A stretch of 64,000 nt of DNA from Victivallales bacterium (GCA_045114455.1 JBGUKN010000024.1:3904-67903), one strand, 5' to 3'; counted from the stretch's first letter, positions 1 through 64,000 are shown. The notes: generated by a model not told the origin, from the letters alone. Made by a program: numbers and translations.

Positions 1-3000
1 AAGCCCTTCAGCATGGTGCCGAGAACCTTCAGGTTGATCAGCACATCGTCCACGATCAGAGCATTGTATCCGGTCAGATCGACCTTCGGGGTCGCTTTCT
101 GCTGTTTTACCGCTCCGCTGAAGGCATTGGCAGGGAGATCTCCGCCGGATGCCGTGCCGCCGTCCTTCGCCGCGGCACGCTCTTCCTTCGTCGGAATGAC
201 ATACGGGATGCTTTCGAATACGACGGTGAAGACGCTGCCTTTCCCCACCTCGCTGTCCACGTCGATTCTGCCGCCCATGGCCTTGATGAAACGGTCGCAG
301 ATGGCGAGTCCGAGTCCGGATCCCTTGTAGATATGGGTATCGCGGAACGCATCCTGCTGAACGAACGGCTCAAAGATTTTCTGCTTCTTGTCGGGGGAGA
401 TGCCGATGCCGGAGTCGCGGATGGCAATGGCAAGGCGGCATTTGCCCTGTTCCTTGATCTTGCACGAGACCTTGATGCCGACATATCCCTTGTCCGTGAA
501 CTTGAAAGCGTTTCCGAGAAGGTTGACCATGACCTGACGCAGGCGCGTGCGGTCCAGCACAACGAACGGCAGATCGTCCGGCATCACCAGCGGCTGCGCG
601 AGCTGCTTTTTCTCCGCAAGCGATTTGAACATGCCGACCATATCGACCAGGATCTGATGGACGTCGGTCTTCTCGTTCTGGAGTTCGATCTGTTCGGTCT
701 CGAGCTTGCATGTGTCGAGGATATTGCTGATGAGGTCCAGCAGGGTATGGCCCGCCACGGAAATGGATTTGAGGTATTCGAGCTGGCTTTCCCTGGAAAG
801 CGCATTGTTCTGCAGGAGCTCGCAGAATCCGATCACGGCGTTCAGCGGCGTGCGCAGTTCATGGCTCATGGAGGCGAGGAAGAGGCTCTTGGCCTTGTTG
901 GCGTCCTTCGCCTCGCGGAGCGCGGCCTCGAGTTTGCGCTGGCTCTCGTTCTCGACGGTCATGTCGAACCAGGCAAGCAGAATGTTTGCGAGTTCGCCGC
1001 CGATCATAATCGGATAGGCATGCACCATGTATTCCCTGCCGCCGAACGCAAGGGACTTCACATGCGGCTTGAAATCGGTCAGGACACCGCGGACGGGGCA
1101 GTCTTCCGGCGGTGCGCCCGCCTTGCAGAAAACCGTGTGGCAAAGCTCGTTTCTGAGGGAATCGGGGAAATCCAGAAGGTCCTTCTTCGCCGCGGAGTTC
1201 CGCTGGATCAGGTTGAGTTTGCGGTCCAGCAGGATCAACGGCAGCGGCAGGTTCTCCATGATGAGCTGTTTTTCATACTCGCCGCGTTCGAGTTTGGAGT
1301 GGATGAAACGGTATTCGAGCATGGCCTCCACGACATGCGCCGTGCCTTGAAGGAACTGCAGGGATTGATCGGAGAATTCGTGTTTCCCCTTCCGGTAAAC
1401 GGCTGTGAGATGCCCCCAGAGCTTGCCGTCGATGAAAACCGGCGAGAAACACATGCTGACCTTTTTCGGCCGTTTGTTTCCCGTCTGCGCGGCATCGTCC
1501 GGTCTTGTGAAGAGCGAGGCGGCGAAATCGTTCAGCACTACCGGCATGTGGTTGTTCAGGCGTTCCATCAGCTTGTCGTCTTTCTTGTCCGGGAACGGGA
1601 TGAAACGTTTTTCCTCGTCGACCGCCAGCGTGTCGGAGGATTCGCTGGCAAAGATCTCCATGCCTCCCTTTTCATAGCGGTAACGGAAGAGGCAGCAGTA
1701 GTCGGCGTTCATATGTTCCTTCACGCTGTGGACGATAAGGGACAGCACGTCGTTGGTCATGTCGACCGCGGTTGCGTCCGCGGAGAGCTTTTTCAGGGAG
1801 GCGTCGAACAGATCGTTCAGCTTTTTCTGGTTCTCAAGTCCCGATTTCAGTTCGTTCTGCGCCTGAAGAAGTTCCTCGACGTCATGGGAGATCCAGAATG
1901 CCGTATCGTGTCCGAACGTGCCCTTGTCCTCGAAAAGCGCCATTTCCACGGAACGGTGCCGGCTTCCCGTCGCCATCTGGAATTTCTGGGGCTCGCCGGT
2001 CGCAAACACCTCGTCCCATGCATGACGGAACGTCTCGTCCGCATATTCCGGGAGCTCGTTCACGGGGAACCGCACGATGCCGCTTTCCTCTCCGAATTTG
2101 CCTACATGAATAAAGTGCGCGATGCCGTTGCGGCTGCCGACGACGATCCGGCTCGGGATCTGCTTGAATACGGCGCGGAGCAGTTTCAGCAGACGCCTGC
2201 GGTAATAATCCCATACAAGGATGTAGCCGATCAAAGCGAGAATGAGAACGGCGGCAAACGTTACGGCGACCAGACCGCGGGCATTCTCCCGGCGGAATAT
2301 CGTCCGCGAATCCATGCCGACGACCAGATTGTTCGCGCTGGTGCGCCAATTGATCCCGAACCGCTGGAAACTGCTTGCCGTGATGATCCTTCTGGCATTG
2401 ATCGTTTCCCAGATCCCCTCCGTGTCGCGAGCGTTCTCCAGACAGCGGTCAATCAGTCCGTTCAGCTTGTCGACCGCCGCCTCGGACGGGCATACCATGC
2501 CGCCGGCGATGGGAAACGAGAACAGGGATTCGTTCACGGCGAAGACCGGGACGTCGGGATTGAGGCAGAGACGCGCCAGGAAAAACGACGGGGAGACCAG
2601 GCTTACAGCGTCGGGTCCGTGCCACGAATGGAACAGTACCGCGGAATCCTTGCCGCATTCGCTCACGCGACGGATCATTTCCGGCGTATCGACCGTCCGG
2701 TTGTCGATGATCACGCATTCCGCGTCCGGATGCGACTCCTTCAGGCTTTTCTTCACATCCTCTATGAACTCTTTGCCGGTTTCCGTGCGTCCGGCAAGGG
2801 GGATGATGCGCTTCGTGCCCGGGAAGACCTGAAAGATCAGGTCGAGCGATTTCTCAGGTGGAGAGTCCAGGATTACGCCGCCGATGTTCGTGCGTTTGCC
2901 GAAATCGGTTTCCGCCGGCTTCTTTTCGCAGTAAAGCAGCAGTGGTATCTTCTCCGGGATCAAGTCGCAGTTCCGGATCAGATAAGGCAGGAGTTCCTGT

Positions 3001-3494
3001 CCGATGCAGACCACGGTGGCGACCTCGCCGCCGTCCAGTATGGTCTTCAGTTCGTCAAAGCGTGTCCGGATATCTTCCTCCGAGTCGTGCAGGATGTCGA
3101 ATTCCCTTCGCATCACTACATAGGAATCCCCGAGCTCCGCCACATGCTTCGAAACGCAGTCCGACACATAAGTATATTTCGCATAGGAGGCTGCAAACGG
3201 GAAAAGCAGGAGCACGCCGCGCGGATTGGCCGTCCCGGCGGACGCCGTCGTCTGCACGTCCTGCCGTCCGGGGGAAACGGACGCGGAGGATCCTGATGCC
3301 CCGCCAACAGGTCCGTCCTCCTTTACCCCCGATTCCTCTTCCCCTGCTTCCACCGCTTCAATAGCATAACCGGATTCCTCTTCCGCATCCTGAGCATAAA
3401 GAACCGCGGAAGCAAAGGACAGAAGGACCAGGAAGAAAAGAACAGACCGGCCGGTCATGGAGGAAAAGCCTGGCAGATGGATCAAACGTTTCAT
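1..3494 (-). CDS. Hybrid sensor histidine kinase / response regulator (3' end runs off the left edge)
   Basis: Absent from the ORF track because its stop lies outside the window. Hand translation of the minus strand from the ATG at 3494 gives MKRLIHLPGFSSMTGRSVLFFLVLLSFASAVLYA (signal/TM). This is followed by a periplasmic binding-protein-like region, a TM (LVAVTFAAVLILALIGYILVW), PAS/GAF-like regions and the H-box ASMSHELRTPLNAV (around 840-870). N/G boxes are LLGNAFKFT, DSGIGI and GSGLGLAI, and a receiver domain starts with ALIVDDVLINLKV at 1-80. The + ORF 333..3296 is its antisense shadow. Confidence 0.9.
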   Translation of the reverse strand, partial: MKRLIHLPGFSSMTGRSVLFFLVLLSFASAVLYAQDAEEESGYAIEAVEAGEEESGVKEDGPVGGASGSSASVSPGRQDVQTTASAGTANPRGVLLLFPFAASYAKYTYVSDCVSKHVAELGDSYVVMRREFDILHDSEEDIRTRFDELKTILDGGEVATVVCIGQELLPYLIRNCDLIPEKIPLLLYCEKKPAETDFGKRTNIGGVILDSPPEKSLDLIFQVFPGTKRIIPLAGRTETGKEFIEDVKKSLKESHPDAECVIIDNRTVDTPEMIRRVSECGKDSAVLFHSWHGPDAVSLVSPSFFLARLCLNPDVPVFAVNESLFSFPIAGGMVCPSEAAVDKLNGLIDRCLENARDTEGIWETINARRIITASSFQRFGINWRTSANNLVVGMDSRTIFRRENARGLVAVTFAAVLILALIGYILVWDYYRRRLLKLLRAVFKQIPSRIVVGSRNGIAHFIHVGKFGEESGIVRFPVNELPEYADETFRHAWDEVFATGEPQKFQMATGSRHRSVEMALFEDKGTFGHDTAFWISHDVEELLQAQNELKSGLENQKKLNDLFDASLKKLSADATAVDMTNDVLSLIVHSVKEHMNADYCCLFRYRYEKGGMEIFASESSDTLAVDEEKRFIPFPDKKDDKLMERLNNHMPVVLNDFAASLFTRPDDAAQTGNKRPKKVSMCFSPVFIDGKLWGHLTAVYRKGKHEFSDQSLQFLQGTAHVVEAMLEYRFIHSKLERGEYEKQLIMENLPLPLILLDRKLNLIQRNSAAKKDLLDFPDSLRNELCHTVFCKAGAPPEDCPVRGVLTDFKPHVKSLAFGGREYMVHAYPIMIGGELANILLAWFDMTVENESQRKLEAALREAKDANKAKSLFLASMSHELRTPLNAVIGFCELLQNNALSRESQLEYLKSISVAGHTLLDLISNILDTCKLETEQIELQNEKTDVHQILVDMVGMFKSLAEKKQLAQPLVMPDDLPFVVLDRTRLRQVMVNLLGNAFKFTDKGYVGIKVSCKIKEQGKCRLAIAIRDSGIGISPDKKQKIFEPFVQQDAFRDTHIYKGSGLGLAICDRFIKAMGGRIDVDSEVGKGSVFTVVFESIPYVIPTKEERAAAKDGGTASGGDLPANAFSGAVKQQKATPKVDLTGYNALIVDDVLINLKVLGTMLKG

Positions 3495-3793
3495 ATTGCT
3501 TGAAGGATAGGTTGACATCAGGGGGGAACAACAGGCGGTTTGTCTTATTGTCTTTTCTAAAAGGTAATTTACATCCCTGCCCGTGTTTTTTCAACAGGAT
3601 TTTGATTGTTTTTTCATATTTTTCCTTCATTCCGCAGAAAACGGAACCGGAATCGGTTTTTCCGCTTGAAGACAGCCTGCGGATTTCCAAAAAAGTGAAG
3701 AATATCTTCTTCTTTCCAGTTGAAGTTCCGGCGTTCCGGCTGTATCTTATTAGGATACTGTTTTTTTTGCCCGTATGCGGGCATCCGCATATT

Positions 3794-5524
3794 ATGAACA
3801 CCCGGCAGTCCGGAAAGGCTTGTTCCGTGAATCAGCAGGACACAATTCAAACGCAACCGATGGAGACCGCGCCGGCCGAAGATCACGGCCCGGCGGCTGC
3901 ACGTTCCCGCACCGGGATCGGACGCTCCGCGCGCATTATGCTCGTGTTCGCGTTCCTGATCCCGTTCGTGTGGCTGGGCGCCCTCCGCATCTGCGTGATG
4001 AAGACCGGCGAGAATTCGCAGGACGCGCTGTACCATGCGATGATGGCGAAGCTCGGACCGGGCGTGTATGCTGCGAAACAGTTCCCGTGGACGCAGATGT
4101 CCGTATGGAAAGATCATTTCGCGGACAAGGAACTGATGTATCACGCCGGGTTGAACGTCATCTTTGCCATTGAAAAAACGTTCGGCGCAGCCTTGAATCC
4201 GCCATTCCACACTGCCGCGCTGTTTTATTCCGGGCTTGCGATCCTGGGCTGTCTCTTCGCCGCCCGGCGGCTCGGCGTGCGTCCGCTCTTTCTCCTGCTC
4301 GGGGCGCCTTTCTTTTCGGTTATCGTGCCGAACTACACGTTCCGTCTTTCCGTGCTCCGTCCGCACATCCTGTCCATTGCGTTCCTGACTTTCACCACCG
4401 GACTGCTTGCGAAAGGTTCGTTCCGGTTCCGGCTGGCGGTAGTCGGCGTGCTGTCGTTCTGTTTCGCATGGAGTTACTCCAATCCGCATTTCATCGTGAT
4501 CATCCCGCTGGTCTTTGCCCTGGCGCGGCTGAAGAGCGGCGGCTGGCGCGAACTCTGGCTTCCTGCTTTGTCGCTCGGCGGGGTCCTGCTCGGCCTTCTG
4601 CTTCATCCCCAGTTTCCGAACTCGTTCATCATTTGGAAAGTCCAGTCGTGGGACGCTTTGATCGCCCCGATGATGGCGGGCGTCCGCCTCGCCAAGCCCA
4701 GCGAAATGCTCTCGCCCCACTTCGGGTTCAACAGGACCGTTGCCCCGCTCTATCTCCTTGCCTGGTGCGTTCTGATGATGTTCGTGCGCCTGACGGAACG
4801 CAAGGGCCTGTGGAAGATCGACCCGAATATCATCGCCGTCACGGTCCTGGCAGGCGGGTTCACCGCCGGCATTTTCGTTGCGGCGCGTTCCGTGGAATAT
4901 GCCGGGCCGTTCGTTGCGATCGCGTTTCTGCTCCTGCTGGAGCACATGACGCGTGAAGGACTCCGTCTGCCGCTGAGCCGGTTCCACTGGGGCGTTCCGT
5001 GCCTGCTGGCGGTCCTTTCGTTCGGCCTGGGCGTCTATTCTTCGCACTACTTCAAAAAGGAATGTCCGCAGGTGCTGGTCCAGCCGCTGCCGAAAATAAC
5101 CGCTTTCCTGAAGGAAAACGTGCCCGCCGGACGCCCGGTCGTCAACCTGGACTGGAGCGATTTCCCCGCGCTCTTCTACAACGACCAGGACCATCTGTGG
5201 CAGTGGGGCATGGACCCGATGTTTTCGTATTCGTGCGACCCGCGCCGGACGCTGCTTCTGACCTCGACGACGCCCGGGCTCGGCGGCGACCCGTACCCGG
5301 ACGACGTCTACAGGGCATTCAATACGAAATACGCCGTGCTTCTCTGGCCGCGCATTTCCCAGGCATCCTACCTTTACGAACACGGCTGGAAGATCGTAAA
5401 GACTTATACCGATCCCGGCGAGGAAGAGGGCTGGATCTTCGCGCTTGACGAGCGCCTCCTCTATCCGCAGCCGGGCAGTTTCGGAAAACAGCAGAAGGAA
5501 TCGACCGACTCGATCACGAACTGA
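3794..5524 (+). CDS. Polytopic integral membrane protein, possibly a GT-C (ArnT/PMT-like) glycosyltransferase
   Basis: ORF 3500..5524. I prefer the start at ATG 3794 (MNTRQSGK) because 3500-3793 is AT-rich and looks like a divergent promoter region. The protein has about 11-13 hydrophobic segments and then a roughly 170-aa soluble C-terminal domain. The product call rests on architecture only. Confidence 0.7.
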   Translation: MNTRQSGKACSVNQQDTIQTQPMETAPAEDHGPAAARSRTGIGRSARIMLVFAFLIPFVWLGALRICVMKTGENSQDALYHAMMAKLGPGVYAAKQFPWTQMSVWKDHFADKELMYHAGLNVIFAIEKTFGAALNPPFHTAALFYSGLAILGCLFAARRLGVRPLFLLLGAPFFSVIVPNYTFRLSVLRPHILSIAFLTFTTGLLAKGSFRFRLAVVGVLSFCFAWSYSNPHFIVIIPLVFALARLKSGGWRELWLPALSLGGVLLGLLLHPQFPNSFIIWKVQSWDALIAPMMAGVRLAKPSEMLSPHFGFNRTVAPLYLLAWCVLMMFVRLTERKGLWKIDPNIIAVTVLAGGFTAGIFVAARSVEYAGPFVAIAFLLLLEHMTREGLRLPLSRFHWGVPCLLAVLSFGLGVYSSHYFKKECPQVLVQPLPKITAFLKENVPAGRPVVNLDWSDFPALFYNDQDHLWQWGMDPMFSYSCDPRRTLLLTSTTPGLGGDPYPDDVYRAFNTKYAVLLWPRISQASYLYEHGWKIVKTYTDPGEEEGWIFALDERLLYPQPGSFGKQQKESTDSITN

Positions 5525-5555
5525 ATTCAACCGAACGTTAAACATAACATACCAC

Positions 5556-5668
5556 ATGAGCAGGGGAGTCCGCCAAGGCGGGCTGAGAGGAAGCCGAGAG
5601 GGCTTCGACCCGTATGCGCCGGACACGGCGCATGAGACCTGATCCGGATCATGCCGGCGAAGGGATTT
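5556..5668 (+). promoter_or_regulatory. TPP (THI-box) riboswitch upstream of thiC
   Basis: Shows the conserved riboswitch cores: GGGGAGTC...GGCTGAGAGG (CTGAGA at 5583-5588) ...GACCCGT... and GAGACCTGATCCGGATCATGCCGGCGAAGGGA (5635-5665). It lies directly 5' of the thiC RBS AAGGAG (5701-5706). Confidence 0.9.
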
Positions 5669-5712
5669 GCCGATGGATGCTTTCCTGCTCAAACAACGAC
5701 AAGGAGTCCCGC

Positions 5713-7020
5713 ATGAAAGCAGACATGACCCAGATGGACGCCGCGAAACAGGGCGTCGTAACCCCCGAAATGGCCGCCGTGGCCGCCTCGGAATATCTTT
5801 CGCCGGAGTTCATCCGCGATGGTGTCGCCGCCGGTACGATCGTGATCCCCGCGAATGTGAACCACACCAGTTTGAAGCCGATGGGCATCGGACGCGCTCT
5901 CCGCACCAAGATCAATTCCAACATCGGAAATTCCCAGACCTCCAGCTGCCCGAAAAATGAGTTCGAAAAGCTCGAAACTTCCCTCAAGTTCGGCGCCGAC
6001 ACCATCATGGACCTCAGCACGCGCGGCGACCTGGCGGTCTTCCGCAAGGCGCTCATCGAACAGTCCCCGATCCCGGTCGGCACCGTGCCGGTCTACGAAA
6101 TCGCCGCCAGGGCAGGCGCGGGCAAGTTCGACCGCGACACGATCCTCCAGGTCATCGAGGATCAGGCGAAACAGGGTGTGGACTACATGACCATCCATGC
6201 CGGGCTCCTCGCGAAACACATTCCCGCGGCGCTGAAACGCAAGCTCGGCATCGTCAGCCGCGGCGGCGCCCTCATCGCCGCCTGGATCGGCGACCACAAG
6301 ATGGAGAACCCCTTTTACGACGCGTTCGACGACATCCTCAAGATCTGTCGCGACTATGAAGTGACGCTCTCCCTTGGCGACGGGCTCCGGCCCGGTTGCA
6401 TCGCCGACGCCTCCGACGAGGCGCAGTTCGGCGAACTGGACGTGATCGGCGAGCTGGTGCAGCGCTGCCGCGCGGCGAACGTCCAGGCCATGGTCGAAGG
6501 ACCCGGCCATGTGCCGTTCAACCAGATCGAGATGAACATGAAGCGAGAACAGCAGGTCTGCGGCGACGCGCCGTTCTACATCCTCGGCCCGGTCGTCACC
6601 GACTGCGCGCCCGGCTACGACCACATGGTCGCCGCGATGGGCGGCCTCGCTGGCGCGTACTGGGGCGCGGCGATGCTCTGCTACGTGACTCCGAAGGAGC
6701 ATCTCGGACTCCCGGACAACGAGGATGTCCGCCGCGGCGTCGTGGCGTTCAAGATCGCCGCCCATGCCGCCGACGTTGCGCTCGGCAAACCGCACGCGCA
6801 GGAACGCGACGACGCCATTTCCGATGCGCGCGCCGCGTTCGACTGGGAACGGCAGTTCGAATTTGCGCTCGACCCGGACCGTGCCCGCGAATACCGCCGC
6901 GCCGCGCTTCAGGAGAGCCATTGCGCCGAGGATGCCGCGTCCGGCAAATACTGCACGATGTGCGGCCCGGATTTCTGCTCCGTCCGTCTCTCGAACAAAC
7001 TCAAGGGCATGAAGGAATGA
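5713..7020 (+). CDS. thiC: Phosphomethylpyrimidine synthase ThiC
   Basis: MKADMTQMDAAKQGVVTPEMAAVA... with the C-terminal Fe-S motif CTMCGPDFC. Start is ATG 5713, placed after the AAGGAG RBS. The track's longer start at 5614 would overlap the riboswitch. Confidence 0.95.
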   Translation: MKADMTQMDAAKQGVVTPEMAAVAASEYLSPEFIRDGVAAGTIVIPANVNHTSLKPMGIGRALRTKINSNIGNSQTSSCPKNEFEKLETSLKFGADTIMDLSTRGDLAVFRKALIEQSPIPVGTVPVYEIAARAGAGKFDRDTILQVIEDQAKQGVDYMTIHAGLLAKHIPAALKRKLGIVSRGGALIAAWIGDHKMENPFYDAFDDILKICRDYEVTLSLGDGLRPGCIADASDEAQFGELDVIGELVQRCRAANVQAMVEGPGHVPFNQIEMNMKREQQVCGDAPFYILGPVVTDCAPGYDHMVAAMGGLAGAYWGAAMLCYVTPKEHLGLPDNEDVRRGVVAFKIAAHAADVALGKPHAQERDDAISDARAAFDWERQFEFALDPDRAREYRRAALQESHCAEDAASGKYCTMCGPDFCSVRLSNKLKGMKE

Positions 7021-7021
7021 G

Positions 7022-7858
7022 GTGAACGCCATGCTGATCCGCTGTTTTTCACGGGTGCGGGAGAAACACCCGCTCGTCGAGTGCTTCGCGAACGTCGTCA
7101 CCACGAACGGCTGCGCCAATATGCTGCTCGCGGCCGGAGCCTCGCCCGTCATGGCCGACGATCCGGTCGGCGCGATTGAATTTACCGAAAAGGCCGATGC
7201 CCTCTCCATCAACATCGGCACGTTCACGCCGACCTTCCGCGACGCCATCCGGGGCGCGCAGGAGACCGCGCTCCGCCGCGGCATCCCGGTCCTGCTCGAT
7301 CCGGTCGGGACCGGATGCGCGCCGTCCCGCACGGAACTCTCGCTTGAAATCCTGAAGCGCGGCGTCTCCATCGTGCGCTGCAACCGGTCCGAGGCGAACG
7401 CCCTGCTCGGGCTCGGCGGCTCCACGCATGGCGTTGACGCCTCGCCGGACGACGCGATCACGGAGGAGACGCTCGACCGCGCCGTGGCTGATGTGCGCGC
7501 GCTTGCCGCCAAGTACGACTGCGTGTTTGCCGTGACCGGCGCGATCGACCTTGTCGGCGGCACGGACGGACGCGTCGCGGTCATCCGCGGCGGCCACGAG
7601 ATCATGGCGAAGGTCACGGGGTCCGGATGCATGCTGTCCGCCCTGGCCGCGGCCTATGCCGGAGCCGAACCGAAATTCGTGTTCGAGGCGACCGCCGCCG
7701 CGCTTGCCGCCTACGGAGTCTGCGGGGAGATCGCCTATGAATCCCTGAAGCCGGGCGAAGGGTGCGGCACGTTCGCGGTGCGGCTCTTCGACGCCGTCGG
7801 CAACCTGGACGTCACCACGCTTCACGAAAGGCTCGATTATGAAGTCCGTCAGGCCTGA
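7022..7858 (+). CDS. thiM: Hydroxyethylthiazole kinase ThiM
   Basis: REKHPLVECFANVVTTNGCANMLLAAGASPVMA... and ...KVTGSGCMLSAL are typical ThiM sequences. The GTG start at 7022 may instead be the ATG at 7031. Confidence 0.9.
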   Translation: MNAMLIRCFSRVREKHPLVECFANVVTTNGCANMLLAAGASPVMADDPVGAIEFTEKADALSINIGTFTPTFRDAIRGAQETALRRGIPVLLDPVGTGCAPSRTELSLEILKRGVSIVRCNRSEANALLGLGGSTHGVDASPDDAITEETLDRAVADVRALAAKYDCVFAVTGAIDLVGGTDGRVAVIRGGHEIMAKVTGSGCMLSALAAAYAGAEPKFVFEATAAALAAYGVCGEIAYESLKPGEGCGTFAVRLFDAVGNLDVTTLHERLDYEVRQA

Positions 7859-9107
7859 TTACCTCAAACTTTACGCCATCACCGACGACGGCCCGAATCT
7901 GCTTGAACGCGTCCGCCTCGCGCTCGAAGGCGGCGCCACCTGCATCCAACACCGGGCGAAAGGCGCGTCGTTCGAGGCCGCTAAAGCCGACGCGCTCGCG
8001 ATCCAGTCGCTTTGCCGCGAATTCAACGTGCCGTTCATCGTGAACGATTCGCTCGAACTCGCGCTGGCGATCGGCGCGGACGGCCTGCACGTGGGGCAGA
8101 GCGACACCGCCGCACGCGAGGCCCGGCGCGCGCTCGGTCCCGACGCGATCCTGGGCGTTTCCGCGGCTACCGTGGCGGAGGCAGTCCGGGCGGAACAGGA
8201 CGGAGCGGACTATCTCGGCGTCGGGGCTGTCTTCCCGACCTCGACCAAACTCGATGCGACGTGCGTGACGCATACCGCGCTCCGGGCAATCTGCGGCGCG
8301 GTGAACATCCCCGTGGTCGCCATCGGCGGCATCCACGCGGGCAACCTGCTCCAGCTCGAACGCAGCGGCATCGCGGGCGTTTCGGTCGTGTCCGCCGTCT
8401 TCGGCGCGCCGGACGTGAAAGCGGCGGCGCGCGAGCTCAAATCGCTTGTCGGCCAAGCGGATTTCGCGCTCCCGGATGAAACCGGCATGATCCTGGATTT
8501 CGACGGGACCGTGCTCGATTCCATGCAGGTCTGGCTCGGACTCGCGCAGGACTTCCTCCGCGCGAACGGCGCCGAGCCGCGTCCCGACCTGGACGAACAG
8601 CTCGCGAACTGCGCCGACCTGATCGCCGGTGCCGACTGGCTTCAGAAGGAATACGGCCTGAAACTCACGCCGGAAGAAACATTGCAGGGGTTGCTCGACC
8701 TGCTGAACGCGCGCTACATGGCGTGCAAGCTCAAACCCGGCGCGGAGGAGTTCGTTCGCGAAGCCGGCCGGCGCGGGTTCCGCCTCGTCATCGGCACCGC
8801 CAGCGACCGCAAGGCCGTCGAAGCCATCCTCGCAAAGCACGGCATGCTCGATCTTTTCCTCGACATCATCACCACCGGCGAGACCGGCCTCGACAAAAAG
8901 GATCCGGCGTTCTACTGGACCGCGCTTGAACGCCTCGGCACGCGCAGAAACGCCACCTGGCTCTTCGACGATGCGCCGTTCTGCCTTGAGACCGCCCGTT
9001 CGTGCGGACTCCGTACAGCCGGGGTGCGGGACATGTTTTTCTCCGAGGCGGATTTCACCGGAGCCGACTGTGTGCTGAACCGCCTCGACGAGTGGTTCCG
9101 CGCATGA
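7839..9107 (+). CDS. thiE: Thiamine-phosphate synthase ThiE fused to a C-terminal HAD-family hydrolase
   Basis: The N-terminal ~205 aa look like ThiE (LYAITDD..., IQHRAK, VNDSLELALAIGADGLHVGQSD, GVGAVFPTSTK). The C-terminal ~200 aa carry HAD motifs: DFDGT (motif I), GTASDR (motif II) and LFDDAP (motif IV). The start overlaps the end of thiM. Confidence 0.9.
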   Translation: MKSVRPDYLKLYAITDDGPNLLERVRLALEGGATCIQHRAKGASFEAAKADALAIQSLCREFNVPFIVNDSLELALAIGADGLHVGQSDTAAREARRALGPDAILGVSAATVAEAVRAEQDGADYLGVGAVFPTSTKLDATCVTHTALRAICGAVNIPVVAIGGIHAGNLLQLERSGIAGVSVVSAVFGAPDVKAAARELKSLVGQADFALPDETGMILDFDGTVLDSMQVWLGLAQDFLRANGAEPRPDLDEQLANCADLIAGADWLQKEYGLKLTPEETLQGLLDLLNARYMACKLKPGAEEFVREAGRRGFRLVIGTASDRKAVEAILAKHGMLDLFLDIITTGETGLDKKDPAFYWTALERLGTRRNATWLFDDAPFCLETARSCGLRTAGVRDMFFSEADFTGADCVLNRLDEWFRA

Positions 9108-9877
9108 AGACCGTCCTGTCCATAGCCGCGTCCGACCCGAGCGGCGGCGCCGGGATCCAGGCCGACCTTCGCGCCATCGCCGCGCATGGACTTTACGGGA
9201 TGGCGGTGCCGACCGCGCTCACGGTGCAGAACACGCTGGGCGTGACCGGAGTTCTGGTCCCGGAACCGGAGTTCCTGGCGCGGCAGCTTCGCGCCGTGCT
9301 GTCCGACATCCGGCCCGACGCCGTGAAGATCGGCTCGATGCCCGGCGCGGACCACGCCCGCGTGACAGCCGAACTCCTGCGGGAATTCGAAATCGGGAAC
9401 GTCGTGTTCGATCCCGTGCTGGCGTCCACCAGCGGCGCCGCGCTCGGCACGGTTGAAGCCGTCGGGATCCTCGCGCCGTGCGTGTCGCTCCTCACGCCGA
9501 ACCTGCCGGAAGCGGCAAGTCTCCTCGGCCGCGATTCCGCGGAACCCGCCACGCCGGATCAGATCGAATCCGCCGCGAACGAGCTTGCGGCGCGCTTCGG
9601 GACCGCGATCCTGCTGAAGGGCGGACACCGCACCGACGGTTCGTTCGATGATTTCTTCTTCGTCCCCGGAAAGGAAGGGGTATGGCTTCCGACCCGGACT
9701 GCACCGCCGTGCGGCAACCACGGCACGGGCTGCCTCCTGTCCAGCTCCATCGCATGCGGACTTGCGTCCGGCGCGTCCATGCTCGAAAGCATCCGCCGCG
9801 CCAAGGAACGCCTTTCCGACGCGCTTGCCCGCGGGCTTTCCCTCGGACACGGAAACAGCCCGGTCGATTTCCGCTGA
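9104..9877 (+). CDS. thiD: Hydroxymethylpyrimidine/phosphomethylpyrimidine kinase ThiD
   Basis: MKTVLSIAASDPSGGAGIQADLRAIAAHG..., LLKGGH, GTGCLLSSSIA. ATG 9104 overlaps the thiE::HAD stop as ATGA. Confidence 0.95.
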   Translation: MKTVLSIAASDPSGGAGIQADLRAIAAHGLYGMAVPTALTVQNTLGVTGVLVPEPEFLARQLRAVLSDIRPDAVKIGSMPGADHARVTAELLREFEIGNVVFDPVLASTSGAALGTVEAVGILAPCVSLLTPNLPEAASLLGRDSAEPATPDQIESAANELAARFGTAILLKGGHRTDGSFDDFFFVPGKEGVWLPTRTAPPCGNHGTGCLLSSSIACGLASGASMLESIRRAKERLSDALARGLSLGHGNSPVDFR

Positions 9878-9954
9878 CGCAAATAAGTGCGCCTCACAAG
9901 TTTTTGTCCGGCCTTTTCGGCTGCGCTTCAGAAAAACGGCTTTTCTTTTTTCAT

Positions 9955-9982
9955 TTGCAAAAAACGAATATAGTGCTATAAT
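9955..9982 (+). promoter_or_regulatory. Sigma-70-like promoter (TTGCAA-16-TGC-TATAAT)
   Basis: TTGCAA at 9955-9960, a 16-nt spacer ending in GTGC, and TATAAT at 9977-9982. It sits about 100 nt upstream of the 10082 gene. Confidence 0.6.
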
Positions 9983-10081
9983 AGTTCGAAAAATATGCCG
10001 TTCCTTCCTTAACCGACAACGACCGGACTGTCCGTCAAAACGAATGGACGGAAGTTCCCTTTCTTGAAAGGTCACTTTTTC

Positions 10082-11365
10082 ATGACATCGGGGATCGCAA
10101 TTGGAGTCATCAGCCAGGTGCTGGCTTTGTGCGGACTGGTCAGCATCCGGATGTTCCTGCCCGTTTTCCTGTATTTTCTCGCAATGCGGCTGACGCTCGT
10201 CTGGCCGGACTATGCGCCGGAACTTGTCCGCCAGATGGCGGAACACACGCCCGCGTGGCAGACGTCAACCGTTTTTCTGACGGTGTTCGGCATCCTGTCG
10301 GTATTGGAGCTTGCCGCCGTACGGAATCCTGACATCAAGACGTTTCTGGTCGAGGACTTCGACCGGTACGCGAAGCCTGCCATATCGATCCTGCTGACTT
10401 GCGGCGTGATGACCACCGCGCAGGCGCTGGAAACCCGGAAACTGATCGACGGCACGGTGATGGTCCAGACGGCATCGTTCGGCGGGTTCACCGTCGCGAT
10501 GATGATCGTGGCGGGATGCGTGACCGGGTTCTGCTGCCGGGTCCGGTCGGGGGTGCTGGAGCAGATCCATGCGATCGACCCGGAGGATGACCTCAGATTG
10601 CAGTCGCTTTCCAATTATCTGGGAGAGATTGTGCTGGCGGTCATTTTCCTGGCGATGGTCTTTCTGCCTCTGCTGGCGCTGGTCCTGACTGGGATCGGGG
10701 TGCTGACCGGTTTGCTTTTCCAGCGCCTGTTCGCATGGTACGAGCGGAAACATTCACACTCGTGTGCGGCTTGTGCCGCCGCCGGAAGGGGGACTGTGAT
10801 TTCCGACTGCGCTCTGATCTGCCCGGAATGCGGCGCGGAACAGCCGGATGTCCGGCGGGTCGGCTGGTTCGGCTTTTCCGGAAGCAGTCCGCTGGACGGG
10901 ATGTCCCTGGAACGGCATGCGTTCCGGCTGCTGGCAGCCCACCGCTGCCGCTGGTGCGCCTCTCCGCTCGACCGGTCCGATGTCTGTTCCCGGTGCGGGC
11001 GCAAACAGTGGACGGACGAACTTCTGGCTTTCTATTTGCTGCAGACCGACCTGCGAAGCGGCCTGCTGTTGCTGCTGGCGCTGGGGACTTTCGCATTTCC
11101 GGTCGGCGGGCTGGTGCTGGCGCTGGTCCTTTTCCGTCCGCTGGCGGTGCGCCCGCTGTCCGTCCACTTGAGCGCAGGCAGCCGTTTTCTGACCGGACTG
11201 GCGATCATGTTCCTGAAACTCCTGATCCTGACGCCGCTGGCGCTTCTTTCCATGGTCCCCGTCGTGGGCCTGCTGGCTCTTCTGCCGTTTGCCGGGCGTT
11301 ATCTCTTTGTCCGGGCGAAATTCCTGCGCGCAATCGGACCTCATGTCACGCAGGAAAGCGTTTGA
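10082..11365 (+). CDS. Membrane protein: DUF4126-like N-terminal TM domain, two Cys4 zinc-ribbon-like motifs and a C-terminal TM domain
   Basis: ORF 10064..11365; ATG 10082 (MTSGIAIGV) is preferred over TTG 10064. Multiple TM segments are present. Cys motifs are CAACAAAGRGTVISDCALICPECG and CRWCASPLDRSDVCSRCG. I recognise no homolog of known function. Confidence 0.7.
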   Translation: MTSGIAIGVISQVLALCGLVSIRMFLPVFLYFLAMRLTLVWPDYAPELVRQMAEHTPAWQTSTVFLTVFGILSVLELAAVRNPDIKTFLVEDFDRYAKPAISILLTCGVMTTAQALETRKLIDGTVMVQTASFGGFTVAMMIVAGCVTGFCCRVRSGVLEQIHAIDPEDDLRLQSLSNYLGEIVLAVIFLAMVFLPLLALVLTGIGVLTGLLFQRLFAWYERKHSHSCAACAAAGRGTVISDCALICPECGAEQPDVRRVGWFGFSGSSPLDGMSLERHAFRLLAAHRCRWCASPLDRSDVCSRCGRKQWTDELLAFYLLQTDLRSGLLLLLALGTFAFPVGGLVLALVLFRPLAVRPLSVHLSAGSRFLTGLAIMFLKLLILTPLALLSMVPVVGLLALLPFAGRYLFVRAKFLRAIGPHVTQESV

Positions 11366-11605
11366 ATTGAACGGTGTGCCCGGCTTATGCTCGGAGAACT
11401 CCTTTATTACTGCACAAAAAATAGTTTATTTCCATTATTTATTCCTTGAAAAAAACAAAAAACGGTTTACTGTATGGAAATAAAGAATCGTATTCGCCCG
11501 GTCGGAAACGCATTGTTCCGCTTCCGGATAACGCCGAAGAAGGGGAATGCGGTTCGCCAATGGAGTTCAATCAAACATTAAACATATTTTCACCAAGATC
11601 TTTTT

Positions 11606-13606
11606 ATGGACTACGACATCTTATTCCAGCCGGTCAAAATCGGCAGACTCGAACTGAAAAACCGTTTCATGATGGCGCCCGTCGGGCCTCTGGGACTTGG
11701 CGATGCCGACGGAGCGTTCAACCAGCGCGGCATCGATTACTATGTGGAACGGGCGAAAGGCGGAACGGGCCTGATCTGCACTGGCGTCACGTTCGCCGAT
11801 TTCACGGTGGAGGAGCATTCCTGCCCGGGCGTGCCCGTTCCGACGCGGAATCCGCACCAGTTCATCCGCACCGGCAAGGAAATGACGGAACGGATCCATG
11901 CGTACGGATCCAAGATCCTGCTTCAGCTTTCCGGCGGCTTCGGACGCGTGTCGATCCCGGAAGACCAGGGCGCGGACAATCCCGTCGCGCCTTCCGAGAT
12001 CCCCCATCGCTGGATCGACAAAAAATGCCGTGCGATCACGGTGGACGAGATCCATCATATCGTCGCCATGTTCGGCAAGGCGGCGGCAATCGGGAAACGC
12101 GCAGGATTCGACGGCATCATGATCCATGCCGTCCATGAAGGCTACCTGATCGACCAGTTCGCGATCGCCATGTTCAACCAGCGCACGGACGAATACGGCG
12201 GGTCGCTGGAAAACAGGCTTCGTCTGGCCAGGGAGATCCGCGAGGAGATCGCGAAGACCTGCGGACCCGATTTCCCGGTGGTCATGCGTCTGTCCACGAA
12301 GAGCTTCATCAAGGACTGGCGCAAGGGCGCGCTCCCCGGCGAAGAATTCGAGGAAATGGGACGCGACGAGGCCGAAGGGCTCGAAGTCGCGAAACTGCTG
12401 GAGCAGTACGGCTACGACGCGTTCGATGTGGACGTCGGGTCCTACGACAGCTGGTACTGGTCGCATCCGCCCATGTACCAGAAGGACGGGCTCTATCTGA
12501 AGTACGCCAGGGCGGTGAAGGACGTGGTGAATGTCCCGGTGATCTGCGCCGGAAAACTTGCGAATCCCGATCTGTCCTCGCAGGCGGTGAAGGATGGCTG
12601 GATTGACATCGTTTCCCTCGGACGTCCTCTGCTCGCCGATGCCGATTACGCGAACAAGCTTCGCAGCGGCAGGAAGGCGGATATCCGTCCCTGCATCAAC
12701 TGCCAGGAAGGCTGCATGGGAAGGATCCAGAATTTCTCGCTGGTCAACTGCGCCGTGAATCCGCAGTGCGCCAGAGAGCGCGATTTCGCGTACAATCCGG
12801 TCCTGCGCCCGAAGAAAGTGGTCATCGTCGGCGGCGGCGTCGCCGGCATGGAAGCCGCCAGGGTGCTTGCGATCCGCGGCCACAAGCCCGTGGTCTTCGA
12901 GAAGGAACCCATCCTCGGCGGCGCATGCGTCCCCGCCGGCGTGCCCGATTTCAAGGACGGGGACAAAGCCCTGATCCAGTGGTATGTCCAGACCCTGAAG
13001 GAACTTAAGGTGGAAATCCACCTCGGCGCCGCCGTCACGGAGGAAATGCTCCGCGGCATGACGTTCGACGTCCTCATCATCGCGACCGGAGCCACGCCCC
13101 GCCTGTTCGATCTTGGCAAGGGCATCCCCGTGTGCGACGCGAAATCCGTGCTGAAGAACAATGCGGCCGGACTGGGGAAAGATCTGGTCGTGCTCGGCGG
13201 CGGCACGGTCGGCTGCGAACTTGCCCTGTGGCTTCGCGAATCCTTCGGCAAGAACGTTACGATCGTCGAAGCGCAGAAAGACATTCTTTTGCTCAATGCT
13301 CCTCTTTGCTCCGCCAACAAGGATATGCTGGCCGCTCTAGTCCGCTTCAAAGGATGCGGGATCCGCACCAATACCATCGCGAAACAGGTGACGGACACCG
13401 GTGTCATCCTGCACGATCAGGAAAAAGGCGGGGATTCCGAACTGAAGGCGGATGCTGTGATCGTCGCAGCCGGATTCCGCAGCGATGCCTCCCTGTATCA
13501 GGCCATGCGGGATGTCCCGGAACTCTATGCCATCGGCGATTGCAGGGAATGCCACAATATCCACCAGGCGATCTGGGATGCCTACGAAGTGGCAAACCAC
13601 ATCTGA
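11606..13606 (+). CDS. 2-enoate reductase / 2,4-dienoyl-CoA reductase-like FMN, Fe-S, FAD oxidoreductase
   Basis: An OYE-type N-terminal barrel (FQPVKIGRLELKNRFMMAPV, HAVHEGYLIDQF, RTDEYGGSLENR) is followed by the Cys cluster CINCQEGC. Dinucleotide folds are VVIVGGGVAGMEAA and LVVLGGGTVGCELA. Confidence 0.85.
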   Translation: MDYDILFQPVKIGRLELKNRFMMAPVGPLGLGDADGAFNQRGIDYYVERAKGGTGLICTGVTFADFTVEEHSCPGVPVPTRNPHQFIRTGKEMTERIHAYGSKILLQLSGGFGRVSIPEDQGADNPVAPSEIPHRWIDKKCRAITVDEIHHIVAMFGKAAAIGKRAGFDGIMIHAVHEGYLIDQFAIAMFNQRTDEYGGSLENRLRLAREIREEIAKTCGPDFPVVMRLSTKSFIKDWRKGALPGEEFEEMGRDEAEGLEVAKLLEQYGYDAFDVDVGSYDSWYWSHPPMYQKDGLYLKYARAVKDVVNVPVICAGKLANPDLSSQAVKDGWIDIVSLGRPLLADADYANKLRSGRKADIRPCINCQEGCMGRIQNFSLVNCAVNPQCARERDFAYNPVLRPKKVVIVGGGVAGMEAARVLAIRGHKPVVFEKEPILGGACVPAGVPDFKDGDKALIQWYVQTLKELKVEIHLGAAVTEEMLRGMTFDVLIIATGATPRLFDLGKGIPVCDAKSVLKNNAAGLGKDLVVLGGGTVGCELALWLRESFGKNVTIVEAQKDILLLNAPLCSANKDMLAALVRFKGCGIRTNTIAKQVTDTGVILHDQEKGGDSELKADAVIVAAGFRSDASLYQAMRDVPELYAIGDCRECHNIHQAIWDAYEVANHI

Positions 13607-13634
13607 GCCTTTGACCCTGACTTTAAAACACAAT

Positions 13635-13668
13635 CGGCCCCCGGAACCATCGCCGGCTCCGGGGGCCG
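13635..13668. terminator. Strong GC hairpin between convergent genes (possible bidirectional terminator)
   Basis: CGGCCCCCGGA (13635-13645) pairs with TCCGGGGGCCG (13658-13668), giving an 11-bp perfect stem. There is no clear U-run on either side. Confidence 0.4.
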
Positions 13669-13680
13669 AATCCTGTCATC

Positions 13681-15042
13681 TCATTTGAACTGCACCCAAT
13701 CGATGTGCATCAAAACGCCATCGGGCATCGTGACGAAGAGGTTATGCACGCCCTTCAGCTGTTTCAGGACAGCTGCGGAAGCGTCCTGCCATTCATCCTT
13801 TGCCTCGACCGGGATCCGTGCGATCAGTTCGCCGTCCACGGCGTCCGCATGGAACTCGATGACCCCGCTGCCGCCGACGCGCACAAACACATGGACGACG
13901 GCGGTCGACAGGTCTTTTTCCCCGAAATCCACGCGGTCGTATTCGATCCAGATCGGACGGCGGTAGTTGTCCTTGTTGCGGAACACCGTTTTCCATCCGG
14001 CGAACGGGTCCTCCGTGCGGTTGTACTCGACCCATACGTGGTTCTGGTCGCCGATGGCGGAATAACGGTCGATCTGGATCCGGTTGGTCGCCGGCGTGAT
14101 GCCCACGCCGCGCTGCGTCGGCGCGATCTGCTGAATGGTCCCGTCCTCGTTGAACGTCAGATACTCCGCGCAGATGGAGCGGTTCACATCGTGTTCGCGG
14201 CAGTAGTCGTTGTGGTGGTAGAAGAAATACCACTGTCCCTGATACTCCACGACGGAGTGGTGGTTGGTCCAGCAGTCCGTGTTCTGCTCCATGATCTTGC
14301 CTTTGTATTCGAACGGGCCCAGCGGACTGTCGCCCATGCAGTAGCAGATGCACTCCGTCTGCCGTTCGCACCACGGGAACGAATAGTAGTATTTGCCGTT
14401 GCGCTTGAACATGAACGGGCCTTCCTTCAGTCCGTTTCTCGGCACATTGTGGTTGACCGTGACGACTTCGGAATCCAGCTCCACCATATTGTCCTTGAGC
14501 CTGGCGACCACGAGGACGTTGCCCTGCGCCTGCCAGGTCAGGTACGGCGTTCCGTCGTCATCGATGAAGATGCACGGGTCGATGCCGTTCACGCCGGGGA
14601 TCGGCTTTTCCTGCGGCACATACGGGCCTTCGGGCTTGTCGGCGATGGCTACTCCGATCGCGTTGCGTCCGTCCTTCTGGTGCGCCGGAAAGTAGAAATA
14701 GTATTTTCCGTTCTTGAAATTGCAGTCGGGCGCCCACATGGAATAGCTGTTGCCGTCCACCCACGGCACCTTCTTCTGGTCCACGATGACCCCGTGGTCG
14801 GTCCAGTCGAACAGGTTTTCGGACGAATACACATGGTAGTCCGGCATGTTGAATCCCTTTTTGTTCCGCGAGCCGGGAGGCGCCGGAATGTCATGGGACG
14901 GGAAAACGTACACCCTGCCGTTGAAGACATGGGCGGACGGGTCGGCGGAGAATGCGCCGGAAATCAGGGGGTTCTCCGCGAACACCGGAAGTGCGATCGA
15001 TGCCGCGAATGCTGCGATGCAGATGGTTTTTTCGAGTTTCAT
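13681..15042 (-). CDS. Secreted glycoside hydrolase family 43 (xylosidase/arabinofuranosidase-like) with a C-terminal CBM6-like domain
   Basis: Signal peptide MKLEKTICIAAFAASIALPVFA. GH43 hallmarks are FSADPSAHVF, MWAPDC, IDPCIFIDDDG and LKEGPFMF. The C-terminal ~130 aa form a beta-sandwich-like region ending HIDWVQFK. Confidence 0.85.
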   Translation of the reverse strand: MKLEKTICIAAFAASIALPVFAENPLISGAFSADPSAHVFNGRVYVFPSHDIPAPPGSRNKKGFNMPDYHVYSSENLFDWTDHGVIVDQKKVPWVDGNSYSMWAPDCNFKNGKYYFYFPAHQKDGRNAIGVAIADKPEGPYVPQEKPIPGVNGIDPCIFIDDDGTPYLTWQAQGNVLVVARLKDNMVELDSEVVTVNHNVPRNGLKEGPFMFKRNGKYYYSFPWCERQTECICYCMGDSPLGPFEYKGKIMEQNTDCWTNHHSVVEYQGQWYFFYHHNDYCREHDVNRSICAEYLTFNEDGTIQQIAPTQRGVGITPATNRIQIDRYSAIGDQNHVWVEYNRTEDPFAGWKTVFRNKDNYRRPIWIEYDRVDFGEKDLSTAVVHVFVRVGGSGVIEFHADAVDGELIARIPVEAKDEWQDASAAVLKQLKGVHNLFVTMPDGVLMHIDWVQFK

Positions 15043-15153
15043 GGATGGACCTTTATTGCTTGGAATGGTTACGGCCGGGTTGTTTGTGTTTCTGAATTCC
15101 GGTTCGATGGACAGGCCGGGGCATCTGTCTCCATTCTTCCCCCCGGCATCCGG

Positions 15154-17106
15154 TCAATTTTCCTTCAGGTGCAGCAGCAGGATGCGGAGCAGTTCCCGCA
15201 TGGCGGCGGGACTGCGGTGGATGCTGTGCCCGGAATGGACGATCACTTCGCTTGCGGCGTTGTCAAGATGGCTGCTGGAATACGGCACCACGCCGTCTGT
15301 GCCGCCGGGATGGTCGGCCAGATCCTTGTCGCCGATGATCGAATGATAGACGAGTCCTTTTTTCATGGGGGAGTCCGCGAGGGCCTGGATGAAAATGGAA
15401 TCCGGGTCAAGATCATAAAGACCGGAGACGGTACTTTGACCGTCTTTATCTCCTCTTTCACGGCGCAGCCGTTCGAGCTCGTTATACTTTTCCTTGTTGA
15501 TTTTTTCGAATACCCGGGCGAAGAGCGGGAGTTTTTCCCGCAGAGCTTTCGGGAGGCTGACGAGCCGCGAGCCGAAGCGCGCGACCGACCACTTGGCCAT
15601 ATCGGATCCCCTGTGCGGCACGGCCATGAAGACCACCCGGTTGACGAACGGCAGCGGCGGGAGGACGGCGAACGTCTTGACCGCGTCCAGTTCTTCTTCC
15701 GAGAGCGATGCCGTGATCTCGTCCCATGAGCGCTGCGTTACCGTTTCGAGCATGTAGTGCGGATCGTCCTGCAGCAGCGTGCGGGAGACCAGGCCGCCCA
15801 TGCTGTGCCCGATCAGGACCATCTTGTCGAAGTTTTCGAGCGCCTCCGGCGTTGTGCCGAGTTCCTCCCGCGCCGCAAACAGCACCTGGCGCAGATTTCC
15901 GGCGGTCGCCAGGATCGGCATGCCGCTGGAGAAGGAGTAGAACCAGAACTGAAAGCGTTTCCGGATGACCGGGTCGTTTTTCAGCGAATTGATCATCTGC
16001 ACCCAGGTGTCGGGACTGGACATCAGCCCGTGGATGAAGATCACCGGGATCTTGTTCGGCTGGTACGGTTCGATCAGGAACAGCCCGGACTTGTCTTCCT
16101 GATTGTCGGATTCCAGCATGATGGAGATCAGGTTGCGGTCGGGCAGGCTGTTCAGGAAGCAGGCAAGCGGGGTGGAGAAGTCAAGCGCAAGCGGGACATT
16201 GTCTTCCGCCAGGAATGCGAGCTCCGAGGGGGCCGTTTCCTCCAGGGAAGTGTCCAGGTAGTCCAGCCGCACTTCCATGCCGTCCGACTCATTTTCCTTG
16301 AGTTCCACGATCAGTGTCACCGGGATCGTCAGTCCCCTCGGGCTTTTCAGCGTCTCGTGCGTCTCCTGCGGCGCGAGAAACCCGACCAGCGGGATCCCGA
16401 CGCCCGGCTGGCGGTTTTTCTGCATCAACGCCTTGACGGAATAATCGGAGCAGAGGGTGAAATCCTCGACCGTGTCGTCGGGGACGGAAAGATGATAGAA
16501 CGGCTTCTCAAAGAAATAACGCCGGTCCTCCAGGTCAAGCAGGCTGAAGGAATTGTTCGCCAGCAGTTTGTGCGCCTTCAGATAGCTGAAGATTCCGCGG
16601 CAGGAGTCATTGTAGATCTGCATCATGCGGAAGGAGGAGAAATTACTGAACGGAGTATCGTTCTCCTGCGTGGCGGCAAACACCGCTTTCGTGTAGTAAA
16701 GTGCCGAAAGATGGCTGCGGATGGCAAACTCCATGTCGCCCGAATCCAGCGCGGCCCAGCGGCAGAGGTCGGCGGCGATGCGCAGGTATTTCGGATCGTC
16801 GGAGATCGCATAATACTCGTTGAGCTTGTGCAGGGCCGCCACAGGGTCGCTTTCATAGTCGATCTGCTCCATGTTGCCGCGCAGGAAGTTTTCGGATTCG
16901 AAGGACAGCCCTTCGCGGGAGAAGGCCTCGTCCTGATAATAGCTTTCCATCTCCGACGCCGACGCGGACGAGATCGTCACTTCACGGCTTTGGACAAAAG
17001 AACATGCGGTCAGCAGAAAACATGCCGCAGCCATGATAGCCAGTTGCATGGTCAGGTTCATGCGGAAACGAACGGAACAAGTACCGCATCCGATGTTTTG
17101 TTTCAT
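15154..17106 (-). CDS. Alpha/beta-hydrolase lipoprotein (lipase/esterase-like)
   Basis: Lipobox FLLTAC after a hydrophobic stretch. Nucleophile elbow is GHSMGG, and the C-terminus contains DGVVPYSSSHL...HSGHSIH. The alternative start is MNLT at 17061. Confidence 0.8.
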   Translation of the reverse strand: MKQNIGCGTCSVRFRMNLTMQLAIMAAACFLLTACSFVQSREVTISSASASEMESYYQDEAFSREGLSFESENFLRGNMEQIDYESDPVAALHKLNEYYAISDDPKYLRIAADLCRWAALDSGDMEFAIRSHLSALYYTKAVFAATQENDTPFSNFSSFRMMQIYNDSCRGIFSYLKAHKLLANNSFSLLDLEDRRYFFEKPFYHLSVPDDTVEDFTLCSDYSVKALMQKNRQPGVGIPLVGFLAPQETHETLKSPRGLTIPVTLIVELKENESDGMEVRLDYLDTSLEETAPSELAFLAEDNVPLALDFSTPLACFLNSLPDRNLISIMLESDNQEDKSGLFLIEPYQPNKIPVIFIHGLMSSPDTWVQMINSLKNDPVIRKRFQFWFYSFSSGMPILATAGNLRQVLFAAREELGTTPEALENFDKMVLIGHSMGGLVSRTLLQDDPHYMLETVTQRSWDEITASLSEEELDAVKTFAVLPPLPFVNRVVFMAVPHRGSDMAKWSVARFGSRLVSLPKALREKLPLFARVFEKINKEKYNELERLRRERGDKDGQSTVSGLYDLDPDSIFIQALADSPMKKGLVYHSIIGDKDLADHPGGTDGVVPYSSSHLDNAASEVIVHSGHSIHRSPAAMRELLRILLLHLKEN

Positions 17107-17168
17107 GGATTCAGCTCCTCAGGTTTTGTTTATTTGATTCGCATTGATTCACAGCATGACAGACAGGT

Positions 17169-18224
17169 TCAGTGTTCGCGGAGCCAGCGGGCCTCCGATT
17201 CGCCGCCGTAGCGGGCGGGCGGCGCGTCCTTGCCCCGGCAGAGCCCCGGCACGAGAGAACGCGCCCGGAGCGAGCCGAAGCTCTCATTCTCGCGATGGAC
17301 GATCAGATCCTTTTCGAAAAGCAGCTTCGCCGCCATTCCGTTCAGCATCACGCGGATGTCGCCGCTCAGATACTGATCCGCGCCCGGCAGCATCGGCAGA
17401 AGCCCGGTAGTGCAGTTGCGATGGAGCGTGTTGTAGAACTGCGGATGCCGCTGAAGCTCCGCCGCCCGTTCCAGGATCGAAAGCGCCGTGTCGTGCAGGT
17501 ACTGGCGGTTCATGTCCAGACGGTAGACGTAGAGCGTTTCCCCGCGGTGGTCGACGCGCAATCCGTAGAAGTCCTCCGGCGTTCCGGCGAGCATGGCAAG
17601 TCCGTAGCGGCGGTAGATCCCGTCGATGCCGTTCTGGTCCGCGCCCTCGGGCAGGCGCGTCTCCAGCGAGATCGCGACCGTCGTCCCGTCCGCGAAGTTC
17701 AACCCAAGCATGGAATGGGCGATTTCCTCCATGTTGTCCCAATGCGAAAACACGGCGTCGATCGAGGATATCTCTTCCGGGTCGACGGTCACAGTGCGGT
17801 AACGTACATCGAAGTCGGTTTCGGAACGGTAGAGGAAATCACGCACGTTGCGGAGCTCGTATCTGCCGTCGTCGAGCTTGTTCACCTCCAGCGTCTGCCG
17901 CCACGGCGTCTGCCAGACGGTTTCGCGGAAACGGCGTTCCGGGGAGATGAAACAGAATACCACGGTGAGCAGGACTTCGATCAGCGCCGTTCCCAGCAGC
18001 GCCCAGTGGAAGAAGAAACTGGCGATCAGCGACGCCACCAGCACGATAACGGCACACCATGAAACGAAAACGGGCATGTCGAAAGCGTGGAAAAATGCTC
18101 CGGCACACCAGGGAACGCCAAGCGTCAGCACCACAAACGATACCCGGAAGAGCGCCTTCAGAGGCCGGCCGCGCAAGGCGGCTGTGATTTGCATCAGGCG
18201 TTTTTTCATCGTAATAGGCATCAA
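17169..18224 (-). CDS. DUF4105 (Lnb N-terminal domain-like) membrane protein
   Basis: Three or four N-terminal TM segments are followed by a domain containing YELRNVRDF, VDPEEISSIDAVFSHW, HSMLGLNF, YNTLHRNCTT and the like. The family assignment is from memory, not from a search. Confidence 0.6.
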   Translation of the reverse strand: MMPITMKKRLMQITAALRGRPLKALFRVSFVVLTLGVPWCAGAFFHAFDMPVFVSWCAVIVLVASLIASFFFHWALLGTALIEVLLTVVFCFISPERRFRETVWQTPWRQTLEVNKLDDGRYELRNVRDFLYRSETDFDVRYRTVTVDPEEISSIDAVFSHWDNMEEIAHSMLGLNFADGTTVAISLETRLPEGADQNGIDGIYRRYGLAMLAGTPEDFYGLRVDHRGETLYVYRLDMNRQYLHDTALSILERAAELQRHPQFYNTLHRNCTTGLLPMLPGADQYLSGDIRVMLNGMAAKLLFEKDLIVHRENESFGSLRARSLVPGLCRGKDAPPARYGGESEARWLREH

Positions 18225-18478
18225 TCTCCTGTTTCGAGGGGAAAAGAAAGGATTCGATGTTTAATTATTCATAATTTATACCATAATGGATAAAATACAA
18301 GTCCCGAACCTTGCGATGCCTGTTTTTTATCCGGTTTTTCGCCGCCGTACGGTCAGGCGGGTTTCGGCTCCGCGTTTCTTTCGAGCTGTCGCCGCCGGCC
18401 GGCCGTTTCAAATGCGCGCATGATCGGAATCCGCACGCTGTCCGGGATTGAGGCGGAAAAAACGGCGGGGGAAGCGGA

Positions 18479-18859
18479 TTACGATTCGATGACCTTTTTG
18501 CCGAGACGCTGCACGAGGACTTCATTGTGTTCGCCGAGGACGATGATCTTCGGCGCGTGCGTGGCGGCCTCTTCCGGCGTGTAGTAGCCGAAGCACATGA
18601 TGGTCACGACGTCGCCGACGCGTCCGAGGTGCGCCGCTGCTCCGTTGAGGCAGAAGACGCCGCTACCGCGTTCGCCGGGGATCGCGTAGGTCTCCAGGCG
18701 GTTCCCGTTCGTGGCGTTTACGACGAGGATGCGCTCGTAGGGCAGGATGTTCGCCAGATCCAGATAATCCGGGTCGATGGCGAGACTCCCCTCGTAGTTG
18801 AGGTCGCACGCGGTCAGCCGCGCGCGATGTATTTTGCCTTTGAGAAGTTCCAGCGTCAT
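18479..18859 (-). CDS. panD: Aspartate 1-decarboxylase PanD
   Basis: MTLELLKGKIHRARLTACDLNYEGSLAID, with the self-processing site G-S in YEGS, and ERILVVNATNGNRLETYAI. Confidence 0.95.
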   Translation of the reverse strand: MTLELLKGKIHRARLTACDLNYEGSLAIDPDYLDLANILPYERILVVNATNGNRLETYAIPGERGSGVFCLNGAAAHLGRVGDVVTIMCFGYYTPEEAATHAPKIIVLGEHNEVLVQRLGKKVIES

Positions 18860-18897
18860 GGGTTTCGGTCGTCTCCGTGAAAAAAATGAAGTATATT

Positions 18898-18925
18898 AAT
18901 ATACACCGCTTTCCCGGAAAATCAA
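18898..18925 (-). promoter_or_regulatory. Sigma-70-like promoter for panD (TTGATT-16-TATATT)
   Basis: The minus strand reads TTGATTTTCCGGGAAAGCGGTGTATATT, about 38 nt upstream of the panD ATG. Confidence 0.5.
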
Positions 18926-19034
18926 AGAAATATGCCGTTTTCGCGGAGATGCGGCACGGGCAGCGGGGAGCCGGGTAAAAAAAGGGACGGCTTCCGCCGT
19001 CCCGAAAAAAGGAATGCAGACCCGTGTGCGGATG

Positions 19035-20237
19035 TCACTCGACCTCGACCGTGACGCTGTAGTCGGTGTTGAACTTGGAATCGGGTTCCCACGGCTGCAT
19101 GTAGGTGAGGTCGATCTTCGCCTTGCCCTTCTTCAGTGCGCGGTAGACGATGACGGTCGTGCCGCCGACGCCGACCAGGCCGTTCGGATTCCTGCCCTGC
19201 ACATAGTCGTTCCTTTCGAGCTTGAGGATGTCCTTGTCGACCTTGTCGGCCTTGGTCCAGCTGAATCCCGTGGTGGCGTTGGCATCAAGCGTGATGATGA
19301 CGGTCCCGTCGACGGCGACTTTGACGGTCTTTCCGTTGTCCTTGTCGAAGAGATGAATCTCCGCCTTCGCCGCGGCGGACGCGGCCTTGGTGTCGGCGGC
19401 GGTCGCGGCCGCGGCTTCGACTTCGACGGTCAGCTTGAACGCCTGGGCGGGCTCCTTGTCCTTTTCCCACGGACGCGCATAGCCGAGCGCGATCTCGGTC
19501 TTGCCCGGGGCGAGCGCGGTGAACGTGCAGAAATCGTTGCCGCCGACGCCGACCATGCCCGCCGGATGCTCGTCGACCTTGTATTCGACTTCGCCGGATT
19601 TGAGGACCTTCGCGTCGGTCTTGCCGGTCAGCGCCCAGGAATAGCCCGTGGTGCGGTTGGATTTGAGCTTGACGCGGATCGTGTCACCGACCTTGACCTT
19701 GAGCGTCTTGCCGTTGTCGTCCCTGGTCATCTCGTAGGTCTTCGGCGCGGCCTTCGCATCGGCCTTCGCATCGGTCGCGGGCGCGGCTTTCGCATCGGCG
19801 GCTTCCGCGACGATCTTCACGCTGAAACTGCTGACAGGGGGGGTGCCCTGCTCCCACGGACGGCCGCAGCCAAATGTAAGCTCAGTCTTGCCGGGTGCTT
19901 TCACGAGGTAGCGGAACGTCGTCTTGTCGCCGACTCTGACCATGCCGATCGGATAATCCCTCAACTTGGAATCGCGTCCTTCGGCTTCCAGCACGGTATC
20001 CGAACGGCCGGGCGTTTCGGTCCACGAATAATAGTTGTCCGCGGCGTAGCTGTCCAGTTCGACCACGATGACCTCGCCGACCTTCACCTTGACTTCCTTG
20101 TTCGCGTCGCCGGTGGTCACGCGGACCTCCACGGGTTTGTCCGGGGCGGGCAGGTTCGGTTCGAGGACTGTGTCGGCGGCGGCGAGCCGGAGCCCCGCGA
20201 ACAATGCGGCGGCGGCCAGAAGAGCGGAGTATTTCAT
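19035..20237 (-). CDS. Secreted protein with three tandem chagasin/ICP (MEROPS I42) cysteine-peptidase-inhibitor domains
   Basis: Signal peptide MKYSALLAAAALFAGLRLAAA. Domains 2 and 3 carry the three chagasin loops: SNRTTGYSW / ANATTGFSW, GMVGVGG / GLVGVGG, and ARPWE / MQPWE. Domain 1 is degenerate (DNYYSW, GMVRVGD, GRPWE). The linkers are Ala/Lys-rich. Confidence 0.8.
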   Translation of the reverse strand: MKYSALLAAAALFAGLRLAAADTVLEPNLPAPDKPVEVRVTTGDANKEVKVKVGEVIVVELDSYAADNYYSWTETPGRSDTVLEAEGRDSKLRDYPIGMVRVGDKTTFRYLVKAPGKTELTFGCGRPWEQGTPPVSSFSVKIVAEAADAKAAPATDAKADAKAAPKTYEMTRDDNGKTLKVKVGDTIRVKLKSNRTTGYSWALTGKTDAKVLKSGEVEYKVDEHPAGMVGVGGNDFCTFTALAPGKTEIALGYARPWEKDKEPAQAFKLTVEVEAAAATAADTKAASAAAKAEIHLFDKDNGKTVKVAVDGTVIITLDANATTGFSWTKADKVDKDILKLERNDYVQGRNPNGLVGVGGTTVIVYRALKKGKAKIDLTYMQPWEPDSKFNTDYSVTVEVE

Positions 20238-20314
20238 ATCGGGAGCCTTTCTTTTCGTATGTTAAATCGTTTCTTTGAGCTGCATGCAACAATTAGACGA
20301 ATTGTCCGACAGAA

Positions 20315-20343
20315 ATTTTAGCACACGAAACGGAAAAAATCAA
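20315..20343 (-). promoter_or_regulatory. Sigma-70-like promoter for the chagasin gene (TTGATT-17-TAAAAT with GTGC extension)
   Basis: The minus strand reads TTGATTTTTTCCGTTTCGTGTGCTAAAAT. Confidence 0.55.
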
Positions 20344-20362
20344 GCCCCGGAACGATAGAAAG

Positions 20363-20401
20363 GAAAAAAAGCGGGAAAAAAGCCATGCGGAACGGTATGG
20401 C
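20363..20401 (-). terminator. Rho-independent terminator after the 20409..21374 gene
   Basis: The minus strand reads GCCATACCGTTCCGCATGGC (5-bp stem) followed by TTTTTTCCCGCTTTTTTT. Confidence 0.55.
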
Positions 20402-20408
20402 GGCGGTG

Positions 20409-21374
20409 TTATTGGATCGGACTTTCCATATTGAGGAGGAGGTACATTGCCGCGCCTATCACACAGTTTGCGGGCAGAAGCAATGTATCCGCGACGATCG
20501 CCGACGGCAGACAAACGGCTTTCAGGAGGATCGCGTCCCATGTGGGGAAACGTTCCCCGAAGATGCGCTCGTATTCGGCCATGCGCACTTCATCCATCCC
20601 GTTCCGGAAAGGATAAAGATACCGGTTGGCCTCGAGTGTATCCCATTCGCCTGCCGCCTGGGTCAGCAGCGCGTCGTGAGTGTTCCAGATCCAAGAAAAA
20701 AGATATAAAACGTCTTTCTTTTCTCTTCTTTCCTGCCGGGATAATTCGCCGCCTTTTTGCCGGAAAGGATTTGTCCGCGGTTCCCCCGGTACGGCGGTCA
20801 GAAGCACATACATGTTTCCGTAGACGCCGACCGGGAACATCATGCGGAGCTCCGGCTGGTCCCCCGCGGGACCGGATTCCTCCGCATTCGGTGAAATCAG
20901 TTTGACCTGGAACGGCCGGGAGAGGTCATCCAGTTCGTCGGGGTGGACGCGGAGATGAAACATTCTGTCCTCGTTGAGCGGAAGTTCGCCGGTTTCTATC
21001 ACGAAGGGAGAGTTGTGCCAGTATCGTTGTGCGTCGGGATCCGGTTCCACGATCAGGAAACACCGCATCAGGCTGTCCGGCATGGGGACCAGCGGGATGT
21101 GTTCCTCCCAGTTCGTTTTCCTGTCCCAAACCGAATCCATGTAAGCGGTGCGTCTGGGCAGGAGATAGTGGTGGCGGATTTCCCTCGCGCTCGTGATAAT
21201 GATCTCGCGGCGGTCGGGGGACATCGCGTATTTCGGTACGTCGAATCGCGATGTCTTCGCCCCGAACTGGCCGTTCAGCACGGCCGCCGAGAAGCACCCG
21301 GTGCAGGAGAAAATGAACGCTGCGGCTAGTACGGCGAACAGGAGATTTCGGATGGATTTTTTTACCCAGGTCAA
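20409..21374 (-). CDS. Hypothetical lipoprotein/membrane protein
   Basis: 321-aa ORF. The N-terminus MTWVKKSIRNLLFAVLAAAFIFSCTGC looks like a signal peptide plus lipobox, and there is a C-terminal hydrophobic segment. I recognise no family. Confidence 0.65.
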   Translation of the reverse strand: MTWVKKSIRNLLFAVLAAAFIFSCTGCFSAAVLNGQFGAKTSRFDVPKYAMSPDRREIIITSAREIRHHYLLPRRTAYMDSVWDRKTNWEEHIPLVPMPDSLMRCFLIVEPDPDAQRYWHNSPFVIETGELPLNEDRMFHLRVHPDELDDLSRPFQVKLISPNAEESGPAGDQPELRMMFPVGVYGNMYVLLTAVPGEPRTNPFRQKGGELSRQERREKKDVLYLFSWIWNTHDALLTQAAGEWDTLEANRYLYPFRNGMDEVRMAEYERIFGERFPTWDAILLKAVCLPSAIVADTLLLPANCVIGAAMYLLLNMESPIQ

Positions 21375-21643
21375 GATATTGCTCCGTATGACTGTGTTGC
21401 TGTCATACTATATCACAACTATTCGAAAAAACAACCTAAATAAAAAAACAGCGGATCAGGATAATGAAGCTCTGCCGGGACAAAATCTTTCTCTATGACG
21501 GGCAAGAAAAAAACGAGAGTCCTTAATGACGGGCTGCCGGGGCTGCCTGCGGCCGGGGAATGCCCGCGGGGTTTGCCTTTTCAACGGCCGATCGCAGTTG
21601 TGACGCGGAGAAGACGTTTTTCTCTTCTTTTTTTTCGTGTATC

Positions 21644-21672
21644 TTGCATTTTTCTCTTTCGAGTGCTATATT
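21644..21672 (+). promoter_or_regulatory. Sigma-70-like promoter (TTGCAT-17-TATATT with GTGC extension)
   Basis: TTGCAT at 21644-21649 and GAGTGCTATATT ending at 21672. This leaves a leader of about 140 nt before ATG 21817. Confidence 0.55.
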
Positions 21673-21816
21673 GTAGTCGGACGGCACAAAGGAAAAAGGG
21701 GCCGCAGGACCGGCTCATGGATTCGCCTGTTCATCTTTTCCTCCTGTCATATCGACAAAACCGTCCGGCCCACGAAAGGACAGGGCGGTCCGCAACCTTT
21801 TTGCCAGGCTGAAACG

Positions 21817-23013
21817 ATGATGATTTCCGGAAACGATACAGCAGAAGATATTCCCGGGAAAAAAAACTGTCGCGCTCTTTCCTCCGCGTCACGGGAGGCG
21901 GAGTGTCCTGCGTTGGATGAAGCGGGACACTCCGTCGATTTTGCCGGACGTCCTGCGGATGCCGTTGACGGCAATTCGGCAAATCCCGGAAAAGAGCGGA
22001 TTCTTTATCCTGACCTGCTGAGGATCATTGCCGCTTTCGGTGTGATCATTCTTCACGTTGCCGCGACCGGCTATTACTATAAGTACGAGGCCGGGACGAT
22101 AGGCTGGCAGATGCGGAATCTGTATGATTCTCTTTCCAGATTCAGCGTTCCGGTCTTTGTTATGGTGTCCGGTATTTTCCTCCTGAATCCCGGCAACGCC
22201 TACAGCCTGAAAAAGCTTTATGGCTCGAAGATCCTGAAGATCGCGATCGTTTATCTGTTCTGGTCCCTCTTTTATGCGGCGGTCTTCGTGATCGAGAAGA
22301 AAATACGCTTGGGACAAGACGTTTCCATAAGCATGTTTGCGGAAAAGGTTTTGAACGGCGAATATCATCTCTGGTTTTTATTTGTGATATGCGGTTTGTA
22401 TATGATTTCGCCCGTTCTCCGCCTGATCGTCGGAAACGAAACCGTCACGGTCTACTATCTCCTTCTCTCCCTTGTTTTTGTTTTCGGGGCTCATACGCTC
22501 GATCTGTTTCCCTTTTCCCGGAGGATCGCCGATCTGTCCATCCGGCGCTTTGACGTCAGTCTCGTTGCCGGGTTCTCCGGCTACTTCGTATGGGGATACT
22601 GGCTTTCGACTCACAAACTCGGCAGAAACGTCCGGAGAATGATCTACCTGGCCGGAATCGCCGGCGCTGTCGGAACGACCGCCTTCAATGGGGTCACCGA
22701 ATCCTGTTTCAGGACGCCTGACGGATACTTTCTCCCGGGTATTCTTGCGATGGCTACGGCTGTCTTTGTTTTCTTCCAGTATGGGTTTCAGGATACCTCG
22801 ATGCCTCAACGTCGCAGAAAGCTCATTTCCCTGGTCGGGAAGTGGAGCTTCGGAATCTATCTCGTCCATGTTTTCTATTGCATTGCACTTACTTATTTTT
22901 CCCACCGGTTTCCCTTCTTTATCCCGTTCACCGCGATCATCGTTTTCTTCGCCAGCCTTATCACGGTTTATGTGCTTGATAAGATTCCCGTCGTCAACAA
23001 GTATCTGATCTGA
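21817..23013 (+). CDS. Acyltransferase family 3 (membrane O-acyltransferase)
   Basis: RILYPDLLRIIAAFGVIILHVAA..., SRFSVPVFVMVSGIFLL, and about 10 TM segments. Start is ATG 21817 (MMISGND). Sampled lines are about 47-50% GC, clearly below the neighbouring genes. Confidence 0.85.
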   Translation: MMISGNDTAEDIPGKKNCRALSSASREAECPALDEAGHSVDFAGRPADAVDGNSANPGKERILYPDLLRIIAAFGVIILHVAATGYYYKYEAGTIGWQMRNLYDSLSRFSVPVFVMVSGIFLLNPGNAYSLKKLYGSKILKIAIVYLFWSLFYAAVFVIEKKIRLGQDVSISMFAEKVLNGEYHLWFLFVICGLYMISPVLRLIVGNETVTVYYLLLSLVFVFGAHTLDLFPFSRRIADLSIRRFDVSLVAGFSGYFVWGYWLSTHKLGRNVRRMIYLAGIAGAVGTTAFNGVTESCFRTPDGYFLPGILAMATAVFVFFQYGFQDTSMPQRRRKLISLVGKWSFGIYLVHVFYCIALTYFSHRFPFFIPFTAIIVFFASLITVYVLDKIPVVNKYLI

Positions 23014-23064
23014 GTGAGAAAACGCTTCGACTGTTTCCGGCGGAGGGGAGATGAATCCGCCGGG

Positions 23065-23103
23065 AAAAAAAGAACCCTCCCTGCGGGGATGCCGCGGGGA
23101 GGG
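23065..23103 (-). terminator. Rho-independent terminator of the gap-pgk-tpiA operon
   Basis: A 12-bp stem pairs CCCTCCCTGCGG with CCGCGGGGAGGG (one G-U pair) at 23075-23103. On the minus strand it is followed by TTCTTTTTTT (23065-23074). Confidence 0.7.
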
Positions 23104-23131
23104 AAAAGACACCTGATAACAGGTGGAATCG

Positions 23132-23896
23132 TCAGGCGTTCAGGGCGTTCTGGATGAGCGCGGTGAAGGAGTCGGCCTTGAGGGCCGCGCCGCCGATGAG
23201 GCCGCCGTCGATGTCCTGCTTGGAGACGAGGGCGCCGGAGTTTTCGGGCTTCATGCTGCCGCCGTACTGGACGACAATGTCCTGCGCCTTGTCGCCGTAG
23301 AGGGCGGTCAGGACGGAGCGGATGAAGGCGTGGGTTTCCTGCGCGACTTCGGGCGTGGCGGTCTTGCCGGTGCCGATGGCCCAGACGGGCTCGTAGGCGA
23401 TCGTGACCGCGTCCATGTCGGCTGCGGAGATGTCGGCGAAGGCGCCGCGGATCTGCTTTTCGAGGACGGTGTTGGTGACGCCGCCTTCGCGTTCGGCGAG
23501 GGTTTCGCCGATGCAGACGATGGGCTTCAGGCCGTACTTGAGGGCGGCCTTGATCCGCTGGTTGACGGTCTCGTCGGTCTCGCCGAAATACTGGCGGCGT
23601 TCGCTGTGGCCGATGATGACGTATTCGACGCCGATTTCCTTCAGCATCGCGCCGGAGATTTCGCCGGTGTACGCGCCGTTGTCGGCCCAGTGGATGTTCT
23701 GGGCGCCGACCTTGACGTTGGAACCCTTCAGGATTTCAACGGCGGTGGCGAGGCTGGTGAAGGTGGGGCAGACGGCGATTTCGCACTTGCCGGCGAACGG
23801 GGCGAGGGAGGCTTTCAGGGCGGAAGCGAGCTCGGCGGTTTCCGCCGCGGTCTTGTTCATCTTCCAGTTGCCCGCGATGAAGATTTTGCGTGCCAT
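23132..23896 (-). CDS. tpiA: Triosephosphate isomerase
   Basis: MARKIFIAGNWKMNKT, IIGHSERR, IAYEPVWAIGTGKTAT. Confidence 0.97.
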   Translation of the reverse strand: MARKIFIAGNWKMNKTAAETAELASALKASLAPFAGKCEIAVCPTFTSLATAVEILKGSNVKVGAQNIHWADNGAYTGEISGAMLKEIGVEYVIIGHSERRQYFGETDETVNQRIKAALKYGLKPIVCIGETLAEREGGVTNTVLEKQIRGAFADISAADMDAVTIAYEPVWAIGTGKTATPEVAQETHAFIRSVLTALYGDKAQDIVVQYGGSMKPENSGALVSKQDIDGGLIGGAALKADSFTALIQNALNA

Positions 23897-23980
23897 GGTA
23901 AATGGATTCCTGTTGTGGCGCGGGCGTCCGGCGGCCAGGGAGAAGCCGATATGCCGGACGCGTCCGCTGAATGGGGGTGA

Positions 23981-25225
23981 TTACTTGTCGGAGAGGGCGA
24001 CCACGCCGGGGAGGTCCTTGCCTTCGAGGAACTCGAGGGAGGCGCCGCCGCCGGTGGAGATGTGGGTCATCTTGGAGGCGAGACCGCTCTTGTTGACAGC
24101 CGCGACAGAGTCGCCGCCGCCGATGATGGTGGTGGCGCCGGAGTCGGCGACGGCCTGGCAGACGCCCATGGTGCCGTTGGCGAAGTTGGACATTTCAAAG
24201 CAGCCCATGGGGCCGTTCCAGACGACGGTCTTCGCGCCCTTGATGGCGTTGGAGTAGAGCTCGATCGTCTTGGGGCCGATATCGAGGGCCATCCAGCCTT
24301 CCGGGATGTCGTCGGAGACGGTCTGGATGTTCGCGTCGTTGGAGAAGGCGTCCGCGGCGAGGTTATCAACGGGGAGGAGGAACTGGACGTTGAGCTCTTT
24401 CGCCTTGGCGATCATGTCGCGGGCGTACTGGAGCTGGTCGTCCTCGCAGAGGGACTTGCCGATGTTGTGGCCCTGGGCCTTCAGGAACGTGTAGGCCATG
24501 CCGCCGCCGATGATGAGCGTGTTGACCTTCGTGAGGAGGTTGTTCACGACCGCGAGCTTGTCGGAGACCTTCGCGCCGCCGAGGATGGCGACGAACGGAC
24601 GGACCGGGTTGTTCACGGCGTTGCCGAGGAACGCGATTTCCTTTTCCATGAGGAAACCGGCGACGGAGGTGCCGATGTATTTGGTGATGACGGCGGTGGA
24701 GGCGTGGGCGCGGTGGGCGGTGCCGAACGCGTCGTTGCAGTAGATGTCGCCGTAGGAAGCGAGCTTCTGGGCGAGGACTTTCTGCTTCTCCTTGAGTTCG
24801 GCCTTCTTCGCCTTGAACTCCTCGTCGCTCTGGCCTTCCTTCTGTTTGAGCTTGCCCTGTTCTTCCTTGTAGAAGCGGGTGTTCTCAAGCATCACGACGT
24901 CGCCGGGCTTCATGGCCTTGACGATGTCATCGGCGTTGGCGCAGTCGGGCGCGAAGGTGACGGGTTTGCCGAGCATCTTGGAGAGGTATTCGGCGACGGG
25001 CTTCAGGCTGAAATCGGCCTCGTAGCCTTTTTCGGCGGGACGGCCGAGGTGGCTCATGAGGACCAGGCTGCCGCCCTGTTCGAGGACGTACTGGATGGAG
25101 GGCAGGGCGCCCTTGATGCGGGTGTCGTCTTTGATGACGCCTTCCTTGATGGGCACGTTGAAGTCGACGCGCATGACGACGCGTTTGCCTTTCAGGTCGA
25201 CGTCGCGCAGGGTTTTCTTATTCAT
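23981..25225 (-). CDS. pgk: Phosphoglycerate kinase
   Basis: [46 protein letters not shown]. Confidence 0.97.
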
Positions 25226-25374
25226 GGAAAAACTCCGTTTGTTGAATGTGAAAAGAAAATAAGTCGGTTTTGGAAAGAAAGCAAAGCGGGACGGGCGGAA
25301 TGCCGCCCGCCCCGCGGGATTTCAGGGTGTCTCTGAATCGAGTATCCCTTCAGACAAAGTTGCCTGGAAACAGC

Positions 25375-26406
<1,032 letters not shown>

Positions 26407-26446
26407 TTAAGGCTGGGAATGGTTTTCTGAAAACTCAAATAATATA

Positions 26447-26474
26447 AATATAGCACGCTTTTAGAAATTTACAA
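26447..26474 (-). promoter_or_regulatory. Sigma-70-like promoter for gap (TTGTAA-16-TATATT with GTGC extension)
   Basis: The minus strand reads TTGTAAATTTCTAAAAGCGTGCTATATT, about 70 nt upstream of the gap ATG. The gap RBS is AAGGAGAAAAAA. Confidence 0.6.
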
Positions 26475-26599
26475 GTATGGAGACGGAAATTCGATAAAAA
26501 AATATCGGATTGCTCCTCGCGCGTGAGAAAAGATGAGGGAAAAACGCCGCCGGACCGTCCGAAATTGTCTGCCGACTGAAACTTCGCCGTACGCGTTTC

Positions 26600-26665
26600 G
26601 CGGTCAAGTAGAAAGATGCCGAGCATGAGCGAGGCCACCGAGGCGCGCAAATGCGCGCCCCCCGG
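26600..26665. repeat. Copy 1 of a ~66-bp imperfect direct repeat with a GC palindrome
   Basis: GCGGTCAAGTAGAAAGATGCCGAGCATGAGCGAGGCCACCGAGGCGCGCAAATGCGCGCCCCCCGG. The last ~38 nt are identical to copy 2 and contain the palindrome GGCGCGCA-AA-TGCGCGCC. Confidence 0.8.
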
Positions 26666-26770
26666 CAGATAAATACGGCGTATGAGGCAAATGAGATAGA
26701 ATAAGGTGTTCCCATTCGCCATATCCGCCCCATTCGCCGTATCTGCTAACTCTCTGCTGTTCGCGTCCTC

Positions 26771-26836
26771 GCGGTAATTGAGAATGATGCTGAGCGCAAG
26801 CGAGGCCACCGAGGCGCGCAAATGCGCGCCCCCCGG
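26771..26836. repeat. Copy 2 of the ~66-bp imperfect direct repeat
   Basis: GCGGTAATTGAGAATGATGCTGAGCGCAAGCGAGGCCACCGAGGCGCGCAAATGCGCGCCCCCCGG, located 171 bp from copy 1. Confidence 0.8.
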
Positions 26837-26916
26837 ACGCGGATGCGTCCAACACTTCATGCCCTCGGATGTCCGATCCTTTTCGGAAAGCCCGTTATTC
26901 TCTTGAGGCGGGACCG

Positions 26917-29682
26917 TCAGAAGAAGTCAAAGAAGCTTTTTCCTGACCGGAGGACCTTCAGCGCCTCGGGATCGTTCTTGAACAGTTCTTCCAATCCGGC
27001 GTCGATCTTGACGGATTTGCCCTGTTTCAGGTCGAAGACAGTTTTTTCCGCCGTGACGTCGGTGCGCGCGCCGTATTTCAGCAGGAGCTTCGCTGTCTCA
27101 TAATGCCTGTGGAGTAAGGCGATATACAGAGCGGACGATTGGCGCGGGTGTTTGGTGTCTCCGGGCGTTTCGGGGAAATCCGGCACGAACCCGTGCTTCA
27201 GGAGCATTTCCACCATTTTCGTCTGGCCGGAGGTGGCGGCGGATGCAACGGGATAATAATCCCCAGGGCGGCGATAATCGTCGGGCGAAACCTTCACGCC
27301 GTGTTCGATCAGCAGCTCCGCCATTTTCAAATTGCCGGCCGACACGGCAAGCGAAATCGGCTTCTTGCGGGTGACATTGTCCGGCGCGTTGACGTCCACC
27401 CCGGCGGCGAGGTATTCCTTCACCAGACCGAGGTCGTTCCACTTGATCGCCGCCCAGAACGGCTTTTTGAATCCGCGCGCGTCCAGCACGTCCACCATTT
27501 CCTGCGTCCCCTGCGAGTAGATGGCATCGCTCATTGACTCGGGATCGAATCCTTTCTCCAGGAAGAACTTGAACGCGTCGGCATTGCGGTACGTCGCAGC
27601 CTCCCTGAAGCATTTTTCCCAGTCTTCCCCGGACATCCGGTCGCGGTACTCCCAGAAAAGCGGAACGAGATAATCCTGTTTGTTCAGGATCAGACCGCCG
27701 ATGTCCCTTTGCTTGAATTTCGCACCGGCGGCGAGCAGTGTCTTCACCGTCTCCGTGTGGGGGAAGCCGTCTTTCGGGGAAAGCGCATATTCCAGCAGGG
27801 TTTTCCCGGCAACGCCCCCGCCGATCGGCTCGATCGGCGTGTTGACGGCGGCACGGTTTTTCTCGTCCTCCAGCGCCTTCTTCAGCCCGTCGGCATTGCC
27901 ATCCAGGACCAGCGTGAACAGCGACGGTTTGGTTCCAGCCTGAATCCTGCTCATGATCTCGGGATCGACCTTGATATTCTGCTCCCGAAGATACTCCAGA
28001 ACGGTCTTCCCGATCCGGGTTTTCTGATTGAAGTCGAAGCCGTTCTTCACGAGCAGATCGAATACCGTCCTGTTATTGGTCCTCGCGGCTTCCGCGACGC
28101 AGCTCGCACCCGCATCTGTGGGGATCAGCGCGGCTCCGCCATGGTTCAGCACGAACTCGAAGATCTTGTTTTTCCGGTCAAGGAAATCTTGGTTCCGGCG
28201 TTCCGGATCATGTTCGATCGCCTGATACAACAAGGGCAGTTTCACCTTGTTTACGTTTGTTGCATACACATTGAAATCGAGGTTCTTTCCCTCGCACAGC
28301 TTGAGCAGTTCGTCATACTTCGCGCCGACGATCAGGTCTTCCGCCAGCTTGATCTCCGCCTCCGTCTTCGGGAACGTGTCGCCGGCGGATTGCTGTTTCA
28401 CGTCCTCGATCCGCTTGTCCAGCGCATCCTGTCTGGCCTGTTCTTCCGCTTGTTTGCGCTCGGCTTCCTTCCTGTTCGATTCCTGGATCTTCCGCCGCAT
28501 CGTCATATCGGCGTTCATTTTCTTTTTCTGAAGCGTCCGGTATTCGCGGATCGCGTTCGCCTGTTCCTTCGAAATGCCGCCGCGCGGGATTTCCAGATAT
28601 GTAGTCTTCCCTCGGGACGAAATATCGAGCCCGACGATCAGGAAGAGCTTTTTCGCGGATGTTTCCAGCAGGACCATCGGCTGTTCGGAGGCGGTGATGT
28701 CCATCGGGACGCCGCAGTAGTCGCCCACGAGTTTCGCGGGGTCCTTGCACAGGGATTCGACCTTGTCGTCCGGGATCGCCGCGCAGCGCTTGTTGAGGCT
28801 CAGCAGCAGGGTGTCGCCTTCGCCGGGATACGCGTCAACGCCGTCGAAATAGTCGCACCCGGCCTGAAGCATTTCCTTTTTGAAAGATCTTCCATTAGGC
28901 TGTACTGGAGACTTTCCCTGGGAGAAGAAAGTGAAGTCTCCGGCCTTCGCAGCGGCGGGGTAGTACGCTTTCACGTCATTTTGGGGCGCCGAGACTTCCT
29001 TCATCTTTCCTTCCGCGAGGTTCGGGACGCCCGAACCCGATACGGTGATGGTCTTCAAACCGTCGATCGCCGGCGGCATGTTCAGCAGCGCGGTCAGATC
29101 GGGATTCTTTTTCCACGATGTTCCGTCCGGGATGCGGACGTATGCGAGCTGCTGCCAAACGTATCCGGGAGAATGGTCCCTGAGCCTGAAAACATATGTC
29201 GAACGGTCCGTTTCATCTTTCATGAGATACCAGGAATCCGTTTTCATGCCCTGCGCTTTTGTCGTCGGTTTCTTTTCCGGGAGAACGCCCGTCGACAGGA
29301 TCGACTTGATCTCGTCTTCCGACAGGATCACGATCTGCGCTTTCCGCATGTCGATCTCGCCATCGATGATGAAATCGAGTCCCGCGGGGGCTTTTTTCTG
29401 ATTTCGTTCGCGCATGGCAAGCTCGGCCAGATCCTGAATGTTCGCGGGCTTTCCGAACGGGACCCACTCCATTATGCCCGTTGCGAAGGAGAAATGAAAA
29501 ATTCCTACGGGCATGGGGGCGGTATCGAACTCCTCCGCGGGCGGATTCAGTTCGAACTCTGCCGTTCTGACGTTGTTCTTCGTCGTGGTTTTCTCTTTCG
29601 CGCAAGCCGTCATGGATGCGGCAAAGAATGCAAGGAGGCCGCAAATGAGCGCGGCGATTGTGCTGACCGGTTTGTTTTTCAT
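26917..29682 (-). CDS. Lipoprotein with an unknown N-terminal domain, a central coiled coil and at least 7 C-terminal ankyrin-like repeats
   Basis: MKNKPVSTIAALICGLLAFFAASMTAC (signal plus lipobox; start 29682 preferred over 29733). The coiled coil includes RKIQESNRKEAERKQAEEQARQDALDKRIE. ANK-like units include KPISLAVSAGNLKMAELLIEHGVKV, SAATSGQTKMVEMLLKHGFVPD and ALYIALLHRHYETAKLLLKYGARTD. Confidence 0.8.
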   Translation of the reverse strand: MKNKPVSTIAALICGLLAFFAASMTACAKEKTTTKNNVRTAEFELNPPAEEFDTAPMPVGIFHFSFATGIMEWVPFGKPANIQDLAELAMRERNQKKAPAGLDFIIDGEIDMRKAQIVILSEDEIKSILSTGVLPEKKPTTKAQGMKTDSWYLMKDETDRSTYVFRLRDHSPGYVWQQLAYVRIPDGTSWKKNPDLTALLNMPPAIDGLKTITVSGSGVPNLAEGKMKEVSAPQNDVKAYYPAAAKAGDFTFFSQGKSPVQPNGRSFKKEMLQAGCDYFDGVDAYPGEGDTLLLSLNKRCAAIPDDKVESLCKDPAKLVGDYCGVPMDITASEQPMVLLETSAKKLFLIVGLDISSRGKTTYLEIPRGGISKEQANAIREYRTLQKKKMNADMTMRRKIQESNRKEAERKQAEEQARQDALDKRIEDVKQQSAGDTFPKTEAEIKLAEDLIVGAKYDELLKLCEGKNLDFNVYATNVNKVKLPLLYQAIEHDPERRNQDFLDRKNKIFEFVLNHGGAALIPTDAGASCVAEAARTNNRTVFDLLVKNGFDFNQKTRIGKTVLEYLREQNIKVDPEIMSRIQAGTKPSLFTLVLDGNADGLKKALEDEKNRAAVNTPIEPIGGGVAGKTLLEYALSPKDGFPHTETVKTLLAAGAKFKQRDIGGLILNKQDYLVPLFWEYRDRMSGEDWEKCFREAATYRNADAFKFFLEKGFDPESMSDAIYSQGTQEMVDVLDARGFKKPFWAAIKWNDLGLVKEYLAAGVDVNAPDNVTRKKPISLAVSAGNLKMAELLIEHGVKVSPDDYRRPGDYYPVASAATSGQTKMVEMLLKHGFVPDFPETPGDTKHPRQSSALYIALLHRHYETAKLLLKYGARTDVTAEKTVFDLKQGKSVKIDAGLEELFKNDPEALKVLRSGKSFFDFF

Positions 29683-29760
29683 GGTAAGTCCTCCGGGTGT
29701 TTCCTGGTCGGGGGCATGCTGGATCGCTGTCAACGTTGAAACTGTATTCTGTCGGGCGGC

Positions 29761-31020
29761 TTACTTCGATGTCAGGCGTTTCGCGGCCTCGCGCGCTTCG
29801 GCGATGATCTCCTCCTCGCCGTCGACGTGTCCGCCGCGCATCAGGATGCGGCCGTCGCAGATGACCGTGTCGATGCAGGAGCTGTCCGCCGCGTACACCA
29901 TGTCGGAGACCAGGTTGAACCCGGGGACGAGGTTGTGGTTGTTCAGGTCCACGAGGATGCAGTCTGCGAGTCGCCCTTCCTCGATCGCGCCCGCGTCGAT
30001 GCCGAAAGCCTCGGCCCCGGACCGCGTGGCAGCGCGGAAGACGTCCGCGGCTTTCATTGCCTTCGGGTCGCCGGTGAGGTCCTTCCCGCGGAGAGCAGCG
30101 GTCTTCATCTCGCCGAGCATGGAGAGGGAGTTGTTGGAGGATGCGCCGTCGGTGCCGATGGCCCAGCGGCATTTATCGAAGAGCGCGGCGCTGTCGTAGC
30201 GGAAATGGCCGGAGACGAGCTTCATGTTCGAGACGGGCATATGGACGAGCACGGAGCGGCGTTCGGCGAGGAGTTCGATATCCTCGTCAGTGAGCGCCAC
30301 GGAGTGCGCGAGGATGGTCTTGTCCGTGAGGATGCCGCAACTGTCGACGTAGGCGGTCGGGCTCATGCCGTGCTGCGCCATGCAGTCGTCGAATTCCTTC
30401 TTCGTTTCCGCGAGGTGCGTATGGATCACGAGGCCGTACCGTTTCGCCGTTTCGGCGACATCCTGTAATATTTCCTCGGTGGTCGTGTAGATCGCGTGCG
30501 GCGCGACGGAGATCTGGATGCGGTCGGAGAGGTTGTTGCGGTTTTCCAGCAGCCAGTCGTTGTCCAGCATGGGGAGGAACGCCGGATTGCCCATGGTCTG
30601 CCGCAGCATGCCGATACAGGCGCGCATGCCCATTTCCTCGGCGGCCTTCACGACCTGGCGGCCCCGCCAGTACATGTCGTTGAAAAAGACCGTGCCGGAC
30701 TTGATCATTTCGAGGATGGCGAGGCGGGTCCCCGCGTAGACGTCTTCGTTCGTGAGGCGCGCCTCGACGGGCCAGATGTGGTTGCTGAGCCAGTCGAAGA
30801 GGTCGAGGTCGTCGGCGAATCCGCGCAGAAGCGACATGGCGGCATGGGTATGGGCGTTGTAGAACGCCGGGAGGACGGCCACCGCGCCGTGGGCGTCGAG
30901 CGTTTCATCGGCGGGAACGGCGGGGACGGCCTGGGAAATGGACTGGAAACGGTTTCCTTCGATGCGGATATTGACCGTGGAATCGTTGAGGACGACGTTG
31001 CGGAGGAGGATGGTTGACAT
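29761..31020 (-). CDS. mtaD: Amidohydrolase of the 5'-methylthioadenosine/S-adenosylhomocysteine deaminase (MtaD/DadD/Tm0936) type
   Basis: MSTILLRNVVL..., LPAFYNAHTHAAMSLLRG (HxH), VIHTHLAET, GTDGASSNNSL. Start is ATG 31020; the 27 upstream codons in the track ORF are unlikely to be coding. Confidence 0.8.
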   Translation of the reverse strand: MSTILLRNVVLNDSTVNIRIEGNRFQSISQAVPAVPADETLDAHGAVAVLPAFYNAHTHAAMSLLRGFADDLDLFDWLSNHIWPVEARLTNEDVYAGTRLAILEMIKSGTVFFNDMYWRGRQVVKAAEEMGMRACIGMLRQTMGNPAFLPMLDNDWLLENRNNLSDRIQISVAPHAIYTTTEEILQDVAETAKRYGLVIHTHLAETKKEFDDCMAQHGMSPTAYVDSCGILTDKTILAHSVALTDEDIELLAERRSVLVHMPVSNMKLVSGHFRYDSAALFDKCRWAIGTDGASSNNSLSMLGEMKTAALRGKDLTGDPKAMKAADVFRAATRSGAEAFGIDAGAIEEGRLADCILVDLNNHNLVPGFNLVSDMVYAADSSCIDTVICDGRILMRGGHVDGEEEIIAEAREAAKRLTSK

Positions 31021-31072
31021 GATCTGTGGTCTGCTGGTTGAGGTGTTATTGAGGTGAGAGGTTTTGGCGGGT

Positions 31073-32110
31073 TCAAAGCCCCATGGCGGCGATTTCGTCA
31101 TTGATGACGCCCGCGGCGCGGACGTCGGAGAGGATGAAATCCTCGAGCGGAGCCGACGGATTGATGATGCCGGAAGCGCCGTCGCTGTGGATGAGTTCGA
31201 TGATCCCGGAATTGTGAAGCGCCAGGGTCGGGTCGATGTAGCGCGTGGCGGTCGGCTCGGGAAGCATGAAATTGACCGGGCGTTTGCGGTTGACGGCGCG
31301 TTCCGGCGGGATGCCCGGCCCGAACTCGTCGTCCGCGCCCATATTGACCAGCAGTGCGCCGCTGTCGAGCAGGAGCTGCGCGAACGGCGCGAGCGCGTCG
31401 CGGACGCCCGTGGCCGAGATCACGATGTCCGCGCCGTCCAGAAGCGCCGGGGTGAAGGATTTTCCCTGTGCCGGATCGACGATGCGGATGGATGCGCCCG
31501 CATGCGCCAGAGCGTATTCGATGCCGTATCCGACGCGCCCGTGACCGAAGAGCAGAACGGTCTTTCCCGCGGGATCGACGCCGATATGCCGAAGCCCGCG
31601 CAGACAGCCGTCGCCGGTGCCGAGTATCGTCTCAATGGATTTGATGCGTCCGGAGTCCGCCGCGAAAACGGGCTTGTCCGGCGGGTCGGATTTGTAGATG
31701 TGGACGCCGGATCGGGTGAGCTCGCAGTAGCCGTAACGGGACGGAACTTGTTTGTTCAATGCGCTGCAGTCGAGCACGGCATCGAACGGTCCGGATGCGG
31801 CGGCCTCCGCCACTCCGTGGTATGCCGTGAGGCCGATCCCGGTGAGAAGACCGGGGATCGCCGGGTCATAGCCGAGTTCGTCGGAATAGACGATCGCAAG
31901 ATCGGCGCCGCCCTCGAGCAGAGCGGCATACTGCGCCAGCGTGTTCAGGAAGAGCGGCGTGCCGCAGAGGATGCGGAGGCCTTCCAGCGGACGGACCTCG
32001 TGCCAGCGTTCGGCCTGCGCGGCAAGCGCGGGATAATCGCATGCCGGATCAAGCTCCGGCGCAAGCGCCGCGTTGATTGCCTGAAGCTGTGCCGCGCGGT
32101 CCGATGTCAT
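31073..32110 (-). CDS. Divergent, short S-adenosylhomocysteine-hydrolase-like NAD-binding protein
   Basis: 345 aa. The sequence is collinear with SAHH motifs. [31 protein letters not shown] resembles [39 protein letters not shown] resembles GKVAVVAGYGDVGKG, ISATG resembles VTTTG, and VNMGADDEF resembles CNIGHFDNE. Several catalytic positions differ. Confidence 0.55.
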   Translation of the reverse strand: [345 protein letters not shown]

Positions 32111-33528
32111 AACTTGGAAAGCTCCGGTCCCGCGGGGGTGTCCTTCACTGCCCAGCCTGCGGCGTTGATCTGTGCGCGGATCGGGTCGGCGTCGGCGAAA
32201 TCCTTCGCTTTCTTCGCCATGGCGCGTTTTTGCGCAAGCTCGAGGATTTCCGCCGGGATGTCCTGTTTCGGGGCATCGGCGGATTCCAGCGCGGAATCGA
32301 CGTCCAGGAACGCCAGCACGCGGTCGAAGTCACGGTATTGGTCGAGCAGGACGGCGGCGGCGTCACGGCCGGCGCCCTTCGCAAGAAGGCCGTTGACTTC
32401 CTTCGTGAATTTATGAACGGTGGCGAGCGCTTCCGCGATGTTCAGGTCGTCGGCAAGTCCGGCGGCGAATCTTTCATGCGCGGCTTCCGCTGCGGCCTTC
32501 GCCTCTGCCAGAAGCACGTCCCCGGCGGGGGCGGCGTTCAGGCGTGCGAAAAGCGTGTGGAATTTCTTCAGCGCGGTCCGTGCCTGTCCGAGGGCGTCCG
32601 GGTCGAAGTTGAGTTTGGAACGGTAGTGCGTGCCGAGGAGGAGATACCGGATCTCCGCGCCGGACCAGCCTTTCGCCGTGAGGTCGCGCAGCGTGTAGAA
32701 ATTGCCGAGCGATTTCGACATCTTCTGTCCCTTGATCGTGAGGTGTTCGCAGTGGAGCCAGCAGTTCACGAACTTGCATCCGTTGGCGGATTCGCTCTGC
32801 GCGATCTCGTCCTCATGGTGAGGGAACATGTTGTCGACGCCGCCCGTGTGGATGTCGAACGTGAGGCCGAGGTATTTGCGGCTCATGGCGGAGCATTCGA
32901 GGTGCCAGCCGGGGCGGCCGGGACCCCAGGGGCTGTCCCACTTGACGTCGCCGTCGTTTTCGTCCCAGGCTTTCCAGAGGGCGAAGTCCGCGACGGAATC
33001 CTTGGCGTATTCGTCGCTGCGGACGCGGTCGCCGATGCGCTGGTTTTCGAAGTCAAGCTTGACCAGCTGCCCGTAGTTTTTGCATTTCGCGATGGAGAAA
33101 TAAATGGAGCCGTCGTCGGACTGGTAAGCGAACCCCTTGTCCATCAGCTGCCGGATCATTTCGAGCATTTCCGGGATGTGCGCCGTGGCTTCCGGGTAGT
33201 GTTCCGCCGGCTCGACGCGGAGCGTGCGGAGGTCCTCGAAAAAGGCGTCCTTGTACTTGCGCGTGAAAGTCTGAAGCGGGAGCCCGGCGGCGCGCGAATC
33301 GCGGATGGTCTTGTCGTCGACGTCGGTCAGGTTCATGACCTGCGTGACCTTGATGCCGTGATATTCGAGCGTGCGGCGGAGCAGGTCCTCGAAGAGATAG
33401 GCGCGGAAATTGCCGATATGGGCATAATTGTAAACCGTGGGGCCGCAGGTGTACATCCCGGCATGTCCTTCGCGGATCGGGGTGAATTCGGTCATGCGGC
33501 GTCCGAGCGTATTGAAAAAGCGGATCAT
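32107..33528 (-). CDS. cysS: Cysteine--tRNA ligase
   Basis: MYTCGPTVYNYAHIGNFR (HIGN) and GQKMSKSLGNF (KMSKS). Start is ATG 33528 with RBS GGAGAAGG. The stop overlaps the next gene's start as ATGA. Confidence 0.95.
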   Translation of the reverse strand: MIRFFNTLGRRMTEFTPIREGHAGMYTCGPTVYNYAHIGNFRAYLFEDLLRRTLEYHGIKVTQVMNLTDVDDKTIRDSRAAGLPLQTFTRKYKDAFFEDLRTLRVEPAEHYPEATAHIPEMLEMIRQLMDKGFAYQSDDGSIYFSIAKCKNYGQLVKLDFENQRIGDRVRSDEYAKDSVADFALWKAWDENDGDVKWDSPWGPGRPGWHLECSAMSRKYLGLTFDIHTGGVDNMFPHHEDEIAQSESANGCKFVNCWLHCEHLTIKGQKMSKSLGNFYTLRDLTAKGWSGAEIRYLLLGTHYRSKLNFDPDALGQARTALKKFHTLFARLNAAPAGDVLLAEAKAAAEAAHERFAAGLADDLNIAEALATVHKFTKEVNGLLAKGAGRDAAAVLLDQYRDFDRVLAFLDVDSALESADAPKQDIPAEILELAQKRAMAKKAKDFADADPIRAQINAAGWAVKDTPAGPELSKL

Positions 33529-33758
33529 GGTTGCCTTCTCCTGTTTCCTGATGTTCGGAAAATGTGTTATCTGTTTAATATACTCCCTGCCGGGAAAGAA
33601 TGCAAGGCGGACAAAAAACACGCATCCGCGCGGAAACGTTTTTTCCGATGCATTTCCGGTCGCGGTCCCCGGGGCGCCGGGACGCACGGGGATGGTGTTT
33701 TTCTTTCGATATCGTTTTGCTGTTGTTTCCGTCTTTTATGTTTTTCCCTGCGCCGGTT

Positions 33759-33786
33759 TGCATTTTTTTAAAAGGATGCTATAGTA
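33759..33786 (+). promoter_or_regulatory. Sigma-70-like promoter for nagB (TTGCAT-16-TGC-TATAGT)
   Basis: TTGCAT at 33759-33764 and GATGCTATAGT ending at 33786. Confidence 0.55.
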
Positions 33787-33875
33787 ATTTGATCCCAATA
33801 TCCGCGGGTGTCAGTGTTTCAGTGCGTTTCCCGCGGAAAAAAAACACAAAAAACACAGTCAGGAATCAGAAAAAC

Positions 33876-34712
33876 ATGGACATCATCGTCATGCCGACCG
33901 CCGCGGAAGCTGAGCTTCTCACCGCACGCATCATCGCCGACGCCATCAACGCCAAGCCGTTCTACAAGCTGGGACTTGCTACCGGCCGCACCATGGAAAA
34001 CGTGTACGCAAATCTGGTGAAAATGAACAAGGCCGGAAAAGTCGACTTCTCCCGCGTGATCTCGTTCAATCTCGATGAGTATGTCGGACTGAAGGGCACC
34101 GCCGAGAAGAACAAGGATTCCTACCGCTATTTCATGAACTATCACCTCTTCAACCATGTGAACATCGACAAGCGCAACACGCATGTGCCGAACGGCTTCG
34201 CCCCCGAGGACGAACTTGAGGCCGCGGCTGCCGCGTACGAAGAGGAAATGGAAGACGCCGGCGGCGTGGACATGCAGCTCCTCGGCATCGGCCGCAGCGG
34301 ACACATCGGGTTCAACGAGCCGATGTCCTCCTTCGCCAGCCGCACGCGCGTCGTGACGCTCACCAAGACCACCTTCGAACAGAACTCCCCGCTTTTCAAG
34401 AAGCCGGAAGACATGCCGATGCGCGCCATGACCATGGGCGTGGGCACCTGCCTCGACGCCAAGCGCCTCCTGCTCCTCGCCACGCACAAGGAAAAAGCCA
34501 ACATCGTGGCGGCTGCCCTCGAAGGCCCCGTCACAAGCATGATCTCCGCCACTGCCCTGCAGCTCCATGACAACGCCGTCGTGGTCCTGGACGCCGATGC
34601 CGCCTCCAAGCTCAAATACAAGGAGGAATACGCGTTCCAGTTTGCCAATGATCCGAAGTGGGCCGCATACCAGCCCGCCCGCCGTAAATCCTCCCGCCGC
34701 AAAGCGAAATAA
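33876..34712 (+). CDS. nagB: Glucosamine-6-phosphate deaminase
   Basis: MDIIVMPTAAEA..., LGLATGRT, FNLDEYVGL, LLGIGRSGHIGFNEP. There is a basic C-terminal tail. Confidence 0.9.
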   Translation: MDIIVMPTAAEAELLTARIIADAINAKPFYKLGLATGRTMENVYANLVKMNKAGKVDFSRVISFNLDEYVGLKGTAEKNKDSYRYFMNYHLFNHVNIDKRNTHVPNGFAPEDELEAAAAAYEEEMEDAGGVDMQLLGIGRSGHIGFNEPMSSFASRTRVVTLTKTTFEQNSPLFKKPEDMPMRAMTMGVGTCLDAKRLLLLATHKEKANIVAAALEGPVTSMISATALQLHDNAVVVLDADAASKLKYKEEYAFQFANDPKWAAYQPARRKSSRRKAK

Positions 34713-34733
34713 GACACAGGGAAGACTGTTCCA

Positions 34734-35189
34734 ATGAAAATCCTCGTCATAAACGGGCCGAACATGCAGCTGCTGGGACGGCGCAAAGCCGAGTTCTACG
34801 GGACGAAAACGCTCCCGGAGATCGAGTCGGACCTCCGTGCGGTTGCCGGTTCGCTCGGTGTGACGGTCGATTTTTTCCAAAGCAATCACGAAGGCGCGAT
34901 CTGCGACAGGATCGCCGACGCGATTTCGGACGGGGTTGACGGCATCGTCATCAACCCCGCCGCCTATACCCATACGAGCATCGCCATCCACGATGCGCTG
35001 GAAGCCGCCGCGATCCCCGCGGTCGAGGTGCATATGAGCAACATTCAGGCGCGGGACGATTTCCGCCGGACGTCGCTCACTGCCCCCGCCTGCGTCGCGC
35101 AGATCGCCGGACTCGGTGCAGACGGGTACGAGTTCGCCCTCAGGGCCCTTGTCCGCCGTCTGTCCCCCGCTTCCGGTCAAACCCGCTAA
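34734..35189 (+). CDS. aroQ: Type II 3-dehydroquinate dehydratase
   Basis: [47 protein letters not shown]. Confidence 0.95.
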
Positions 35190-35220
35190 CAACCCAATCA
35201 ATGCCAACCCCGGGTGCTTT

Positions 35221-35712
35221 ATGAAAATTGATGAAATCAAAACGATTGTGAAGCTTATGTCGGACAACGATCTGACCGAGTTCAAAATCGAATCGGAAGA
35301 AATGACCCTCTGTCTCCGCAGAGCCGCACGTCAGCAGACTGCGCCCGCACCTGTGTTCGTCCCGGCCGCCGTTCCCGCGGCAGCCGCTCCCGCCGTTCCT
35401 GTCCCGGCTGCCATTCCCGTTCCGGAGCCCGTCAAGGCGGTTGCTCCCGCGGATGCCGGACGCTCCGCGGCTGATCCCGCCAAGGTCATCGAATCGCCCA
35501 CCGTCGGCACGTTCTACCGTTCGAGCTCCCCGGGCGCCGAGCCGTTCGTGAAGGTCGGCAGCCATGTGGAAGCCGACACGACCGTGGCCGTGGTGGAGGC
35601 GATGAAGGTCATGAACGAGATCAAGGCCGAAAAGAGCGGCGTGATCAAGGAGATCCTCCTGGAGAACGGTCAGCCTGTGGAATACGGCCAGCCGCTTTTC
35701 GTGCTTGAGTAA
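35221..35712 (+). CDS. accB: Acetyl-CoA carboxylase biotin carboxyl carrier protein
   Basis: [24 protein letters not shown], a Pro/Ala linker and the biotinylation motif [10 protein letters not shown]. Confidence 0.95.
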
Positions 35713-35735
35713 TCACTGTCAGATACAGGTTTCCC

Positions 35736-37121
35736 ATGTTCAACAAAATCCTGATCGCCAATCGCGGAGAGATCGCAGTGCGCATTATCCGCACCTGCCG
35801 CGAAATGGGCATCAAAACCGTAGTCGTCTACTCCCAGGCCGACGAGGACAGCCTGCCCGTCCGTCTGGCCGACGAGGCCGTCTGCATCGGGCCTGCGCCC
35901 GCCACGCAGAGCTACCTCATGATAGAGCGCATTATCAGCGTTGCCGAGATCGGCGACGTCGACGCGATCCATCCGGGCTACGGCTTCCTTTCCGAAAATC
36001 CGCAGTTCGCCCAGATATGCAAGGACTGCAAGATCGAATTCATCGGTCCGACTGCCGAACAGATGAGCGCCATGGGCGACAAGGCGTCCGCGCGCGAGAC
36101 CATGCGCAAGGCAGGCGTGCCCGTCACGCCCGGCAGCAACAACGTCATCCCCACCGAAGATGCGGCGCTCGAAGAAGCGCACAAGCTCGGCTATCCGGTC
36201 ATCATCAAGGCGACGGCCGGCGGCGGCGGTCGCGGCATGCGCGTGGCGCATAACGACGCCAGCCTGATCCAGGGGTTCCATGCCGCCATGACCGAGGCGG
36301 AGCGCGCGTTCGGCAACGGCGACGTTTACATTGAGAAATTCATCGAGAATCCCAAGCATATCGAGGTGCAGATCCTCGCCGATAAGTTCGGCAACGTGGT
36401 CTGCCTCGGCGAACGCGACTGCTCGCTCCAGCGCCGTCATCAGAAACTCATCGAGGAATCTCCCTCCCCGTCGATCTCGGCCGCTCTCCGCAAGAAGCTT
36501 TTCGAGGCGGCGATCAAGGCCGCCAAGGCTGTCGGCTATACCAGCGCCGGCACGATCGAATTCCTCGTCTCCGGCAACAATTTCTACTTCATGGAGATGA
36601 ACACCCGTGTCCAGGTCGAGCACACCGTGACCGAGATGGTCAGCGGTCTCGACATCATCCGGGAACAGATCCGGATCGCCGCAGGCGAACGCCTCAGCGT
36701 CCAGCAGAAGCAGGTCGCGCTCCGCGGATGCGCCATCGAATGCCGCATCAACGCGGAAAACCCGTACGCGAACTTCGCGCCGTCTCCGGGCACGCTGACG
36801 TTCTATTCCGCCCCGGGCGGACCCGGCGTCCGCGTGGATTCGCACGTCTATGCCGGCTACCGCATCCCGCCGCACTATGACAGCATGATCTCGAAGCTGA
36901 TCGTGCATGCCGCCACGCGCGAGGAGGCGATCGCCCGCTGCAAACGTGCGCTCGACGAATATCTGATCGAAGGTGTTCCGACCACGATCCCGTTCGAGCA
37001 TTTCCTGATCGAGACGCCCGAGTTCATCGCGGGCAATTACGATACGACCCTGATCGAACGCCTGATGAAAGGCGGCTATTTTGAACAGCAAAGCGCGATC
37101 CGCAAAGAGATCGCGAAATAA
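35736..37121 (+). CDS. accC: Acetyl-CoA carboxylase biotin carboxylase subunit
   Basis: [58 protein letters not shown]. Confidence 0.97.
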
Positions 37122-37148
37122 CCATATCAACCAAAGGAGGCATGGACA

Positions 37149-37604
37149 ATGAGCAATTCGCAACAGGCGCGCGCCGCGGCAGAGTCCGTTTCCACTGTCC
37201 CCGGCGCCTATGAGATCAAAGGCGCCGCAGTCGGCACGATCCGGATTCTCGACGGAGCCATTACCACCATCGTCAAGCGGACCGTTCTCGGAATCGAAGG
37301 CGTGGCACGTCTTTCCGGCAGTTCGCTGATCGACGACTTCGCCGACCTCGTCCGCAGCAAACGCATGCAGGACCGTTCCATCCAGATCGAACACAAGGAT
37401 CAGTCGATCGCGGTCACGGTCGCGGTCAATCCCTATTTCGGCTTTAAATTCCCCGCCCTGATCGCGGAAATCCAGCGGAAAGTTTCCGACGCCGTCTTCG
37501 ATATGACCGGCATCAAGGTCGCTTCCGTCAACGTGGACATCAAGGGCATCGAGGAACGTCCGGCGGACGAAAAGACCGCGGACGCCGGGAAAGAAACGGA
37601 ATAA
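37149..37604 (+). CDS. Asp23/Gls24 family envelope-stress protein (copy 1)
   Basis: GTIRILDGAITTIVKRTVLGIEGVARL..., IAVTVAVNPYFGFKFPALIAEIQRKVSDAVFDMTGIKVASVNVDIKGI. Confidence 0.8.
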   Translation: MSNSQQARAAAESVSTVPGAYEIKGAAVGTIRILDGAITTIVKRTVLGIEGVARLSGSSLIDDFADLVRSKRMQDRSIQIEHKDQSIAVTVAVNPYFGFKFPALIAEIQRKVSDAVFDMTGIKVASVNVDIKGIEERPADEKTADAGKETE

Positions 37605-37616
37605 AGGAGAACTATC

Positions 37617-38039
37617 ATGGCCAAAGACACCAGCAAACAGACCGCCGCGGAACCTGCCGCCTACACGGTGCATGAAAGCGTCATCATCTCCCTCGCCCGG
37701 AAGGCCGTTGCCGGAATCCCCGGCTTTGTCCGTTTTTCCGGCTCCTCCATCGTTTCCGACCTGGCCGACCTCGTCGGCAGCAAACGCCGCTTCGACAAGT
37801 CCATCGTCGTGACCGAATCCGGCAGCGACGTCAGCCTGGAAATCCTGATTGTCGCCGCCTACGGCTCGAAGCTCGGCGAAGTCGCGGCCGCCGTCCAGAA
37901 GGCGGTCTATCACCAGATCGTCGACTTCACCGGAATGAACGTGAAGAGCATCGACGTGGTGATCACCGACACGGAGGATGTCCCCGAAGAGGGCAAGCAG
38001 GACGACGAAGACGTCGTCGAAGGCGAAGTCATTCAGTAA
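37617..38039 (+). CDS. Asp23/Gls24 family envelope-stress protein (copy 2)
   Basis: YTVHESVIISLARKAVAGIPGFVRF..., VSLEILIVAAYGSKLGEVAAAVQKAVYHQIVDFTGMNVKSIDVVITD. Confidence 0.8.
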   Translation: MAKDTSKQTAAEPAAYTVHESVIISLARKAVAGIPGFVRFSGSSIVSDLADLVGSKRRFDKSIVVTESGSDVSLEILIVAAYGSKLGEVAAAVQKAVYHQIVDFTGMNVKSIDVVITDTEDVPEEGKQDDEDVVEGEVIQ

Positions 38040-38087
38040 AACAACATCATTTGGGAGGTCGTTCCCTCCCGGAAAGGCGGATGCGGC

Positions 38088-38624
38088 ATGTTCCAGTCGA
38101 TTCAAAAACTGGCGGAAAGAATCGGTTCCCTGATTGCGGAGCGGCCTTTTTCCAGCGGATTCTTCGCGGGATTCGCCGCCGCGTTCGCCATACTGCTTTT
38201 CCTTCTTCTGCTCCGTTTTGCTTTCCGTTCGCGCAAGCTCCGCTGCATCGTGATCCCGTCCGAGGGCGGCGATCTCCGCATCGACGCGAAGGCGGTGCAG
38301 GGTGCAGTCTGTTCGGTCGCGGAGAATTTTCCCGCGTTCGATGTCCGGCGGTTCGGCATGTACGGACAGCAGGACGCGGTTGAACTTGAGATCGCGATGG
38401 ATTTCAACGGAGGCAATGTCTCCGTTTCGGATTTGTCCGTGCAGTTCCGGGCGGCGATCGTCCGGATGATGACGGAGACGTTCGGCATGGAGAAGCCGGT
38501 CCGGATCGAATTTGAGATCCTGCGGTCCGGCGCGGATATCCCGGCGAACGGGATGGAAACTGTGGCGACGGATACGATCGCCGCGGAGATTTCGTCCGAA
38601 TCCGAACTCGGGAAGTCATGCTGA
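38088..38624 (+). CDS. Membrane-anchored AmaP-like (Asp23 anchor) protein
   Basis: An N-terminal TM (FFAGFAAAFAILLFLLLLRF) is followed by a ~130-aa domain. Position directly after two Asp23 genes matches the asp23-amaP arrangement. The call rests on context and architecture. Confidence 0.5.
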   Translation: MFQSIQKLAERIGSLIAERPFSSGFFAGFAAAFAILLFLLLLRFAFRSRKLRCIVIPSEGGDLRIDAKAVQGAVCSVAENFPAFDVRRFGMYGQQDAVELEIAMDFNGGNVSVSDLSVQFRAAIVRMMTETFGMEKPVRIEFEILRSGADIPANGMETVATDTIAAEISSESELGKSC

Positions 38625-40321
38625 AGTTTCTGCGCGAGGTCCGGCAGACCCTGCCGTCCGGCTCTCGGCTTACCGCGGCCGGGCTGGCGGCAATGATGGT
38701 CGTTTCGGCTCTTCTTGAGCTTGCGGCGCTTGCTTTGGTAATGCCCGTGGCCTCGGCGCTCGCGGCGCCCGAGCTTTTGGATTCCAACCGCTGGCTTCAT
38801 GCCTTTTACGAATTTGCCGCGCCGTCGTCCCGCGGGGCGTTCATCCTGGAATCCGTCGCGGTCCTCACGCTTTTCTTCATCGTCAAGAACATATTTGCGT
38901 TCGTGCTGACGAAGTGCCAGAACCGGTTCTGCCGCGATCTTTCCGTCAACCTGGCCGGACGGCTTTACCGTACCTACATGCGCGCGGACTACACCTTCCA
39001 TCTGGAGCATGGCGCATCGGAGCTGATCGGGCGCATCATGCAGATGCGCGAGGTAGCGGAAGTCCTTCTGATGCCGCTTCTGCTGGCGCTTTCGGAGGCG
39101 GTCGTTTTCCTGTCGGTTCTGGCCGTGATCTTCGTGCTCGTGCCGAAAGTCGCGCTGGCGGCGTTCCTCGTCTGCGGCACGGTCGTGCTGGTGTTTCACA
39201 AGCTCTTCAAGCGCATTCTGGACGCGGCCTCGAAGAAGCTCTTCGCGGCGAACGGCGAATCGACGCGGACCATGAACCAGAGCTTCGCCGCGATCCGCGA
39301 GGTGAAACTGACCGGAAGCGAAGCGTATTTCGGCAGGCGTCTGGAACAGGCGCAGTTCAATATCGTGAACGCGGTCAAGATCCGGCACGATCTGGGGCAG
39401 CTCCCCCGTTTTTCCCTCGAAGTCTTTGTCGTCGCCGCTGCGGGCGGAATGATCGCCGTCCTGACCTGGATGGGCATGCCGTCGTCCCGCCTGATCCTGT
39501 ACGCGGCGTTCTTTCTTGCGGCGATGTTCCGCCTGATCCCGTCGATCTCGCGCATGCAGTACAACCTGATCCTGGTGCGCGGGATGCTGTATGTGTTTGA
39601 ACGTCTCGACAGTGACTTGAACTCGATCCCCGCGGAAAACATCCTGCCCGCCCTGGACGCCCCGGAACTGCGTTTTGACCGTGAACTGGCCGTGGAGCAC
39701 GTCACGTTCCGCTACGGGCAGGATCGTCCGGCGGTGCTCAAGGATTTCAGCATGTCCGTGAAGCGTCTGGAATGCGTGGCTGTTGTCGGTCCTACGGGCG
39801 GCGGCAAGTCGACGCTGATCGACCTCGTGATGGGGTTCCTGAAGCCGGAATCCGGCCGCGTGGCAGTCGACGGGACCGACATTCGCGAAAACCTGCGTTC
39901 GTGGCGCGGCCGCATCGGCTATGTGCCGCAGAATATCTGCATTTTCGACGACACGGTCCGCGCAAACGTGGCGTTCGGTGTCGAACCGGAGCAGATCGAC
40001 GACGCACGCGTCAGGAAGGCGCTGGAACTGGCGCAGATCGCGGATTTCGTGGAATCCCTCCCCGACAAAGTGAACACGCGCCTCGGCGAATTCGGCGCGC
40101 GGATCTCCGGTGGACAGAAACAGCGCATCGCGATCGCGCGCGCGTTATACACCGAACCGGAGCTTCTGATCCTCGATGAGGCTACGAGCGCGCTCGACGA
40201 CGACACGGAGGCCGCACTGATCGACGCCCTGAATTCCCTGAAGGGCAAGCTCACGATCCTGATGATCGCGCACCGTGCCGGAAGCATCCGGCATTGCGAC
40301 CGCCGGATCGAGCTTAACTGA
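38618..40321 (+). CDS. ABC exporter, fused permease/ATPase (MsbA-like)
   Basis: Six TM segments are followed by Walker A GPTGGGKST, the signature ISGGQKQRIAIARAL and Walker B LILDEATSALD. Confidence 0.9.
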   Translation: MLKFLREVRQTLPSGSRLTAAGLAAMMVVSALLELAALALVMPVASALAAPELLDSNRWLHAFYEFAAPSSRGAFILESVAVLTLFFIVKNIFAFVLTKCQNRFCRDLSVNLAGRLYRTYMRADYTFHLEHGASELIGRIMQMREVAEVLLMPLLLALSEAVVFLSVLAVIFVLVPKVALAAFLVCGTVVLVFHKLFKRILDAASKKLFAANGESTRTMNQSFAAIREVKLTGSEAYFGRRLEQAQFNIVNAVKIRHDLGQLPRFSLEVFVVAAAGGMIAVLTWMGMPSSRLILYAAFFLAAMFRLIPSISRMQYNLILVRGMLYVFERLDSDLNSIPAENILPALDAPELRFDRELAVEHVTFRYGQDRPAVLKDFSMSVKRLECVAVVGPTGGGKSTLIDLVMGFLKPESGRVAVDGTDIRENLRSWRGRIGYVPQNICIFDDTVRANVAFGVEPEQIDDARVRKALELAQIADFVESLPDKVNTRLGEFGARISGGQKQRIAIARALYTEPELLILDEATSALDDDTEAALIDALNSLKGKLTILMIAHRAGSIRHCDRRIELN

Positions 40322-40329
40322 CCGCGCCG

Positions 40330-41445
40330 TCAGCGTTTTTCCAAAATGTCCGCGAACACGCGGGCGCGCGAGCAGAAATCCTCTTTTTGCGCGTAGGCGA
40401 GCGTCTTTTTTTTCAGTTCGTCCAGACGCGGGAGCATGTCCGAAAGCATGTTCGCCAGTGCGTCCTGCCTGAACGGGCTTTCCAGCACGGTCCCCGTCGC
40501 GTTCTTTACGAAAGGTGCAAATCCGCAGATGTCCGTCGTGAGCACGGGCAGCCCGGCCGCCAGCGCCTCGATCAGGGCCGACCCGGCGGATTCGTTTCGG
40601 GCGGGATGCAGGAAGAGATCGGCGCCGAGCATGAAATCGCGTACGCCGTCTGTCTGTCCGAACCGGATCGACTGTCCGGCAAGCCCGGCTTCGGCGAGGC
40701 CGGTCAGGATTTCATCGGGGAGTTTGCCGACTAACCAGAGACGGATCCTGTTTTTTACGGCTTCCGGCAGAGCTGCGACGGCGGCGATGGCGCGGTCGGT
40801 TCCCTTGTTGTAAATGCTGTTCGAAACGAGGAGGATGACCGTGTCCTGTGCTGTTGCCCCGTTTGAACTGCGGACTCTTGCGCGGATCGTTTCCGCTTCA
40901 GGTTCCGGCGGACGGCGGCAGGCAGGGTCCATGCCGGGCGGCAGCAGGAACATCCTCTCCGGCTCCGTTCCGTAGGCGGCGGCGTAGTCGCGCATCTGCG
41001 CTGCGGCGACGCAGGCGATGCGCGTGCGGGACGGCGGGGCGACGACGGCGCGTTCCAGCCGCAGATAGGCCGCGTAGCGCGGATTGAACCGCAGTGCGAA
41101 CGCCGAATGAAGTTTTTTCCAGTAGACCTTCATGCAGACATCGGCGGCGAAGTAGAAATCCGCACCGGGAATGCGGCTCATCGCCACGGAGACGTCGAAG
41201 TCGCGCCGTTCGAGGCGCTTCCGGAATGCCTTGGCGAATTTCACCATATTTGCGTGGTTGGACCGCAGTTTCGAGGAGGGAACGAGTTCGATTGAAGCCC
41301 CGGCGGGCGGTTCCGGCCCGTCCCACGCGGTCGTGAGGACGATGACCTCATGGCCGCGTCCGGTGAGTTCCTGAAGCAGGCGCAGCGTGTCGCGCTGAAG
41401 TCCGCCGAAGGGGTCGTATTTGTAAATCGCGAGCAGGAATTTCAT
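40330..41445 (-). CDS. Glycosyltransferase family 4 (WaaG/RfaG-like)
   Basis: MKFLLAIYKYDPFGGLQRD and the EX7E motif ESAGSALIEALAAGLPVL. Confidence 0.8.
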   Translation of the reverse strand: MKFLLAIYKYDPFGGLQRDTLRLLQELTGRGHEVIVLTTAWDGPEPPAGASIELVPSSKLRSNHANMVKFAKAFRKRLERRDFDVSVAMSRIPGADFYFAADVCMKVYWKKLHSAFALRFNPRYAAYLRLERAVVAPPSRTRIACVAAAQMRDYAAAYGTEPERMFLLPPGMDPACRRPPEPEAETIRARVRSSNGATAQDTVILLVSNSIYNKGTDRAIAAVAALPEAVKNRIRLWLVGKLPDEILTGLAEAGLAGQSIRFGQTDGVRDFMLGADLFLHPARNESAGSALIEALAAGLPVLTTDICGFAPFVKNATGTVLESPFRQDALANMLSDMLPRLDELKKKTLAYAQKEDFCSRARVFADILEKR

Positions 41446-42515
41446 GGTTTGCCTCCGGGAAAGGAATCGGGGTCGAGGGCGAGATTGAGCGCGGCTTTGA
41501 ACGCGCTGGGAATGGCTGTTTCCGAGCGGAGATCGTCACGCGTAACCCACTCGAAGCCTTCGGGCGGGTCGTCGGTCTCGGCGAGATACAGCGTCATGTC
41601 CCACTCCACATGGGTGAAGACGTGCCGCGCCGTGCCGGATTTCTTGATCCTGACGGCCCGGAAGGCCTTTTTCAGTGCGGCTTCGCCTGGCTGCCCCTCC
41701 AGGTTGGGAAACTCGTAAAGACCCGCCAGAAGCCCCGTTTCCGGTCTCCGCCGCACCGCAAACCGTCCGCCCCTGTCCCGCAGGACGACCACTGCGAATT
41801 CCTTCACGGGACGCGTCGCCTTAACTTTGCGGACGGGTATTTCGTCCGTGAGGCCGTTCTTCGACGCCAGGCAGATGCCCGCGAGCGGACAAACGGCGCA
41901 GAGCGGCGCGCCGTTCGGCAGGCAGACGGTCGCGCCGAGTTCCATCAGGCTCTGCGTGAATTCGCTGCACCGCCCCGCGGGATACACGGCGGCGAGCGCG
42001 CCGGTCAGCTCCCTGCGTATCTTCGGAGAATCGATGTCCTTGCGGCTGGCGGCCAGGCGCGATACGACGCGCAGGACGTTGCCGTCGACCGCCGGGAACG
42101 GTTTCCCGAAGGCGATGGAGAGGATGGCTCCGGCGGTGTAGTCGCCGATGCCGGGCAGGCCCCGCACGCCGTCGTAATCGGACGGAAAGACGCCGCCGTG
42201 CTCCTGCACGATCTTCTTCGCCGCGGCCTGAAGGTTGCGGGCGCGCCGGTAGTAACCGAGCCCCTCCCAGAGCTTGAAGAGGCGCGCTTCATCGGCCGCG
42301 GCGAGTGCGGCGACGTCCGGGAATTCGGACAAAAATCTGTCGTAGTACGGCTTGACCGCCTCGACGCGCGTCTGCTGGAGCATGATCTCGGAGACCCACA
42401 CGCGGTAGGGCGTCGGGTCGTTGCGCCATTCCAGGTCGCGTTTCGCGCGGAGGAACCACGGCACGAGGCGCCCGGGCAGCTGCGCGAGGAGTTCGGCGGG
42501 GAAATGATCGCTCAT
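41442..42515 (-). CDS. mutY: A/G-specific adenine DNA glycosylase
   Basis: PYRVWVSEIMLQQTRV, the HhH-GPD motif LPGIGDYTAGAILSIAF, the Fe-S Cys cluster CLPNGAPLCAVCPLAGIC and a NUDIX-like C-terminus. Start is ATG 42515. Both ends overlap neighbouring genes as ATGA. Confidence 0.92.
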   Translation of the reverse strand: MSDHFPAELLAQLPGRLVPWFLRAKRDLEWRNDPTPYRVWVSEIMLQQTRVEAVKPYYDRFLSEFPDVAALAAADEARLFKLWEGLGYYRRARNLQAAAKKIVQEHGGVFPSDYDGVRGLPGIGDYTAGAILSIAFGKPFPAVDGNVLRVVSRLAASRKDIDSPKIRRELTGALAAVYPAGRCSEFTQSLMELGATVCLPNGAPLCAVCPLAGICLASKNGLTDEIPVRKVKATRPVKEFAVVVLRDRGGRFAVRRRPETGLLAGLYEFPNLEGQPGEAALKKAFRAVRIKKSGTARHVFTHVEWDMTLYLAETDDPPEGFEWVTRDDLRSETAIPSAFKAALNLALDPDSFPGGKP

Positions 42516-43765
42516 GGCAGTTTCTCCGCGTAAAGGCATTTCAGGTAGTGCGATTCCGGGAACAGCGCCGGATGGTCGGCTGTATGTCCGGTTCGGGCGA
42601 GCTCGCGGACGTGCGTATGGCCGAGTACGGCCGGGAAAAAGTCGTCGGCGGAGACGCGGCTGGAACACGACGCGAAGACGAGCGTGCCGCCGGGTTTGAG
42701 CAGGGAATCCGCGAGCGCGGCCAGCCTCGCGTAGGAATGCAGCGCGCGGTCGTGTTCGGCGGCGGATTTCGCGAAGGACGGCGGATCCACGATCACGAGC
42801 CCGAACCAGCGTTTCGCCCGCGCGAGGTCGTGCATGACTTCGAACGCGTCCCCGACGATGCCTTCATGATTGCATCGGCGGACGTTCAGATGCGTCGAAT
42901 TGAGCTCGAAATGCCGAGTGCATGCGGCGATGGCGTGTTTGTCTGCGTCCACGCTGCATACGCTCGTCGCGCCGCCCCGCGCCGCATACAGCGAGAACCC
43001 GCCGGAAAACGAAAAGACGTTCAGCACGTCGCGTCCGGCGGACATCGTGCCGACGCGGGCGCGGTTGTCCCTTTGGTCGAGGAAGAACCCGGTTTTCTGC
43101 CCGCGGATCACGTCCGCCTCGAAAACCAGGCCGTTCTCCTGAAAACGAACGGGATTCGCGAACGCTTCGGGCTTCGCCGTGAAGACGACCGCGGGTTCCG
43201 GGAAAAACTGACGGACGAACGGGCTGTCTTCCAGCGCGCGGGAAAGCCGGATCACGCAGTGGACGAGTCCGGGATTCGCCGCAAAAAAGGCGTCGGCGAC
43301 GTCGCCCGCCCACGGCACGAACGCCTCGGAATAGAGTTTCACGACGAGCGTGTCGGCGTACCGGTCGGCGACGAGCCCGGGGAATCCGTCGCTTTCGCCG
43401 TTGGCGAGACGGAACGCCGTGGTTTCGGGCGGAACGGCGCCCGCGCGGACTGCGGCGGCGTCGGCGGCGAGTTTCGCGAAGAGCGCGGATCCGACCGGAA
43501 GCTGCGAGGTATCCTTTTGCAGGATGCGCACGCGGAGCTGGGAACGCGGATCGCAGAGGCCTGCGCCGAGGATCTTCTTTCCGTCCGGATCGTACAGGAC
43601 CGCCACGTCTCCGGGCGCGGCGTCGGGCGGCGCTTTCTTCACGGAATCCTCGAACAGCCACGGATGCCCCGAACGGATCGCGGGCACTGCCTTCTGTTTG
43701 ACGCGCACGGCGATACGGCGCGGCGCGGTCTGGCGCGGGAGGGATTCTGGAGGACGTATGAGCAT
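42512..43765 (-). CDS. rlmI: RlmI-type (PUA + class I SAM) 23S rRNA m5C methyltransferase
   Basis: KAVPAIRSGHPWLFEDSV (PUA-like), GLVADRYADTLVV, QKTGFFLDQRDNR, VIVDPPSFAKS. Start is ATG 43765. Confidence 0.75.
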   Translation of the reverse strand: MLIRPPESLPRQTAPRRIAVRVKQKAVPAIRSGHPWLFEDSVKKAPPDAAPGDVAVLYDPDGKKILGAGLCDPRSQLRVRILQKDTSQLPVGSALFAKLAADAAAVRAGAVPPETTAFRLANGESDGFPGLVADRYADTLVVKLYSEAFVPWAGDVADAFFAANPGLVHCVIRLSRALEDSPFVRQFFPEPAVVFTAKPEAFANPVRFQENGLVFEADVIRGQKTGFFLDQRDNRARVGTMSAGRDVLNVFSFSGGFSLYAARGGATSVCSVDADKHAIAACTRHFELNSTHLNVRRCNHEGIVGDAFEVMHDLARAKRWFGLVIVDPPSFAKSAAEHDRALHSYARLAALADSLLKPGGTLVFASCSSRVSADDFFPAVLGHTHVRELARTGHTADHPALFPESHYLKCLYAEKLP

Positions 43766-43793
43766 GGCGGGCGGAGAAGGCAAAATGCAGGGG

Positions 43794-44672
43794 TCAGTTG
43801 CGGAGACGCGCGAAGAGTCCGGCGGGGAGCGCACGGTCCGGCGCAGAAGTTTCGGGGATAAGCATTTCGCCGGATTCGACCTGCGCGGCGAAGTCCGGGA
43901 ACGCCTGTTTCAGCATACGTCCGAGGGAGAACGCGGAGAATCCGGGCGAATGGCATGTGAGGAGGATGAAGAACCGGCCCGAGGTGTCGAGGATGGCGCG
44001 GACGGACGCGAGCAGGTCGGCGATGTCGGATTCGATCTTCCAGACCTGGCCTTGCGCGCCGCGTCCGAACGACGGCGGATCGAGCACGATGCCGCGGTAT
44101 TTGTGCCCGCGGCGCTGTTCGCGCGCGACGAACTTCATGGCGTCGTCGCAGATCCAGCGTATCTTTCCCTTGAGGTCGTTGTTGAGCGTCTGGTTCTTGT
44201 TCGCCCAGTCGATGATGCCGCGCGAGGCGTCCAGATGGCAGGCGTTCGCGCCGCCCTGCGCCATCGCGAACGTAGCGCCGCCGGAATAGGCGAAGAGGTT
44301 GAGGGTGTCGGAGTCCGCGGGCAAAAGCGCGGAGGATTCGCGGAGCCACGCCCAGTTTCCGATCTGTTCGGCGAAGAACCCGAGGTGGCCGAAATGGGTC
44401 GGCTTGACCAGGAAATTGACCTCGCCCCAGCGCACGATCCATTTCCCCTCGTCCGGCTGGCGCAGGCCGCGTTTCCACGTCCACACGCCGCCGCCCGTGC
44501 TCTGCCGTTCGAACACGGCGTCCGCGGCGTTCCATTCCTTGTCGGGCAGCGTGGGCCGCCAGAAGGCGTTGAGAGCGGGCCGGATGATCCGGTAAGGGCC
44601 GACCTGTTCGAGCTTGCGGCAGGAGCCGGTGTCGAGGAGGAGATAAGGGAGGATGTTCGGGGTGCTGTTCAT
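43794..44672 (-). CDS. Class I SAM-dependent methyltransferase (RlmK/RlmI catalytic-domain paralog, no PUA domain)
   Basis: KPTHFGHLGFFAEQ, LNLFAYSGGATFAMA, IVLDPPSFGRG. Confidence 0.75.
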   Translation of the reverse strand: MNSTPNILPYLLLDTGSCRKLEQVGPYRIIRPALNAFWRPTLPDKEWNAADAVFERQSTGGGVWTWKRGLRQPDEGKWIVRWGEVNFLVKPTHFGHLGFFAEQIGNWAWLRESSALLPADSDTLNLFAYSGGATFAMAQGGANACHLDASRGIIDWANKNQTLNNDLKGKIRWICDDAMKFVAREQRRGHKYRGIVLDPPSFGRGAQGQVWKIESDIADLLASVRAILDTSGRFFILLTCHSPGFSAFSLGRMLKQAFPDFAAQVESGEMLIPETSAPDRALPAGLFARLRN

Positions 44673-44681
44673 GGGATCGGA

Positions 44682-45851
44682 TCAGAGGTCTGGATTTTCG
44701 GAGTCGTAGATGATGTTGCCGCGGGAGACGGTCATGCGGACGCGGTTGGTCTTCGTGTCGAGGATCGTGATGTCGGCGCGCTTGCCGGGGCGGAGCTCGC
44801 CGCGCGTGATGAGGCCGAGATCCTTTGCCGGGTTGGTGGAGATGCAGGCGGCGGCGAGGGATGCGTTCATGTTGCCGTAGCTGAGGAGGTGGAGCCAGGA
44901 GTTTTCGAGGGTCATGGTGGAGCCCGAGATCACGCCGTCGCCCGTGCGGATGATCTCCGGCTGGGCGTCCGTTTCGGGACCGTGGTCCAGGATTACGGCG
45001 TTGCTGATGACGACGATCTTGTCCGCGGGCTTGCAGCGGACGATCATGTTCACGATGGTCGGATGAAGGTGGAGGCCGTCGACGATGATCTCGATGGTGA
45101 CGCGGTCGTCGGTGAGCGCGATCGCGGTGAGCGAGGACGACCTGTGGTAGATGGCGGGCATGGCGTTGAAGATGTAGGTGCAGCGGTGCGCGCCGGCGTC
45201 GATCGCCTTCAGCGTTTCGGATTCGGTCGCGAGGCTGTGCCCCATGGACGGGATCACGCCGTGCTCAAGCATGAGCTCGACCAGCTTGATCGCGTTCGGC
45301 ATCTCCGGCGCGAACGTCATGACCTTGATGCGGCCGCGTCCCGCCTCGAAAAGCTCACGCGCGAACCCGAGGTCGACGGGCGAGATGTTCGACGCGATCT
45401 GGTCGCCGCGCTTCTGAGGGTTGATGAACGGGCCTTCCAGGTGCATGGCCTGCGGTTCGGCATATTGGTAGCCGCTTTGGATGGACGAGCACATGGCGTC
45501 GACCTGCGCGATCATAGTCTCGCGGGGAAGCGAAACGATCGTGGGGAAGAACGTTGTGACGCCGTGCCGGGCGAGGATCCTGCTCATTTCGTGAACGGGG
45601 TCCTGCCCGCCGCTGAAGTCCGGCATCACGTTCGCCCCGAGCCCGTGGATGTGCGTGTCGATGAATCCGGGCAGGCCGTAGGCGTCCTTCAGTTTCACCA
45701 CCTGCAGGCCCGGCTCGTCCAGCGAGAACGCCGTTTCGCCGCCGATGGCGATGATGGTGTCCTTCTCGCAAAGGATGCCGCAGCTTTCGATCCGCTCGTA
45801 CGGGGTCAGGCAGTGGTCCAGCAGGAACAGAATGCGACGTTTTTTCTCCAT
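44682..45851 (-). CDS. nagA: N-acetylglucosamine-6-phosphate deacetylase
   Basis: LPGFIDTHIHG, MHLEGPFINPQKRG, TFAPE, PSMGHS, YIFNAM. Confidence 0.85.
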   Translation of the reverse strand: MEKKRRILFLLDHCLTPYERIESCGILCEKDTIIAIGGETAFSLDEPGLQVVKLKDAYGLPGFIDTHIHGLGANVMPDFSGGQDPVHEMSRILARHGVTTFFPTIVSLPRETMIAQVDAMCSSIQSGYQYAEPQAMHLEGPFINPQKRGDQIASNISPVDLGFARELFEAGRGRIKVMTFAPEMPNAIKLVELMLEHGVIPSMGHSLATESETLKAIDAGAHRCTYIFNAMPAIYHRSSSLTAIALTDDRVTIEIIVDGLHLHPTIVNMIVRCKPADKIVVISNAVILDHGPETDAQPEIIRTGDGVISGSTMTLENSWLHLLSYGNMNASLAAACISTNPAKDLGLITRGELRPGKRADITILDTKTNRVRMTVSRGNIIYDSENPDL

Positions 45852-46514
45852 AATAGTATGCTCCGTGAAAAAAAAGTGATACCATAATATGCACCCGAAA
45901 TAATTTTTTTCAACATGAAATCAACAGGATACGGCAAAACTCCGAAAAATCCTCCGTTTTCGACTTGCTAAATCGGAAAAATGGTGCAAATTAAAGATAG
46001 CGTTCTTCGCGATTCCGGCCCCGAAACGGCCGTTTCCCTCCGCATCCCCGCCATGGCATCCCTGTGATGTTGCGTGCCGGTCCGGCAGGGCATGACGGTT
46101 CCGGCGACGGAACCGGGATGGATGTCCGCATTGCCTTTTTGATGCAGGATGATGACAGCGACTGTCAATAACTTGTCAACAACTTGTCAAGAGTGCTTGT
46201 ATGTCGTTGATTGACGCAGGGTTTGTCAGGGCGTCAAAAAAAGTGCGGAAAATTCGGATAATCGGCTTGATTTTTCAAAAAGTCATGCATGGTTTCCGAA
46301 TCGTCGGAACGATACAGCGCGCAAGCTCAAAACGTGGTGGAAACAGGAACCGCGGATTTCCCGCGGAAAGCCTTTTGCGCCCGTGATTTGCGGGTTGTCA
46401 GTCGTTCGGTCCGGAAAAGCCTCCGGACGGCCTTCCGCAAGGGCCGTTTCGGGGATTGTCAACAAGTTGCGGGAAAACTCTTAAACGATACGGCAAGAAC
46501 GAACGAGGAAGAAA
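45852..46514. other. Candidate chromosomal replication origin (oriC) / dnaA control region
   Basis: This 663-bp non-coding gap lies directly 5' of dnaA. The left part (45860-45990) is AT-rich. Seven copies of (T/C)TGTCA(A/G) are present. Three start at 46162, 46173 and 46184 with exact 11-bp phasing, and TTGTCAACA occurs at 46173 and 46456 (7/9 match to TTATCCACA). Gene orientation flips locally here: 40330-45851 is all minus and 46515-61202 is all plus. Confidence 0.6.
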
Positions 46515-47891
46515 ATGTCGAACGGAGAAAGCAGTGCCTCCGAAGTATGGCAGTCCGTCGCAGGATATATCAGAGCCAAGTCCGAAGACGCGTATAAACA
46601 ATGGTTCAAGAAGATGGTCCCGATCTCGGTCGATGAGAAGCAGATTGTGCTCGGCACGTCCGACAGCTTTTTCGCCACATGGGTCCTGAACAACTGCGGA
46701 GACCTTCTCAACGAGGCCCTCGCCTCCGCCGGATGCCCCGGCCTGAAAGTGGTGTTCGAGTACGGATACGGCTACGATTCCGAGGACACCGGGCTGGAGG
46801 ACCCCGAATTCGAACGGAGTACGGGCGAATCCGCGGAACCGGACGCCGAACCGGTTTCCCCCGAACTCGCGGACATGATCCGCAAGCATTCGTTCGACAA
46901 CTTCGTGGTCGGCGAGGAGAACCGCTATGCGTATTCCGCCGCGCTCGCCGCCGCCCAGAAGCCCGGCACAATCAATCCCCTGTACATCTACGGCGGGTCC
47001 GGCATGGGCAAGACGCATCTGCTGCTCGCCGTGGCGCACGAGGTGCAGGCCCACAATCCGAAGGCGCGCGTCCGTTACACTTCCTGCGAAAACTTCCTCA
47101 ACGCGTTCCTGGATTCGCTCCGCACCAAGACCATGTACGAATTCCGCGAGACCTTCCGCAATGTCGATTATCTGCTCGTCGACGACGTCCATACGCTCGG
47201 CAACAAGACCAGTTTGCAGGAAGAGTTCTTCAACACGTTCAACACGCTCTACGCCCTCGGCAAGCAGATCATTCTCACCTCCGACAAGCAGCCGTCCGAG
47301 ATCCCCGGCCTCGAAGCGCGCCTCGTTTCCCGTTTCGTCTCCGGCGTGACCACGCAGATCACGCAGTCATCCTTCGAAACGCGCCTCGCCATCCTGAAGC
47401 AGGAGCAGCAGTGCCTGCGCCTGAAGCTTGGCGACGACGTCCTGTCCTTCATCGCCGAGCGCATCTCCTCGAACATCCGCCCGCTGAAGGGCGCCCTGAT
47501 GTGCCTCTCCATGTACGCCACCGCGATGAAGAAGGAAATCGACCTGGAGGTCGCGAAGACCATCCTGTCCGACCAGCTCGAGAAAGAGGCCGAATCCCGT
47601 ACGATCTCCATCGAGGAGATCCAGAAAGCGGTCGCCGAGGAGTTCGGGCTTCAGGTCTATGAGCTCACCGGACCGAAGAAGCCGAAGAACATCGCCGAGC
47701 CGCGCATGATCGCCATGTACCTCGCCCGCAAGCTCACGACCCGGCCGCATCAGGAAATCGGACGCGCGTTCGGCGGACGCTCCCACGGCACCGTGATCCA
47801 CGCCGTGAAGCAGGTCGAGGCGAATTCGCTGAAGGACGAGGAACTGAAACGCGTCCTGAACCAGCTTCAGAGGAAACTGCGCGGCAGCTGA
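46515..47891 (+). CDS. dnaA: Chromosomal replication initiator protein DnaA
   Basis: FDNFVVGEENRYAYSAA, Walker A YIYGGSGMGKTHLL, LLVDDVH, and the C-terminal DNA-binding region IAEPRMIAMYLARKLT...GGRSHGTVIHA. Confidence 0.97.
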   Translation: MSNGESSASEVWQSVAGYIRAKSEDAYKQWFKKMVPISVDEKQIVLGTSDSFFATWVLNNCGDLLNEALASAGCPGLKVVFEYGYGYDSEDTGLEDPEFERSTGESAEPDAEPVSPELADMIRKHSFDNFVVGEENRYAYSAALAAAQKPGTINPLYIYGGSGMGKTHLLLAVAHEVQAHNPKARVRYTSCENFLNAFLDSLRTKTMYEFRETFRNVDYLLVDDVHTLGNKTSLQEEFFNTFNTLYALGKQIILTSDKQPSEIPGLEARLVSRFVSGVTTQITQSSFETRLAILKQEQQCLRLKLGDDVLSFIAERISSNIRPLKGALMCLSMYATAMKKEIDLEVAKTILSDQLEKEAESRTISIEEIQKAVAEEFGLQVYELTGPKKPKNIAEPRMIAMYLARKLTTRPHQEIGRAFGGRSHGTVIHAVKQVEANSLKDEELKRVLNQLQRKLRGS

Positions 47892-47910
47892 CGCCGCGCT
47901 TCTCTTTTTT
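47881..47910 (+). terminator. Possible rho-independent terminator after dnaA
   Basis: GCGGC-AGCTGAC-GCCGC (includes the stop codon) followed by GCTTCTCTTTTTT. Confidence 0.45.
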
Positions 47911-47965
47911 CCGAATCTTTTTTGTTGCACCTAACACACGCTCGAATCCCGAAAGGATTGAACTC

Positions 47966-48805
47966 ATGTCAGAAAACTGCTCCGGTTCCTGTTCCACCTG
48001 CGCCTCCGCGGGGAGCTGCGGCGAACGCAAACCTTCCCGTCTCGACAAAGTCAAACACAAGATCATGGTGCTGTCCGGCAAGGGCGGCGTGGGCAAGAGC
48101 ACGGTCGCTGCCTGCCTCGCGGTCGCACTGGCGCGCGAAGGCATGAAGGTTGCGTTGCTGGACGTGGACTTCCACGGACCGAGCCAGCCGACGCTGTTCG
48201 GCGCGGCGGACCGCCGTCTCGACGGGACCGAGGCGGGACTCGTTCCGCTGTCCGTCGCGGGCGTGAAGCTCGTCTCCATCGGTTTCCTGCTTGAAAACCC
48301 GGACGATGCGGTCATCCTGCGCGGTCCGGCGAAGATCGGCCTGCTCGGACAGCTCTTCGAAGAAGTCGACTGGGGCGACGACCTCGACTATCTCATCCTC
48401 GACTTCCCGCCCGGAACCGGCGACGAATCCCTTTCCGCCTGCCAGATGATCCAGGGCGACAAGGCCGCCATCGTGGTCACTACGCCGCAGGAAGTCTCCC
48501 TAGCCGACTGCCGCAAGTGCGTCAGCTTCTGCAACCGTCTGGACGTCCGCATCCTCGGCATTGTCGAGAACATGAGCGCGTACGTCTGCCCGGACTGCTC
48601 CGCGAAGCATGCGCTCTTCTCCTCCGGCGGCGGCGAAAAGCTCGCGAACCAGGAAGGTCTCGCCCTGCTGGCGCAGATCCCGCTCGATCCGAAATTCCTC
48701 GCCGCGTGCGATGCCGGAAAGCTTCCGCAGGGCTTCCTGGATTCCGACGCCATCTCCTCCGAAGTCGCCGGAATCGTGAAGGCCGCCCTGGCGATGAATT
48801 CCTGA
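47966..48805 (+). CDS. apbC: Mrp/NBP35 (ApbC) family Fe-S cluster carrier ATPase
   Basis: N-terminal Cys-rich CSGSCSTCASAGSC, deviant Walker A LSGKGGVGKST, and CPDCSAKHALF. Confidence 0.9.
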   Translation: MSENCSGSCSTCASAGSCGERKPSRLDKVKHKIMVLSGKGGVGKSTVAACLAVALAREGMKVALLDVDFHGPSQPTLFGAADRRLDGTEAGLVPLSVAGVKLVSIGFLLENPDDAVILRGPAKIGLLGQLFEEVDWGDDLDYLILDFPPGTGDESLSACQMIQGDKAAIVVTTPQEVSLADCRKCVSFCNRLDVRILGIVENMSAYVCPDCSAKHALFSSGGGEKLANQEGLALLAQIPLDPKFLAACDAGKLPQGFLDSDAISSEVAGIVKAALAMNS

Positions 48806-48959
48806 CCGGTTTCCAGCCATTTTTTTCCGGCGGATTCATTCGGGATTTTCCGCTGCGTCCGCCAGACCGGAAATCCTCCTTCATACCACTGGAAAGCCTC
48901 TGAATGTCTGAAAAATGCGGCAAAAGGCAAAAAAAATGCGGGTTTTTCTAAATATACGC

Positions 48960-48988
48960 TTGCATTTTCGCGGAATCGAGGATATTTT
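48960..48988 (+). promoter_or_regulatory. Possible sigma-70-like promoter (TTGCAT-17-TATTTT)
   Basis: TTGCAT at 48960-48965 and TATTTT at 48983-48988, about 50 nt upstream of the EIIA gene. Confidence 0.4.
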
Positions 48989-49037
48989 ATCCCGTTGATC
49001 GGAACACACACCAATCTTTGATAGAAAGGCAAAAACT

Positions 49038-49493
49038 ATGAAACCGGAATTCGTAAAGTACCTCCAGCAGGACTCCATCCTGATCGTGGACGGCGAGACG
49101 AAAAAGAAAGTGCTTGACGCAATCATCGCCCACGCCTGCACCCGCTGCACCATGGACGAAGACCAGATCCGCGAGGCGATCTGGAAACGCGAGCGCATGA
49201 TGACCACCGGCGTCGGAAAAGGGCTTGCTCTTCCTCATATCCGCATCAGCGGCTTCCCGTCCCCGCTCGTGATCGTGGCCGTCTGCCGCAATCCGGTCAC
49301 CGACTACAAGACGCTCGACGAGGAACCCGTGACGCTCGCCGTTTTCTTTGCCGCGGACGAACGCGACCCCGAAGCCTATCTGAAGCTCCTGGGCAGCATC
49401 TCCTCCCGCCTCAAAGAGGACAACGTCATCGCCAGTATCCATGCGGCCGGCGACGACCGCGCGAAAATCTTCGACATTCTCGCCGCGGACTGA
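49038..49493 (+). CDS. Stand-alone PTS EIIA type-2 (PtsN/fructose-type) domain protein
   Basis: ILIVDGETKKKVLDAII..., RERMMTTGVGKGLALPHIRI (phosphorylatable His context), PVTLAVFFAA. Confidence 0.8.
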   Translation: MKPEFVKYLQQDSILIVDGETKKKVLDAIIAHACTRCTMDEDQIREAIWKRERMMTTGVGKGLALPHIRISGFPSPLVIVAVCRNPVTDYKTLDEEPVTLAVFFAADERDPEAYLKLLGSISSRLKEDNVIASIHAAGDDRAKIFDILAAD

Positions 49494-49727
49494 CCGCCGC
49501 GGACCGGATCCCCGGTCCAAACGCAGTTGTTCCGACGGTTTTTCAGGCTCTTTGCCAGGGTTCCGGGGGTTGACCCCGGTTTGCCGCCGGGCGTTTCCGC
49601 GATGTCCGGCGGAGCGGGCCGTTTCTCCGTCCGCAGGATGAAATCGTCTTGTGTCCTGCCGCGGACCGGAGGAAAAAGCGCGGGAACAACGGCCGGATCG
49701 TTCCGGCAAGCAGGAAAGAAGGTCTCC

Positions 49728-50336
49728 ATGGGCAGAAAAAAATTATTCAGTCTGATCGAAATCGCGGTGGCGATGGCCGTCGCGGCGATCGGCGTGGCCG
49801 CGATCATGGCGCTTCTGCCGATCGCCCTCAAGTCCACCTCCGATTCCGTCGGCGACACCCTTGCCGCCGATGCGGCCAACACCGTGGTCGCCCAGCTTGA
49901 CCGGGCTGCCTGGGAGCATTTCAACTGGATCCAGGGATTGCCCATGACGAAACCGGGCGCATTTTCCGACAGCGTGAGCCAGGGCCACGCCGGGAAGGAC
50001 CTGGACGAAAACTCCTACAAGATCGAACCGGCCAACGGCCTTCAGAACGGCCATTTCGTGTTCCTCTTCGGCCCGCCCGGCAAAAAGAGCGATTTCGCGG
50101 CCGAGGTCATCTGCTGGCGCGAAAACGAGACCAATCTTAATGTAACGGCAAATCCGAAGCAGTTCAAGGTGTCGACCATCGGCTCCCCGGGCAAACGGCC
50201 GTTCGTCCGCGTGTATATCGAAATTTCCTGGCCGGCCAATAAGCCGTACAAGAAAAACAGCACTTATCCCCGCCAGTCCCGTACGTTCGTGCGTGAATAC
50301 CTCGACCCGACCTATTACAAGCAGCTGACGAACTGA
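49728..50336 (+). CDS. Prepilin-type (type II secretion / type IV pilin-like) protein
   Basis: MGRKKLFSLIEIAVAMAVAAIGVAAIMALLP is an N-methylation-type signal with F+1 and E+5. Start is ATG 49728 with RBS AGGAAAGAAGG. The 67 upstream codons of the track ORF are unlikely to be coding. Confidence 0.75.
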   Translation: MGRKKLFSLIEIAVAMAVAAIGVAAIMALLPIALKSTSDSVGDTLAADAANTVVAQLDRAAWEHFNWIQGLPMTKPGAFSDSVSQGHAGKDLDENSYKIEPANGLQNGHFVFLFGPPGKKSDFAAEVICWRENETNLNVTANPKQFKVSTIGSPGKRPFVRVYIEISWPANKPYKKNSTYPRQSRTFVREYLDPTYYKQLTN

Positions 50337-50348
50337 GGAGGATTCCCG

Positions 50349-50987
50349 ATGAAAAAGCCTTTTACACTCGTTGAAGTCCTGATCGCGATGAGCGTCCTGT
50401 CCGTCTTCCTGCTCGGCCTGATGCAGTTCTATTCCTCGACCGAGACCGTGCTGAGTTCCGGCGTGGAGCGCACCGAGATGTTCGAACGCGCCCGCATCGC
50501 CATGGACATGATGGCGAACGACCTCACCTGCGTATATTATTCCCAGACCGACGACGACCTGAAGCCGTTCGATTACAGCGAGAACAGTTTCTTCTCCGTC
50601 TCGACGGTCCGCCCGGAGAAACTGAACAAGAGCGCCAAGACGAACATCGTGGCGGTAAAATACTACTGGACCGGTAAAACAAAACGGACGCTTGTCTACT
50701 CCAGCGACAGCAACGGCGACAATTTCGGCGTCGACGGCGCCAGCTTCGGCAATGAGACCGAGCTCGTCGAAGGCGTGACCGATTTCAAGGTCACCCCCGT
50801 CTTCGGCGACGGCTTCAAGATACTCCCTGCGCTCGTCGTGATCCGCATGGAGCTGGTCGACGGCAAGACTTTGAAGCGCCTCAAGGCGAACTCCGGGGCG
50901 GACGACAACATCCTCAAAAATGCGAACAGGCGCGAGTTCCGCCGCATGGTCGTCATCGACCGCGGCCAGCCGAAACCGAAACTCTGA
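50349..50987 (+). CDS. GspJ/PilW-like minor pseudopilin
   Basis: MKKPFTLVEVLIAMSVLSVFLLGL (F+1, E+5) then ERTEMFERARIAMDMMANDL. The size and layout are GspJ-like. The RBS is GAGGAGG. Confidence 0.7.
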   Translation: MKKPFTLVEVLIAMSVLSVFLLGLMQFYSSTETVLSSGVERTEMFERARIAMDMMANDLTCVYYSQTDDDLKPFDYSENSFFSVSTVRPEKLNKSAKTNIVAVKYYWTGKTKRTLVYSSDSNGDNFGVDGASFGNETELVEGVTDFKVTPVFGDGFKILPALVVIRMELVDGKTLKRLKANSGADDNILKNANRREFRRMVVIDRGQPKPKL

Positions 50988-51005
50988 CCGGGAAGGAGCA
51001 AGTGC

Positions 51006-53858
51006 ATGATGATACGGCATAACCAAAATCCGATGATGCGGATGCTGAAGCGGGCCGCCCGCGCCCGCCGCGAGCACGGCATCGCGCTCCTTTTCACGCT
51101 CTGCATCCTTTCCATGGCGCTGATTACCGCCATGATCTTCTCCTCGAATGCGTCAACCGGGCGCAAGGTCGCCAGCGTGTATGTCGACTCCTCCTCCGCC
51201 AGGATCCTGGCGGACGGCGTCGTCAATCGTGCCATCCTGGCGCTGATGCAGTCCGACAACGCCTCCTACGTCTGCTCGAACTATCAGACGAACAAGCCCT
51301 CGAACAGCAGCGCGGACGACTATGCGTCCGACTGGATTTGGAAACTGGAGAAAAAAGACCTATTCTCGTTCAATGACGGTCCGCTCCGCTTCAACCGCGC
51401 CGTCTACTACGACCGCAACGATACCCGCTGCCCCTCCTGGGAGTATGTTCTCAGCAAGAACTACGGCGACAACAACGACCGTATCTTCGGGCGTTATGCC
51501 TACGTCGCGATCGGGCAGAACGACCAGTTGAACCCGAACGCCCTCGGGAAGCGCAACTATGCCGACTTCGACCTCATAACCGCCCAGAAGCGCCTCGGCC
51601 GCTGGACCTGCGAACCGCAGTTCATCTTCAAGAGCACCCGCAACAACTGGGACTATTCCAAGATCATTTCCCCGGAGACCATCCAGGACAAGTACGTCAT
51701 GCCGGACGGCTGGGTCGACGGGGACGTCTTCATCAACGACCTCACGGGCGGCAATTCCAATCAGGATAAGCAGCTCAAGATGATGGCCGACCAGTATTTC
51801 GTCGTCTCCTCCCAGGGCGAGTACAACAAATTCCGCACCGACGGGAAGGCCGCGGGCGACCTCACGAAACACGAGCTGACCAGCGGCGAGTACTACAGGT
51901 TCCCCCTGATCCGCAACGACTGGGAATCCATCGACGTCGGCACGGTGAAAGACAGGATCCCGTGGTTCAAGGGCGCTTCGGGACAGGCCAACGTGAACCA
52001 GACCGTCGCCAACCTCATCAATTACAATGCGTCCATCAACCGCACGCCAGTGACCGACAACGACAACTGGATTAGTGGCGAGCCCACCTACACCGGCAAC
52101 AAGCGCACCCCGTACATCAACGAGGTCCATGCCGACGTCTCAGTCGGTGGCACCCTCGGCATCCGCATGCAGGAGCGTTACCTTGCCGACCCCAACAACC
52201 CGTCGAGCTGGAAATGGCGCGTGTGGTACACGAACTGCACCTACTCGCACGAGATCACGCTCAACGTCGAGACCGTGAACATGTATCCGGTCACGGGCGG
52301 CAATGACGGTACGCTTGCCGTCAGCAATCCCATCCTGATCGGCGAGATCAGCTACCAGCATTGGAACGAAAACGGCGACAATAATGGCTTCTGGACCACG
52401 GAAACCATTCCGATCGATGCCAACACGCAGTGGACTGTCACCCCGTCCGGCAACGACGCCGGATACAAGGTCTATACGTTCATGCTCGACAACGGTTCGG
52501 TCGGCAGCATGACTACCCTGAAACGCGATAACTACGACAAACCCATGGGCCATGAGCCCGACTTCTACGAGTTCGTCAAGGTCCGCAACGTTACGCTCCG
52601 CCTCGACCGCGTCATCCTGCGGGATACCGCCGGACGAAACGCCGACCTTGCGCTGATGCCGGTCGGGCTCCAGAGCGGCCGCACCTTCCTTTCCCGGGCG
52701 GACGGCGAGCAGGTCGCGGGTGCGGGCGACTTCGGCAGACATTTCTATTTTGACACGCAGGTCAACGATCCGCGCTCCAACCTCAGGCGTACCGACTGGA
52801 ACAATCCGGCATTCTCGGAAAAGGAAACGGAAGTCAATGAGACCATCGGCGGCGTCAACAATGTGATCAATCTCGGTCAGTATCACGACAATGAAAACCG
52901 GACGGATCCCGCGTATGCCGGCAACAGCTCCATTTCCACGGCGTACATCCGGCACGGCCAGATGCAGTCCCTGTGGGAGCTTGGCGCCATCCACCGCGGC
53001 GCACCGTGGCAGACGATCAACCTGAAGTGCGCCGCCGCCCAGGGGACCCGCATGGACCGTTACGATTACGGCGACGGGCACCTGCTGGACCAGGTCGCGC
53101 TCGCCCGCAGCACCGAAAACGTCAACGATTATGTCATCGGCCAGATCAACCTGAACTGCGTGGCGACGTTCGGCGGCAGCAGCGCCCCGTTCGCCTTCAA
53201 GTCCCTCTTCATTGATTTCCCGGTTTTCCGCTCCTTTGCCGCAATGAACGACGGCCGTGCGGAGGGCGGCACGATCAAGGGCGATTCCGTCGACTCGGAC
53301 AAGACCGGCAATATGGACGCCGACTCCTTTGCCAAGGATCTTTCCGAAGCCGTCACCTATGCGATTTCGAAGGGGAACTATCTCCGCCGCACGGCGGTCT
53401 TCCCCACTTCCTATCCCTCCTCCGACCAGATGGAGAAGATCATTCCGTCGAACGTGCCGGATGCGCAGGCAGAGGAGATCTTCAGCCGCGTGGTGAACCT
53501 GCTGAAATGGAACAAGCAGCAGACCAAGCGCGCGACTATCCTCGTGCTGGCGCAGACGATCAAGGACGTCGGCGGCGCTTCGCTTGAAAAGGTCCTGTCC
53601 GACAAGGACGTGGACGTCATGCGCGACTCCGGGTTCCAGTCGTTCGAGTCGACGAGCAAGAACACCGGCGGTTCGACCATGACGGCCGACAAGGTCCGTT
53701 CGACCTACAAAAAGCGCAGCGTCGCGTTCAAGCAGTACGACAACTTCTACGACGAGATCACGGGCGAGGCGAAGATCATCGTCCGTCTCGAGTGGGACGA
53801 GTCGGCAAACGATAACAACGGTGCATGGAAAGTTACGAGGAAAGAATATGCGGAATAA
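51006..53858 (+). CDS. Giant (950 aa) GspK/PilX-like minor pseudopilin with large insertions
   Basis: The N-terminus RREHGIALLFTLCILSMALITAMIF is a GspK-type hydrophobic helix without E+5. GspK-like blocks are RYAYVAIGQNDQLNPNAL, MQSLWELGAIHRGAPW and VIGQINLNCV. The RBS is GGAAGGAG. Confidence 0.65.
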   Translation: MMIRHNQNPMMRMLKRAARARREHGIALLFTLCILSMALITAMIFSSNASTGRKVASVYVDSSSARILADGVVNRAILALMQSDNASYVCSNYQTNKPSNSSADDYASDWIWKLEKKDLFSFNDGPLRFNRAVYYDRNDTRCPSWEYVLSKNYGDNNDRIFGRYAYVAIGQNDQLNPNALGKRNYADFDLITAQKRLGRWTCEPQFIFKSTRNNWDYSKIISPETIQDKYVMPDGWVDGDVFINDLTGGNSNQDKQLKMMADQYFVVSSQGEYNKFRTDGKAAGDLTKHELTSGEYYRFPLIRNDWESIDVGTVKDRIPWFKGASGQANVNQTVANLINYNASINRTPVTDNDNWISGEPTYTGNKRTPYINEVHADVSVGGTLGIRMQERYLADPNNPSSWKWRVWYTNCTYSHEITLNVETVNMYPVTGGNDGTLAVSNPILIGEISYQHWNENGDNNGFWTTETIPIDANTQWTVTPSGNDAGYKVYTFMLDNGSVGSMTTLKRDNYDKPMGHEPDFYEFVKVRNVTLRLDRVILRDTAGRNADLALMPVGLQSGRTFLSRADGEQVAGAGDFGRHFYFDTQVNDPRSNLRRTDWNNPAFSEKETEVNETIGGVNNVINLGQYHDNENRTDPAYAGNSSISTAYIRHGQMQSLWELGAIHRGAPWQTINLKCAAAQGTRMDRYDYGDGHLLDQVALARSTENVNDYVIGQINLNCVATFGGSSAPFAFKSLFIDFPVFRSFAAMNDGRAEGGTIKGDSVDSDKTGNMDADSFAKDLSEAVTYAISKGNYLRRTAVFPTSYPSSDQMEKIIPSNVPDAQAEEIFSRVVNLLKWNKQQTKRATILVLAQTIKDVGGASLEKVLSDKDVDVMRDSGFQSFESTSKNTGGSTMTADKVRSTYKKRSVAFKQYDNFYDEITGEAKIIVRLEWDESANDNNGAWKVTRKEYAE

Positions 53859-54582
53859 TCACTTTTTCAAAACACAGATCCTGCTGGCAGCCCTGGCCGC
53901 GACCCTGATCGCCCCGGTCAGCGTGTTCACCCAGCAGAAGACCGCCGCCCGGACCGCAGCCTCCATCAAGGACAGCGACATCTATGTCCCGGAGAAGGTC
54001 CTGGAACCCTCCTACACCAAAAAGGAAGCTTCCGACCTCCTGAAGGAGTACATCGACGCGTTCGGCGACTCCGACATGCCGCGTACCTACGAGGCTTTCG
54101 CCAGGGATCCCGACAAGTACAAGCGCATCGGGACCCGCCAGCTCAAGGCCTCCCTGGGCAATCTCTACAACTACATTTTCGACTCCACCGCCAAGGTCGG
54201 CAGCTCCGGCACGGTTCCGGTCAGTGCCGAGCTCATGGAGGTCACGGAGGCCAAGGATACCTGGTTCAGGAATCTCTACAACAAGGCACTTGAGCTGAAC
54301 GAGTCCGCGAAAATGATGGACAACGCCATCCGCCTGAAGAACGCCACGATGTACACGCAGGCCACGAAAGCCTACACCGAGAAGCTCGACGAGCTGGAAA
54401 AGTTCGCCAAGAAGCCGGAACGCCTTGACAACGCCGCGCTCGCGCGGCTCAAGGAGGCCAACAGAGCCAAACGCAAGGCCGACTACATCGCCCAGCGCAA
54501 GCAGCAGATACTGGAGCAGGAAGCCGCCGCGCAACGGGCTATCGAAGAGGAGCAGAAGAAATCTTCCTCCAAAAAGAAATAA
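53848..54582 (+). CDS. Secreted hypothetical protein with a C-terminal coiled coil and Lys-rich tail
   Basis: MRNNHFFKTQILLAALAATLIAPVSVFTQQ (signal peptide). Start is ATG 53848 with RBS GAGGAAAG and overlaps the previous gene by 11 nt. Confidence 0.65.
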   Translation: MRNNHFFKTQILLAALAATLIAPVSVFTQQKTAARTAASIKDSDIYVPEKVLEPSYTKKEASDLLKEYIDAFGDSDMPRTYEAFARDPDKYKRIGTRQLKASLGNLYNYIFDSTAKVGSSGTVPVSAELMEVTEAKDTWFRNLYNKALELNESAKMMDNAIRLKNATMYTQATKAYTEKLDELEKFAKKPERLDNAALARLKEANRAKRKADYIAQRKQQILEQEAAAQRAIEEEQKKSSSKKK

Positions 54583-54606
54583 CCTCATCCCACCGGGAGA
54601 CACGAT

Positions 54607-55257
54607 ATGAGACAACATGCAGCCAGGCCATTCACGCTGATCGAACTGATCGCGGTCATGGGAGTGATGATCCTCCTCGCCGCGATCGCGATTCCGGCTT
54701 ACAGCTCGCTTTTCTCCAGCCGCAAGACCACGCTCGCTGCGAACCAGCTGAACGGTGCGGTCATGGAAGCCCGCGCGCACGCCGTCTCCGCCAAAGTCTA
54801 CACCGCGCTGATCTTCGTGAAAGACAAAACGGCCGACAAGGGCTACAAGAGTTTCCGCATGGCGGAAGTCTACCACGACTCCGACACGGATAATTCCTCC
54901 TACAAATGGCGCCGCTGGGCCCCCGGGACCGCGTTCGTGCTCCTGCCTGAAAACACCATGATCCCCGAAGGCAGCAGCAACCTCGGCACCACGTCCGGCG
55001 GTTCGGAAGGCCATGTGGGATCGGGCAATCTCCCGAAGATTTCCGACCTCTCCTCGGAGAGCGGCATTTCCAGCGAAAGCGCGCCTGCCATCGTGTTCAA
55101 GCCGAACGGCCAGCTCGCGGGAACGGGCGACAAGAACGTCGTGGTGCGGTTCGTGGAGACCAACCGGTACGAGGCGAACCAGAGCCAGACGCCGAAACTC
55201 CCGCTGAACATCAACTGGCTGACCTGCAAGACCAAATTCCTGGATGCCGTGCAGTAA
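54607..55257 (+). CDS. GspH/FimT-like minor pseudopilin
   Basis: MRQHAARPFTLIELIAVMGVMILLAAIAIPAYSS (F+1, E+5) followed by ANQLNGAVMEARAHAV, which is typical of the GspH/FimT family. Confidence 0.7.
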   Translation: MRQHAARPFTLIELIAVMGVMILLAAIAIPAYSSLFSSRKTTLAANQLNGAVMEARAHAVSAKVYTALIFVKDKTADKGYKSFRMAEVYHDSDTDNSSYKWRRWAPGTAFVLLPENTMIPEGSSNLGTTSGGSEGHVGSGNLPKISDLSSESGISSESAPAIVFKPNGQLAGTGDKNVVVRFVETNRYEANQSQTPKLPLNINWLTCKTKFLDAVQ

Positions 55258-55285
55258 TACCCCCAATTCAGGAGAATGACACAGT

Positions 55286-57583
55286 ATGCGTTTCCAATGT
55301 TCATCCTGCGGCAGGATCGTAGCCGTTGACGATATCGACGCCGGCATCATGGTGCAGTGCGGCCACTGCGGCAGCGTGGTGCAGGTTCCGCCGACCCGCC
55401 TTTCCCGCGGCTCCGTGATCGCCGACTTCATCATACGCCGCGCCATCGGGCAGGGCGGCATGGGCACGGTGTACCTGTCCCACCAGATCACGCTCGACCG
55501 TCCCGCGGCATTGAAGATCCTCGCCGAATCCTACACGAACAACGCCGAATTCGTGGCGCTCTTCATCAAGGAGGCCCGCGCGGCCGCCAAGCTGAACCAT
55601 CCGCATATCGTCCAGGCATACGCCGTGGGCGAGGACGACGGCCTGCTGTATTTCGCCATGGAGAACATCGACGGCGAGACCATGAAGGACGTGCTGGAAC
55701 GCGAGGGCGCGATCCCCGTGGACCAGGCGCTGAACGTGATCCAGCAGATCGCCGAGGCGCTGAACTACGCCTGGGTCGAGCAGAAACTCATCCACTGCGA
55801 CATCAAGCCCGACAACATCATGCTCACCTCCACCGGACGCGCCAAGCTGGCCGACCTTGGTCTCGCCCGCGTGACCGGAGACATGAGCGACGCCGATGAC
55901 GATGAAGTCATGGGCACGCCGCAGTACATCAGCCCCGAGGCCCTCACCGGCGCGCCGATGGACACCCGCAGCGACATCTACAGCCTCGGCGCCACGTTCT
56001 ACCAGTTCGTCACCGGACGCCTTGCCTTCGACGGCTCCACCGCCGCCGAAATCGCGAAGAAGCACCTCACCGAGCCGCTGATCCCGCCGCGTTCCGTGAA
56101 CAAGGACATCCCCGAAAGCGTTTCCCGGATCATCATGAAAATGATGGCGAAGAACCCCGCCATGCGCTATCAGGATGCTTCCGAACTGATCGACGACCTC
56201 CGCAACGCCCGCCGCGGCAAGCTCGCCGGGCCGGCGACCGAGTCCGAGATACTCAACGGCGGGGGCAAGCCCGCGTCGCATGTGGCGCGCCCGGTCGGCG
56301 GCGGCACCGTGCTCGCTTCGGCAGCCGACCACCAGAACGACCGCGCCCGCAATATTTACAACCTGAAAAAACGCCAGCAGGACGAAGCGCGCAAGACGCG
56401 CGTCATGATCCTGATCGCCGGTCTCGTCCTGCTCGTTTCCCTCGTCGCCGCCGGAATCCTGTTCTATTTCAACAACGCCAAGGCGCGCGAAGAACGCGCC
56501 CGCAAGGAGGCCGCCGAGGCCGCCGAACGCGAACTCCAGCGCGACACCCCGATGACGCTCGCCGTCGACGAGATCGTGGCGTTCTCCCGCGCGAACCCCA
56601 CGGACAAGCGCGGCCTGCTGGACAAGTGCGAAGCCTTCATCGCCAAAAACTTCCAGCCGACGAAACCGAAGGAGGACCAGGCGCTGATGACGTTCCGCGC
56701 GATCTTCCAGGAGGTCGACGAAAGCATGATGACCTCTACGCGCGACCTCGAATCCCGCAAACTCCGCAAGCTCATCGCCCAGCGCAGGGACGACGCCGAG
56801 GCCGCAGAAGAGGCGCGCCGCCGCGCCGAACAGGCCGCCGAGGACAAGCGCAAGGCCGACGAGTACGCCCGGCAGGCCGACCAGCTCCGCAAGGAGCAGA
56901 GCGCCCGCACCGCCCAGGAGCTTGCGGAACGCCTCGTCCGCGAGAAGGAATACTTTGCCGGACGCATGATCGACCAGACGCGCCACGATCATCTGGACCG
57001 CGCGGAAAAGGATTACGCCGACTGGTTCCAGAACCTCGACCGCCACGCGCAGGACTCCGACGAAGCCGTCGCCGAAGTCGCGCGTCCGTACCGCGACTGG
57101 GCTCGGATCGTGCTTGACGACATCGCGGGGGCGAAGGCCATCCGCGAGAACACCTACAACGGCAACACCATTCTCGCCGATACCCAGATCGGATACGGTC
57201 CGTCCGGCATCTGCCGCGTGCGGTCCATCAACAACGGCATCGTGAAGGCCGTCATGGTCGACGGCAAGCTGTTCCAGTTCGATTTCGACGAACTGCCGCT
57301 CAAACAGCGGCTCGTGCTCCTGAAGAAGGGCGCGGGCGAGGCCGGGCATGCCGACGCGCTGTATTTCTATCTGCTGCTTTACGGCGATTTCGCCGGCGCG
57401 AAGGAGATCGTTGCGGACGACGACGAAGCGAAGAAGATCGCGGACTACGTCATCGCGAGCTATTTCAAATATGCGCTTGAAAACGCGGACGAGAAGACGC
57501 TGGATGAACTCAAGGCCAAATACGGCACGATGCGTGAATTCCGGAACGCGCTTTCCGCACGGAACAGGCAAACCAATCCCTGA
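55286..57583 (+). CDS. Membrane Ser/Thr protein kinase with an N-terminal zinc ribbon and an extracytoplasmic coiled-coil-rich domain
   Basis: Zn ribbon CSSCGRIV...CGHCGS. Kinase motifs are GQGGMGTVY, AALKIL, HCDIKPDNIM, ADLGLAR, GTPQYISPE and SDIYSLG. The TM is VMILIAGLVLLVSLVAAGILFYF. Confidence 0.9.
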   Translation: MRFQCSSCGRIVAVDDIDAGIMVQCGHCGSVVQVPPTRLSRGSVIADFIIRRAIGQGGMGTVYLSHQITLDRPAALKILAESYTNNAEFVALFIKEARAAAKLNHPHIVQAYAVGEDDGLLYFAMENIDGETMKDVLEREGAIPVDQALNVIQQIAEALNYAWVEQKLIHCDIKPDNIMLTSTGRAKLADLGLARVTGDMSDADDDEVMGTPQYISPEALTGAPMDTRSDIYSLGATFYQFVTGRLAFDGSTAAEIAKKHLTEPLIPPRSVNKDIPESVSRIIMKMMAKNPAMRYQDASELIDDLRNARRGKLAGPATESEILNGGGKPASHVARPVGGGTVLASAADHQNDRARNIYNLKKRQQDEARKTRVMILIAGLVLLVSLVAAGILFYFNNAKAREERARKEAAEAAERELQRDTPMTLAVDEIVAFSRANPTDKRGLLDKCEAFIAKNFQPTKPKEDQALMTFRAIFQEVDESMMTSTRDLESRKLRKLIAQRRDDAEAAEEARRRAEQAAEDKRKADEYARQADQLRKEQSARTAQELAERLVREKEYFAGRMIDQTRHDHLDRAEKDYADWFQNLDRHAQDSDEAVAEVARPYRDWARIVLDDIAGAKAIRENTYNGNTILADTQIGYGPSGICRVRSINNGIVKAVMVDGKLFQFDFDELPLKQRLVLLKKGAGEAGHADALYFYLLLYGDFAGAKEIVADDDEAKKIADYVIASYFKYALENADEKTLDELKAKYGTMREFRNALSARNRQTNP

Positions 57584-57609
57584 ATCGAACTTGGGGGTAA
57601 CGATATATC

Positions 57610-57975
57610 ATGAAGATTACAGAAGACATTGTCAAAGCGCTGCACGCCTGCATCGCGGACGGCTATGATTCCGTCACCGATTTCGCCAACTGCGCCAACG
57701 TCAGCGCGAACACCATTTCCAAATACATGCGGCGCGAAACCGAGGTCATGCAGAAGGATACCTGGGAGAAACTGTATCCCCTTCTCACGGCCTATCTTCC
57801 CAAGGACGGCGACAAGGTCAAGTACGAGATCGAAATGACTGCCGACCAGAAGATCCTGCTGGATGCGTTCGACAGCCTGCCGCCGGACGTCCAGAGCCAG
57901 AAGCTCATGGAGATTATCCAGCTCGCCAAAAAGCATCTGGCCGCCGTCGAGGCCGCGAAAAACGCCGCCGACTGA
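57610..57975 (+). CDS. Small hypothetical protein with an HTH-like segment
   Basis: 121 aa. SVTDFANCANVSANTISKYMRRE resembles a Cro/C1-type HTH. It starts 27 nt after the kinase stop. Confidence 0.55.
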   Translation: MKITEDIVKALHACIADGYDSVTDFANCANVSANTISKYMRRETEVMQKDTWEKLYPLLTAYLPKDGDKVKYEIEMTADQKILLDAFDSLPPDVQSQKLMEIIQLAKKHLAAVEAAKNAAD

Positions 57976-57982
57976 TCCTTTG

Positions 57983-58720
57983 ATGCCGGATCCCGATCCC
58001 AATCCCAACCTCACGAAGTTTCTGGCGGCCTCCGGCGCCGCATCCAGACGGCATTCCGCCGAACTCGTCAAGGCCGGGCATGTGTCCGTAAACGGCGAAG
58101 TCTGCACCGACCCATCCGTCCGCATCGGGCCTGATGACCGCGTGTCGCTGGACGGAAAGGATATCGAACCTGTCCGCACATTTGTCTATGTCATGCTCCA
58201 TAAGCCGCGCGGCTATGTGTGCACCTCGGAAGACCCCCATGCCCCGAAAAAGGCCCTGGACCTGATCCGTATTCCCGGCGTCCGCCTCGTTTCCGCGGGG
58301 CGCCTTGATAAGAACAGCGAGGGGCTGATCCTCTTCTCCAATGACGGCGCCTGGATCGAAAAACTCACGCATCCGCGCCACGGCACGCGCAAGACCTATC
58401 AGGTCACGACCGACCGCCCCCTTTCCCCCGCCGACATCCGGCTCCTGACCACTTCCGGCGTGCAGGACGACGGCGAAACGCTCCGCGCTCTTTCCATCCG
58501 CGCCGAAGCACCGGGCCGCTATGTTTTCGTCCTCGGCGAGGGAAAAAACCGCGAAATCCGCCGCATGCTGGAATCGCTCGGAAACCGCACGCGCAGGCTC
58601 AAACGCATTGCGGTCGGCGGGCTTCGTCTTGGCGGGCTCCCGATGGGACAATGGCGCAAGCTCACTCCAGCTGAAGCTCAGCTTGCACTTACTTCCCGGA
58701 AACCTGTCCCCCGTGCCTGA
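57983..58720 (+). CDS. rluB: Pseudouridine synthase, RsuA/RluB family (S4 domain + catalytic domain)
   Basis: LTKFLAASGAASRRHSAELVKAGHVSVNG (S4), YVMLHKPRGYV, SAGRLDKNSEGLILFSNDG, KTYQV. Start is ATG 57983. The stop codon lies inside the first hairpin repeat unit. Confidence 0.85.
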   Translation: MPDPDPNPNLTKFLAASGAASRRHSAELVKAGHVSVNGEVCTDPSVRIGPDDRVSLDGKDIEPVRTFVYVMLHKPRGYVCTSEDPHAPKKALDLIRIPGVRLVSAGRLDKNSEGLILFSNDGAWIEKLTHPRHGTRKTYQVTTDRPLSPADIRLLTTSGVQDDGETLRALSIRAEAPGRYVFVLGEGKNREIRRMLESLGNRTRRLKRIAVGGLRLGGLPMGQWRKLTPAEAQLALTSRKPVPRA

Positions 58721-58835
58721 GCGAAGCCAGGCACTACTTAACACACTCTGTGTGTGCCTGAGCGAAGCCATGCACTACTTGACACACTCCGTGTGTGCGC
58801 GAGCGTAGCCGCGCACTGCCCGACACACCGCAAGC
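58713..58835 (+). repeat. Three tandem ~41-bp units, each a GTGC-N3-GCGNAGC-N3-GCAC hairpin plus an ACACAC-TCT-GTGTGT hairpin
   Basis: Unit 1 is GTGCCTGAGCGAAGCCAGGCACTACTTAACACACTCTGTGT (58713). Unit 2 is GTGCCTGAGCGAAGCCATGCACTACTTGACACACTCCGTGT (58754). Unit 3 is the degenerate GTGCGCGAGCGTAGCCGCGCACTGCCCGACACACC (58795). Confidence 0.9.
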
Positions 58836-58847
58836 GGTACTGATACA

Positions 58848-58869
58848 GTGCTCTGCTTCGCGAGAGCAC
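58848..58869 (-). repeat. Inverted single copy of the hairpin repeat
   Basis: GTGCTCT-GCTTCGCG-AGAGCAC; the loop is the reverse complement of CGCGAAGC. Confidence 0.75.
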
Positions 58870-58886
58870 GCATCACAGCGAAAATC

Positions 58887-58952
58887 GTGCCTGAGCGTAG
58901 CCGGGCACTACTTGGTGGAGGCGTTCGCCTCCCAGTGGAGGCGTTCGCCTCC
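58887..58952 (+). repeat. Bipartite repeat element (hairpin 1 plus a duplicated GGAGGC/GCCTCC hairpin 2)
   Basis: GTGCCTG-AGCGTAGC-CGGGCAC, then TACTTG, then GTGGAGGCGTTCGCCTCCC and AGTGGAGGCGTTCGCCTCCC. Confidence 0.85.
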
Positions 58953-58970
58953 CTTTTTTCGTATTTTTTT
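58937..58970 (+). terminator. Likely rho-independent terminator of rluB
   Basis: The last GGAGGCG-TT-CGCCTCC hairpin is followed by CTTTTTTCGTATTTTTTT. Confidence 0.6.
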
Positions 58971-59031
58971 CCGGTTTCAGTTTGCATTTTTCAGCCACGG
59001 GGTGTATATTAAGTTTCATGCAAGAAATTGC

Positions 59032-59108
59032 GGGGGCGTAGCTCAACTGGTTAGAGTGCCACCCTGTCACGGTGGATGTTGCGGGTTCGAATCCCGTCGC
59101 TCTCGCCA
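59032..59108 (+). tRNA. tRNA-Asp (anticodon GUC), CCA encoded
   Basis: Hand-folded cloverleaf. The acceptor stem pairs GGGGGCG with CGCTCTC (two G-U pairs). The D arm is GCTC-AACTGGTTA-GAGT. The anticodon arm is CCACC-CTGTCAC-GGTGG with GTC in the anticodon position. The T arm is GCGGG-TTCGAAT-CCCGT, followed by discriminator G and CCA. Confidence 0.9.
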
Positions 59109-59157
59109 TTTTTGTATCTGCACAGTACAAAATGGCGTTTTTTTATGTCTTGAATCC

Positions 59158-59205
59158 GTGCCGTCGCGAAGCACGGCACAACCGCAGCGGAGGCACTGCC
59201 TCCCC
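59158..59205 (+). repeat. Bipartite hairpin repeat element between tRNA-Asp and xerD
   Basis: GTGCCGT-CGCGAAGC-ACGGCAC, then AACCGCA, then GCGGAGGC-ACT-GCCTCCCC. It ends 10 nt before the xerD ATG. Confidence 0.85.
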
Positions 59206-59214
59206 GGGGGGCGC

Positions 59215-60111
59215 ATGGAAAAGATCCTTCAACATTTCATCGGCTATCTGACGGCCGAACGCGGCCTCAGCCGGAATTCCACCGCCGCCTATTCCTCCGA
59301 CCTCGAAGACTATGTCCACTGGCTTCGCGCGCAGGGCATCGAGTCGTTCGACGCCGCCGGACGCGATGCGATCATCGACTACCTCGAATACTGCCGCGAC
59401 GAGCGCACACTGGAGACAGTCAGCATCGCGCGCCGTCTGGTCGCGATCAAGATCCTGTACCGCTATCTTTTCCGCGAACGCCTGATCGCCGCGGACGTGA
59501 CGGACGTGATGGATTCGCCGAAATTCTGGCGCATCCTGCCGGATTTCCTGAATGTGGCAGAGGTCGACGCCCTGCTCAACGCGTTTCCCGTGAAGGCGCA
59601 GGACCCGCTCGCGATCCGCAACCGCTGCATCCTGGAGCTGCTGTATTCCTGCGGGCTCCGCGTCAGCGAATGCGTGAACCTGCGTTTCGGCTCCGTCCGC
59701 TTTGACGAACGCACCATCCGTGTGCTCGGCAAGGGCTCCAAGGAACGCATCGTGCCGATGGGCGACGCCGCGATCCGCCAGCTGAAACGCTATCTGGAGA
59801 AAGCCCGGCCCGAACTCGCCGGGGACGGAACCGCGCCCCAGCTTTTCCTGTCCAACCACGGCCGCAAGCTCGACCGCGAACGCATCTGGATGGTCGTGAA
59901 GGAGGCCGCGCGCATCGCCGGGATCACGAAGAACATCCACCCTCACACGCTCCGGCATTCCTTCGCCAGCCATCTGCTCGAAAACGGCGCCGACCTGCGC
60001 GTGATCCAGGAGATGCTCGGGCATGCCGACATCAGCACCACGCAGATCTACACGCACGTCGACGAGAACCGCCTGCTCGGCGTCTTCAACAAGTTCCACC
60101 CGAGAGCCTGA
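59215..60111 (+). CDS. xerD: Tyrosine recombinase XerD
   Basis: FIGYLTAERGLSRNSTAAYSSDLEDY, LLYSCGLRVSECVNL, GKGSKERIVPMG, HTLRHSFASHLLENGADLRVIQEMLGHADISTTQIYTHV, with the C-terminus HPRA. Start is ATG 59215. Confidence 0.9.
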   Translation: MEKILQHFIGYLTAERGLSRNSTAAYSSDLEDYVHWLRAQGIESFDAAGRDAIIDYLEYCRDERTLETVSIARRLVAIKILYRYLFRERLIAADVTDVMDSPKFWRILPDFLNVAEVDALLNAFPVKAQDPLAIRNRCILELLYSCGLRVSECVNLRFGSVRFDERTIRVLGKGSKERIVPMGDAAIRQLKRYLEKARPELAGDGTAPQLFLSNHGRKLDRERIWMVVKEAARIAGITKNIHPHTLRHSFASHLLENGADLRVIQEMLGHADISTTQIYTHVDENRLLGVFNKFHPRA

Positions 60112-60113
60112 TT

Positions 60114-61202
60114 ATGAAGCTGAAAGAATTCCTCAACACCCCCATCCGCCGCATGGTCGCCCGCAACATCGCGCTGTCGCTGGTCGTCGGCATCTGCCTG
60201 CTGTATGTGGCGCTGCGCGATTCCCGCCGGATGCACTCCGAGACTGTCATGTTCTCCACCATGAGTACGTTCGGGACGGTCAGCCTGGCGCATCAGGAGA
60301 AAATGACGCTCAGCAATGCCCTGACGGCGGCGCACGAGGCAGTCCGCGAGGTGGAGAAGACCTGCAACATCTTCGATCCGGAAAGCGAACTTGCCAGGCT
60401 TAACGCGACCGCCGCGGACGAGCCGTTCGCGTGTTCGGACCTGCTGTGGGATGTGCTTGCGCAGGCGCGGGCGTTCTGGCGCGATTCAGGCGGTGCGTTC
60501 GATGTGACGATCGATCCGCTGATGAAGCTCTGGGGATTCCACAGCAAACGCGAGACGCTGCCGTCCGAGGCGGAGATCGCCGAGGCCAAGCAGCGCACCG
60601 GGCTTGACAAGGTCGTGTTCGACGACGCAAAGCATACCGTGAAGTTCTCCGTGCCCGGCATGTCGATCAACCTCGGCGGCATCGCCAAGGGCTACGCGCT
60701 CGACCGCGCCGCGGACGCCGTCCGCGCGCTCGGCGTGAAGACCGGCTGGATCGAAATCGGCGGCAATATCCTGGCGCTTCCGAAGAAGTCCGGCGGCGGC
60801 AAATACGCAGCGGGCATCCGGAATCCGTTCGACAAGGAGACTCTCCTCGGCAGGACCACGCTTTCCGACGCCGCGGTCAGCACCAGCGGCAACTACGAAC
60901 GCTATGTGGTCATCGACGGCAGGCAGTACACGCACATCATCGATCCTGCGACCGGGCTGCCCGTGGCCGACATGGATTCCGTTTCCGTGATCGTGCCCGC
61001 CGGGCTGAACGTCCCGCCGGGAGTTGCCTCGGACGCCCTTTCCACCTCGATCTTCATCGCCGGGCCGGACGCCGTGGCTGGCTGGACGAAGAAGTTCCCC
61101 GGACTGCGCGTGCTGATCGTGCGCGGTCCCGCCGACAAGCCGGAGATACTGAAATACGGCAAAGGCTGGGGCGAAATCCCGTCGAAACTCCCGCCGAAAT
61201 AA
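60114..61202 (+). CDS. apbE: FAD:protein FMN transferase ApbE
   Basis: GGAFDVTIDPLMKLWGF, INLGGIAKGYALD, VSTSGNYERY, HIIDPATG, SDALSTSIF. There is an N-terminal membrane anchor. Confidence 0.9.
   Translation: MKLKEFLNTPIRRMVARNIALSLVVGICLLYVALRDSRRMHSETVMFSTMSTFGTVSLAHQEKMTLSNALTAAHEAVREVEKTCNIFDPESELARLNATAADEPFACSDLLWDVLAQARAFWRDSGGAFDVTIDPLMKLWGFHSKRETLPSEAEIAEAKQRTGLDKVVFDDAKHTVKFSVPGMSINLGGIAKGYALDRAADAVRALGVKTGWIEIGGNILALPKKSGGGKYAAGIRNPFDKETLLGRTTLSDAAVSTSGNYERYVVIDGRQYTHIIDPATGLPVADMDSVSVIVPAGLNVPPGVASDALSTSIFIAGPDAVAGWTKKFPGLRVLIVRGPADKPEILKYGKGWGEIPSKLPPK
61157..61184 (+). repeat. Copy 1 (inside the apbE 3' end) of a 28-bp perfect direct repeat
   Basis: CGGCAAAGGCTGGGGCGAAATCCCGTCG encodes GKGWGEIPS in apbE. 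Confidence 0.9.
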
Positions 61203-61219
61203 AAAAACCTCTTTTTTTC

Positions 61220-61266
61220 GTGCACGAGCGAAGCCGTGCACTGCAACAGTGGAGGCTCAGCCTCCC
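61220..61266 (+). repeat. Bipartite hairpin repeat element just after the apbE stop
   Basis: GTGCACG-AGCGAAGC-CGTGCAC, then TGCAACA, then GTGGAGGC-TCA-GCCTCCC. Confidence 0.85.
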
Positions 61267-61293
61267 GGCAAAGGCTGGGGCGAAATCCCGTCG
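61266..61293 (+). repeat. Copy 2 of the 28-bp direct repeat (relic apbE 3' end)
   Basis: An identical 28-mer 109 bp downstream of copy 1. Read in the apbE frame it continues GKGWGEIPSDIPPQ-stop, against GKGWGEIPSKLPPK-stop in the live gene. Confidence 0.9.
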
Positions 61294-61320
61294 GATATTC
61301 CGCCTCAGTAATTTCTCTTC

Positions 61321-61368
61321 GTGCCGTCGCGCAGCACGGCACTGTATTAGTGGAGGCTATGCCTCCCC
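61321..61368 (+). repeat. Bipartite hairpin repeat element abutting the traX-family stop codon
   Basis: GTGCCGT-CGCGCAGC-ACGGCAC, then TGTATTA, then GTGGAGGC-TAT-GCCTCCCC. Confidence 0.85.
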
Positions 61369-61370
61369 TC

Positions 61371-62192
61371 CTAGAAGTAATAGGTCGGGAGCAGATGGTT
61401 GGCCCGGAGAATGCCCAGGATCAGCAGGTGCAGCGGGTAGTAGACGTAGAAGAACCACTTCATGAACGCGTTGAACGCCGGGTTCGGGCCGCGTTTGCCG
61501 TTGTACAGCGCCAGGATCGGGATCGCCAGCACCACGGAGAGCTGCAGGAACGAGTACGTCAGGTTGGTCGACGGGAACAGGAATCCGAACATGCCCACGT
61601 AGAAGATCAGCCAGAGCGTCTGCTTCAGCAGATGCCCGCGGTTCGTTCCGAAGCTCAGCACCAGCACGGACGCCGTGCAGCTCCAGTCGCCGGGGAAACT
61701 CACCACGCAGATCAGGCAGATCAGCAGCGTCTTCAGCCACGCGCTCCGGATGCGCTCCGAATACTCCACGCGGAGCATCACCAGGCCCCACGCCAGCGTC
61801 CAGATCACGCTCGTCTGACTGTGCAGGCATGCGGCATTCAGAAACGAAATGTCGCGGAACCGGATCGCCTGCCATATCCCGCTGTAGTAGAGCGGCACGA
61901 ACGGGCGCCAGTCGCTGAACCCGTTCCATTCCGAGACGTATGCGAAATGCGAGATTAGCGCGAAGAGGAACATGCGGAACATGTATTTGTTGACGTTCCG
62001 CGTGTGGAAGAATCCCTCCGCCACGAAGAAGCACATCGTCGGCATCGTGATGCGCCCGATGATGTGCATCAGCTCCGGCTTCCAGTTCAGCGCACACCCG
62101 GGGTAGATCGCCCACGCGATATGGTCGATCGTCATGGCGATGATCGCGATCAGCTTGATCGCGTTCGCATCCAGTATTTTGCAGTTTTTCAT
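61371..62192 (-). CDS. TraX family membrane protein
   Basis: MKNCKILDANAIKLIAIIAMTIDHIAWAIYPG..., multiple TM segments, and FYVYYPLHLLILGIL near the C-terminus. Confidence 0.75.
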   Translation of the reverse strand: MKNCKILDANAIKLIAIIAMTIDHIAWAIYPGCALNWKPELMHIIGRITMPTMCFFVAEGFFHTRNVNKYMFRMFLFALISHFAYVSEWNGFSDWRPFVPLYYSGIWQAIRFRDISFLNAACLHSQTSVIWTLAWGLVMLRVEYSERIRSAWLKTLLICLICVVSFPGDWSCTASVLVLSFGTNRGHLLKQTLWLIFYVGMFGFLFPSTNLTYSFLQLSVVLAIPILALYNGKRGPNPAFNAFMKWFFYVYYPLHLLILGILRANHLLPTYYF

Positions 62193-62198
62193 GCCGCG

Positions 62199-62246
62199 TT
62201 ACCCCGCCATTTGCACCGCCAATTACACCGCCAATTACACCGCCAA
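62199..62246. repeat. Four tandem 12-bp repeats (TTRCMCCGCCAW) abutting the traX-family start codon
   Basis: TTACCCCGCCAT TTGCACCGCCAA TTACACCGCCAA TTACACCGCCAA. The minus strand reads TTGGCGGTGTAA and so on, ending 6 nt before the ATG at 62192. Confidence 0.9.
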
Positions 62247-62269
62247 AATGACCGATAAAAGCATGAAAC

Positions 62270-62301
62270 ATCCACGGGCGATGTGTTTGTCTCCCGTGGA
62301 T
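62270..62301 (-). terminator. Hairpin after ydbL (possible terminator)
   Basis: ATCCACGGG (62270-62278) pairs with CCCGTGGAT (62293-62301) as a 9-bp stem. The downstream minus-strand sequence GTTTCATGCTTTTA is only weakly U-rich. Confidence 0.4.
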
Positions 62302-62325
62302 ATGTGTGTGGAAAAACTACGGGAC

Positions 62326-62757
62326 TTACTTCTTTTCCGCGGGGGCGGGCTTGGGGGCCTTGACCCACTTGCCGTCTTCGCCCTGGATGAATTCGCCTTC
62401 GGCGGCCTTGGAACGGATCTGCTTGGCGCGGAGTTCGCCGACCTTGTCGACGGTGGAGCCTTCCTTCTTGGCGATGGCGGCATAAACGGCCTTGCGGTCC
62501 TTGTTTTCGGCCTCGATGAGCTTGTTTTCGTCGTCGGAGAGCTTGACTTCCTTGTCGTTCTTGTCCTTCTTCATGGCTTCGAGGTAGCCATCCTTGTTTT
62601 CGCCGACGGAACCGGCCTTCTTGAGGACTTCGATCTTGGGCTTGCGGTCGGCCATGTTCTTCTTGATGGTGGCGGCGTCGTCCGCGGCGGAAAGGGCCTG
62701 CGGGACGGCGAAAGCGAGCGTGAGTGCGGCAACGGAGAGAGCGAGCAGTTTTTTCAT
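62326..62757 (-). CDS. ydbL: YdbL-like periplasmic protein (DUF1318)
   Basis: Signal peptide MKKLLALSVAALTLAFAVPQALSA. DUF1318-like blocks are GSVGENKDGYLE and IEAENKDRKAVYAAIAKKEGSTVDKVGELRAKQ. Start is ATG 62757. Confidence 0.8.
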   Translation of the reverse strand: MKKLLALSVAALTLAFAVPQALSAADDAATIKKNMADRKPKIEVLKKAGSVGENKDGYLEAMKKDKNDKEVKLSDDENKLIEAENKDRKAVYAAIAKKEGSTVDKVGELRAKQIRSKAAEGEFIQGEDGKWVKAPKPAPAEKK

Positions 62758-62795
62758 GGTAAAATCTCCTGAAGATGTGAAAGTTTCAGTTCGGA

Positions 62796-62987
62796 TCAAA
62801 GTGCGTCGAGGTCGCCGAAGAAGTCGTCGAGGGCCTTTTCGATGCGGATGTTGATGTCGAGCGTGATGTGGACGGGTTTGATCTCGATCGGCTTGACATC
62901 GACTTCGCTCTGGGTCTTGATGCACGCCGAAGCGCCGAAGCCGAGCAGGACGGCCGCGGCGGCGAGGACTGGCAGGAACGATTTCAT
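62796..62987 (-). CDS. ynbE: YnbE-like small lipoprotein
   Basis: The 63-aa protein is MKSFLPVLAAAAVLLGFGASACIKTQSEVDVKPIEIKPVHITLDINIRIEKALDDFFGDLDAL (lipobox GASAC). These are the last 63 codons of track ORF 62796..63680; the remainder of that ORF is an overlap artefact. Confidence 0.75.
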   Translation of the reverse strand: MKSFLPVLAAAAVLLGFGASACIKTQSEVDVKPIEIKPVHITLDINIRIEKALDDFFGDLDAL

Positions 62988-63082
62988 GTTGGTGATTCCT
63001 TTCCCGGTTGAGGGTGTTCTGTTGATGGTTGCGTTATGTGTTGAGTTGAAGTTGCTGGCTGGTTGAGGTTGAAGGTGAAAGG

Positions 63083-64000
63083 TCATTCTTTCCTTGAGAA
63101 GATCTGCTGGAAGTAGTCGACGAGCTCCATCGCCTTGCCGTACATGTTCACGTTCGTGTCCAGGCGGATGCCCTGGAAGATGCACGGCGTGGGGGACTTG
63201 ATGAACGAGGCGGTGTTTTCGTCGAACGCGTAGTAAAGGGCGCGGTTCGGGCGTCCGTCGAGCTGAAGCTCGAGCTTCATGTTTTCCCTGTCCGGGCCGG
63301 TGGAGAGCATTCTCATGCGGACCCAGGAGTAGGAGAAATCCTTCAGGGCGTCTTTGGTGAGCTCCATTTCGATGCCGCTTCCGGCGTCCATCAGGGCCTC
63401 GTCGATGTCGCCCTTGATCACGCCGTCCTCGCCGGGGGTGGAGAAGAGGAACGCGTCCTCGAAATAGACGTTGTCGATCTTCGATTTGCCGGAGGCGTCG
63501 GTCTTCTGCACGAGCACGACCGGGATGGTGCCGTTGATGGAGCCGCTGCCGCTGATCTGGCCGAGCCCGATCTGCGTGAGGAAAAGCGGCAGCTCCAGGC
63601 GGTCGCAATACAGCACGGCTTCGGTGGTCGACTGCCCGATGCGGTAGGTGATGCCGCCGAGCCGGATGTGGCCGCCGCACCAGTCGAGCACGGCGTTTTC
63701 GACCTGCCAGGTGTCCGGAGCCTCCATGCGGAACGTGGCGCGTCCGGCTCCGGTCTCGATCTTGTCGTACTTGACGGACTGGAAGGAGAGCGTCTGGCCG
63801 GGCGCGGATTTGAGGATGGCGATCTCCGGGACCTCGAATCCGAGGCCGATGCCGCGCACCTCGAATTTCTGCTCGGGGATGAAAAGATCGGCGTCGGCGA
63901 TGCGGAACTCGGCATGCCCGGTGGTGGTCTTCGGCAGGATTTTGTACACGGCGCCGGCGGAGAGCTTGCCCGTGCAGGAGATCTCCTCGAACTGCGGCAG
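63083..64000 (-). CDS. ydbH: YdbH-like AsmA-family protein, C-terminal part (5' end beyond the right edge)
   Basis: The frame stays open to position 64000 (LPQFEEISCTGKLSAGAVYKILPK...). The beta-rich sequence includes GSGSINGTIPVVL and LELQLDGRPN, and the gene sits upstream of ynbE-ydbL as in the E. coli ydbH-ynbE-ydbL operon. Confidence 0.7.
   Translation of the reverse strand: MPQFEEISCTGKLSAGAVYKILPKTTTGHAEFRIADADLFIPEQKFEVRGIGLGFEVPEIAILKSAPGQTLSFQSVKYDKIETGAGRATFRMEAPDTWQVENAVLDWCGGHIRLGGITYRIGQSTTEAVLYCDRLELPLFLTQIGLGQISGSGSINGTIPVVLVQKTDASGKSKIDNVYFEDAFLFSTPGEDGVIKGDIDEALMDAGSGIEMELTKDALKDFSYSWVRMRMLSTGPDRENMKLELQLDGRPNRALYYAFDENTASFIKSPTPCIFQGIRLDTNVNMYGKAMELVDYFQQIFSRKE

Follow-up and report, generated by a model that had tools for sequence, protein, structure and literature searches.

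The 64-kb stretch of Victivallales DNA analysed here (the window) contains small hairpins between positions 58713 and 61366, among an RluB-like pseudouridine synthase ORF, a tRNA-Asp gene, xerD, apbE and traX. The first of them, hp1, is a 22-nt hairpin of the form GTGC-N3-[A/C]-GCGNAGC-N3'-GCAC. Searching the window with the pattern GTGCNNNMGCGNAGCNNNGCAC and allowing no mismatches recovered eight copies, compared with 0.04 expected from shuffles (eight or more copies in 0 of 100 shuffles), and seven of the eight lie on the plus strand. These are the eight copies listed in an earlier note on this DNA (58713, 58754, 58795, 58848 on the minus strand, 58887, 59158, 61220 and 61321), whose inner-stem variants also agree with ours. 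The consensus written in that note matches no copy; it is one base too long, because the [C/A] that it adds behind AGC already belongs to N3' as its first base. The note saw no copy elsewhere in the window. Equally, relaxed searches of the 64 kb, with up to four substitutions or with any GCGNAGC core and a flanking stem, gave nothing further.

The RluB-like ORF (57863-58720) takes its final two codons and its TGA stop from bases of the first hp1 copy (58713-58734, plus strand, inner stem CTG/CAG), with which an array of three 41-nt units begins (58713-58817). Another hairpin, hp3, lies between the tandem hp1 copies of this array (58741-58755, ACACAC-TCT-GTGTGT, overlapping the next hp1 by 2 nt, and 58782-58796, ACACAC-TCC-GTGTGT, both plus strand). 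The second hp1 copy (58754-58775, plus strand, CTG/CAT) has one C/T mismatch and the third (58795-58816, plus strand, GCG/CGC) closes the array. An inverted unit follows, with hp3 at 58826-58839 (TACCGC-TT-GCGGTG on the minus strand) and the fourth hp1 copy at 58848-58869 (minus strand, TCT/AGA, bulge C). The fifth copy (58887-58908, plus strand, CTG/CGG) contains a T-G wobble, so that it and the second copy are the two with imperfect inner stems. Downstream of it are two tandem copies of a third type of hairpin, hp2 (58917-58952, plus strand, GGAGGC-GTTC-GCCTCC, 20-nt period). The T-run after the second of these (58954-58972) produces a terminator-like shape and is also present in relatives without the repeats.

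Three bipartite units, all on the plus strand, lie further downstream. The unit at 59158-59203, between the tRNA-Asp terminator and xerD, consists of the sixth hp1 copy (CGT/ACG, bulge C), the linker AACCGCAGC and hp2 (59189-59203). The unit at 61220-61265 starts 17 nt past the apbE stop and is made up of the seventh hp1 copy (ACG/CGT), the linker TGCAACAGT and hp2 (61251-61265). Similarly, the unit at 61321-61366 comprises the eighth hp1 copy (CGT/ACG, loop GCA), the linker TGTATTAGT and hp2 (61352-61366), and ends 4 nt short of the stop codon of the convergent traX (61371-62192, minus strand). A diverged second copy of the apbE 3' tail (61268-61311, plus strand; compare 61158-61202) separates the last two units. 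Four hp1 copies are followed by hp2 (58887, 59158, 61220 and 61321), not five as previously noted; the total of five hp2 copies arises from a tandem pair, 58917-58932 and 58937-58952, and no other hp2 was found in the 64 kb. Rfam 15 covariance models run over 58300-61800 (E ≤ 5) matched tRNA-Asp alone and none of the hairpins. A CRISPR array was rejected: what lies between hp1 copies is a repeated hairpin, hp3, and not a set of unique spacers, and the period is 41-43 nt.

We then found the hairpins in other genomes. A strict bipartite pattern identified 110 blocks among 185,579 species genomes, about 85 of them in 13 species-level rumen Lentisphaeria/Victivallales MAGs (2-12 blocks per MAG). 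The hp1-only pattern gave at least 120 matches in metagenomes, and among the matches listed most were rumen contigs. A sample of 710 kb, drawn from 13 MAGs plus the window, contains 131 exact copies of hp1. The genome-wide scan proposed in the earlier note reveals a family dispersed through rumen Lentisphaeria MAGs and rumen metagenome contigs. The family is carried by a genus-to-family-level clade of uncultured rumen Lentisphaeria (order Victivallales).

The unit is modular. Hp1 consists of a 7-bp stem, one bulged A or C, two further base pairs and a GC-closed G-N-A triloop, the last as the earlier note had read the GCGNAGC core (conservation of G and A is about 92%, and N varies freely). It occurs in two classes, a G-C pair with bulge A and a T-A pair with bulge C, and its 5' flank is pyrimidine-rich (YYCC), with C or T at position -1 in 94%. 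A 9-nt linker, [T/A][A/G]CCGCAGT, joins hp1 to hp2, which has a 6-7-bp stem and a 3-4-nt loop; between tandem hp1 copies, hp3 takes the place of linker and hp2. Arrays in the family run head-to-tail with a period of 41-48 nt, and adjacent hp1 pairs share the same orientation in 51 cases versus 14 with opposite orientation.

The two predicted hairpins fold on both strands, as RNA and as DNA (z-scores -2 to -4.9), with similar nearest-neighbour energies on either strand. All three free stem positions of hp1 are paired in 121 of the 131 exact-pattern copies from related genomes (92%), which include 10 Watson-Crick stem types. Changes on both sides of the stem filled 42 cells among 41 distinct sequences, compared with 13.2 in shuffles. 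None of 500 shuffles reached 42, which formally supports covariation and upholds the earlier note's view that structure and not sequence is preserved. For hp2, analysed in copies selected on hp1 alone, pairing was 98.2% versus 78.5% in the null, and each of 20 different 5' arms has a matching 3' arm. The hp3 stem covaries too. In hp1, hp2 and hp3 alike, compensatory changes have preserved the base pairing of the stem.

By gene orientation, 74 copies lie between convergent, 58 between tandem and 4 between divergent neighbours. Copies often abut or provide stop codons, and of 105 units 26-31 have the end of hp2 at a distance of 0-5 nt from a convergent stop codon. The sole intragenic locus is an hrpB-type (helicase) ORF, where two to four units are inserted in frame at 16 codons per unit. 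The family adjoins hundreds of unrelated genes, and the clustering around tRNA-Asp, xerD and apbE to which the note drew attention is therefore incidental. One unit precedes the xerD start codon by 11 nt and has been kept at that site in five related genomes (RGIG6864, RUG10770, RUG12414, RUG12541 and one rumen metagenome contig). Bulged hairpins are also what attC sites and CTX attP offer as substrate. The hairpins might thus be read as recombination sites of the adjacent XerD-like tyrosine recombinase, or as attC-like sites of folded single-stranded DNA such as CTX phage uses. We give this virtually no credence, given more than 100 other family loci without a recombinase nearby and the lack of a dif-like ATAA-N6-TTAT core; the protein itself, 298 aa long, is an ordinary recombinase of the XerC/D type, and its neighbourhood (tRNA-Asp/xerD/apbE) is conserved.

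The earlier note had also proposed that hp2 is a Shine-Dalgarno/anti-Shine-Dalgarno mimic, which would sequester or supply ribosome-binding sites. GGAGGC/GCCTCC is indeed the commonest hp2, and at locus L107 the 5' arm GGAGG, 10 nt ahead of an ATG, takes the place of the native Shine-Dalgarno sequence GGAGGGGGAG of relatives. However, among the distinct hp2 sequences of the copies selected on hp1 alone, with their 20 different 5' arms, only about half are GGAGG-type. The others keep the hairpin and lose the Shine-Dalgarno sequence (CCAGGC/GCCTGG, TGAGGC/GCCTCA, CAAGGAC/GTCCTTG, GCAGGC/GCCTGC and GAAAGC/GCTTTC), and most copies are found at the 3' ends of genes, not at start codons, with only the four mentioned above between divergent genes. 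GGAGGC/GCCTCC occurs in some lineages only; the reading therefore fails, and there is hardly any chance that it is correct.

Units are gained and lost between close relatives, and arrays change their number of units. Orthologous sites are filled in some genomes and empty in others, and the closest relatives lack the cluster of five copies that precedes tRNA-Asp. Orthologous copies also switch stem subfamily, with about five coordinated changes, and the unit next to the traX stop is conserved in at least six genomes with different stem variants. At two orthologous sites a unit occupies exactly the same place as the native terminator (hairpin plus T-run) of relatives. This replacement would be consistent with units that are functional RNA 3'-end elements (terminators or exonuclease blocks), in which case selection and not mobility would explain both spread and covariation. 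The strong enrichment of copies at gene 3' ends points the same way, as do the terminator score of hp2 at 58937-58952 with its T-run and the orthologous units near xerD and the traX stop, which are intact in 5-6 species although their flanks diverge. We nevertheless consider this explanation unlikely. A T-run follows only 8 of 96 non-redundant terminal hp2 copies, so that the hairpin and U-run of an intrinsic terminator are found in single copies (for example 58937-58972) and not in the family as a whole. In the commonest arrangement the mRNA of the gene contains the reverse complement and then a purine-rich, not U-rich, tract, and the units in frame in the hrpB-type ORF must be read through. 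The common linker sequence, the arrays and the presence/absence polymorphism indicate that a unit has been copied, not that terminators evolved independently.

The partner gene suggested in the earlier note, a RAYT or an IS200/IS605 TnpA, was sought among about 12,700 ORFs in 1.5 Mb around copies, by phmmer searches with two RAYTs and with an HMM of 120 sequences (--max; RAYT being a Y1 HUH transposase, PF01797). The window, the MAG loci (710 kb) and the metagenome loci (806 kb) around about 250 copies yielded no RAYT or Y1 transposase; the positive control, L067, scored 7.6e-87. Nor does any transposase family recur near the copies among 340 clusters of neighbouring proteins. This last result also bears on MITEs, deletion derivatives of an insertion sequence moved by a DDE transposase, which the units resemble in being small, non-coding, multi-copy and polymorphic in insertion. 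It is very unlikely that they are MITEs: the unit is only 41-48 nt long, no terminal inverted repeats were seen at its ends apart from the internal hairpins, and comparison of filled with empty sites shows no duplication of target sequence, although the junctions are too diverged for a base-precise test and the intergenic flanks too diverged to define exact insertion boundaries or a target site. From the note's description of the family as REP/BIME-type or MITE-like we retain a dispersed REP-type family; the MITE is not supported, and neither is the strict BIME or REPIN, whose alternating inverted pairs are at odds with the 51 versus 14 orientations.

The broad features of REPs, a short GC-rich imperfect palindrome, dispersal in many copies and an extragenic downstream position, are all present. 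The REP/BIMEs of Enterobacteria and Pseudomonas (GTAG superfamily, RAYT/TnpA-REP) are likewise GC-rich imperfect palindromes of 20-40 nt in many copies, extragenic at gene 3' ends and often near stop codons, clustered with conserved linkers and bearing a bulge that tells the strands apart. Unlike these, the rumen family has second and third hairpin modules in its unit, mostly head-to-tail and not alternating neighbours, no RAYT found near about 250 copies and no conserved GTAG tag. The conserved unpaired GTAG or CGTC end of the superfamilies of Di Nocera (2013) was not found; the reverse-strand tetranucleotide G[T/C][A/T]G overlaps the stem and is GTAG, GCAG or GTTG depending on the linker, GTAG arising only where the linker begins TAC. 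GTAG-tagged REPs of filamentous cyanobacteria (Nodosilinea, Phormidesmis, CCP3) and Stutzerimonas urumqiensis, GTAGG-GTGCATT[C/A]GCGNAGCAATGCAC-C, share the hp1 architecture (GTGC/GCAC outer stem, 3-bp inner stem, bulged C/A and GCGNAGC), a resemblance that was demanded by the search pattern and so does not show common descent. Their inner stem is fixed as ATT/AAT, they carry a 5' GTAGG tag and they lack linker and hp2; at L067 the repeat is found on either side of a RAYT gene (E = 6e-41 to E. coli RayT). CGTC-tagged REPs (alpha-proteobacteria, Neisseria dRS3, Rickettsia RPE-4/6) resemble our family in that intragenic copies occur and that no dedicated transposase gene is flanked by the repeats (PMC3733652). 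They have other stems, loops and tags, CGTC being present here solely inside the stem of one subfamily. Head-to-tail arrays are unusual among REP families (PMC3733652).

Other repeat systems share single traits. The subterminal hairpins of IS200/IS605 are imperfect and are read on one DNA strand, and insertion is next to a short flanking motif, comparable to the pyrimidine-rich 5' flank of hp1; in our family no transposase gene lies between the hairpins, and the target motif is a tendency and not a defined tetranucleotide. BOX elements of Streptococcus pneumoniae (A-Bn-C) are also modular, structured and intergenic, with an internal module in tandem in variable number. Their modules have an unrelated sequence that is longer (45-59 nt) and AT-richer, and their ends form terminal inverted repeats. 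Rickettsia palindromic elements (100-150 nt) can sit in frame in protein genes, as the units in the hrpB-type helicase do, but are mostly intragenic whereas our family is mostly intergenic.

The hairpins are a previously undescribed REP-like family of small palindromic repeats in rumen Lentisphaeria, of the REP/BIME-like class and not a new kind of system. They are probably lineage-specific, small, non-coding, modular palindromic REP-type repeats, and would have spread via a single-stranded DNA intermediate. The strand bearing GCGNAGC would fold in this intermediate, and a structure-specific HUH/Y1 (RAYT-like) enzyme would recognise the folded strand. Only variants that still pair would propagate, and this would produce the covariation. 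Head-to-tail arrays would grow by unequal recombination or slippage, possibly by insertion beside the CCTCC-like end of a resident unit. Resident copies would be tolerated or reused as RNA 3'-end hairpins, a minority of them as terminators. Many copies sit 0-5 nt past a stop codon, a position at which REPs are known to influence translation in E. coli; according to the summary of Liang et al. (2015) in PMC12306157, E. coli REPs no more than 15 nt from a stop codon cause ribosomes to stall and reduce translation of the gene upstream.

It is conceivable, if rather doubtful, that the family spreads without a RAYT, through a structure-specific activity that copies folded units beside pyrimidine-rich motifs (YCC/CCTCC-like), among them the CCTCC end of units already resident. 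If so, the head-to-tail arrays would be explained, and the two hp1 classes would mark two recognition specificities. The element would then be one that rewrites the ends of genes in these rumen bacteria, providing stop codons, taking the place of terminators or Shine-Dalgarno sequences and inserting in frame into ORFs.

The hairpin repeats of the window belong to a dispersed, structured, polymorphic and mainly extragenic family. Eight copies of its first hairpin (hp1, 22 nt) had been located by eye, and all eight were confirmed where they had been placed, GTGCNNNMGCGNAGCNNNGCAC matching exactly eight times with 0 mismatches (0.04 expected from shuffles). The consensus in the earlier note described a real hairpin, but the pattern as written was one base too long and therefore matched none of the copies. 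Equally, the second hairpin (hp2; GGAGGC, 3-4 nt, GCCTCC) was present five times as counted (58917, 58937, 59189, 61251 and 61352), but these are preceded by four hp1 copies and not five, since those at 58917 and 58937 form a 20-nt tandem pair. Relaxed searches of the 64 kb added no copy, as the inspection by eye had indicated. Each strand formed both hairpins in RNA and DNA folding (z-scores -2 to -4.9), and at a permissive threshold the tRNA-Asp was the sole Rfam match in the repeat region. The copies are flanked by genes for an RluB-like pseudouridine synthase, tRNA-Asp, a 298-aa XerC/D-type recombinase, ApbE and a convergent TraX; the GC skew of the window was too noisy for the copies to be placed on the leading or lagging strand. 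Two other motifs occur in the window. The motif GGTGTATATTAA was found three times (59001-59012 (+), 18896-18907 (-) and 33575-33586 (-); 0.01 expected) just upstream of tRNA-Asp and other genes; it is kept in relatives and is probably the -10 region of a local promoter type. The 12-bp tandem repeat TTACACCGCCAA (four copies, 62199-62246) immediately precedes the traX start, and the TraX ORF of the related rumen genome RUG12541, as called, begins with repeated peptides.

The family is dispersed in related rumen genomes and is not confined to the window. One genome per species (185,579 species) was scanned for hp1 and GGAGGC separated by 3-12 nt, and this strict bipartite pattern matched in 110 8-kb blocks. 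Of these, ~85 fell in 13 MAGs from the rumen, whose labels are Lentisphaeria, Victivallales or uncultured bacterium; the host clade belongs to the phylum Lentisphaerota of the PVC group. The other matches were due to chance or to a distinct GTAG-tagged REP. The hp1-only pattern gave at least 120 matches in metagenomes, with rumen contigs predominating among the matches listed, and a Logan contig encoding a XerD identical to that of the window bears the window's last three units. A typical family unit (L057:7634-7668) was also seen at the end of a 7.7-kb buffalo rumen contig binned as Erysipelotrichaceae, which probably derives from Lentisphaeria and was misbinned. Contig ends also carry several arrays (L055, L084, L087), thus the repeats break assemblies.

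The hp1 hairpin consists of a 7-bp stem, a single bulged base (A or C) and two G-C base pairs that close a G-N-A triloop. The G and A of the triloop are conserved and N varies (A 43%, G 24%, T 18%, C 16% of copies), in line with the earlier reading of the core as a GNA triloop. The outer stem GTGC/GCAC is almost invariant, and a compensatory variant of it, GTGT...ACAC, was found. Another hairpin follows 3-13 nt after hp1 in 229 of the 248 copies with a full stem. In the bipartite unit hp1 and hp2 are joined by the linker [T/A][A/G]CCGCAGT, and arrays of this unit have a period of 48 nt. In tandem arrays a third hairpin (hp3; a short linker plus CAC-N3-TT/TCY-N3'-GTG) takes the place of linker and hp2 and shares 1-2 nt with the next hp1, hence a period of 41-43 nt. 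Neighbouring hp1 pairs have the same orientation in 51 cases and the opposite in 14.

Structure had been proposed as the object of selection in a REP-type family, and both parts of this idea proved right, the family being dispersed and stem pairing being kept in its variants. The three inner stem positions of hp1 were left unconstrained in the search patterns, and all three were paired in 121/131 copies. Ten Watson-Crick variants of this inner stem were observed, eight of which recur across several genomes. Among 41 distinct hp1 sequences 96% of cells pair, slid registers collapse, and 42 cells hold two-sided changes versus 13.2 when shuffled, a value reached in none of 500 shuffles. Pairing of hp2 was assessed in 64 distinct sequences chosen by hp1 only, and amounted to 98.2% compared to 78.5% in 1000 shuffles (maximum 82.6%). 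These sequences contain 20 different 5' arms and a single invariant pair, the third (A-T), which makes the suggested mimicry of a Shine-Dalgarno/anti-Shine-Dalgarno pair by hp2 unlikely. The covariation signal is partly subfamily structure, since position 7, the bulge and position 16 of hp1 vary jointly, reading G/A/C 86 times and T/C/A 38 times; over all loci, mixed forms of the innermost pair and bulge (positions 7, 8 and 16) are nearly absent. The two classes may differ in how they are recognised, or may just descend from two master lineages. Orthologous sites can switch hp1 subfamily, requiring ~5 coordinated changes, as at the unit beside the traX stop and at that beside a gene ending FFVNM*. 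Such switching suggests copy replacement or gene conversion more than step-by-step compensation within a resident copy.

Copies lie mostly between convergent genes (74), followed by tandem (29 + 29) and divergent (4) arrangements. The 5' flank of the first hp1 of an array is pyrimidine-rich (C 59% and T 35% at position -1; G 3-10% over positions -4 to -1), and units frequently adjoin a native terminator, directly behind its T-run. A T-run follows the terminal hp2 in only 8 of 96 non-redundant copies. Some copies are likely to act as terminators or stabilisers, but this is excluded as a general rule. A distance of 0-5 nt separates the end of hp2 from the opposite-strand gene's stop codon in 26-31 of 105 bipartite units; for the unit at 61321-61366 and the traX stop it is 4 nt. 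In E. coli, REPs near stop codons affect translation (Liang et al. 2015, as summarised in PMC12306157).

Comparison of relatives revealed that the repeats are polymorphic and alter the genes beside them. The five-copy cluster at 58713-58952 is absent from RUG12541 and from a second rumen genome, RGIG6864, and at further orthologous sites a unit is present in one genome while its relatives are empty. The first hp1 copy of this cluster overlaps the pseudouridine synthase ORF (57863-58720) at 58713-58720 and provides its last two codons and TGA, the C-terminus reading …KPVPRA* in the window and …KPVRGKSGSPD* or …SQNAASRGGMKRDAAP* in array-less relatives. At two orthologous sites a unit stands in place of the native terminator hairpin, just before the conserved T-run; the window has the terminator GGGACGG…CCGTCCC with its T-run at 18911-19039, where RGIG6864 has a three-hairpin repeat array instead (L003:4761-4852). 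At one site the GGAGG of hp2 takes the place of the native Shine-Dalgarno sequence. Two to four 48-nt units are also found in frame in an HrpB-type helicase ORF of six related genomes (seven fetched loci: L023:5321-5463, L051:583-724, L062:4474-4570, L064, L090, L095 and L126). The units fall between HA2 (HA2_C) and HrpB_C in the domain order and code for RAGAKPGTAAVEDLSS-like repeats of 16 residues; their number varies among genomes.

Unit number in arrays likewise differs between strains, and a search for near-identical (>=93%) filled and empty pairs that would give exact boundaries returned only unit-number changes inside arrays. Arrays probably grow via unequal recombination; the unit-number indel falls between equivalent positions of adjacent units. 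The window has two copies of the apbE 3' tail (61158-61202 and 61268-61311), the first 27 nt being identical and the remainder diverged. Both copies read GKGWGEIPS…*, each followed by its own hp1 and hp2 with different stem variants, and the RUG12541 site has two units but an unduplicated tail, which points to alleles having recombined unequally through the repeats.

Among the matches outside Lentisphaeria were five filamentous cyanobacteria and Stutzerimonas urumqiensis, with the form GTAGG-GTGCATT[C/A]GCGNAGCAATGCAC-C (L067:672-1330; also L012, L035, L058, L063, L068 and L089). This REP has the hairpin architecture of hp1 plus the classical GTAG tag, but the shared positions were imposed by the search pattern, so that likeness alone does not establish common descent. 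A near-identical GTAG-tagged REP, GTAGGGTGCATTCGCGNAGCAATGCACC, is common to the cyanobacteria and S. urumqiensis, and this sharing across phyla suggests horizontal transfer of the REP together with its RAYT (REP-associated Y1/HUH-type transposase). At L067 the REP is followed, 85 nt further on, by a gene for a 164-aa RAYT (E = 6e-41 to E. coli RayT), with a degenerate inverted copy of the REP just downstream of that gene; RAYT systems thus make use of the hp1 design. The earlier note had advised looking for a RAYT or other partner gene. With phmmer and the E. coli and cyanobacterial RAYTs, then with a 120-RAYT HMM and all filters off, no RAYT homologue was detected in the window or in the loci fetched from MAGs (710 kb) and metagenomes (806 kb). 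The positive control, L067, scored 7.6e-87 and was the sole RAYT in the fetched sequence. A protein search for RAYT relatives returned only cyanobacterial and enterobacterial proteins among the best 120 of 7,835. Enrichment among the neighbouring genes (552 ORFs, 340 clusters) brought out ordinary genes only, namely those for adhesin-like repeat proteins, glycoside hydrolases, TraX, HrpB, XerD and ApbE, and the 16 largest clusters, those inspected, contained no transposase-like protein. The MITE-like reading is improbable. CRISPR, dif/Xer-site, attC and DNA-uptake-sequence readings were dropped on repeat structure, missing defining motifs and variable stems. An example of REP families that have no flanking transposase is the CGTC superfamily (PMC3733652).

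The family is a member of the REP class and not a new kind of system; its unusual traits are three modules, head-to-tail arrays, the lack of a tag and no partner found. Its propagation would depend on the folded unit, this being the simplest route to many paired and few unpaired variants. With the conserved triloop G and A and a bulge on one side only, the two strands are not alike, a feature that HUH enzymes reading single-stranded DNA exploit. The mini-hairpin formed in DNA by d(GCGAAGC) is a classic case of very high stability. Given this asymmetry and stability, we tentatively favour a single-stranded DNA intermediate handled by a RAYT-like enzyme whose gene would lie elsewhere in the genome. 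Self-targeting spread independent of RAYT is an alternative that we consider unlikely.

REP-type repeats influence the make-up of bacterial genomes, serving in operon punctuation, transcript stabilisation or termination, and as sites of recombination and IS insertion. To our knowledge their study has been almost confined to Proteobacteria and cyanobacteria, and our literature search found no report linking Lentisphaerae/Lentisphaerota with REPs. The family extends the REP class to Lentisphaerota and provides unusually clean natural data on how sequence varies while structure is preserved, with three hairpins and dozens of compensatory variants. Its effects on genes are concrete: a pseudouridine synthase has received its stop codon, terminators have been replaced and a helicase has gained peptide repeats in frame. 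Its arrays break rumen MAG assemblies, and the family is usable as a lineage marker.
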